64,000 nucleotides of DNA from contig NC_134028.1 of NCBI RefSeq assembly GCF_964204645.1, forward strand, positions 25,850,345 to 25,914,344. The letters are read 5' to 3'. Under the pieces are notes generated by a model. That model was not told the origin of the DNA and did no database searches. It saw only the letters and a program-made list of their open reading frames with translations. The stretch is from Tubulanus polymorphus (Eukaryota > Animalia > Nemertea). This document shows positions 1 through 64,000 of the stretch, one piece after another (the first letter of the stretch is position 1; every line of letters begins with the position of its first letter). Position numbers and translations under genes: made by a program.

Positions 1-969
1 TGGCTAAACAAATCGAATTAAAAAACATCAAAAAGTCGACATCTCGGCGTGCGTGTCTGCGTGTCTGCGTGTGTGCGTGAATCGTTTGGACTGTGTGTAA
101 GCGGTAGATGGCGAATTCGTCGCAAATTTCGATATATTTTTCAATTTGTTTTGAGAAGATATCGAAATCGTTCGTCTTGCGTCCACTAAAGATGATTGAA
201 AAATAGATTTCCTTTCAATCTTCTGCCGGAATTTACAAAAAATTCTTCCGACAAAAATCAAATTGTCACTTTTTGAAGTAAGGAATACGGGATTGTTCAT
301 GTTATTATTTTCTTATTTTTCTTAACAAAAATTTTGATTACTTCCCGAATGCTTTCCGTATCAATGAAGGGTTTTTTTCGGTTGCAATTTTAGCAATAAC
401 CAAAAGATTTTAGCTAAACGAGGATTTGCATACAATAACTGGCATTCTTCTCTTTCTCAGTACACAGAAGCAAAACAATGTGAATCATCGGTCAGCAATT
501 AGTCTCGAAATTAGTAGGGCCTCTTATTGAGCATCAGGTCCAGATTTCTATTATATGAACATCTACGAACTGTCTCGGATGAATCGAACATTCACTGATA
601 GATTTATCGATCAATTAGCTTTTCATGTCTTATCGATCGATAAGACCGCTAGCTTTATTGATAAGTCGTGTTTAAGTCAGTAGATTCCGTGCTGATTGAC
701 TGTTCTGACCCGTTATCCAGCGCAACTCCGACCTTCCGTGTTGCGCTGTCTACTCAATTTCACTCATTAAATGATGGCTGAATGCCACCCTTTTAATAAT
801 TTAATGCTTTTATTGATAGTTTTGTGAGATAGCGGCGTGAGGTAGCGGTTTACAGCGGCAACTATGGAAACAATGGACGATCCAATTGAGCGCTGCAGTA
901 TGAGTTGAATGTGTTACGGTGGATGGTTTGATGCATCTATCCAACAACCATGCTGCATCGGTTCTCTAG

Positions 970-13124
<12,155 letters not shown>

Positions 13125-15266
13125 AAGCCGAGAAATTCATACTCATGCGCTGTAAACATCTACGACGTCGCCCGTTTGTGTTTTCGACGACGGCGATCGG
13201 AAATCCAAAAAAATTATTTTCTCTAGATTTTACGAGGGACCGCTCGTAATTCGATTTCAGATTTCCAGCGCACGAACGTAAACATCACCAGAACAGATGA
13301 TACTGCTCCGGCGCGTGCTCGTTTATAAAACTTGATGAAACATTACATGAATCCATTTCGAAAAAGACGCGAACGCCGGCTGAACTGAAATCACTCAATA
13401 TTACAACGAAATACATAGTCACGCACGGTGAGGAAACGTCATACGGTCGTTTGTAGCAATGGCGCGAGCGAAATTATTTTTCTAACAAATCGTTTATATT
13501 TTACTGGCAAACGCTGCTTCGGGAACGTCATAATCGGGTCTAAGCGGTTATCATTAGATTCGGGAATCGATCACTGTGATCTACCCGAAGAAACTTCCCG
13601 ATTTTATTTCAAAGCCTTGTTATTATATTCCTAAAAAAACATGCAGCTTTTTAATCAAAATTTTTATATAAATGGTCGTAAATACGAACATAGATACTGA
13701 ATATATATGTATATATATATATATATTATACATTGTGTAATATGAATTTAAAATGATTAAAACATTTTTAACCCTTTTATTATCTATTATCCATCATGTT
13801 AACCGTTAAATCCGTAAATATATATCGTAGCGCATTTCATTGGAATCATGTATGTTTCCTTCAAGAGTCAACTACCCACGCACAGTCTATGTATAAATAT
13901 ATCAAAGTTCCGAGTTGGTGTTTTTTGTTCGTGAAATATTTTCTAACTGTTTGTTTCTATGCAAATTGATTTCGAGGAAATCATCGACAAAAAAACCTAA
14001 CGCCGGAATCAAATTCCGATGCTTACGAGAATTATTGAATAAACCTTATTAGAAATAGTCATCAATTAGATTGAAACCTTTTCAAGCAAGGAATCTTTGA
14101 TCCATATGAATCAAATTGACATAACAAATGTAATTTACAATTTGTCATTAAAATTTCAACTTTCAGCTTCATATTTCAATGTGTTGTATGACGATATTGT
14201 ATACCATACCATATTTCAATTATATCGTACAAAAACTATCGAGCTAAATTGATTTTTAACCTAGATTTATGTTGTTAAGAAACGTAGATGCATCATTCAA
14301 CGTATGTTATATGACATGAACTGCTGTTTTGCTGATATCGTCAAGAATTTGTTTTCATCATTGAAAACGCTTGTCGCGACTTAAGATTGGCTCTTCCCAT
14401 CAAATACATCGTCAAATTTGTCGATCTCTTCCAAGATATTTTCAAAATGTTGCCTTGCAAAAACAATTGGTTATCGTTAAACTTCGTCGTTTTTTAGATT
14501 GGGTAATAGGCCTGCGGCTAGGAATGTTGTGTATGAGGAAGTTTTAGTGTAGGTTTCAACTGAACCCGCTGCACAGGTCACAACGTGTCCTTCATGTGAT
14601 GCAATATTATTGTCTCTCAAGTTCACAATTTTTCAAATTTTAATAAAAATCGTTTCATTACAAGTTTTATGAATTATATCGAACGTCTTCAATGTGTTGT
14701 TTATTCTCGTCACGTCTCGGCTCCAAACTCTGATCGGCCTCACTAGCAGCCCGCCAGTAGATCCACTTCCGGTTCGACGTCATGAAGGCTTTTTGGTTTA
14801 GCTAAATTCGAATCAAATTCGATAAATTCGAAAGGATTTGTATATCTAATCGTTTTTCGTAAATGAGTCGAACCAATTTGTATATAAATTTGAGGTCACG
14901 ACTCGAAAAGAAAATGGGGTCAGTGGTGACCGAATTATTGATAGAGTATAAAATGGTCGAAGAAGACGGATTTAGCTCTCTAAATCGTCACCAACTTGCT
15001 GGCCGAGCAAGTTAGTCAATTTGATAAATCGCTCTTCTAAACCGTGTCCATAAACGAGTTGATTTACCAAAGCGGATTCACTAAACCGCGAGTCGATTCA
15101 GTTTCGTAGAAACGCCTATAAGACAGCAACTATATCAGGCGAACGCTGAGTTTTAAGAACATTATAATTATGTATAACTGTATTAAATAAATTAAAGCAT
15201 TATATCTCGTAACAGTAAATTGCGATAAAAAAAATCCTGCAAGTTTTGTTTTTCATTTTACGTCGA

Positions 15267-17812
15267 TTATTGCATTACAGGGATGATGATCAGGAGAATC
15301 AGTAACGATGAAATACTCGTGCGACCTCTATTGGCCGCAGAAGACAAACGCGATCTAAATCCGTACGAAACAGGCTGCGAACACGTGGTGTTGTTAACAT
15401 ACGGGTATTTTATTCGAATTTTCGGCCGATACGTCGTTTTCTGGAAGAATAGAAAATTGATCGAGTGATCAACAACGATCCGATAAGTTTTTTTCGAAAA
15501 TATCTAAAATAGCCACCTACCGGCGAAACCATAGGACCTGCACCGCCCCCTATTTGTTCACAATACTCCCTGTACTGTGGAACAGCGTCGAGAACTTTCT
15601 GGAATTTTTTCGTCTCTTTATTCGTCCATTTGATTCGATTGAAATAGGAAAACATGTTATTTGTCTTTTGTGTCGGATCAAAATTAATTTCTCCGCTTCT
15701 ACAAAAACCAACACAAGAATTTCAATTTAACGGAGCTTAATTCGACAATTTCAAACATATTCTATATGATGACTTCTATTATACATGGCGTGTCCCGCAC
15801 CTGACTTTGTCGACGACGTATTTTTTGATAGGCAGCCACTCGTACATCGTACTTAAACATTTAGTCAACTTGATTTTCGGGTAATACATCAAAAAGTGTA
15901 TACACATTTCATCGCGTGTTGACGTACCGCCCTGAAATATTCACATTTACATATACAATAATTATCGCAGATAAGCGGCATTATCGAGCTTCATTACTTA
16001 CCAATGTAAAGTTAGTTCGTCTGGATGTTCTGTAGGTACAAGTACTGATCAAATGATCGCCCTGAAAATAAGGAAATTTATCCTAAAAAAAGCTCGTTCT
16101 CTTATAAAACATTTACGGTAAACAATTAACACTCACAGGCAAAACCTTAATCTGTTTCGGTAAAAGACGGAATTGCTGGAAATATAAATACATTCTATCA
16201 GAATTGTAACGCGGTTTGAATGTGGCGAAAGTTGCCACTGAGTCACCGGAGAAATATGATTGAACATGCATCACGAATAGTTATTTAAAAAGGGAAGAAA
16301 TGAACAAACAAAAGTGCCCTTACAAGATGGCGGCTAGAAACTTTGTGTGTTTAAATGTGACTTCGTAGCATTGGATTCTGAAGTCAAGGAAAGATGTATT
16401 TGAATTATACCTGATAGTTGAAGTCGTAATGATTATCTCTGGCAATTTCTGGCAACTCGCGGCCATTTCTGACGTGTTTCATCCAGATGCGATGTCCCGA
16501 CGTGTGTGTATGTAACATTACAGCTAACAGGTTTATACCGTTTACCGGAATATACTGAAAAACAAACAAGCTCCATACGATTCCGGAAAAACCGAGCTGC
16601 AGAAAGAGTTAGAGAGCGATGATTAACAGCATCGTAAAAATGTCCAGTTGTTTTATTTTTTGATAGAAAAACGTTATGTTTACAACTAAAGGACAACGAT
16701 TTATCGTAACGCGTAGTAAATATAGTCACGTGAATTACAGCTACATCGTCGGAAGAACTGAGTCACTTGGTCTATAGCGTCATGGGTCCCACTTACCTTC
16801 CCAGTACAAGATCCTGAACAGTAGTTATCGACTCTAAACTCTTTCGCTTTAGGCGGAATTAGCATCGGAGGCCACCAGACTGTATGACCAACTTCCAAAA
16901 CACCTGCATCGTGTTGTCGCAGCCGTTCTGTGTAGTAAAACCTCAAACCAGATTGATCACGAATCCCTACAAAAAATGGAACGAATAAATTTTGGATTCG
17001 CTATTTTTATTCCGCAAAGAACATTCAAACTTTACAAAATGTTTCTGGGGTGTTTACTCGAACCGGAACCGAAATCTGTAGTTAGCACACACACAAAATC
17101 TGTAATATCGACTGAACGTCATCCAACATGACCAACATTCGAATTCCTATTGTTTCGTTTCCGTCAGGTTGGTTTGTAAGGAACAACAGCGAATCAAATC
17201 AACAAGAAATTATCTAAACATTTAAACTACCTTTTTTCATTCTTGGATTGTCGTAGTGAACTTCGAATAACATATAACGCGCGGGATCGTCACCCCCGAG
17301 GGGGTATCCCACATTCACAGGAAATACTAATCCCTAAAAGAAATAATTCGTATAAAACATTTCCAACATTTTTTCATGAATGATAATTATTCCGCCGTGT
17401 TGTTTATTGTTGTTACCTTCATTCCTATTGCATAAGCGAACATCACTACCTCGCAAGTCGATACATTGGCGGGCATCATTTGATCGTACAGACATTGACG
17501 CCCGGATCGAGAACTGAAGTGACTGACGAAACTACTGCATAAATACACCAATATATGATGAACTAAAGACTCGTGACCGGGCTGAATCAACGGTTTTATC
17601 TGAATCGATAGAGACGAATTGGGAGAGTAAAAATGGTGTTAGTTAGAGCTATGCCTTGTGAATAGTAAAATGGCATATTGAAAACAACACGACTTACCTC
17701 AATTACGTGCACTTTTTTACTGAATTCCGGTAATTTAAATTGTTTGCACCAATATATTGTATCTTTATGCGGTAAATTATCCTTAAATTCAAGATTTATT
17801 CTCGTAAGATAT

Positions 17813-17844
<32 letters not shown>

Positions 17845-19991
17845 TTTATTTCCACAATAAATTACAACATGTCATAGATATGGGATATCCGAGAATATAC
17901 AAATATGAAATATTTTAATATAATTTGGAGGGGATTAGATGAAGGCAATGAAGGCTTATATAATATTTATGAAAAATACACGTAGTTTCCTTCAGCCGAT
18001 ATTTGGAACTATTTGGAGAAAAACTTGCGTAAGTCATCACCACCGAGCTGATATTGACTAGTGATACTACCGCACCGATACTTACCGAATCCATTCTGAC
18101 ATCGAAGTATTTCATGTAAAGTTCACGGTGTATTTGTAATTGTACCGGTCTGTTATAGTCGAGTAATGTCAAACTGATCGAACCTCGGTTTTTTCCGTGA
18201 TAAGGAAATGTAATGAAAGATTCCGGGTCTTTATCTCCCCACGCGTATATTATGCGACTAGTTCCGTACTGAAATAAAGAAGCTGGAGTTTTGATTGATT
18301 GAGTTTTGAACCGTTTTGAACCGTTCTGGGCCGTGAAACATTAAGAATATATCCTTCGATTCAGAGTGTGCTTAGCCATATATAAAAATCACATTTCCTC
18401 TGATTTAGGATCAGGACGATTCGTAAACTAGCACATTTTTATCACGTTTTAAAACAATCTTAGCTGAAAATTATTGGGTTAATGCTATGGTTCTGGCAGA
18501 TATTCCCAATTCTATAAATGTCAGCCAAAAAGCTATGACTCAAATCTGGTGGGTTCACGAGGTACATTATTTATCTGTATTTAGGTGTACACTGGCGGCC
18601 CCGGAGAGGGTAAAAGAGGTTGAATGCGAGGGCAAATATATCGTCAAAATCATTTTATTGACCTCGCTACCGATAATAAAAATCACCTAATAAAAAATAC
18701 GCCGTCGGTAACCGTCTGATTCATACAAAACTACGTAAACTGATCCACCTGATGATGGCTGTTAGTTAACTGCCGAAACGTTGTGATTTCAAAATAATAA
18801 ATTCTATCGTACAATTTAATTCGAAGTGTGGGATTTCTTCATTCATCTACGTAAACAAAAATGGAAATTTCTCGCGTGAATATATGCGCGGATTTGTCGT
18901 TGAAATTTCTGGAATAAGCCAGAATAGGATTTTGAAGTATATTTCTATACGTTAGGTAAATATTTCATGAGCAAGACGCTATAGGCACCTTCGGCAAGCG
19001 AGGTTTCTAATTTGATGATATAAAGAAAATAAATTCTCAGATCAGACATTAGGATGGAAGGTTTTATGTATTGTACTTCAAATTCCTGCCTGTAGCCAGA
19101 TCACTGATACTTTGATATATGGCAGTTTTTATCGGGTAGATTTGAAGATGTTGATGATATAGTTTGCTACAGTAGCAGGCTGGGATGCTGACTTTCATCT
19201 TAGTAAAGCTTTGTAACATTAAATGTATCTTTCATCTCCAGATGAGTGATGCTGTTAAATTATAACTGCCCTGAAGATAATTTCTTTCCGTTTGAACTGC
19301 GCACATCAAAAATATATGTTATCGCTTTAAAAAAAAAATGCAACCTTGCACGAAACAAAAAAAAGAAATACATTTATATCTAACCTTTATTTGTTGGTCA
19401 TTATCATCGCAGGGAAGTAATTTTCGTCGGAATTTAAACATTGTGAAATGTTCATTTTCGCCTGATGCGAGTAAGTGATAATCCTGACTCGTGTCGATCT
19501 TAGGACGATAGCGTCCAGACGCGTGCATATCCTAAACACAATAATACAATGGAGAAAGAAATTATGAATTATTTCACGGGATTCTTTTATACATCAGAAA
19601 TCATCCGGGAATTACGACCATGTATCTAATTATTTCTGTTCTCGTAACCGACCTGAAAATGAACGTGTCCGCTGTTTGTGACCCATCCAACGACCATATC
19701 AGCACCTTTCATTCCTCCGTGACTTGATAAACCGAACCCCAGCCAGCCCGTCGTCCTCGCGTGAAGCTCGAACGTCATCGATTCTTCGTCGAAATCCCAG
19801 AACAAATAGATCTTACCCCGGGCCAGTGTGTGTTTGTTGATGTAACTGCGAGTCGGTCGCGGGATCGGCTCCTCCGATGAGAAGTGTCTGCTTGACGGTG
19901 AATTGATGTGCGCGAAACGGTCAGAGTTGCACAGTTCACACATCCACAATCCGTATATCGATAGAAAGATTAAATATTGTCCGGAATACAT
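15267..19991 (-). CDS. MOXD1: DBH-like monooxygenase (MOXD1-like; DOMON + two Cu-monooxygenase domains), 13 exons, ~644 aa
   Basis: Exons 19991-19653, 19531-19385, 18268-18086, 17781-17698, 17599-17417, 17333-17231, 16966-16797, 16554-16411, 16175-16137, 16061-16002, 15931-15801, 15698-15521, 15440-15267, phase-consistent. DOMON 'GWLGFGLSSHGGMKGADMVVGW'. Cu ligands LVHHILVY, EVHYDNP, MLHTH, DEMC; 'YDFNYQ'. Signal-like N-terminus and hydrophobic C-terminal tail. Confidence 0.92.
17814..17996 (-). mobile_element. Probable LINE 3' end with AATAAA and (TTA)n tail
   Basis: Minus strand ends ttgtggaaataaaa(tta)n. A similar tail occurs at ~51079-51123. Possible gatattt direct repeat on both sides. 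Confidence 0.45.
18741..18846 (+). mobile_element. Short Penelope-type element with minimal hammerhead ribozyme and 10-bp TSD
   Basis: ctacgtaaac direct repeats at 18731-18740 and 18847-18856. Inside: cac-CTGATGA-t-ggctgttagttaactgcc-GAAAC-GTT-gtg, then aataaa. Confidence 0.7.
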
Positions 19992-21048
19992 AGTTTTAAG
20001 AGTAAAACTGAATCGAGAATCAGAGAACAATGCGCTGATACCACTCACTCTGTTCAGAGATTGTTATTCGTTGCTCGAATGAATTCGTCGAATATTTCGA
20101 CGCGCGGTTTTCTGGTCATAAAAACATAAAAACAGCAATAAATCCAATTCTCTAAATGACAATAACGCGTATTATGCGCTTTGAATATGAAATAACAACT
20201 TCTCTCAAACTCGCGCTTCAAAATTGTGCGTAAAATCTTTTTTCAACAGTAACGCGATATTCGGCTTGTTTTATAAATTCGATATATTTAACAATTTGCC
20301 GGAAACTGGTTCGATGCTCGTAGGCGTCGGTTCGCATGTGATGAGGTTCTAACCGCATCGGCGCACAACGACCGAGTCCTGAATATCCATCATCCGTTCT
20401 ATGTTGCTTTTCGAGAATGAAACCCGCGCAAAAAAATCTCTACCAGATTTTAATGGTTTGATAACAAAACATTTATTTCGCAAACGTTCGATTCGATGGA
20501 CGTTAGAACAGCAATTAGCGGCTAAAAACGTCTGCGTTACATCTCGGCGTTCGTTGCGCACTTCGCCGCCGAGCGGGATCTAAACCGGGGCCGAATTCGT
20601 CTGATCTCCGGCTGCTTTCCACCGTAAACAGGTCAACGTTTTTACGACACGATGCGGATGAAAGTAGCGGGAACGATAAACAACCAAGCGGGTTTATCAT
20701 TAATTCGTGGAGTTTGCTGTTGCATTTGCTTAATCAAAGGCCGCCTAAACAAGCAGCCTTTGATATCTTAATTTCTGAATATATGTTATGCGGAAATCGT
20801 ACAGTGCGAAACTATCCTTTTGATCTTCACTTTTCTTAAAAATTGATGTCTATTCGATTCCGCTCAGTCGCCGTAGTACAATTTTATGATTCTAATATCT
20901 GAACACTGCCGATTTATGTTTCGTTGGCTTCAAAGGCAAAACGCATACTTGACCGTGAAATCTAGCCTGGTTATTTTGGTGAAGAGAGAATCGGATGGAA
21001 ATGAAAGAGAAAAATCTATCGTAATATCGAAAAAAAACGATCGACATG

Positions 21049-21120
21049 TGACCCCGACGTGACTTGAACACGCAACCTTCTGATCTGGAGTCAGACGCGC
21101 TACCGTTGCGCCACGGAGTC
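21049..21120 (-). tRNA. trnW: tRNA-Trp (anticodon CCA)
   Basis: GACTCCGTGGCGCAACGGTAGCGCGTCTGACTCCAGATCAGAAGGTTGCGTGTTCAAGTCACGTCGGGGTCA, 72-nt cloverleaf with A/B boxes; oligo-T Pol III terminator at ~21030-21037. Confidence 0.97.
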
Positions 21121-21466
21121 CGTTGCACACACTTGGTGAACTCAACGAAACAGCGAGAATGTCACCTAAGTTCAAATAGCCTTTAGAAATAACGCGCCGA
21201 TATCTTAAATAAATTTTAGGGGAATTTTATTCCACAGCTAACAATTTCGATAGAAAAAAGGAACACGAAAGGTTCCACATTTATCACGACTCGATTGATA
21301 ATAATTAAGTAAGTCAACACTTATCCAGAAAAACGACCAGTAAAAGGTGCCCTGAGAGCGCACGTGATTTCGTGAGAAAGTAATATAACACAAGTTTACA
21401 CAATCACTTTTTAATTATACTGTTACCGATGGATTCAGAACATACAAAACAAAATTAAACACAAAT

Positions 21467-23729
21467 ATGAAGAGATTCTTTGCAATCAGTTTTATCAATA
21501 TTTGCCTGGTACAAATATGGTAGGTAATTCTTATCAATATATTTTGCCTTATTTTAAATAAAATCCCGCAATAAATTAATAAATGATAAAATGTTTATTA
21601 AAAAAAATCATTTTATCATTAAGTAATTTATGGTGGGATTTTATTCGTATCGTTTTATCACGGATATTGTGATCTACATGATTCATTGCCTTTTTTATTG
21701 CAATTTATTTATTTTGTTTTTAATTATATCTATTTGAGAAATAATTTCATTTTTTCAGCTATGGCGGCGGAAATAGAACTTTAATTCAGCAGGTATTAAA
21801 CGAGTTAATACACGGTGGTAATTACAGTAAGGCTATTCGACCATTCGAAATAATGGGTAAGTTTCAGTTGATATTGAAATCTTCCATAAACTCCATTTCT
21901 TTATATACAAAATCATTATCGATTCTTTGTTTTTCTTGATCAGCGCATCCTGTCCACGTTAAGGTGAATATGAAAATTAATACTATAAGCCACGTAGATA
22001 GTTCAAATATGGTAAGATTTAATTGAAGAAGGAATTAAACATCTCTGAACATTGGCGCAACTTGATGATAAAATGATAAAATCTTTTTCAGGAGTATAAA
22101 ATGAGTATAATGTTACGTCAGATTTGGATGGACCCGAGACTATCATATACTATATACAATAATCATATCACCTTAGACGCCGAGTACAGGCGGAAGATCT
22201 GGACTCCGGATACATTTTTCTCCAACGAGAAAATGTCTCGTAGACATATGGAAACCGAGCCTAATGTACTGATCAGAATTTACCCAAACGGTACTGTCTA
22301 CTACAGCATCAGGTATTGTTTGAAAAAAAAAAATTTCAATCGGAACATTGTATTTTTCAAATTCTTCGGTTTCTTTTACAAGATCTCAAAACTTGATAGA
22401 AAATGAACGTATATTCGAATTGAGGGGAAAACTTTATGTAAAGGCGCTGCATTTATTTCAGGTTAACGTTAACGATTAAATGCGCGATGGATTTGAAATA
22501 TTTCCCGTTAGACACACAACACTGTTTCCTATTCACTGAAAGCTGTAAGTACTAAATTTACGAAAATCTCCGAAACCCTGAAACTTATTGCGTATTCGCA
22601 AATGCCATCATAAAACAAAATATATGTAGTTATATGCTATGTTTTTATGTATTTGCTACAGATGCATTCACTACGGCTGATGTGACAATGCAGTGGTACG
22701 GTTTGGGTATAGAATGCGAGGATACCGATCTATTTTTACCATCTTACAAGGTGGCTCGAATACGGATTGGAAGTTGTGGGGCCAGTTATCTGTCTGGTAT
22801 GTGATATTCATGTTAAATCACATGAAATAGATTAGAAAATTTTTAGAGATTTATTGTTTTTGTTTGTATTTTAGGCGATTATCCGTGTTTGGTGTCGGAG
22901 TTACGATTCACACGTTTATACGGATATTATCTGATACAGGTTTACATCCCCAGCGGACTAGTGGTCGTTCTCGCATTTCTCTCGTTCTGGATTGACGTCA
23001 GCGCAGTTCCGGCACGTGTTACCCTCGGGATCACGTCCGTTCTGACGATCATCACCCAAACTTCGTCGAATCGGGCGTCGCTGCCTCATGTATCGTACGT
23101 GAAAGCGATGGATGTTTGGATGTCGGTTTGTCTGGCGTTCGCTATCGGGGCACTCGTCGAATTCGCGATCGTGAATTACTATTTCCGTAAAGACAAAGAA
23201 AAACTTGCCCAGAAAGCAACTGAGGCGCAAAACAAAGCTCAGGTTCGTCTGGAGAATCGAGCAATTACAACTCTTTTTGATTTTTTTCCTGAATTCCTTA
23301 CGACTGTTCTCTATGCTTATATTCCAACCCCGACTTCAGTTTATGCAAAATCTGAAATAAATTGCAATTGCTGTTAATCGATTGAATATATACCTGATGT
23401 AAATCAATAGTATCTGTTTTCAGATGGCCGATGATGCCAATGGGAACGCAAAAAATGCCGAAACACAATTCGAAATGAGCGAAAGTGGGAATTGTACCTA
23501 CAATCTGGATGACAAAACGCGACAAAAAGGGACCAAACCCGTACCGAAATTCATGAAGAAGTTTACACGCTCGGATTGGATCGATTTTGCAGCGAGGATT
23601 GGATTTTTAGGAAGTTTTTTGATTTTTACAATAGTGTATTGGGTCTACTATATCATAGTATCGAATGATTTAGATTCATCTGTGAGACCAGATCCTTTCA
23701 GCAATATGACTATTGTAAAAAATACGTAA
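21467..23729 (+). CDS. Anion-selective Cys-loop ligand-gated ion channel subunit (glycine-receptor-like), 8 exons, ~443 aa
   Basis: Exons 21467-21519, 21759-21856, 21944-22011, 22092-22312, 22462-22544, 22662-22796, 22875-23242, 23424-23729. Signal peptide, WMDPRL, IWTPDTFF, Cys-loop CAMDLKYFPLDTQHC, loop C disulfide CGASYLSGDYPC, PAR motif before M2, SYVKAMDVW, M4. Confidence 0.92.
21552..21680. repeat. AT-rich inverted repeat in LGIC intron 1, tail similar to the 3539 element
   Basis: aataaaatcccgcaataaatta...tgataaaatg / cattttatca...taatttatggtgggattttatt; tail atcg..cacggatattgtgatctac resembles atcg..caaggacattgtgttccac at ~3703-3733. Confidence 0.5.
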
Positions 23730-25783
23730 AGAGTTGTGAAGTCAGAATAAAGATTCAACATATCGTTTCTGGTCCCCGGCAACATACATTGCATCTGTTC
23801 AAAAAGGTAGACGAGCCTCGGAGGGAAATGTGTACATAACGATTTTAAATCTATCGAAATTCTCCAACATCTTTCCTCCTTACAATTATATGATTTCTTT
23901 ATCATAATATGTCTTTGAATTATGTATCTACAGCTTCAAACTCGTGTCTGAGAATTTCCCTCCATTTTTAAAGAAACTTCTTGATTTACTAAAAAGCTGC
24001 GCGTCTTCGAAATACATTTTGTGCTCGTTTCTAGAATCTAATTAAAATCTTGAAAACTTTATGCCATAAAATAGTTCTTCGGTTGTTGATGAATTGGCGA
24101 ATGGAAGATTACAGGGAAACCATACGTTTGTGTAATGTGGGCGTTTCGGGAAACAATGTTGATCGGAGACCCTGGTTAGCGAGGATGATAGGGTTAACGT
24201 TGTGGGCGGTTGAAACATACGTAACAATGATTGGGTTGGTTTTTATGGACGCTTTCTTCAAGAGGATAATAGCGTGTGAAATAACGTTAAAACATAAAGT
24301 GGACTTGACCACCTAGCAACCGAAGAATATGATACTTGTAATTTCTGCACGGCCGCACCGGCAGCCCAACCGTATACAACCAACAGCCCAACCCTATATA
24401 ATATTCGATAGGCTTCTCTGATAGTTGAGATCGTAATTGAGATATCGACGGCAAAGATTTGCTCTTAGTTACGATATCAAATTCCAACAAATCGAAAAAC
24501 TTTACTTGACGGAGTGAAAAGGAAACATAGTTGATTAATTCAGAAATAATTTTTTTGAAGTTATACAATATTGTCTGTCGCCTTAGGGAATTGAATGGTA
24601 ACTAGCCTGTTGGATTAAAAGACCACCTTTTAGTGGCTCGGTGTTTGCGGCCAGTGATTGAAATAACTTACAAATACTGGAATAATGGAATAATGTTCGT
24701 TTGGAAATCGTTCAACAGAATTGACCGCAATCTGAAAATCATTACACACTTCACAACCTCCACATATACCATTCATCCGTCAAACCAAATCCGATCAAAA
24801 CAGAATCTCATTAAATACATTTCGATGCAAATTCTACATGCACCGAATCGATCGGTTTCAAGGGCTACTTCACGAATGAAAATCTATTTCACAACTGAAG
24901 TACCTTGTGTTATTGTTTCTGAGTGCACTCCTTCTTGCAATGGAGGCTCGTAGGTCTTAATTATACTTGTCAAGTAGCAGGTCGGTGTCTTTATAATGGA
25001 TCACAAGAAAGTGAATTTCATGCCGTTCTATTTTCTGCCATAAGGTTTCAAGAATATCGATACTCTTAAGTCGTGTATTCAATATATTTCAGACGATAGA
25101 AAAAGCTACCATACAAAGTCTCTTTTGAGTTGAAAATGTGTTGTTGGGCATTTCAAGATACGAGACTGCTGACTTTTAATCTTGATACACGAATTTAGAG
25201 ACTGTAGTAGGGCCCGTCATAAAGTATCTATTGAACTTATATCGAAGGATAACAAGTGAAGGAATTGCTCCAATATTTGGAATATAATCTGAGATTTGAT
25301 TTTTAAGGTTTTTTCATACTATATGATAGTCGTGGTGGACATTCAGTGTCAATTCGCGAGTTGCTGAAGATTTGTCTATTACGTGGATTGAATGTAAAAT
25401 CCACTCCTAATTCTACATCCCACGACCAATACCACGACTAATGAATCGAAATTCGTATGATACAAATTTCACTTGCTCAAATCAAAAAGATTGCACCTTC
25501 GAATTGTCCAAAGAGTTGTGTATAAAACCCTATAATCATCGTGCAACCCTGAGGACATAGCATCGTCGCGGTTTCATGTATATGTGGACACTGATACCCG
25601 GGTGTGTTTCTGCCCCGGGGAGGTCACCAGGGGTGCCAACAGGGGGCGGTCTACCAGGAAGCTATGATCTGATACAAGCGATAAAAATAAGGCGGAAAAT
25701 TAGGTCATTGACATCTGAAAGCCGTAATTAAATCGTTGAAAACCGGGGGATGATTGGGTGACTATGGGGTACGGATTAGCGTA

Positions 25784-26210
25784 ATGAATTCTCAGCGGGT
25801 TTCAGTCCACGAAAAATGAGATTCGATCTAGTGGAAAATACCCTCAAAGGCTGTCAGTAGTTCCCTCATTGTACTGTTTGACCTTTCATTTGTAATGGTC
25901 TTCGGCGGTTAACTTATAAAAGTTATGAAATGTCAAAATTCGAAAAAAATCACTGATTCTTTGTAGATAAACGCCTTAAACAGTAAGATTGAAAATCCGC
26001 GGGAGAATAAATGAATTCTTAAGCAGCGTGTCAGTCCACGAAAAATAGGTGCGATCTTGTGGAAAATACCCTCGAAGGCTGTCAGAGGTTCCCTTCAATT
26101 TACTGAAAATATCAAAATTCCTAACACATGAATTATTCCACGCAGATCAATGCATTCTAAAAACAGTAAGATTGAAAGCCCGTTGGAGTAAATGTATGAA
26201 TTCTTACACA
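25784..26210. repeat. Degenerate tandem repeat, ~2 units of ~185-230 bp
   Basis: atgaattc...tcagtccacgaaaaat...gtggaaaataccctc.aaggctgtcag...aaacagtaagattgaaa recurs at ~25784 and ~26012; a third atgaattctta at ~26196. Confidence 0.75.
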
Positions 26211-27229
26211 GGGTATGGGCCTACATTGACAGGGATAGAACACTGACAACCAGTCACTGCACCCGACTGGCCCTCACAACTAAATTGCCACTATCACTGA
26301 CCAAGAAGTCTTCCAAATTGTACGCATCAGTCATGGCAGCTCAGTAGTGTGCCGGTGAGCACATTTGCTTTGAATTAGAAGTTTATACGTCCATGGTTGG
26401 GCTTTGGATTTTGGAAGAGGATAAATTCAATTTTAGATGCCAGCGTTTTCCATATAAGATGCCATTTCCCTTTTACGAATAAAGAAATGTTGCTAACTAT
26501 TACGGCCTGCGATTATGAAATTACCGATATCAAACGGACGCAAAATTGCGACTAATTTTCGTCACTTCTTTCATTGATCGATCAGATGTGATTCTGATTA
26601 TTTGAGGTCGTCTGTTTCGTCTTGGAAGGTGCCCAAATTACCTTCGATTGATTATCACACGACGCGCACTATCATCTGATCGATTGAGAACGTACGCCAA
26701 ATAATTATCATAAACGTCGAATAGTAACACTCGCTTTCCAGGGGTCACTGAATCTTGATTGTCTTCAACGGAAACTAAAAATTATGCCATAGACTTTCAA
26801 TGGTTTATGTATGAAGTGTTACGGTCTTTGAGACGTTATAATTGTCAGTAATCGTCCTAATCCAAATCGGAATAGATAGCGATATTATTTGTTTCATACA
26901 TGTATAATAAATAATGTTATTTCCGATCATATTATCATTATATTAACCCTTTGTATCAAAGAAAAGATCCATGCAATATAGCTAATCGCATAGCCATGAT
27001 ATCAAAAGTCTTTCATAAAACTGAACCTTGTAATTCGAACTTACGAAGTCTGCAATTATGAAATTGGTTACAGGGTGAAATTGTACAATAATCTTCGGAA
27101 CTACTTGGTCATGTAATCTATAAGATTAGATATTCATCTGGTTTGAAAAAATATCTAGTGAATAAATTAATTGATTAATTAGTTAATTAGATCTCTTTAA
27201 AAGCCACAAATCACAATGAAGATCACAAA

Positions 27230-27950
27230 TGCCGTTGATAATTCTTTCGGGAAATGTTTTACTGGGAATATTTCTGTCTTTGACAGCTTTTCAGATGATA
27301 GAATCAAGGCGCCTCGTCATTTTAACGCGAATCCCCACTATTTTCCAGAAGGCGTCATACATTAACACCACGTATAAAGCGCTTCATTCAACTTTGATTA
27401 AATTTCAAAACCAAACAACTTCCATCAATGTCGTAGAATCTTTGTTAATGCGTAGCAAGTTTGTCTTGACTGTCGTTGTTTAGTTCGGTTTTAATGGATA
27501 TTTGTCCGGAATAATGGAATTATCTCGGATTTGATGACGCAACGCGAGGTGTCGTTTGATTTAACGAAGCCAATGACAAATATTAGATTTCGTCCGAGAA
27601 GATAATCGCAAAAACTTGACTTTTATAGAATACATTTTCGGCAAAGATGGACTTTGTGGGGACGAATTCTTACAGACTATCGCCATGAATCAGCCGGAAC
27701 TTAAAGAGTTTGCGCCAACGGATTAATGTCGGGGACATGTTAGAAAATATTTGGTACAATTCTATTTGCGGTCTGTCTACCGTTTCAAATATTAGATCAC
27801 GTCTATTTGTGGGCTTGGCATTGCTTAGAAAAAGTGTCGAAAAATTTTCGACTATGAGTAGCCCGAAATCTTCGAACAAAATATCCCCAACAACTTTATC
27901 GATTATCGTGAAACCTGACATTTCTATTCCCACTTCTGTTTTATAAAGTT
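27230..27950 (-). pseudogene. Possible decayed cGAS-like/Mab21-domain (cGLR) gene fragment
   Basis: Interrupted minus-strand translation gives ...EFVPTKS...FAIIFSDEI*YL...TTTVKTNLLRI...W...LDSII*KAVKDRNIPSKTFPERII, in the order of Mab21 motifs LVPK / WRISFSxxE / SYHLKTxLL / LPHYFIPxxNL; several stops and a frameshift. Confidence 0.35.
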
Positions 27951-28567
27951 CTTGTTGTTAAACCCCACCGGCCTTAAAATAGATATTGCTATTATTTTTC
28001 AAACCATTCCTACCCCTAATACGTCAACCTCTAAACAACTTAAGAATAGATTTAAGAATCATTGTCAATGGCTGCTTTTTAAATCGGATTTGAACTTAGC
28101 AACCGTTTTACTCTAATTAGAAGATCTTTTTACTAAGAGATCATCCTTTAAAATTAAAGTTTTTACTTTGTAGTTGAAGAGTTGTGAAAAATGCTTCAGC
28201 GATAATTGAAATGAATCCCATCTTGATTTCGTCATGTCCATTACGTAAGCTTGTTGTTAGTTAATGATACGGTATGGGTGGGCGTGGTTATCGTGATTGT
28301 ATACAAGTCTTTTGTATCGAAGAGTCCATCACCACTCACTGGCCGTAGGAGTATTTTTTGTTGACCTCAGATCGGCGCAATTTCATTGGTCGGTTTGAGT
28401 TTGTCTGGGGGTGAAATGCGATGTTTTTGAGAAGAGCTCTATATCGATGCCAGGGAATAAATAGCCCGTAGGGTCCACTCTAGACGACAGTTAGTGAAAG
28501 TTTCACCAACGAGCAAGTAGTTCGCTAGAAATAGAAAATCAGTTCTTCGCCTGGATTTTCAAGCTCA

Positions 28568-30164
28568 ATGATGGAAGACCATAGTGATTTCATGATGCGA
28601 GATGGCAAAAAGGTATTTATTTGATATTTTAAAAAAAACTGTTCATAGATTTTGCTTTTTATATTTACTTCAAATAATACTCATTGAAAAAAATTCGGAG
28701 ATAGATACATAAATCTTATCAAGAGTTTTGCTCGATTGCAGTCGTAGAGTTTTGACGTTTAGATGTTGTGTTTTATTTTTACAGAGTAATAAACCCCTCA
28801 TGGAGAAAAAACGACGAGCTCGAATCAACAAGTGTCTGGTAGAACTGAAATCACTTATACTTGAAACCATGCAGAAAGATACTTCGGTAAGTTCTTTTCT
28901 ATTGTGTGGGGAATTTCTCACTGTGAATGTTGGTTTTGTATGAGGAATGTTTTCACTTATATAATAAGAGAGTCGGTGGATGATCGTTATATATGTAATA
29001 TGAATTAGTTCTATGTTGAGCACTGAATTGCTGAATTAAATTCAACATCGTTATAATAGGACCATGTTTACAGACAGGGACGGTTTTAACTGGGACGGAG
29101 TCATTTAACTAATATTAGTAGAATAACCACATTCAATCGTGGAGAACAGATATTAAGATAAAAAACCCACTATATACAGATTTAAAAGTTTTAAAAACAA
29201 GAATTTATTCAGTCAAAAATTAAAATGATATTTCACATCGAACACTCACTAGAGATGTGACGACGATCTCTAGTGAGTGTTCGAAATGTCATTTTCATTC
29301 TTAATTGAATAAATTCTCGATTTTGAAATTCTTAAAACTGTATATAGTTGGTTTTTATCTTATTTAGCTTATATGATCAATCGCATCTACGTAAACAGTG
29401 TTTCAATCCAAACTAACTATTACTGAAATTAATACTGCCTAGATAATCTAGAAAAAAAATACAAAAAAAATATTTGTAGATGTTTATAAGTAATTTCATC
29501 TGATTTATTATTCTTCATGTATATAATGGAATTATTTCTGATCTCTTTACAGACTCCCGGTTACAATAAACTGGAGAAAGCCGATATTCTGGAGCTGACG
29601 GTCAAATATTTACGTGACGTCAGAAACAAACGCGATTCATCACACGAGAAAACTCGAAACACTAAAATGTATCAATCGGGCTACAGCGCCTGCGCGAAGG
29701 AAGTCGCCCAGTTCATGTACTCATTCGATGGTGTCGATCAAGGCATGCGCGCTCGCGTACTCAATCACGTTATTTCATCGTTAGATCGGCTTCACAACAG
29801 TACTGATGTAGGTGGCGCCACTGAAGAAAAGCAAACATCGCCCCCGGAGGACCCGGTGGTTACTCCAGTGAGCAGTCGCGAATCTAGTCCAATCATGTTC
29901 GGCACTCCGACAAGCACGCCGAACAAAACAGCAACCACAATCACTTCAACGGACTTACAATCATCTCCGGGACTGTTTTCACCAGTAGGGGGCGCCAGTA
30001 GGCCGACATTGTATCTACCAACTACTGTTCCATATCAATTACATAACCATTCAAATTATCAGGCAGCGCCGGGGGTACCGATGAAATTCAACTACCCAGA
30101 GTTGATGCAACCAGTGGCTTTCAGTCATCAATATGTTGATCAGTCCATGTGGAGACCGTGGTAA
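28568..30164 (+). CDS. HES: Hairy/Enhancer-of-split (HES) bHLH-Orange repressor, 3 exons, ~252 aa
   Basis: Exons 28568-28612, 28785-28886, 29553-30164. KPLMEKKRRARIN basic region, KLEKADILELTV, Orange domain YQSGYSACAKEV, terminal WRPW. Confidence 0.95.
29112..29363. mobile_element. Fold-back (palindromic) copy of the hammerhead-bearing Penelope-type family in HES intron 2
   Basis: Perfect 19-bp arms 29238-29256 and 29266-29284 extend imperfectly to ~29152/29363. Both arms match 51160-51313 (aataaattcttgtttttaaa...tagtgggtttttatctta). Confidence 0.7.
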
Positions 30165-32115
30165 TTTCCACTTGTTCATTAAACTGTCATCGTAATTTTT
30201 CATCATCATTATCATCATTCATCAAGTGTCATCATTTTCCTCTATTTCTGTCTTTTACTTTTTGTCATCTTCATCTTCATCGTCACATCATCAGTGTCAT
30301 TTCGCAACTAAGAATGTGTTCGTGTTCGAGTCATGCGCGGTCAAATCCCGGACAAACTCAAGAAATTATGTAAATAATCTTCATGTATAAATGAATCATA
30401 TCAATTGTTACATATTTTGATATCAATTTTTATATATCAAAAGACGTGTAAATAAATTTTATCTCAATTATAAGAAAGATTTTGTATTGAATTTCTTTGG
30501 CTTTTTGCGGATGAAATCTGAACATAAAGCTCTCAGAATACCCACTCTTAAACAGGACGGTGGAACCAGATCCGCATCGGTGGCTTTTCGTATAGCGGAT
30601 GATTTCTAGTCCAAAACCTTTGTCTTTTCGTCGAGGATGCACCTTACTGAGATAGAGGTGATATTGTTTAATTGGGTATGAATTAAATTGCGACATAAAC
30701 GACACGCTGTGAAGTCATGTGATCATCTCAGACGACACCTCAAATTACGTCATCAAATCGGTCGTATTATTCCGTGTAAATACGTATTACATCTGACAAT
30801 AAGGATCGCTCAGCATTGCCCGCGGAACCAAACAACCCGATTACGATACGTGATTGAATCTAAATTTGAAAAATAACATCGTTATAACTTGACCTTAGCG
30901 AAGGAGAATCAACCGAGATGACATAATTAAACACTGAACACTAAGACTGAACTGAATCATGCACCGCATAGATTTCATCTATATAGGCCTGCGAAATGCT
31001 ACTCAATTTCACTATACAAAGAGTTAAATATTTGAATAATTTTAACAACAATAATTTCTGCAGCTTGATTTCAATTACCGGTACCATGCAGAATATTTTT
31101 TTTGTAAGATGCTTTGTTTCTTCAGTTCAGATTTCTATTGAATTATTTTTTACAAGAATTCAAATTAAAGGAGTTTTGATGATATACTATAGTTTTTTCT
31201 TCTAATAACTTCTATCTGACTACATATATGTGTTTGAATGCTCACTGAAATAATGATCTCCCCCACCCGCTGCGATCGAGTCGGACATCCCATTTTAGAT
31301 TGGCAAAATCCCTAAATAGCTCATTTGTAAAGGAATCGTTTTGCCGGGTGAATTTCTCTTTTGGTCTAGGCTTTTTGTTGTGCGTTTGATGTAACACCCT
31401 TGGGGCATCATGACATCCATAGGTACAATTCTTTTTGAGTAGAACTTCCGATAAACGTTAAATAAGTTCTTTTCTAATGGTAGTCCGAATTCTTATGGGA
31501 TTAATCTTGTACAAAGATTTCAAAGGTGCTTTTAACTAAGAACTCTTCCTCTTCCGTGATTATTTGGTCATTAGTGGGGTAGGACTCCAACGAATGAGGG
31601 CATCACCCGAGAAAAGAGTAAATAATCTTGGGTTTTTAATCTATGATCATGATGTTTTGTAAATCACGTTGTAGCTGAGCTGTTGAAAATGTTTTTCACA
31701 GGTTGTGTTCATTTCTGCAAAAAAATTGTTAAAAGTCTTTTTCTTAAGTTTTTGGAATTTCTGCAAAAATATTCGCTGTTTCTAGCAAGCCCGTTTCCCG
31801 CAACATGCATGTGCAGCACTGAATCTCAAATCTATTGTTATGTGCTGTCAGCTACTGAATTTACTTGCCCGCGGTATTGCATTATTTCGCTAGGAAGCCG
31901 TACCGTGCTGCCACCAAATTCAGGTTAAATAAATTGCTAGAATATCAACTCTCAAGGTCGAGGGCTGTGAAATGTCAAAATTTATTTTGATAGCAGCTTA
32001 AATACTAACTCTACTTAAGCAGCTCTTTATTAATCAAAAATCTGATTATCAATTTGAATCTAATGGAATTCCCATGCTTAAATGATATGATAGTCCATAT
32101 GAACACCATAACTGA

Positions 32116-34305
32116 ATGAACATTTTAAGGCGATCTGTGCATTGTATTTGTATAGCTGCCCTGATGAAGTTAGCGCTGACACCACCTGGCCGTTGGTTTA
32201 GAGAATATCAGAGGAGACACAAAATAAATCATTTCGTTGCACTGTCTGCAGTTTTCTTGATTTTATACAATGAATATGTTTCACATTGGTTACAGTCGAC
32301 TTATTGGCCGCAAATTCCAGTGTCTATGTGAGTACCGGTAAATGGTAGCTCTATTCTCCAAGTGAAGTGAGCACTAAGGTTCCTCTTTAATAGATTTTTT
32401 CTTGCTTTGTAGCACGGAAGAGGATAATCTAAAGGTTTTATTTGTCACAGATCCTCAGCTAGTCGGTTTCGATAATGAGCCGCACTTGTTAGGCATTATA
32501 ACAAGATATGATTCAGATAGGTATGTCTGTGGCGATGTACGCTCGACTTTGGGACCCGACCTCCTTCGCCATAACATCCATTTATTTTCAGATACATGCG
32601 ACGCACATTTCAATCGTCGATCAGTTACGTAAAGCCAGATGTTGTAGTATTTCTCGGTGATCTGTTGGACGAGGGCAGCATCAGTTCAGATCAACAATAC
32701 CAAATCTACGTTGATCGTTTTCGGCAAGTTTTTCACGAGGCATATCAAACTAAGGTATTTTTGTGGAAAGTAGATATTTTGCCGGTGTGGTATTATTATT
32801 CTAGTGAACACAATTTTGCCGGGTCAACTACTAAAGCTCAGCAGAAATGAGAAACGAAGTATCGATTTGTGTTAGCTTAAGGTGCTGGACTCTCAAAATA
32901 TTCAAGAAAGCATCAAAGAAAAATTAGTGAAAAATTGATCAGCAAAATAGCGTCAACTAGACTTATGCTATCCACTTCGCATTTTTTGTGTGAGCATAAT
33001 TTTGAAAACCGACTCCGCGATGAATAAGTTGTGAATTTTGTTTTAGTTTGAACCCGTGTTTATTTCTGGTGACAATGATGTCGGTGGTGAAGGATCTGAT
33101 CCGATGACGACGTCAAAAGTGCAAAGATTTGAAAAGTATTTCCCCAGCAAACGAGTTAAGACAGCAAAGTTTGTCGATATTATCGACGTAAGGATTCTTC
33201 TACCATTCATTTCATCTCTTTACTATTAATCATTTGTTTCGAAATTCTGCAGATGATACTGGTATATATCATTGTCGTTTCAGGCAAATATTGATTTGAA
33301 CAAATTTGCAACAGAAATTAAGAAGGATCTCAAAAATGTAGCGACTCAAACCGACGATAAACAACTGAAAATCGTGATCAATCATAGCGGAATTTTGTAT
33401 CGAGAAAGATATGTATTATTGAATGTAAGGTTCCAATCAGTGAAGCAGATACCAAAATTTAAAGGGAGTGTTAACCAATCTATTATACAGTAAACCTCGC
33501 TCTACTATTTTTCAAAACGAAATATTTTTCTGATTTCTTAACATACTTTCCTATCCCTTACTCAGACTTTGCTTAATAGCTCAGACCAATTATGCCTGTA
33601 TTTCTACCAGTTAGTCCGAGTAAGCGGCAAGGTTGACTGTATTAACTTTTTTTAACCAGGGACGCATTAACTAAGGTTGACTATATAGATACGGGCATTA
33701 TCTGTACTGTAAATGAATTGCTCATTCCGTATCCCGTATTTCTTATTAAAAGGTGATAGAAACATTGAAACCAGCAATAATATTCACATCACATACTCAT
33801 GTGGTAGGTACAATCGTGGATCTAATGCAGTTTCACTTGAGATCTATTCAATTCGACATATATCTTTCACCATCTTTATTTCATATAGTCTAGATTATGG
33901 ACGTGTCCGGACTGTTACAGAAATCATCGGCCGAACAGCATTCACCTGAAAGTCGATCGTTTAACATCGAACAAGTTTCAAACATTCCCAGTCAATAACG
34001 ATGACCTTAAAGAAATCGTCGTCCCGACTTGTAGTTACAGAATGGGTGTACCGGATATGGGTTACGGATTCGCTATATTCAGTACGTATTCAGATCGAAG
34101 ATCGGATTCGTATTATCTGCTTACTGATGAACTTCATAAATAACACGTTTATATTTTAGACAAATCCGGCCGGTTCGACTACGCAGTGCTATGGCAGGTG
34201 CAGAGATACCCGCAGTTATGGAGTTACTTGGCCTTTCTGATTGTAGCTTCCGTAATCAAATTAACACTTTTCTTTTCAAATCGCAGTCGATTTTTGTTCA
34301 GGTGA
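32116..34305 (+). CDS. MPPE1: Metallophosphoesterase 1-like (MPPE1/PGAP5 family), ~8 exons
   Basis: Approximate exons 32116-32327, 32412-32520, 32592-32754, 33047-33187, 33284-33423, ~33752-33802, ~33894-34081, 34161-34305. N-terminal TM; motifs TDPQL, FLGDLLDEG, GDNDVGGE, HSHTH, VPTCSYRMG; C-terminal TM. Confidence 0.8.
33488..33639. mobile_element. Tc1/mariner-pogo-type MITE
   Basis: TA-cagtaaacctcgc ... gcggcaaggttgactg-TA. Confidence 0.65.
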
Positions 34306-34335
34306 CAAGCGTATTTATGAATTGTTTTATGAATA

Positions 34336-34515
34336 CAGTCAACCACTGATATACCGCCCTTCCATTTACAACCAACCCTCGGCTACCGCCTCAAGGTTTT
34401 CTCAATGTACATCTCTATACAAATACATAGTAAAACACCCCTGATATACCGCCATACTCTCTATACCGCCGAAATCGTTCTGCACCGATGTGGGCGGTAT
34501 ATCTGGGGTTGACTG
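34336..34515. mobile_element. Tc1/mariner-pogo-type MITE
   Basis: TA-cagtcaaccactgatataccgccc ... gggcggtatatctggggttgactg-TA; internal tataccgcc repeats. Confidence 0.85.
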
Positions 34516-35422
34516 TAATTCATATTTAAAGTAACTTATTCAAAGTGTCTCATATCATAAACAGTTTATCTTGCTTTGTTCAATATTTATATGCATGTAT
34601 TTATACCTATTTCGAGTATGTTGAGGTTTATTGGTTTTATTGCTATTAAATTTTCATTAAATGATGTACATTGTGTCAGTATTTTCTGATATTCCGCAGA
34701 CATTATGAGAACATGGAATCGTCTTGAAAAAAGAATAACTCATAAAACCTAAAAAGATGTCAGTTACAATCATTCTATTGAATTAAGCAGAACATTCATC
34801 AGATTTTTTAACACGCATACATCTTAAACGAGCATAAATATCTGGTGCCAAATGCTGGAAGGGAGGAGCTTTTCTATATCACTGTTAACACTAAAACAAC
34901 CTTTCAGCAAAACCGGCCTCTCGACTTTACAATTCAATCAAGGATAAAATGGCACCAAAAGTCAAGTAAATATATTTACACCCAGCCACACTTCAGTTCA
35001 AACTAAGCTTCTTGTACGTATCAATTAAAAATATTCAAAGCAAAAATATGAAAGTTATATACAACATACAATGTACTGGCTAGGTGGATATTATTTGATA
35101 TACATCAGCAGTGTTCGACATATACTGTATTGGGATTTTAGAATGAAGGGCTGCATCTATTTTAAAAGCCAAACACCAAAACTACAAAGCTACTCATCAA
35201 CTCACTACAACTTATAAAGCAAACATTGACATCAACTTTAAAAGGGCAGCAGTTTTAACAGAGATCGCCGACTGTTGGATACCGAAAAGTGGCCAGCCCT
35301 TTAAAAACTCCTTGTGCGGAACATTGATCAGTACACTGCTGTATTAGAAGCATTGAGGTAATAAATACAAATGACAATGGATTATAACAATTAATGCTTC
35401 GATTGATTAGAAGCACAAAATA

Positions 35423-35984
35423 CAGTCAAGTAGAATCCGCTTAATTCAGATCATTTGCGACTGATGAATATCAGGATTAAACATCATATTCTTCAAACCG
35501 GTGGTACATTGAATCACGGTCCCCACAGATCAGTCATTCCAGGATATGAAGACTCTTAAGGAGAGAATTTCAAATTATGAGAAAGTGTCTGCATCACTAA
35601 CATATCCCAATTGTGGTAGACTCCTCCTAAATGGGTACTGTTTATCTCAGTAAATTGTAAAACCAGTGGTTTTGTAAGCAATTAAATTTCATCCTTAATA
35701 TTACCTAAATTCGGGGTCTATCAGTAATTGGGTAATTTACCATCATTGGGTAAAAACAAATCCGGGATCCGGACTGTACTGATTTAGGCATAGTCCGTAG
35801 TAGGGGGAGTTTTATAGGAATTAACGACATTTTGCTCAATGAGTTTCAAGCACCTTAAAAGCATTTTCAGCTTATAAGGAGTTTTTTAAGTAATCATAGG
35901 GACTCTGTGGAAGTAAGAGTGAACCGAAAATAATGTCCTGATTAAATCCACATCAAACTGATCCAAATTAAGCGGGTTCGACTG
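35423..35984. mobile_element. pogo/Tigger-like non-autonomous element(s) downstream of the EI24 stop
   Basis: TA-cagtc...gaatccgcttaattcagatca ... tgatccaaattaagcgggttcgactg-TA. Confidence 0.6.
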
Positions 35985-36007
35985 TACGAATAAAAGACAA
36001 CATTAAA

Positions 36008-37030
36008 TCATTTCATCGTCGTATTACGTTTAACAGGGGTCGATGAGGGAGTCGACCTGGCGCTGCTCGGACGTTTAGAGGTGACCGTATGCTGAAATAT
36101 CGCGTTACTGATCGTAACGACGATCGCGAACAATTTCAACGGGAAATCGCAATACGACTGCTGCACGGCGTCCGCTTCGTTCGCGCTGATTATAAACAAT
36201 GGAAACAAAATCGAAAACACGCAACCGCTCACGACGTATGAGCTCGGCATCGACGTCAAAACGGCGAGGGGTAAACCGAAACCGATGAAATACGGCCATT
36301 GAGTTTCCATGTACGATAGACGTTTATGAACCTCCCAGCCCATGTTATACCACTTATACTCGAACGCGTACAACGAATATAACATACACATATGAACGAG
36401 GCCGACGAGTTCGCCGAGACCTCGTATCGGTAGAAAGTTCGCCAACATCCCCTGAATGAGGAATAATCCTTGCAGCAATAAACTGAACAATACATCGGCG
36501 ATCACTTTACTCAAACTCGGCATCAAATTCGGACGGCCGCGCGAACTTTTATACGCCGCGTCGGCGATGTCCTGGAACCATAAACTGTTGACGATTTTAC
36601 TCAGAATGAACAACGGTAGAATCCATAACGCGCCGAACGTCCACGTTAACATCGGCCCGAGCCACGTCCATATCGTACTCGAATCGGCGCTGCTCGCGAA
36701 TATATACTGCGTAAAGAATCTCAGACACGGTATCACGATGAAATTGAAGAGAATAATACTGGCCCAAAATATTCCTCCGTTCCACATACAGCACAGTACG
36801 ATTCTCTGCATGATGTTCGGAACGGATTTTTCTTTCTTTTTTTCCGGCGTTGTTTTCATGCGTTCGGCTCGCCGGCGCGCGAGGGTACTCTGAGGTTCGC
36901 GACTCGGAGATGAATTCTGTTGCGCGGCTTCTAATTCTTTATCCAAATAGAATAACCGCGCAGCGCCGAATACGCCGTCCTGAAGTCCTTTAGCAACGCC
37001 CAGAGCTATCAGCTTCACCGTATCCGCCAT
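36008..37030 (-). CDS. EI24: Etoposide-induced protein 2.4 homolog (EI24 autophagy-associated TM protein), 340 aa, single coding exon
   Basis: Uninterrupted ORF with CCMWNGGIFW, LWILPLFILSKIVNSLWFQDIAD, LYSLYAFEYKW, WPYFIGFGLPLA, SGCVFSILFPLFIISANEA. Probable 5'UTR intron (acceptor ~37067, donor ~37468). Confidence 0.95.
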   Translation of the reverse strand: MADTVKLIALGVAKGLQDGVFGAARLFYLDKELEAAQQNSSPSREPQSTLARRRAERMKTTPEKKKEKSVPNIMQRIVLCCMWNGGIFWASIILFNFIVIPCLRFFTQYIFASSADSSTIWTWLGPMLTWTFGALWILPLFILSKIVNSLWFQDIADAAYKSSRGRPNLMPSLSKVIADVLFSLLLQGLFLIQGMLANFLPIRGLGELVGLVHMCMLYSLYAFEYKWYNMGWEVHKRLSYMETQWPYFIGFGLPLAVLTSMPSSYVVSGCVFSILFPLFIISANEADAVQQSYCDFPLKLFAIVVTISNAIFQHTVTSKRPSSARSTPSSTPVKRNTTMK

Positions 37031-37151
37031 AGTTAATTTCGTGGTTTTTTAGAGTTTCCAGGTCACCTGAAATAGATCGAATAAATTGACAAGAAAGGAT
37101 TGAACATTGTAAATACGAACCCCTGACGGCCGTCCCGTGTGTGTGGGGACA

Positions 37152-37285
37152 TCATCGATGCACAGCGCGGGCTTGTGTAAGAGTTATCGTAAACACAATA
37201 ATCTGTTAATCCGCTGGATACTGGATTATCGTTTTTACACTACCTGCAACTCTGATACCAGCCCCTGTGCTGCATGTGCATCGAT
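37152..37285. mobile_element. Small inverted-repeat element in the EI24 5'UTR intron
   Basis: atcgatgcaca..gggct..agagtt / aactct..agccc..tgtgcatcgat. Confidence 0.5.
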
Positions 37286-37924
37286 CAGCATAATATGATA
37301 CTGTCTTTTAGTTTTTAAGAAGGAGATGGATGGCGGTCACGTTGTTTCGACTCATCTCATTATTTGATTAAAAATAAAAAAGTGACAAGTCTAAAAGAAG
37401 CCCAATCATCAAAAAATCTTCATCATACGGACAATTTTTTAAGTATTTCAACTAATTTCTTTACTCACACTTGATAATTACATGTTGTTAGCAAGAATCA
37501 CGTCGGAATTGTCACCAATCAATTAACTACGAAATGTCATGAAGCAAATATATTGGAATACGATAGACGTCATAAGACTCTCGATTTACGACTTGAAACT
37601 GTTGAGTGGGCTCGAATCCCATAAAATGTGTGCAGTTTCTAAATTCAAATTAAAACTTCATTCAGCAAACTTTTCATCCTCGCTTGCCAGGGGTCCGGTA
37701 TCGCTCTAGTCTGTTCCCTAATCGTTGGTCGGAGGCTTTTATAATCGGATGGGCTCGTGGTTTGTGAAAATATCCGATCGAAAAAATAAACCACAGACGG
37801 GTTACTGACTATTATCACTCCCCTTCTCGCTTCAAAACTCGGGGAAACCGACAATCAATCATAGCCAACCTAAATATTTCTTACAAAAATTTATTTCTCT
37901 ACAAAAAATTCCAACAATCCAAGA

Positions 37925-40900
37925 TCATGAATCAGAATTTTCTTCTATTCCTGAATTTTCCTCATCAAAACCATAATCAGCAATCAAAATCGGAAAATGG
38001 CGGCCTTTCGTACATAATAGAGAGTAAAGTGATCGGTAGATACATGCAGCATCGCTGAAACGATAAAAAGAACAACTCTTTAAACTTGTGGATAAACTGT
38101 TTTTTTTGTACACTGAATTGAACAATGCGTAGAACATACCAATCAGTGACATCTAGTTTTTTCAACCGTTGCAGAAGATCATTTGAATAATCAAACAGCG
38201 CAGATTCATTATGTAGAATATCTAATTTTGATTGTATATGCGAGTATTGATAAAGATGCTGAGGTTTTGTGTACATCAACGTTGTATTAGCAGAATAATC
38301 TGCAGTGTTTGTCGTCGTTTGATTTTCTGCGAAGTATTTTTCAACTCTACTGCATACTTCAACCGTTTCCTCGCTAGAGCTTATGAATTTCCGACATTCT
38401 GAAAGAAGACCATAAAATTTCACAAATTCCACGCGAGAAATTCAAATATGGGGAGAGTAACGTTCCAAACTGAGTTTCAAATTACTGGTATTATTGCTAA
38501 TAATGTTGTTTGGTTATTTCCAAAATCTCTATGTATTAAATTAAGCAGCCAACAAAATCACCCCCAATCAATCGCTTGCCAGTTCGGGGGTGGTGGAAGA
38601 TTGAATGAACCGGAACTGAAATTTCCAATGAACTTCAAAATGTAAATGTAAAATGTAAATTCGACTGCCAATCACAAAGCTTTATCTGTACTTTCGTTTC
38701 AAAATCAAACCCATTATTTCACTCACAGTGTGTTAAGGACAACCAAATCAAAACCAATCGGACTAAATATACCAGTAAGGTCAATCCCTAATTCAAGATG
38801 ATATTTTGGACCTATTCGTTTTGTATAGAGATGGATTTTGAATTACGAAATCTATTCATATTTGTTTAAGAATTAATGGTACCTTTGTTTAGAGTTCTGT
38901 ATTGTTTTTCTGATTCCGCGATAAATAGAAGTGATTTTTCGAGGATCGACTTCGTCCTGAGTAACTGTGATAACTTTAATGAATCTGAATTAAAATTTAC
39001 AAATAGATCTTAAAACCGAGTCGACAATCAGGGATATAACCGACGTTCAATTCGCCTTGAGAAAAATAAACCTACCAGTAATTGAAGGCGGACACGTTCC
39101 CTCAATCATTCTATGAGACAAGTCGTAACTTTTCGTCAGTTTAAATATTAGACGCTGTATTGAAGAGAATCTGTCTTCGCTTATCTTAAAAATGTACGTC
39201 AAGGACTTAAACGAATGCATGTATTCTGAAGAAAAGCATTATTGCAAGAAAAAAATATGCCAGCAGAGAAAGGATACATATTTTTCAACATTCAAGAAAA
39301 ATTCCGGTGTTGAAATTTCATCAGTCGCTCGGTTAAGCTTCAATATTTCCTGCCTCAATTTGTAATTCTTCATAAAAAGTTTCTTTACTTTGGACGGAAC
39401 GATTAAATCCTGCCTGAAATATAAAATACAGCCTTAAGTTTAATAGCCGGTGAGCTTAATTAGGTGAACACAAATACTGATCCAAGACTTACCCATCTTT
39501 GACCAGCAAAAATGGTTTTTCATCGTCACATTCTTGTTTTTCACATGGTCCAGCCACATTATCACTACTACAGTTTTTTTGTGCGTTCGATAACATATTA
39601 CTGATATTTGCCTGAACAGAATCTTCAACATTATTAACAACTTCTTGTTTTCTTAAATCAGTAGTACACACTGGAGATAAATTTTCTCCAAGTCTTTCAG
39701 CTGCCCGTGGATTGTCTACACTTTGTTTGCTAATGCAAGAAATCTCATTTTTTACGATGTTTTTATTCCTAACCGGTGCTGCCGATGCGGGTAATGATTT
39801 TCCTGCCGATGACGGTTTCTTGTAAGACGGATTGCGTTTTTTGTATGAAGTAGAATCGGTTTTAAACGGAGCAGTTTCGTGAACTGGTTTAAAATTTTTC
39901 ACCGGTTTTTGCTGTTTTACTTTCACTTTAGAATTCTTATTCTCCTTTTCATCAACACGAGATTTCAGCGGCTGTTGGCCAGATTTCAACTTTTTGATCG
40001 AGACATCGGCGGCGCTTGTAATAGAAGGTGTTTGCTTCTTCTCAATCGCTTTAGCTTCCAACTAAAAACATAACGTACCAAAATAGTTTAAACAAATGTA
40101 ACATTTAACGACCGATGACGTATGCCTAGAATTTTCCGAGAAAATCAGAGAAAGAAAAATCATATTTAAGTCAAAACTTTGAATCATCTATCAGAATAAA
40201 CTGTCACTGACCTTCATTTGTATTTCTCTTGCTTTTTGCGCTTTCACAAGAAGTTCTTCTACTCTTTTCATTTCCTCTTCATTCTTCCGTTGTGTTTCCT
40301 TATCATTCTCCTCTGTTTGAACGGAAAAAAGAATTCGTAAATATCATATTTTTAGTTTCTCAAAAAGGAACTGAACGTAGATACAAACCTTTTTCTTTTG
40401 TTACATTTCTCTCCTTACTCAACAACTTTTCTGGTTGATTTACTTTTATAACTTCAGTCGACTTCTTATTTGTCCTAAACGAAAACAAATCATAGTATTT
40501 CAATTCATTAGATTTATCTATGCAGACCTGCCAACCACATCAGGGACAAGAAAAGTTAATTTTCAGGGACCAAAAAAGGAAAAATGAAGACTTAAAGGGA
40601 CAGTAGAAATTGTTTTAGGGACAGCAATTGATTTTCAATAGCAAAAAAACACCAGCAGGAACAGTGAGGCATTCTCAGGGACAGTCCCTGACAATCGGGG
40701 ACAGTTTGACAGCTCTGTCTATGGGCTAGGGTGAATAACTTAACCTTACTTAAACTTACCAGGGTTTGAAGAGGGAGCGACAATCGGAAGAAATCTCTTG
40801 GCATTGTTTGATAAGAGTTTCGTATTCTTGAATTTTGAGGAGCAGATGCGCAGTTAGCCTAGAAAATATGATTCATCCAACATTGAATTAATCAATTGTT

Positions 40901-41515
40901 ATTTTCACAAGAAGGGTGTGGCAGAGTGAAAGTTACTCACAAAATAACTAAGGGATCTACTCTAGTTCCACAGTTCTGAGTTAAATATTACTCTCGTGTT
41001 AAACACAGAACCCAGTTTTACAGTCGTGAATTAAAGAGTCAACTCTGAGTTTTAAGTTTGTTCATTTCCAAAGAGTTAACTCTCCAACAATGCCCAAAAG
41101 TGTGAATCTGAACTCAGAACTGTGAACTGTGGAACTGTGTTCTGAAAATAAACTGATTCACCGATTTTAACTCAAGAGTTAACTCACGACAAAACTGTCG
41201 GAGTGGACCCTATCACGGGCCCGTTTCAGATACGTGCCGTAGGTAATGTATTGTATATTGGAAAAGTCGATAATCTAGTTCACTGTTCAGTAGTTGATGT
41301 AGATTGTAGTAAGTTGGAAGATTTTTTTGCAAAAAAATCGTGTTAATCGCTCATTTGTTTCTCAGTGAGTGCTTTTATTTTAGAGTGAAATCGAATAACA
41401 TTTTGTATTGAAATTTTAGGTACATAACATGCGAGGAATCATATGCATGGGTAAACACAAATATATACACAAAAATTTACCTGTCAAAACTATCTTCATT
41501 CACGGTGCCCGCCAT
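37925..41515 (-). CDS. TEDC2: Tubulin epsilon and delta complex protein 2 (TEDC2/C16orf59) homolog, ~10 exons
   Basis: Exon 1 41515-41481 (MAGTVNEDSFD), exon 2 ~40858-40760 (...CRSLFKPW), 'EELLVKAQKARE', low-complexity exon 40061-39493 ending KPFLLVKDG, then QDLIVPSKVKK, 'TTLMYTKPQHL...KLDILHNE', last exon 'IYRSLYSLLCTKGRHFPILIAD'. These match, in order, my recollection of human TEDC2 blocks CRRLLHAW / ALEKAVRVR / FTLKEKGHLLRLP / LLVYSS / RAVHSLLCEGG. Confidence 0.75.
40523..40717. mobile_element. MITE with 6-bp TSD
   Basis: tctatg|cagacctgccaac ... gtttgacagctctg|tctatg; internal cagggac repeats. Confidence 0.75.
40952..41210. mobile_element. Harbinger-like MITE
   Basis: agttccacagttctgagtt ... 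aactcagaactgtg(g)aact inverted segments, with internal gagttaactc repeats. Confidence 0.55.
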
Positions 41516-42840
41516 ATTTGTGTTCAATAATGTAATATATTGAATTGAATAGGCGGCACCACCAGCCAACTCGCCTGCCAGTGCACAATCCGATATTAGA
41601 CTGGTTACCAATTCAACTTTATTGTAGATCTACAAAGTCTAACTCAAGGCAATTTACGATACAAAACAGAACACAATAAGAGACTCGTAGCCAATTAAGG
41701 AAAATAATCTAAACAGACACTACGAAATCTTCTTCAACATTAAATCTGGGGCAATTCAGGCTATTTTGTATTTACAACTATAACGGAATGGCATTTACTC
41801 TAAGTAGAGCCCCAGCTATCATGACCAATCCCATGAGATCGCAAACAAGGCTGGGACGGGCCGTGATTCACCCATTACCAAACGTGGTTGAAGAGAAACA
41901 AAGAGTTATTACGAATATAAATATTACAAATTCTTTATTACAGTCTAAAATAGTATGGATGAAAAACAGTATTTACAATGTGAATAATATACAATGTGAA
42001 TCAAATGTGAATAATAGCATTTTAAAACTTAATGAACGGGACACACACTTATATACATATATTATTTACAATACATATACTACTGGAGGGATTTACATCT
42101 ATTAGAAATAGAATTAGACCTATTTTGATAAATTAAGCAAAAGTTGGATTTTTTAAAATATTGAAGTTCCGAAATGTAAAGTAGTTTTTATGAAATTTGT
42201 TTTGTAATGAAGGAACTTATTTACGAGTAAAACTTTGAGACCGCATCCTGAACTGGAATTAACGGTTCACTAAATCTTCATCAAGCTGATTAATAGTTTT
42301 CGTAATTAATATCCCTGATATAGATTGAAAGATAACTTATAAAGGATTGAACTTGGTTTCATTTTTAGTTATCATATTGTGCTGCCACCATCAAATGCAT
42401 AATCCAACACTATCCGCGAATTCCGGAAATAGAGTTGTTAGAAACAAATTTCAAAATGATTTTTGGTTTGCCAAACTCACCATAATTTACACGTGTATAT
42501 TGGTTATTTTGTGGAAATTTTAATGCTTAACCCTTTCAGTGCTGGCTAATTAATACCCTATAGTGCTGAAGATAATTTGAAAATTCTGAATAATTCCACC
42601 CTAGTGTGTTGAATAACGGGAATAGCACTATAGTGCGTCTACACCGTGGTGCGGTGTATCGTTAGTTACTAGTATTTCACTATGTTTGACAGGTGCTGCC
42701 ATCTTTCAAGTGAGATAATTACTAATTACTGATTACATCAATACACCACAGTGCGGTGTATTAGCAAAATCTATCACTTATTAATACACCGCACTGCGGT
42801 GTAGACGCACTGAAAGGGTTAAGTAAGTTCAAAATATTCA
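41510..42840. promoter_or_regulatory. Copy A of the duplicated TEDC2/Chibby bidirectional promoter, interrupted by insertions
   Basis: 41510-41590 matches 44283-44353; 42378-42530 plus 42823-42838 match ~44540-44713, including ccggaa and the Chibby 5'UTR donor gtaagt. Confidence 0.8.
42531..42818. mobile_element. piggyBac-type MITE
   Basis: TTAA-ccctttcagtgc ... gcactgaaaggg-TTAA; internal tacaccgcactgcggtgta palindromes. Confidence 0.92.
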
Positions 42841-42958
42841 ATTGAAGTGTAGGAACTACTCTCGAAAAATAGTAGTCGTAGTCAGATCAGATGAAACGAC
42901 GAAAAAGCCTTACTTTTTATCATCGCACAGAGTTTGACAGACGCAATATAACTTGTTG

Positions 42959-44287
42959 TTATTCGCTCTTCTCGATAATTATCTGTTTGCGTTTCTTCGT
43001 GGGGGGTTGTTCGTCAAGTGATGAGGCGGCAGCGGTATACGTCGACGAGGCCTGGGCAGGCGGAAGTGCTTCGGATTCTTTACGTTCTACCACGATCATC
43101 CACTGATCTTCAATCATCTGGTTGCGAATGTCATAGATTTCCATCTGATAATGAAAATTACAATGATTTGTGAATCTGAGTTTTGAAAATCACTTGCCGG
43201 TTCAGGCTGGTTGGAAGATTGTTTGAATGTACTTCCATTTAAAAAAAGAACAAATTCTATGTATTCGACCCCCGATCACACATCTATATCTGTACTTCGA
43301 TTATTTCTAATATAAAATCGAACCTTGTTTCACTCCCGGCAAGTGTGGTGGGTCTGTGAGGGAGACCAAATCAAAACAAATGAAAAAAATCTACCAATCA
43401 AATAAATAGCAGGGTAAATCCCTATCTTAATTTTTGATTAAATGGAGCCTGGTTTCTGAACAACTTACATTGATTTCCGATTGCGCAACTTTTTCCATAA
43501 ACGAACGTTTCTTCAACATTTCTTTGCGAAGTGTTTCTTTGTGTTTATGAAGTATTTTCATCAGTCTGTGTTGCATCAAACGTTTCGTCTTCTCTTCCAA
43601 TGTTTCTTTATTTATCGGTTGTCGACTGCAAAAAGAACACAGCTCAATCATGAAATGAAGAGGGTAGTGAAACATCTAAATTTAGAATATCAGTGGTTCC
43701 TCAACGTTCATGGCGAACTTTGGGTTTTCTAGTTGTTCAACAATAGTGGCTGGAGATAGCCTAACTATCGAACACAACATAGTTTGGTCTTACACATTTC
43801 AGTGGTGACTTTTAATTGAACTATTGGAATTGAATTGGTGACCATCTCGGTCCTTGGAACAGCAAACTACAGCAACCGTGCTCCAGTTACCCCCAGTTAC
43901 ATGGTTTTGATTTTCCAATTAAGCGACAATCGGTAACACTTATTTTGCAATAGCCGACTAACTCTGATAACTGCTGAAGTTTCTTTTGTAACCATGATTT
44001 GATGGATGACAAAATTGCTTATACTCGCAATACTTTTCAACAAATCATACTAAAAAAAGATGACAATCGAAAGCTGTCTACCTGATTACCTGATTACCGA
44101 CCGGTCTACACTCAGTCTCTTTAATAAGAATCTATTCTGAAACTTACATTATTTTACGTGGTACAGGTTCAGGATCGATGACTGCTATTCGCATCGGAAT
44201 TTTGTTCTCCGGTTTTCGTTTCTTATTGTCAGCCAGATGTAGAACACGAAATAAATTATTTTGTTCATCTCTAAAAAATATTGCCAT
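42959..44287 (-). CDS. Candidate chimeric gene (or unprocessed pseudogene): TEDC2-derived start plus three duplicated BPTF exons, 160 aa
   Basis: Exons 44287-44148, 43625-43469, 43144-42959 with intact GT/AG sites and matching phases (2, 0). Paralogous to BPTF exons 50840-50752, ~50140-49988, ~49834-49575. Confidence 0.55.
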
Positions 44288-44713
44288 ATTTTTGTTCAAT
44301 AATGTTATATTGAATTGAATAGGGACCAACCAGCTCGCTTGCCAGCGTACAATTACTTGAACTTGAACTTATATTTATCGCGCCATGAATAACATTCATA
44401 CATAGGCTAAGACATAACATGCGATAAATTGACAGAACAAAACATTGAAGAATGACATTCAATAAACGCCCAAGTGTTCAATGAACACGTTCTCCCTCAG
44501 CTGGGACTCGAACCCGATGGCACCGCGCGAAGATCGTCTTGTGCTGTCACCATGAAATGCGGCATAATCCAACACTAACCCGGAAATAGAGTTGTTGTTA
44601 GAAACTTGTAAACAAATTTCAAAATAGTTTTCGGTTTGCAAACCTCCCCATAATTTACACGTGTAAATTGGTTATTTTGTCTCTTTTTACTGCTTGAGTA
44701 AGTTCAAAATATT
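44283..44713. promoter_or_regulatory. Copy B of the bidirectional promoter and Chibby non-coding first exon
   Basis: ETS-like ccggaa at ~44580; donor gtaagt at 44698 fits the acceptor tttcag at 44889 just before the Chibby ATG. Minus side keeps aacaaaaatATGGC. Confidence 0.65.
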
Positions 44714-44898
44714 CTATTTTTAATGTGAGGATAAGTTGAGAATATTTAATTTCATAAAATTCAACAAAAAAAGGAAACAGAAATTTATTGAACATGACAT
44801 GTTGAATTCAAATTTCTCTATTTTGGCCTTTCCTTAGATATTGAATTGTTCTATTTATCGTTGGCTAAAATTTTCGTCTTGAATTTCAGCTCCAAAAG

Positions 44899-45447
44899 AT
44901 GCCTTTGTTTGGAAACAAGTTCTCGCCGAAGAAAACTCCGGTTCGAAAATCACCGTCATTATCGAATCTGACGAGTGATCCGGAATTTATCCGATCGGAA
45001 TTAGCGCTCGACTACGGACCAATTCAAGTTAAACTCGGAAATAATGAAGTCACGTTTGAAAACGGTCAATGGATATCTGGTAAGTCGGCCGACAGAGATA
45101 TTCATTACCTCTAGTTCTATATTTCAACTTTTCGGTTAAAACCGAATATCTCTAATTTCAGAGTCAGAAGGTGTCGCCACTGTTCATCGAGAAATGGCGA
45201 AAGTGAAGAAACAAAATCAACAATTAATCGAAGAAAATAATTTGTTGAAATTGAAGATTGATATTCTATTAGATATGGTACGAAATTACGCGTTATGTCT
45301 CGAATGAATTCAACATTAGTCTCATCGACTCCTGTGTAATTGATCTTATCCTATTTTCAGTTATCTGAAACGACTGCTGAGGTTCATCTTCAAGAAAATG
45401 AAATTCAAGAACTGAAATCGATGTCGAAAAATGTTAAAAAGAGATGA
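44899..45447 (+). CDS. CBY1: Protein chibby homolog 1, 3 coding exons, ~127 aa
   Basis: Exons 44899-45079, 45162-45277, 45361-45447. MPLFGNKFSPKKTPVRKSPSLSNL...LDYG...FENGQW and coiled coil EENNLLKLKIDILLDMLSETTAE. Confidence 0.95.
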
Positions 45448-47602
45448 AGCAAACAGAGTTTAGTATTGCCGTTAATAACCTCAGAAGACTATCATGTGAT
45501 CCGGGACGGCTCTGAGCTCAGTATCATATACTTTATGCATTTGCTAGATCCATTATTGATGTGCAGCTCAATTATTATCAAAATGTATTAAACACTTGTC
45601 AAGGTTTTTAATTGATTTCAAGTAAACAAATGTAGCGAATAGAATCTGTAAAAACTGGTCAAATAGCTGATAGTTTATATGTAGAGAAGGAAGTGACTAG
45701 AAAATCATAGAATCTTTTGATTTTTCCCATATTTTACTTTAAATGTCTTTGTAACTTACAAATAGTTTATTTCTTCCTGTAGAGTTCAGCGATGTCAGTT
45801 TGAATACTTATCTGTGGTCTTAACATGGCTCAAAATTTTGCCTTAAAAAGCCTTTGGGTTTTATTTCAAAAGAAGAGTTCATTTTCTGTCCTAAGAAGTG
45901 TTGACAGCTCAATAATGAAATTGTTTCATATCCCTGTACATTGTATATGCATATTTTTTTCGATAGATTTTTTACATAAATTATCTTAAGATATTGTAGT
46001 TTTTCTCATTGTTTGATCTATTTCATTAACTTCACAAAAGGATCGGAATACGCACATCTCTGTTTACGATTTTCCATTGGTCTATTCTGATTACGGAATT
46101 CTCTTCTGGCGCTTTCGTTTCGACCAGAATAATCTGTGATCGTCTGCAGTTCCGACAGTAGCTGCTACTAGTTTGTGATATGGAATTCCTAAACCACAAT
46201 ACATTCTATCGGGAGCCTGCCTCAAGAATTTAACGCTCATGGCTTGAATAGTTTGGGGGCCATCCACTTCCTATAAGAATACAGCAGTTGAGACACAGTT
46301 CCTCAGCAAGGAGTTCAGACTCTACTCCAGAAAAGAAACCAAATCAAGCAGCAAAGATTTAACAACACAAGGATATGATTTGTATCATGTTATATATATT
46401 TTATATATAAGTGGAGCCTGTATTTTTATTTACTACTTATTGTTATGTATCTTGTATTTAACCAATAAATACTACATGTATGGTACATAGAGGTAAAATT
46501 ATGTAATGACGAATTTACATATGAAATGAATGGCTGCCTGATGTATGAATAAGTGAATGAAACACTATTTACGAACTTTAAAAATAATTTAAAAACTCAG
46601 TGAAGATGTACAAGTTTTATTACATTTTGTTCCTCAAACTTCACACAACGAAAACTGATTTTAGCTCGAATAATTGACTCAATAGATCGATTTTCTTCCA
46701 ATACCCTGTTGGAATTTTAATATAAGTTTGTAGGATCCAGCTCAGTATTTTTAATTATCATTACACAAGATGTTTCACGGAAAGGGGTCTAAAATTTGAA
46801 ACATAATATGGGGCGTACAGTACCACCACCTATCATTGAACAGAGAAACCAGCTACAAACATAGAAAACTAACACTTACAAAACGAACGCCAATCATATA
46901 TAATGATTATACATTGATGTTATATTTACAAATATTCAAAATCTAAATGATAATAATGAAATTTCAATTAGCAAATATCGTTAAACTCAGTAAACCGACA
47001 GGTCAACTGAACAGGCTATTAAGCTTAGCTACACGTATAATCAGTGCTTGCATGATGGACGCCTGCTTTATCTATTTCTCAATCAAAGTGACACGCGTGC
47101 GAGATATGTACCTTGAACATATATATAATACAATTATGAAATATCGAGTGACCCCAACCCAAAATATACTGCACATATCTAACCAGAAAATGATATAAAT
47201 GCAATAAACCAAGACAGACGCGCTGGATTGATTTCTAATTTTTCCCGGTCATAAATGCCCCTAAAGTTAAGTCGCGAAGGTCGTTATCCCTTCCAAAAAC
47301 AATCCTTAAACCCTTATCGTCTTTAAATAGCCGAATACATTACACTCTGTACTAAACAAACAAAGCATTCGAATAACAATTTATCTGAACCAATACACAA
47401 CGAAATATCTTAAAAACAATCTGTACATGCATCGTTCATTCTGTACACAATTCATTTGTGTAGAAAAATATTCTCTATCTCTCTTTCCTATTTAACATCG
47501 TACATACATTAATAAACAACTCTCGGGTTCATCTTTCGAGGGCGCCATCTTACGATTCAGTCATACCACATGAGTACGTTTACAACGTACACTCGAATTA
47601 TT

Positions 47603-50600
47603 CTACAAACACATTTTCTCTTTAATCGCTTTCAATCGTTGAACGAAATACGTTTCTAGAACCTCGGCGCACTGGTAATACGGAGATTCGCGCGGGTTGT
47701 AATAACGACAGTTGTCGAAGATTTTCATCACGTCTTTAACGAACTCGTGCAGATGATCGTATTTTCCGGCCAGCAGATTGTTCTCTAAAGTCGTCAGATC
47801 TAGAAAATAGTTCGAGATATCGAATTAATGCGCGGTGAAATGACTCGAATCGATCCATACAATGATTTTACCGATATACTCACCCATCGGTTCCTTGATA
47901 ATGTCGTAATAGTCGCCGACTTCCAGCGGGTCGACAGGTTCTAAAAACGGCCAGCCCATTTTATGAGCCTGAAATGCGAAAACGCGATTCATGCGAATGT
48001 TACAACTGCGGAATAAACCATGAACAAAAAATGAACAAATCCTCAGTTCGGAGTTCCAATATCGGTTAAAAGAACAGGTTCAGTGATGCACATACGTAAT
48101 AGTGGTAAACGTTAACATACCATATACCTTTCTCCGGACAAATCTCAACTGACACTAACTACAGTACGCTCGCTTGATTATAAAGTTTGAGCAAAGTTTA
48201 GTGTCTTTGCTCAAACTTCAGCGTACCATAGTTTTGTGTCAGTTTAAATTAGTCCTGAAAGCAAATACCGGTATATGTATATCAACCCTGAAAATGTTCA
48301 ACGGAAATATATCATGATATGCATTTCGTTCTTTTATGGATTATCAAACAAACAAAATGTCAATAAATCAATTACCACGAGACTTTTAACGAGTTTGCGT
48401 AGAGTTTCGATATCCGCATCGCCGAGCAGTTTATCCTTTTCAGCCGCTTTCTTATTCGATTTCTTACAACGAGGACAGATGTAAATATCGATTCTATCGG
48501 CTTCCGCTTTAGAGATACCGACGCATTTACCGTGGAACCAATCCTGACATTGATCGCATCCGATATACAACCTAAAAATCATCAACATAAGAATTCTAAG
48601 GTCTGGATATCTCTGAAAATTCCGATTTTTCATATTGTTCCAGGGTTTGATATCAACGCATTGTTCCCGCAGTTACATAAATTCAAAATTTACAAGCTCC
48701 ATGGTTGATTTTTCACTTTTCCCAAATGGAAATGGTGCCTTCTTAAAAGTGAAAATACCATCATACCACAAGGATGTTTTAATTGTGACTGGTTGATTAA
48801 GGTTGAAGAAAGTTGCCCTTGGGAAAATATCAAATTCCTAAACATTTCCGAACCAGGAAATGATACTAAAGTTATTGCCTGATTTCCCGGTACTGTGGGA
48901 ACAACGGGTCGGTAGTTTTCACCCGGTAAAATACATACATCGTATCATCGTAAGGCGTACGACATAAACAGTACAACTCCTCAGACGTGTCGTCTCTCTG
49001 TTTCTTACAATCCTCACAAATATACGAATCCATTCGTTTAGCCGCCGATTCCGAGATATTAACACACGAACCGTGAAACCAATTCGAACACAGGTCACAA
49101 CCAATGTAGAATCTGTATCAACGAATACAATAAAACTATCATTATCTTACTTAGTCAAACTTGGTGAAGTCATCATTAGTATACAACGCATCATTTGGGT
49201 ATTCACTATTTTTCAGCCCCGATTTGTATTTGCAAATAAAGTTAAGCAATAATCATCATTGAGCATCCTCAGCGTCCCTGCTATAACAACTTGAAGCAAG
49301 TTTGATCATATATTCAAATTGAATAATCAACATCAGATTGATTTGTCGAACAGGTTGTAATGGAGTAGAACCGACTGCGTTGGAAGTATCTACCTTTGTA
49401 GTGGTTTTCACCACCATTAGACATCTTAAGTAGGAGTTTAATTGAAAACGAACAAAGAAACATTTAGATTTTGAGAATATTTTGATATTTTTGTTAGTAA
49501 TTGAGCTCTCATAAAAGTAGTAATTACTCTCGACGAATATTAATGGTAGTCACGACTGATGAAACGAGCCTTACTTTTTATCGTCGTACGGAGTTTGGCA
49601 GACGCAGTATAACTTGTTGTTATTCGCTCTTCCCGATAATTTTCCGGTCGAGATAATCTTCTGTTTGCGTTTCTTCGCGGGGGGTTGTTCGTCGAGCGAC
49701 GACGCGGCCGCGGCGTACGTCGACGAGGCGTGGGCAGGCGGAGGCATCGGCGGAAGTGCTTCGGATTCTTTACGTTTTAGCGCGATCATCTGTTGATCTT
49801 CGAGCATCTGATGGTGAATGTCTGAGACTTCCATCTGATAATGAAAATGATAATGATTCATATCAATTTACTTATTTACTTCATTCTATATGGTACGCCC
49901 TATTTTAACGGTGCACTCCTCCCTGAATCTGGAGTGCACGTCGGTTAGCGGGACCGATGATGCATCCTGGTTTACTGAACAACTTACATTGATTTCCGAT
50001 TGCGCAACTTTTTCCATAAACGAACGTTTCTTCAACATTTCTTTGCGAAGTGTTTCTTTGTGTTTATGTAGCATTCCCATCAGTCTGTGATGCAGCAATC
50101 GTTTCGTCTTCTCTTCCAATGTTTCATTATTTTTCTGTCGACTGCAAAAAAACGCGGCTAAATTGTACGAAGTGAGAAGCACTAAAACCAGAACCGAAGT
50201 TCACCCCTTTAATAATGCTCCGTTCAGGCTCCTATTATCAATTTCTTATTTCTTTAGTTTTTTTGTAACCATGATTTTATTGATGACAAAACAAATATCT
50301 AACGTGGTTCAGGCAGGTTTTGATTGGTCTCTACGGAATTCTCTTCTGACGCGTTAGTTTCACCCAGAATTAATCTGCCTATTCCAGAATAGCATAATCT
50401 GCTATTCTTCAATTACTATACGTTTAACCCTTTCAGTGCGTCTACACCGCAGTGCGGTGTATAAATCAGTGATAGATTTTGCTAGTACACCGCACTGTGG
50501 TGTATTGATGTAATTACTAATTATCTCTCTTCAAAAATGGCAGCACGTGTCAAACATAGTGAAATACTAGTAACTAACGATACACCGCGTCGTGGTGTAG

Positions 50601-53600
50601 ACGCACTATAGTGGTATTCCCGTTGTTCAACGCACTAGGGTGGAATTTTTCAAAATTTTCAAATAATCTCCAGTACTATAGGGTATTAATTAGTCAGCAC
50701 TGAAAGGGTTAATCCAAACCTGTCTACATTCTATTCTTCCGTTAAACTTACATTATCTTACACAGAGGTTTATTAGGGTCGATCACTGCTATTCGTTTCG
50801 GAATTTCTTTCTCGGGTTTTGGTTTCACGATGTCGGCCACCTGTAGAATACAAAATGAAAATAATTTCATTCATTTAAACAAAAATAATTCCAAGAAGAA
50901 ATCGGCAAAAATCTCTTCGAAACAAAGCGACAACGTTAACAACACGCATTTATATCAGCGGCTCATTTATTTACGACGCGCGTCAAATCTGAAATATTTG
51001 TCTGATCAATAACTGTATGTATATCGAAGGCCTATTTCAATAAACAAATTCATTTTTTTCAGCTTGAAAATAGTTTTTATAATAATAATCATAATAATAA
51101 TCCTAATTTATTTTCCACATAAAGACAGCGATGAAATGAAAACATGTGCCTACACCTGACGATGATCACTAGTGCGAGATCGAAACGTCGTGTATTCTAT
51201 ATATTTTAGATTAAGTAATAAATTCTTGTTTTTAAATTCTTTTAATCTGTAGATAGTGGGTTTTTATCTTATTATCTATTCACCACGTCTGAGTGTGGTT
51301 ATCATTCTCTAATGTGCCCTCATGGAGGTGGTCACACTAATTAAACAGGGAACAATTAAAAGTGCTCCTTACTGTAAATTTTGAGCCTTGATTTAACATA
51401 CATTGACAGAAACCGAACGTGCAAGCGTTCACAATGGTGTGTGAATAACACAGAAATGAACTAATTAACAGGTTATAACCACGAGTCAAAGTTTTTGTCT
51501 AATCAATATTTTCAATAGATAAACTTGAATGAACAAATAAATTCTGAATTTTGCACACAGAAACAATACACTAAAAGCGGTATAAAGTGAAGCCATGCTG
51601 AGATTGAATGAGTTGTTATTGTTACCTGTTGCGTAGTGATTGGCAGTGTAAGACAAACCTGCTGCGTATCTGAACTACTCGCTACGACCGATGAGCCGCC
51701 CTGCTTCTGAGACAGTATCTGACGCTGCATCGCGAGCAGTTTAGTCTGAATTTCTGGCGTCTGGTTTTGTAGAAGCGCTTGTTGAACGACTGGAAATTAT
51801 ACAGAATCGATAAGCTTCTAATCGCAGCCAACATAATTGAATAGATCAGATTTCGGCCGTAATTAAGAAATGGTGTTTATAAATATGGCATTCAATGAGG
51901 TACCAGTATTGCGGCTGCAGCAAGCAAGGGCATGGGAGCCTAAAAATCTGGTTTCCTCATTTCTGTCTCGATTTTTCTGATTGCTGGAGTTTTTCAGGTT
52001 TTTGGGAAGAGTTTTCCAGGGGCCAGTTGCACAGCCGTGACTTAAGTCTAAAAGTGGTCTCAAATCTTAAGACCAATCTTAAGTTGTTAGATTAGCTATA
52101 GAACTAAGTTGGTCTTAGACTGGTCTTAAGTCTAAGCCTCGACTATACAACCGGCCCCAGGTGTCTACCCTGCCGGACGGTACATCATTGAATATAAACA
52201 GTAGATATTTACCTTGTTGAATGACCTGTGGAGTAACTGTATGCCTCGTCGGAGGCACAGACGTCGGAGTCGGAGGCGTTTTCGGCGCCGCGTTACCGGC
52301 CACCGGACGGGTCGACAATCTCGGAGGAGACGTTGACGTACTGAACGATATTGTCGGAGCGACGCTCGAAATACCGCTGGTCGTCGTCGGAGACGTCGTC
52401 GTGGTAGTCGCCGAGACCACCATCGGCTGGCCGATTTTAACGATCGGTTCCATCGGTTTATTAACGGTAGTTTTACCGGCGACCGCGACGACCGGTTGAG
52501 GAGCGATGATTATATTTTGCGACGTCGGTTGTTGCGTCGCAGTCGTCGTCTGCTGAACCGGCGTCTGCTGTTGTTGTTTCACTTGTCGTTGTTGTTGCGC
52601 GAATTGTAAAACTTGTTGTAGTTTATCGAGCGTGACGAGAGTCGGTTGATTCGAACCCGGTTGTTGAATCGATATCGCTGATTTCGATACGAGCGTCGTC
52701 GAAGCCCCCGATGTCGCCGTCGCCGTACTCAACACCGTGTTCGCGTTGTTAGTCTTCGCGTTCGGGGTGACCGTTACGAATTTAGGTATCGAGGTCGCGC
52801 CGCTGATCACCGACGACTTGGGAACGGCGGCGATGATATTCGCGGTCGACGTACCGATCCCGGCCGGCGCTATTATCGGAATGGTCGCGGAGGCGCTCGA
52901 CGTCGGGCGTATGGTTAACGCGGGACGCGTGATAATCGTCGTCGGAGCGGTCGTATTGGAAGTCGGAGTAACCGGTTGTTGGAGTAGGAGTCTTCCGTCG
53001 GGCATGCGTATGACCTGCTGACCTAAAAATCATATAAACATCGGTCTTTAATAAATCTGTCGGTTTTCGTGTACCGTCACTACACTCAACACTAAGCAGC
53101 TAAAATATAAAACAAAGGCTAAAAAATACCTCGTATCTCATTTCTGCCGAGCTCAATAGTTGACCCAACTGGCCACTTATCTACCGTGTACATTACTTTT
53201 TTTTCAAATCATGATCGAGCGAACTATAACAGACCCGGCAGTTACAGAAATGAGCCAATTACAAAGCATATTGCCTAAAATAAAACAACCAGGCCAAAAA
53301 AGGAGAAACAAGGTATTTTTCTTTATCCTAACAGCAAGCTACTACTACATTGAACATAGGGATAAGTCAGTGACTGACTTCTTACAGATCAGGCAATCCT
53401 AAATTCCGTCATAGTTCCCTGACCCTTGACCGAAAATCCTTTATTGATTTGCAAGATATTCTCAGTGGAGGCTGATTCTTCTCAAGAGGTTCCTTGAGAC
53501 AAGACGCCGGAAAATCTCTGACTTTTTCCCCAATTTTCAAGTAGTCAGAATTCCTACATTATCCTTGCTTGGAAATATATCTACATTTCCCCGATCTGTA

Positions 53601-56600
53601 AGAACCCAGTCGTCGCATGCAGCTTACCAGAAACAAGTCCGCGGACTTGCATCAAACCGGTCGCCGTATTTTGTACGATTTGTAAATTTTGTTGTATTTG
53701 TGAGACGGGCATTGTCGCGGTGGACACGACGTGCCTGATACCGGTTGCAGCAGCAGCAGCACTAGCGGCTGTGTGGTAATATAGAAATAACATAACAATA
53801 AATATATACGACTGTCGTCTCTAACCTAAAGTCTTTTTATTTTTGTCTGGGATTTATTTTTTGGGGGGTTTATCGAGACTGCATAGTCTCACTGGTCCAA
53901 ATCAAATACGCGTTCGAGAGATTAAGCGAAACATCCCAAAATAATCGAACCCAGACAAAAATAAGTAGATCTAAGAAAATTTTCATCTCGGTAAAAAAAA
54001 AACAATTCGAACTTTCGAGAAACTTACGTTGGATATTAATTCCCGATGGCATAATCGTACGTAATCCGGTCGGAGTCATGATCGCTGTCGCCGTGGAGCC
54101 AACAATCGTGGCGGTGGTGGCTGATGATTTCGGAGCGAGAGTAATCGACGTCGGTTGTTGGATGTTCAAAGCGCTGCCCGGTATTTGAATCGTTCTGGTT
54201 GTCGTTGAACGTGGACCGACCAATTTCACCGTAGTCAAACCTAATGGTCAAATAAACCCAACGATTAATATACATATTAAAACCTAGCGATAATAATGAA
54301 AACCCTTTTCTTTGAAATTCAAGTACAGATCAATAATTCTGTCAAAGACACGACGTTGAAAAAGAACTTTTCGCGATTCTTTTGTTCCAGTGATTTGCAA
54401 TAAGTTAGTTTTCTTTCTTTGTTTTTCCCATGATTTTTCGCTTTTTGAAAATTACGACAATAATTAGTATAATGTATAATGATGTTTACCCGGAGTTAAA
54501 GCCGACTGACTGGTTATTACTTTCTGCTGCACGGGAACCGATGATGTCACCGGTTTCGGGGTAATCGTTATTTTGCGTAACGAGTTTCCGCCGCCGTTCG
54601 GATTCGTCGTTAACACCGTTTTCGTCATCTGTCTCAACAGCGGACTCTGCGCTAACATACCGGTCGTTGGTAGAGTGACTGTTCTATATAGTTTGCCCGC
54701 CGGTATTTCGGGCCTGTTATGCGCGACTGTCTCGGATTTGACTACTTCGGGCTTGCGCCGCATCATCGACTCGGTTTCTCGTTTCAACGCGGCTTCCGTG
54801 ATGCGTTTTTGTTGTAAAATGTACCGATGTCGTCGCAATTGTTGCTCGATTTTCTCTTTGAAATCGGCCGCATCTTTCGGCGGTAGAATCGTTGATTCCG
54901 AGCGTCCAGCTGATTTTACCGTCGTTACGACAACCTGCTGCTGCTGCTGCGACTGTTGCGTAATCGGTGTCACCACCGGTGTTGCTTTCTGTTTCTGTTT
55001 TTCAAGCCTGTTTCGAAACGCAAAATATAAACATGCTTTAAAGAGACTTTTTTGATGAAAATTACGATTAAACTGTTGTAATGACTCAGGGTTGGGTGGC
55101 CTAACGATAAAATATCAGCTGCGTATATCTAGTGGTTACAAACTGCTAAACAGAAAGTTACTCTTAGAACCATTGGCTCTGCGAGGTCTAGCAATTTAAA
55201 ACACGAGTAAAAGCAAACTAACTTTTCAGCGAATTGACGAATCTCCCACAGTTCGACGCGCTCCTCGGGAACCCAAACCTCCGTTATACTGGCTTCAGCC
55301 GGTTTCGGAGATTCCGGACGCTTTCGTTCTCGTAATCCGCTACGGATCGGAGTGTATTTCTTTTCGGCTGAAAATTCAAAACATCCGATAAAATCGTCGC
55401 ACAGAAACGTCATAAACCACAGTTATATGAATTCCCCGAGATCTAATGGGTTAGTTTCAATTTTTCACGCATAGAAATGGACCTTTTGCAAAAATGATGA
55501 TACCTTCATGCCAGAGAGGCGCCAACATTATCAGGGCCCCCTCCCCACCTAGAAATTTTTGAAAAGTGCCCTTTTTGCAAATATCATTTGCAAATATCAT
55601 TCCCAGTTATCCAACGTGGAATCCTTCACTTGGGACTGACAAGCATTTTTGTTAAGGCTTAAGATGAATAATTATATCTGTTTTTGACTTTAGGCAACTG
55701 GTGTTTTTGACTTTAGGCAATGTTCACTGGTTGATAAAGGTGATTTTCAACAAAGCTGATTGCTGGCGAACGCTACGTGGAAGGGTCAAACGAATTTCGC
55801 AAATATCTTCTGGATTGGAGGAAAATCCATTTAATTCCTGGGAAATATCATTTTCAGAATTCCGAACTTGAAAATTTGAAAACTATAGAAAACTTACGTT
55901 TCGGCGCGTTATTCATATCGTTCATTGGTATGATGATTTTACGCACGAGGAATTCCGAACGCAGTCCGTACGGTCCGATATCGCGACGTTTCAACAGTTC
56001 GGTGGTCGTAATCTCAGTCTCCGTGGAGATGGTATTCGTGCCGCCGAGCTGCGGTTTGACGGACAGGTCATCCCAGCGTACGCACGCCCACAACACGCGT
56101 AACTGTAACGCGACCGACGACAGCGACCTCATAAACGATGTACGATAACGCCAACAGATCTTAAACGTCGGACGCGGGCACGGGTATACCCAGTTGACGT
56201 TCACCATTTTACAGTTATAATTAAACCCGGGCACCTCTCGTTTCCCGGCGCGACGCGCGAGCATTTTTAAATCGTAACGATCGACGAGTAAAATGCTACG
56301 TTTTTTGTTTTTACTCGTAAAGCGTTGCACCGGCGGTAACGCTTGTCCGATCGATTTAACGCCGCCGCCGCTTTTCAGCAAACTTTTCGTCTTCGGACCG
56401 ACGCGGAACGGCGTGAATTTCTTCAGTTCGACTTTCTCTTTCGTCGTGCGACGTTTCGGCATTTTCGATTCGAGTTCGGCGATTCGTGATTCGGCGTTCG
56501 ATACGATAATCCGCACGGCTTCGTTGATTCGATCTTCGGCCACTTTTATTTTTGTATCGTTCTCGCTGGAAGGCGACTCCTCCGGTTCGGTTTTAACGAC

Positions 56601-58827
56601 TACCGCCGCTGCGTCGTCGTTCTCGGCTCTAATCGGAGCGAAAACTTTTGCGTTGTCCAACGCATCTTTCAACACGCTGGCGCCGTCTACCTCAGTTTTT
56701 ACCGGTACTTTTTCGACATCGATGTCGTCTAGAGATTCATTTTTTTCGTTCTCCTCCATCGGCTCTTCTTTAACTAGAGCTTCATCGTCGGCAGCAGATT
56801 CCTCAGCAGACGGATCTCGCTGTACGTCCATTTGTTGTTCGTCACTTTGTTCAGTTTTAATCTGAATTGTATCCGGATCCGCGGGCGTTTGTGTTGCCGT
56901 CTCCGGATCCGCGGGCGTTTGTGTTGCCGTCTCCGGAGTCTCGTCTGATTGGTTGCTTTTCCTGCAACTCGTTGAGTAACACTCGTATTCTCCGTCCGAA
57001 CGACACGACGACGAGTAACAAGAAAACGACGAAGCCACCGTCAAATTCATCAAGTTTTCGTCGCTCTTCGATTCGTGAACTTCGCCCGAATCTTTCCGGG
57101 CCGCGCCTGCCGCCGCCTCGCGTATTTTCGCTAGTTTCCGCACTTTCTCGTTCTGCGCGACGGCCTTCGCGTGATTTTGATCCATTATTAAACTCATTAT
57201 TCCCTTGCGTTGTTTGAATTCGCGTTCCTCTTGCGCTTGTCGTTTCTCTAATAACGAGTCGAGTTTCGATTGTGGTTTTTTCACGCGTGGATAAAGCGTA
57301 TGCTCTCGTATTGATTTCGACACGTCGATCAGCTCATCATTCAGGAACATCTTTTCAATCTCCGGATCGTGGACGACTTTTTCGATGTTTTCATCCGATG
57401 ACCGAGTGATCGCTTCACTGGTTGCAGACGATTCTTGAACTTTGCTTTTCAGTTCATCAGTTGGCACATTTTTATCTTTACCCGTAGATTCTACAGAACT
57501 GTTGGGTTCTATTCCTTTATCAATCGACACTACAGAACTGCTCAGTTCCATTGCTTTATTGGAAGATTCTACAGAACCACTAGGTTCTATTGCTTTGTCT
57601 GAAGGTTCTACAGAACCGCTGGGTTCTATTGCTTTATCTGAAGGTTCTACAGAACTGCTGGGTTCTATTGCTTTATCCATAGATTCTACAGAACCGCTGG
57701 GTTCTATTGCTTTATCTGTAGATTCTACAGAACCGCTGGGTTCTACTGCCTTATTCGTAGATTCTACAGAACCACTGAGTTCCATTACTTTATCAGCAGA
57801 TTCTACAGAACCGCTGGGTTCTATTGCTTTATCTGAAGATTCTACAGAACCGCTGGGTTCTACTGCCTTATTCGTAAATTCTACAGAACCACTCAGTTCC
57901 ATTGTTTTATCAGTAGATTCTTCAGAAGTACTGGGTTCTACTGCTTTATCTGTTGAATCTGTAGTTTTTTCCTCAGATATTTCCATACGCTCTGGTTTGA
58001 TTGTTACATCTGGTTGATGATTATCACTGAAAGTTTGTTTTACCGCAGACGAATTCGTAGTCGATGGATCTTCAGTCACCACAGTTTCACCGGTTTCCTA
58101 AAACCATCAAACACAAATCACGAGGTCAAAACAAAATCTGAAGTAATATTTGAAGTAAATTAAAGACTAAAGGATATGAATTACGCACCTGATCGGTTTC
58201 CATTCTAATAGGTTCATCAGAAACGTCTTGTTTTACTTCATCAGTATCATCAACTTCCATTTCCGCATGTTTATCACTTGATTCATCCGTCGTGGCAGTT
58301 GTTGATTCCTCCGTTGTAGCGGGTATTGATTCCTCTGTTGTAGCAGGCGTTGATTCCTCTATTGCGGCAAGTCTTGATTCCTCCATCGCTACTAGCCTCG
58401 ATTCATCTGCCGCGGCAGTAGTTCTCGATTCGAGTAATCGCTTTTTACGGGTTCGTAAATTACCGGCAGCCGACCGTAGACCGACTTCGTTTTGAGGCAC
58501 GTAACGATAATTACGCGTAACGCTCGTCCAGTACCAACCGGCCGTTCCGTAAATACGATACTCCTCCCCCCGCTGTTTCCAAACCTGTAATCACAAACCG
58601 TCCGTTCATTACAATCACTATGATGTCATAGGGAGAATATAAGGAGGCGGCCATCGTTTCTATGAATACCGACCTGATGTTTTAATCCGAGCGTATATTT
58701 AGCCCAAGTCGATCGATCGATTTCCTCGTCGTCGTCTTTCTTCTTTTTCGGCACCAATTCTCGTTCTCTTTTCTTCGCCTCTTCTCGTTCGGTCGCCGTG
58801 TATCGCTGCATTCTAATGTGACCTGAA

Positions 58828-58865
<38 letters not shown>

Positions 58866-61800
58866 CAAACAAGTCGTATTGGAAGATTTAAGCACTTTCA
58901 TTTATTCTTATACGCCGTATACACTAATCCTCGTAACAACTCACCGAGTCCGTCGCTCCAAACGGTATTCATAACCACCGGTTTAACGGACGCCTCGAAT
59001 ATCAACAGAGCGGCCGCGAAATCCATCGGCTCGCGGCACATATTGACAGCGTTTAACCACGTCGTACGATGAGCCGGCCACGCCGGATGTAGAAACATGA
59101 CCGGCGCCGCCGCCTCGAGTTGTATCATACTCTGACGTAGAGTCACGACGGTTAGATCACGACTGCTGTAAACGGCTCCGTTCCATTTGAAATCGCTGGC
59201 CGGCGTTAAACTGAATTTGTGCGATAGATAACGTCGACGATCTCGTTCTTCGTTGTGCTGGTGTTTATTCAATCCTAACGTGTCGGTCGCGTAATAATTC
59301 TGATACTGTTTATAATTACCTTCGTAACCTTCAAAAATAAATCCACGGATAAACAATAGTTTCATCGATAAAACAAGTAATGAATGATTTCATGATGAAG
59401 TAAACCGTAATATTTTCAAATTTTTCATTATTTTCCCCCCAAAACCCCCGGGATGAGCCCGACTGAGCACAGACTGGGAGAGGACACGGGATGAGCCCGA
59501 CTGAGCCCAGACTGGGAGAGGACACGGGATGAGCCCGACTGAGCCCAGACTGGGAGAGGACACGGGATGAGCCCGACTGAGCCCAGACTGGGAGAGGACA
59601 CGGGATGAGCCCGACTGAGTCCAGACTGGGAGAGGACACGGGATGAGCCCGACTGAGCCCAGACTGGGAGAGGACACGGGATGAGCCTGACTGACTTCTC
59701 AACCAAGTAAACATTTTTCAAGACAACTAAAAAAACACTGAATGAAGAAACTGGAGGAAAGGAGCGTAAATTACGTACCTAATTTAAAGACGATTGACTG
59801 CGTAGATTGAGTTGTAGTTGTAGTTGTAGTAGATGTCACTGTATTCAGTAAACTCTTACCGCGACGGGTGTCGACTCGTACGATTTTACCGTCTTTATTG
59901 ATTACGAGAACGGCGTCGTCCGGGTTACCGGCCATACTGTTTACGACGTTCGACGAGTAACTCGTCATTTTAACGCTCGCCGTCGTGGAAACGATTGAAT
60001 CGACGAATTGTTTCGGCGTCAGTGATCCGGTTTTCGACCGTGTTACGATACGTCTGTTATCGGTGCTAGTTTCTGTGAAATAGATCATCATAGTTTATTG
60101 AATTCATCTTCTATTTAGTATTAGTATAGCCTACAGCAGCCACTTTCCACCCATTTACAAATTCCCCGAGTTTTCACTGATTTTTCCATGTTATAACAGA
60201 AAAAACCACGAGTAAATCAGAGAAATTTCTACGCTTAAATGTTACTATTCATCCCTTTTTTATTGAATCATGTATTCATTGAATAACATATTTGCGTTTT
60301 GTGAGTTTTGCCTGATTTTTTCCAATTCCCTGAGTTTTCCAGGCTTTCCAGTGGCCATGATGGAGGTTCATTTATTTTTCGTCAATCTAGCTATAATGTA
60401 ATTAATGATCGACACTTATTGAATGAGGACCCTGTTCTGCAATCCTGCTAGATGGTATACTTAACCAGATCTAAATGCAGTTCATTTACGATAAATTTTC
60501 AACTCGATTTTTAGCGTCCCACGTAAAACATTAGACGCGATGTCTCATGATAAACTCAGATTGACGTTCACCGCTCACCTGTAGCACTAGAGGTTGTAGT
60601 CGTTTCGTGTGAAGTTGACGATACAATCATTTTACTATCCCCACTTGCCGCAGCCTCTTCCTGCGTAATATGGTCGCCTTGTTCGTCGACTTTCATTTTT
60701 CCCACATCATTTCCACCTGTTAAAAAACGAACCAGTAGAATATTAGTATCAATATCTTTCTATAATCAGTTCATTCAAATTTTGCGTACATTTGTTTTCG
60801 TACACGACGTATAAGTCCCACAATTCTAAATTTACGAAAGTTTTAATGAAATGTCTGAATTGTCATTTGAAGAGAAGCGCAAACTGTAAACACTGCAAAT
60901 ATTCCTATATTCAAACAAACTTTTTTCGATCTAAATTTGAGGGACTGAGACGTTGATTTATGACAGATATAATGATTTCACGACAAGTGATTTATGTATT
61001 TACTTTTATCTTTTGGTTTGATGACGATTGTTTTGCCTTCAACTGTAGCCGATAAACTGACTGTTGTCGTCGACAAAGTAGATGTCGTCGATACTAATTT
61101 CAGCTCCATTTTCTGCGTAACGGGGTTTAAAACGAGACAAGCTCGACCCATCGTCGACGTAGTTTTAGTCGTCGCTTCGGTCGTCTTCTTTTCAACATCG
61201 GTCTGAAAAATATCGAACCAGATTATCAAACAACAGAGTTCATAGAGATGATGCAAAAATAAGATAGTGAAACAACTTTTGATAGTGAGGCAAATATGAC
61301 ACGTTTCTTATCGTTTAAGAACGCAGCCCTCGTCCTAATCCATTACATTTACGCAGGCGTCCAAATTATCGTCCAAAAAATATTTTGGAATACCAAAAAT
61401 CGACAATAGAAATCTTTTTGAATAGTAAGCACTTTTTAAAGGGCTTATCCCCCGAAACGAGCTGTATTTGAATTTAGCCCCAGAGAGAATTAAAAATCTA
61501 AACCAACCACTGATTTCATCTCTACGGTTTTCTCTTCATTGATTGGTTCGTCGATCTTCTCTTCTTTTATAGCGTCCGGTTTATTCTCATCAGTTTCCAT
61601 GGCGACTGGGTATTCGGTCGGTACGACGGTTTCTGAATTGTCGGATATTTCCGCTTTCACCGAGGGAGTTGAATTCAAGTCCCGCGAATCGGCATTTTCT
61701 TCAGATTTCTCAGAATCATCAGATTCTTTTGTTACGGATGAAGTAATATTTTCAGTCTTCTCAGCGCTGTTTTCAGTATTCACGTCAGTATTTTCAGTTT

Positions 61801-63477
61801 CTTGTTTGACGTGTTTTTCCGCTTCGAGTTTCAATTTCTGTTTTTCTTTCTCTTCGAGAAGTTTCTTCGCCTCAAGCGCTCGTTTCGTCGTCCGTTCTTC
61901 TTGTAACTTTTTGAGATTAGCTACGAATGAACAAACAAGAGTCGAGTCAACGTCGAGGAACGACAGTCACTAATTTCTATTACTTGGTCATTTTTTAAAA
62001 ATAATAACTTATGGATTAAGAATCCAACGATGGAATTTATTCATCAGTATTCTCCATATACCGAAATTTGGAAGTGAAATCTCTTATTTTTCACACTTTT
62101 TCAACTGTATACTATATTTGTCGATGCATTGATAGTTGACATCCTCTCTGATAGGGACAGCAGATATTTTCAAAGGGCTGATTTTCAAAGGGGTGGATGC
62201 AAAAAAATGAAAGGCTCCTTTAAAGCCGTTGTGGAGAACACTGTTGATTGTTTTCCCTCAATAGCTGGAAATGTGACTAAAATCCATCTACTTATATGTG
62301 GCCGTGAAGCTAATGCACCGGATAATGAGTTGAGACAGGAAATGAGTTTGTCACTCACGACCATATCCGATCAATCACAGCTAATATCAAACAGTATACA
62401 TATTTTGTTTAACAAGTTTTTCACCAAAATTCTTTTTAAAAAATTGTTTCCTTCCTCCGCTGAGTGAAATATAATATTTGTTGCTATATAACATAGATAT
62501 GTATTCTTTTTTCCCTCGACCTCTCCAGATATGTGAAGCTAAAAATACAAGTCATTTAAAAAAGGCCTTACCATTTTCAATATCTAACGCCGATTTTCTG
62601 GTGCCTTTCACCTTGTTCGTCAAATCCTCAGTGATATCCATTTGTTTTTTAATATCAGTTTCATGTTCGCACAATGTACGAAATAAATCCGATTCCCAAT
62701 CTTTACCGTCGATAGATTCTAACAGTTCGTCGAACTGACGCCTGGTACTGTAATACCAAACTTCGTTGTCACCTTCCCTAAAAAATGAAAACCACCAATC
62801 AATAATTCTAAATTCGCTACTTTTGCATCGAAAACCCGATAGGCCGAAATAAATTTCGACAAAAACGTACACAAATATTCTTCGTATAAGAAACCAATAT
62901 TTGCGACCGTTGCGATCGTAGCCGAGCGGATCCTGTCGACTCATTAAACCACTCTTCTCTAATTCGGACACACAGTCGAAAACACCTTCAACCTATTCAC
63001 GAAAAATAAAACCATTTACGACGAGTTTTTGATATAGATGATTTTTTATACGTGATACAGAACGTGGAATGGTCACTGAACTAGTCTAGTGGCTAAACTC
63101 GTAATTTAGAGGCTTTGTGCCAATAAATAAATGCTGTAATAATGTATATGTAATTAATAAAAGAAAATAAATTATGATCAATTGCAATCAGAAAAACATA
63201 GTAATAATAGCTGAAACGATAAAATTGTTTAGTTGATATTGAACAATAGTGAAGTGGTACGTGTATAAATCTTTGTAAGATAAACAATGATACACGGTAA
63301 ACGATTAGTAATTTTGATTAAAGGTATTGGGCAAGATGGATAGAACTTTTAAATACCTGATGATGTTTACAAATTGAACAAATCCAGTCGTCTTCGGGAA
63401 CTTCTTCTAACGGTGGATCAACGCACGTTAAATGATAAACAGCTGGACATGTCTCACAACATAGTAAATCACCGAGC
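47603..63477 (-). CDS. BPTF: Nucleosome-remodeling factor subunit BPTF/NURF301; 5' end lies beyond the window
   Basis: PHD1 half (63477-63357, [16 protein letters not shown]), [66 protein letters not shown]-rich region, coiled coil [14 protein letters not shown], two C-terminal PHD fingers ([10 protein letters not shown]; [16 protein letters not shown]), bromodomain ([13 protein letters not shown]...FDNCRYYN), stop TAG at 47605-47603. Confidence 0.96.
48120..48278. mobile_element. Fold-back MITE in BPTF intron
   Basis: aactgacac..gtacgct..aagtttgagcaaag / ctttgctcaaactt..agcgtac..gtgtcagtt. Confidence 0.6.
50428..50708. mobile_element. piggyBac-type MITE, same family as 42531, opposite orientation
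   Basis: TTAA-ccctttcagtgc ... gcactgaaaggg-TTAA; reverse complement aligns along the length of 42531-42818. Confidence 0.92.
51151..51194 (+). ncRNA. Minimal type I hammerhead ribozyme motif (Penelope-type)
   Basis: TACAC-CTGACGA-T-GATC-actagtgcga-GATC-GAAAC-GTC-GTGTA: 5-bp stem I, 4-bp stem II, intact CUGANGA and GAAA, GUC triplet, palindromic ACGU helix III. Followed by aataaa and the family tail to ~51313. Confidence 0.72.
52020..52157. mobile_element. PIF/Harbinger-type MITE
   Basis: CAG|gggccagttgcacag ... ctatacaaccggccc|CAG, 3-bp TSD. Confidence 0.8.
57480..57960 (-). repeat. Coding 39-bp tandem repeat (13 aa, ~12 copies) in BPTF
   Basis: Unit S(T/S)DKA(I/V)EPSGSVE visible in the translation and as gattctacagaaccgctgggttctattgctttatc on the + strand. 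Confidence 0.95.
58830..58863. repeat. (CAAT)n microsatellite in BPTF intron
   Basis: Directly visible. Confidence 0.95.
59449..59694. repeat. GC-rich 38-bp minisatellite, ~6.5 near-identical copies, intronic
   Basis: cgggatgagcccgactgagcccagactgggagaggaca starting at 59449, 59487, 59525, 59563, 59601, 59639, 59677. Confidence 0.97.
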
Positions 63478-63804
63478 CTAGAAAATTAACAATAAAATCT
63501 TTTTGTACAGATTGTATTAAATCATTATATTACCTAACAGGGTTCTTAGATATCAGGGAAACCAATATTCCGCGATATTTCCCTAAACTTTTGACCAATA
63601 ATTCCTTCATTGAATTATGCCTAGTGCGAGCATTACTCGTGCTACTACCAGGAAGAACAAGACACTTAAAATTCAAATAGGGCCTTCTCCGACTCCAAGT
63701 AGCCACGCAAGAAAGGAGATTTCCTTGACTTTCCCTATAGGGAAAAAAAAATCTGGAACTCTAATTTCTGCACTGCAATACGGTGAATTATTTGATGATC
63801 GACT

Positions 63805-64000
63805 GCTAGTACACTGCATTGTGTATTGTAGTAATTAATTTCTATCTCTATTGATACCTGACAGCATCTATCAAACAGAACCAGTCAATTTTAGTGAAAC
63901 TAGTCACAAACGATACACCGCACCGTGGTGTAGACATAGACATAGACACTTAGGTTAAGTGGTGTGCCTGTTATTCAAACCCATTGGGGTAGAATTATTT
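63805..64000. mobile_element. Diverged partial copy of the piggyBac-type MITE family
   Basis: gctagtacactgca..tgtgtattg..aacgatacaccgcaccgtggtgtagac..gttattcaa matches 50480-50650. Confidence 0.65.

What the first reader, a model, noticed from the sequence alone, without database searches (positions are those of the whole stretch)
42959..44287. Candidate young chimeric gene: TEDC2 start codon driving three duplicated BPTF exons
Seen: 42845-44270 is a DNA-level copy of BPTF ~49510-50885 (intron remnants are shared, e.g. ttttgtaaccatgattt at ~43985 and ~50262). The BPTF acceptor ttctacAG|GTG has become ttctacAT-CTG. Upstream sits a copy of the TEDC2 start context (aacaaaaatATGGC, ATG at 44287 vs 41515). 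That ATG reads with no stop through former intron sequence into the BPTF frame (MAIFFRDEQNNLFRVLH-LADNKKRKPENKIP...). Remaining splice sites are intact and phase-correct, giving 46+1+52+61 = 160 aa. The internal indels I can see (+3 nt, -9 nt) keep the frame. A 17-nt deletion between two ATTATC microhomologies then forces a stop right before the PHD finger. Inference: a mini-protein with the BPTF coiled coil and a PTKKRK NLS-like motif but no chromatin readers, which might act as a NURF decoy under a centriole-gene promoter.
Basis: partly seen in the sequence, partly recalled or inferred. Interest (0 to 1): 0.82.

Follow-up and report, generated by a model that had tools for sequence, protein, structure and literature searches.

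The report
Expressed BPTF fragment on cilia promoter
A local DNA duplication in a ribbon worm put three exons of the chromatin gene BPTF behind a neighbour's start codon and promoter; the copy is transcribed and spliced and keeps an open frame, so it likely makes a small helix protein without BPTF's histone-reading domains, a well-kept example of a known route to new genes whose function is unproven.

Summary
The three minus-strand exons give a 160-aa protein identical to RefSeq XP_074649208.1 (LOC141904516, Tubulanus polymorphus, 'uncharacterized'). A 167-nt contig from a second sample joins exon 1 to exon 2 with 0 mismatches to the copy and 26 to BPTF, so intron 1 is spliced. DNA reads of a third sample cover the copy with alleles of their own. 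Corrections: the exon-3 deletion is 12 nt, not 9. The copy is not very young (dS about 0.3). It sits on the promoter shared head-to-head with Chibby, and TEDC2 uses the duplicate promoter. Selection evidence is mixed. The frame survives better than neutral drift predicts (P about 0.001-0.03). But pairwise dN/dS (0.43, 95% CI 0.25-0.79) fits a neutral copy, and a 94-nt identical tract points to gene conversion. Fly NURF assembles without this C-terminal region, so a decoy for the NURF core is unlikely. Best reading: a weakly constrained nuclear mini-protein carrying BPTF's conserved helix; main rival: a transcribed pseudogene. The scan noted promoter and start-codon capture in other genomes, not this locus. 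New member of a known kind.

The parts
44148..44287 (-). Exon 1 of the copy: ATG at 44287 from the TEDC2 start context, about 16 codons of exonised BPTF intron (44283-44237), then the BPTF exon copy (44236-44148)
   Evidence: spliced contig X5 covers 44148-44247 with 0 differences
43626..44147 (-). Intron 1 of the copy (GT..AG, 522 nt); only its edges and a 34-nt internal piece still align to the BPTF intron
   Evidence: joint 43625/44148 in X5, with 0 support in DNA runs X6 and X1
43469..43625 (-). Exon 2 of the copy: conserved BPTF helix; 3-nt in-frame insertion
43456..43549 (-). 94-nt tract identical to BPTF across the exon-2 donor: probable gene-conversion tract
   Evidence: permutation P 2e-5 on the spliced alignment; P 0.012 on synonymous sites alone
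43145..43468 (-). Intron 2 of the copy (GT..AG), holding fragments of high-copy repeats
   Evidence: splicing rests on the RefSeq model
42959..43144 (-). Exon 3 coding part: end of the helix, 12-nt in-frame deletion, PTKKRK motif, then a 17-nt deletion between two ATTATC copies and the TAA stop
   Evidence: DNA reads of X6 cover it at depth about 9-13 with no indel row
42849..42958 (-). Out-of-frame remnant of the first BPTF PHD codons, the retained donor at 42914 and a BPTF intron remnant up to the second junction
44283..44353 (-). Leader/core-promoter island shared with TEDC2 (twin at 41511-41589, 81%); TGG microhomology at the junction with the BPTF intron
44533..44718 (.). Chibby 5' region including its non-coding first exon (44651-44697, + strand); twin at 42371-42528 plus 42819-42843
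44651..45676 (+). Chibby gene (ATG 44899), head-to-head with the copy, spliced in X5
42527..42822 (.). MITE with terminal inverted repeats and TTAA target duplication, inserted at the splice donor of the duplicated Chibby first exon; a second copy lies in the BPTF intron (50424-50712)
41481..41589 (-). TEDC2-like gene (LOC141904515): leader and exon 1, ATG at 41515, behind the duplicate promoter
49576..50893 (-). Parent BPTF segment: intron end 50893-50841 and exons 50840-50752, 50141-49988 and 49834-49576

Best explanation
The locus is a transcribed, spliced partial duplicate of BPTF, likely born by a tandem duplication plus a secondary deletion, that likely makes a 160-aa nuclear mini-protein carrying only BPTF's conserved pre-PHD helix and would weakly compete for that helix's binding partner in cells that express Chibby. 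Origin (inferred from the junctions): a unit of about 6.6 kb running from a BPTF intron (50893) through the BPTF 3' end and Chibby to the TEDC2 ATG was duplicated in tandem at a TGG microhomology. The downstream unit then lost about 4.8 kb (the PHD and bromodomain exons and Chibby's coding exons); one event with two template switches would give the same layout. The result is that the promoter still shared with Chibby now fires into a dead BPTF acceptor, so the intron end became the first 16 codons, while TEDC2 moved behind the duplicate promoter. Shown: the anatomy, the open frame, splicing of intron 1 and presence in three samples. Inferred: use of the ATG at 44287, splicing of intron 2 (RefSeq model only), translation, nuclear import, co-expression with Chibby and competition for a partner. 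Selection seems to act on keeping a frame and a helix, not on exact residues. The partner is unknown and is probably not the ISWI/NURF55/NURF38 core.
For: Spliced product equals RefSeq XP_074649208.1. Run X5 (sample S3; RNA inferred from three GT..AG joints in Chibby) has 1 contig of 167 nt joining 44148-44247 to 43559-43625 with 0 differences; the same span differs from BPTF at 26 letters plus gaps. The joint has no support in DNA runs X6 or X1. X6 (sample S4) covers 30 of 30 bins with its own alleles and no indel row in the exons, so the 12- and 17-nt deletions are shared. Frame survival under neutrality: P(no stop) 0.09-0.39 for 53 down to 20 substitutions; P(no frameshift) 0.006-0.07 at the 10 gaps per 54 mismatches of the non-coding twins; jointly 0.0009-0.03. 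Both indels inside the BPTF-derived frame are multiples of three, and all four splice sites are intact. Among the 40 of 51 X6 difference rows shown, 2 fall in exons 2-3 (340 nt; one synonymous, one Ser>Thr) against 10 rows plus 3-5 indels in intron 1 (522 nt), P 0.01-0.09. AlphaFold gives one helix at residues 56-124 with pLDDT 90-99 over residues 61-120. The copy keeps all 9 invariant columns of a 13-row alignment: the copy, its parent and 11 unnamed BPTF-like exon products.
Against: Pairwise dN/dS is 0.43 (131 codons, 95% CI 0.25-0.79; 0.46 without the tract) or 0.38-0.40 with a gapped exon 1. That is not below the 0.5 expected when a neutral copy is compared with a constrained parent (bootstrap P(omega>=0.5) = 0.32). 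The 30 amino-acid changes are no more conservative than simulated neutral ones (mean BLOSUM62 -0.43 vs -0.29 to -0.39). Several of the kept invariant residues lie in the 94-nt conversion tract, so their retention needs no selection. The scan picks out intact-looking copies, which weakens the frame-survival P. The polymorphism test is weak: low depth in exons 1-2, 11 rows hidden and one diploid sample. The splice evidence is one contig at depth 3.1 that stops 40 nt short of the ATG, and a possible alternative acceptor (T-run plus AG at 44278-44271) lies inside exon 1. A highly expressed reader-less nurf-1.q transcript in C. elegans gave no detectable protein (PMC6752949, passages).
Confidence: 0.45

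Rival explanations
1. Transcribed pseudogene. The duplicate inherited an active promoter and working splice sites, so it is transcribed and spliced as a by-product. Its residues drift neutrally, gene conversion from BPTF 6 kb away refreshes part of exon 2, and the open frame is luck. The duplication fixed by drift or because TEDC2 kept a working promoter.
For: dN/dS 0.43 is compatible with 0.5, and the changes are as radical as neutral ones. The 94-nt identical tract points to conversion. The frame does end in a frameshift. In human partial duplicates 29 of 31 paralogues stay expressed while 17 of 29 have a compromised ORF (PMC6169893, passages), so expression alone proves little.
Against: Joint chance of no stop and no frameshift is 0.0009-0.03. 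Conversion removes substitutions and indels together, so it does not explain 58 substitutions with only in-frame indels (inference). Exon alleles look scarcer than intron alleles (P 0.01-0.09).
Confidence: 0.35
2. Selection acts on the RNA or the act of transcription, not on the protein. The copy soaks up the divergent output of the Chibby promoter and ends it before the TEDC2 promoter. Splice sites and an open frame are kept because they set the processing and stability of that RNA.
For: The copy lies head-to-head with Chibby and ends about 1.4 kb before the TEDC2 ATG. Splice sites and frame are kept while residues drift.
Against: It gives no clear reason for frameshifts far from the junctions to be purged; nothing here tests it directly.
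Confidence: 0.1
3. NURF-core decoy: the mini-protein binds ISWI or other NURF subunits, or BPTF itself, and forms reader-less complexes in a dominant-negative way, like SRGAP2C.
For: It keeps a conserved amphipathic helix and a basic motif and lacks the PHD and bromodomain. Truncated duplicates can act antagonistically (SRGAP2C, CHRFAM7A; PMC6169893, passages).
Against: NURF301 residues 1-1557 co-purify with ISWI, NURF55 and NURF38 (PMC2705796, passages). The DDT, WHIM and PHD1 domains are N-terminal (PMC10711654, passages), and none of them is in the copy.
Confidence: 0.08
4. Assembly artefact or private haplotype.
For: A tandem-like layout next to repeats.
Against: The exons differ from BPTF by 6-23%. 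A 934-nt unitig of X1 spans the ATG junction with 0 differences (X1 may be the window's own source, so it is not independent). Copy-specific sequence appears in samples S3 and S4.
Confidence: 0.02

Closest known systems
Chimeric genes from tandem duplication with secondary deletion (Drosophila yakuba and D. simulans; PMC4069613, passages)
   Same: Breakpoints in two neighbouring genes; the 5' end of one joined to part of the other; a multi-kilobase deletion inside the duplicated unit.
   Different: Here only the promoter, leader and ATG come from the 5' donor. The copy is old (dS about 0.3) and found in three samples, not a segregating variant.
Partial duplicates with recruitment or exonisation: Hun, fog-2 (PMC3449122, passages; Hun paper PMC1463047 seen as listing and abstract start only)
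   Same: Part of a parent ORF plus exonised non-coding sequence completes a new frame; gene conversion with the nearby parent, as in fog-2/ftr-1.
   Different: The recruited codons come from the parent's own intron at the N-terminus. No function or expression pattern is known here.
Human truncated duplicates SRGAP2C, CHRFAM7A, HYDIN2, ROCK1P1 (PMC6169893, passages)
   Same: 5'-truncated duplicate rescued by a foreign promoter; possible antagonism by an isolated domain.
   Different: Truncated at both ends; no interaction with the parent or its partners has been shown.
Caenorhabditis nurf-1 split genes and nurf-1.q; Drosophila NURF301-C (PMC6752949, PMC2705796; passages)
   Same: BPTF-family sequence expressed without the C-terminal PHD-bromodomain readers; duplication of internal BPTF-family exons followed by faster protein evolution.
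   Different: Those are isoforms or two halves that together keep the whole protein. Here full-length BPTF stays and the copy is one helix. Homology of the nurf-1 shared exons to this helix was not tested.
Primate LRRC37 promoters copied from BPTF (PMC3371713, passages)
   Same: A BPTF segment reshuffled by duplication to give a new promoter-gene pairing.
   Different: The reverse exchange: there BPTF donates the promoter, here it donates exons.

Membership tests
Chimeric/partial duplicate gene made by tandem duplication | DNA-level copy of part of a parent gene, with intron remnants | tested here: met
Chimeric/partial duplicate gene made by tandem duplication | Sequence from two different genes joined at a novel junction | tested here: met
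   TEDC2 leader and ATG joined to a BPTF intron at TGG
Chimeric/partial duplicate gene made by tandem duplication | Transcribed and spliced as its own unit | tested here: met
   Intron 1 spliced in 1 contig of X5; separate RefSeq locus; intron 2 and the transcript ends rest on the model
Functional protein-coding gene | Purifying selection on the reading frame | tested here: met
   Joint neutral P 0.0009-0.03, before allowing for the scan's choice of intact copies
Functional protein-coding gene | Purifying selection on amino acids on the copy's branch | tested here: inconclusive
   Pairwise 0.43, CI includes 0.5; no close outgroup found to polarise the changes
Functional protein-coding gene | Translation into a stable protein | not testable with these tools
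   needs Ribo-seq or proteomics
BPTF/NURF301 (NURF scaffold) | N-terminal DDT/WHIM/PHD1 region that assembles ISWI, NURF55 and NURF38 | tested here: not met
   P0001 derives only from three 3' exons and has no Pfam hit at cut-off; PMC2705796, PMC10711654
BPTF/NURF301 (NURF scaffold) | [quoted passage not shown] | tested here: not met
   stop precedes the first PHD codons
BPTF/NURF301 (NURF scaffold) | Conserved helix before the C-terminal PHD fingers | tested here: met
   the homologues are unnamed exon products, taken as BPTF-like by sequence
Dominant-negative truncated duplicate (SRGAP2C type) | Binds the parent protein or the parent's partner and inhibits it | not testable with these tools
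   the partner of this helix is unknown; needs pull-downs

The most novel reading that the evidence does not exclude
A lineage-specific BPTF mini-gene has been wired to the Chibby ciliogenesis promoter and titrates the unknown partner of BPTF's animal-wide pre-PHD helix in ciliated cells, tuning NURF targeting without touching the complex's core. It would then be a natural isolated-domain probe for a conserved BPTF helix that has no described function in the papers searched.
Probability: 0.15. Interest if true: 0.72.

Novelty: new member of a known kind. Interest (0 to 1): 0.42.

Why it matters
Every step of gene birth can be read in 10 kb: duplication, secondary deletion, promoter swap, intron exonisation, gene conversion and truncation. 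The product is spliced in a second sample and present in a third. If the protein is made and selected, it isolates a conserved BPTF helix of unknown role and links a cilia-gene promoter to a chromatin remodeller, which makes that helix directly testable. It also shows TEDC2 uncoupled from a likely ancestral head-to-head promoter with Chibby. If it is a pseudogene, it is an ordinary but instructive warning that RefSeq 'uncharacterized' singletons can be fragments of a neighbouring gene.

Tried and rejected
No whole genome was held, so other copies elsewhere in the genome were not checked. The run search listed 10 runs, 5 holding part of the stretch; no RNA holder was listed on record, and X5 is taken as RNA only from its spliced joints. 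X7 and X8 laid 0 records. X5 and X9 gave no cover of copy exon 3, of junction 43469>43144 or of the ATG, and X6 depth at the ATG junction was under 2; these are blanks, not evidence. X9 holds a 155-nt contig that joins copy-type exon 2 (43469-43559) to BPTF exon 3. I treat it as a likely assembly or template-switch chimera over the 81-nt identical stretch and did not count it as support. The homodimer prediction for residues 45-128 gave no answer (score 0.00, controls not run, alignment not used). Foldseek against the PDB found 0 matches at E<=0.001, phmmer against the PDB nothing below E 0.6, and Pfam nothing at cut-off for P0001. No sister-species orthologue or close BPTF outgroup turned up: 1 hit among 9 candidates (limited to 92-2000 aa, so full-length BPTFs were likely outside it), and 16 hits in the 50% library, of which only P0001 is under 1e-10. 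The changes therefore could not be polarised. Rfam on 41400-45000 gave 4 sub-threshold miRNA matches, all on the MITE hairpin; rejected. An in-frame BPTF-TEDC2 fusion was considered (exon 3 up to its retained donor is phase 2, like TEDC2 exon 1) and rejected because stops precede the donor. Literature: searches returned 0 papers, and those listed none about this locus or a function for this helix (listings and abstract starts only). Two NURF papers had no hit for 'coiled' or 'helix'. No supplements were read; domain maps in them could bear on the helix's partner.

Full report
Observation. A self-BLAST of the window pairs 42849-43168, 43442-43648, 43978-44014 and 44140-44286 with 49517-50893, and 44283-44353 with 41511-41589. 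Exons 44287-44148, 43625-43469 and 43144-42959 have GT..AG introns and give 160 aa. Exon identities to the parent are 77, 94 and 87%. The parent is BPTF (PHD and bromodomain exons; human BPTF is the best PDB hit). The downstream gene is TEDC2-like: PF15764 at E 4e-4, below cut-off, and TEDC2 clusters come first in both Atlas searches, which count as one source. A search with exon 2 returned one protein among 9 candidates, 100% identical over the query: RefSeq XP_074649208.1, 'uncharacterized protein LOC141904516 [Tubulanus polymorphus]', 160 aa, a singleton cluster, letter for letter the spliced product. NCBI's pipeline thus built the same model; what evidence it used is not visible here.

Anatomy and origin. 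It has a spliced non-coding first exon at 44651-44697, about 360 nt from the copy's ATG. A twin of this Chibby 5' region lies at 42371-42843, fused to the end of the BPTF remnant and broken at its splice donor by a TTAA-flanked MITE. On the minus strand the order is therefore BPTF, Chibby, promoter, ATG, BPTF exon copy, Chibby-5' remnant, promoter twin, TEDC2. The simplest history (inferred) is a tandem duplication of about 6.6 kb from the BPTF intron at 50893 to the TEDC2 ATG, joined at a shared TGG, followed by loss of about 4.8 kb from the second unit. Tandem duplication with secondary multi-kilobase deletion is common in Drosophila (PMC4069613, passages). A single event with two template switches fits equally well. 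The chimera holds the promoter that is still paired with Chibby, and TEDC2 uses the twin. The first 16 codons after the ATG are former BPTF intron (75% identical). In today's BPTF intron that frame contains a TGA, which the copy avoids through 1- and 2-nt gaps; the direction of those changes is unknown.

Expression and presence in other samples. The run search listed 10 runs. Run X5 (sample S3) has no library record but shows three GT..AG joints in Chibby, so I take it as RNA. One X5 contig of 167 nt, depth 3.1, joins 44148-44247 to 43559-43625 with 0 other letters and 0 gaps. BPTF differs over that span at 26 letters plus gaps, so the contig is not BPTF. DNA runs X6 and X1 show no such joint. 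Intron 1 of the copy is therefore spliced, and the RNA runs through the dead acceptor. The contig stops 40 nt short of the ATG. X6 (raw WGS reads, sample S4, about 12% read) covers 30 of 30 bins with alleles of its own and lists no indel in the exons, so the 12- and 17-nt deletions are shared. X1 has a 934-nt unitig across the ATG junction with 0 differences; it may be the window's source, so it excludes an assembly error but is not an independent sample.

Selection. Against function: pairwise dN/dS is 0.43 over 131 codons (dN 0.13, dS 0.30; 95% CI 0.25-0.79), 0.46 without the identical tract, and 0.38-0.40 with a gapped exon 1. It is below 1 (bootstrap P 0.004) but not below the 0.5 expected for a neutral copy of a constrained parent (P 0.32). 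The 30 residue changes are as radical as simulated neutral ones. A 94-nt run at 43549-43456 is identical to BPTF across the donor (permutation P 2e-5 on the spliced alignment; P 0.012 on synonymous sites), which points to gene conversion. For function: a neutral copy with 20-53 substitutions of its own would avoid stops with P 0.39-0.09. It would avoid frameshifts with P 0.07-0.006 at the indel rate of the non-coding twins (10 gaps per 54 mismatches), jointly 0.03-0.0009 for 20-40 substitutions. These figures use an intron-derived indel rate and ignore the scan's preference for intact copies. In X6, 2 of the 40 shown rows (of 51) fall in exons 2-3 against 10 rows and 3-5 indels in intron 1 (P 0.01-0.09); exon 1 is left out for low depth, and the test is weak. 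The pattern is frame and splice sites kept, residues drifting. I put the chance that the protein is under some selection at a little over one half.

The protein. AlphaFold (single sequence, pTM 0.37) gives one helix at residues 56-124 with pLDDT 90-99 over residues 61-120, flanked by low-confidence tails. The helix matches 15 unnamed proteins at E 1e-5 to 9e-4, most of them apparently single-exon BPTF-like products. The copy keeps all 9 invariant columns of an alignment with its parent and 11 of these, though several lie in the conversion tract. The PTKKRK motif looks like a nuclear localisation signal (a pattern recalled from general knowledge, not tested).

Mechanism. Drosophila NURF301 residues 1-1557 co-purify with ISWI, NURF55 and NURF38 (PMC2705796, passages), and BPTF's DDT, WHIM and PHD1 domains are N-terminal (PMC10711654, passages). 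The copied helix lies just before the C-terminal PHD fingers, so it should be dispensable for core assembly (inferred from position). A decoy for the NURF core is therefore unlikely (0.08). The conserved face of the helix implies some partner, so the best reading is a nuclear mini-protein, co-expressed with Chibby, that weakly competes for that partner (0.45). The main rival is a transcribed pseudogene (0.35). Selection on the RNA alone gets 0.10 and an artefact 0.02.

Novelty and verdict. Chimeric and partial duplicates with promoter capture and exonisation are a known class (PMC3449122, PMC4069613, PMC6169893; passages read). BPTF-family exon duplication is known in nematodes, and BPTF promoter capture in primates. 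The paper searches named under Tried and rejected listed nothing on this locus. The scan's notes hold similar promoter and start-codon captures in other genomes but nothing near this window or like this protein. It is a new member of a known kind, better supported than most because of the splice junction and the presence in three samples, with function open. Interest 0.42.

Noticed in passing
window 44651-45676 (+): Chibby gene with a spliced non-coding first exon, head-to-head with the copy. Chibby and TEDC2 are both centriole/cilia genes (recalled), so the ancestral layout was likely a shared bidirectional promoter that the duplication split.
   Followed up: yes
window 42527-42822, 50424-50712, 63767-63935: A family of about 290-nt MITEs with CCCT...AGGG ends and TTAA target duplications (piggyBac-like; label recalled). 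Many contigs of X5 and X9 match it, so it is high-copy.
   Followed up: partly
window 43469-43559 joined to 49771-49834 (run X9, one contig): Copy-type exon 2 letters joined to BPTF exon 3: an assembly or template-switch chimera, or a BPTF allele converted by the copy in sample S3.
   Followed up: partly
window 44380-44530: Repeat insertion in the copy's promoter between the two conserved islands (raised depth in X6 and X1); it has a B-box-like word and looks like a tRNA-derived SINE (recalled pattern; Rfam gave no match).
   Followed up: partly
window 43190-43415: Fragments of very high-copy repeats inside intron 2 of the copy (depth hundreds of times the flanks).
   Followed up: no
window 50840-49988 (-): In this worm's BPTF the charged helix that precedes the conserved block in the unnamed homologues seems replaced by a proline-rich linker exon.
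   Followed up: no
window 42915-43144 and 41481-41515 (-): After the 12- and 17-nt deletions, exon 3 up to its retained donor is phase 2, matching TEDC2 exon 1; only the stops block an in-frame BPTF-TEDC2 splice. Probably chance (1 in 3).
   Followed up: partly
window 36012-37031 (-): Single-exon ORF of about 340 codons right after TEDC2, membrane-protein-like; it resembles EI24 (recalled, not tested).
   Followed up: no
window 57476-57960 and 59449-59694: A 39-nt tandem repeat inside the large BPTF exon (13-aa units) and a 76-nt tandem repeat in a BPTF intron.
   Followed up: no
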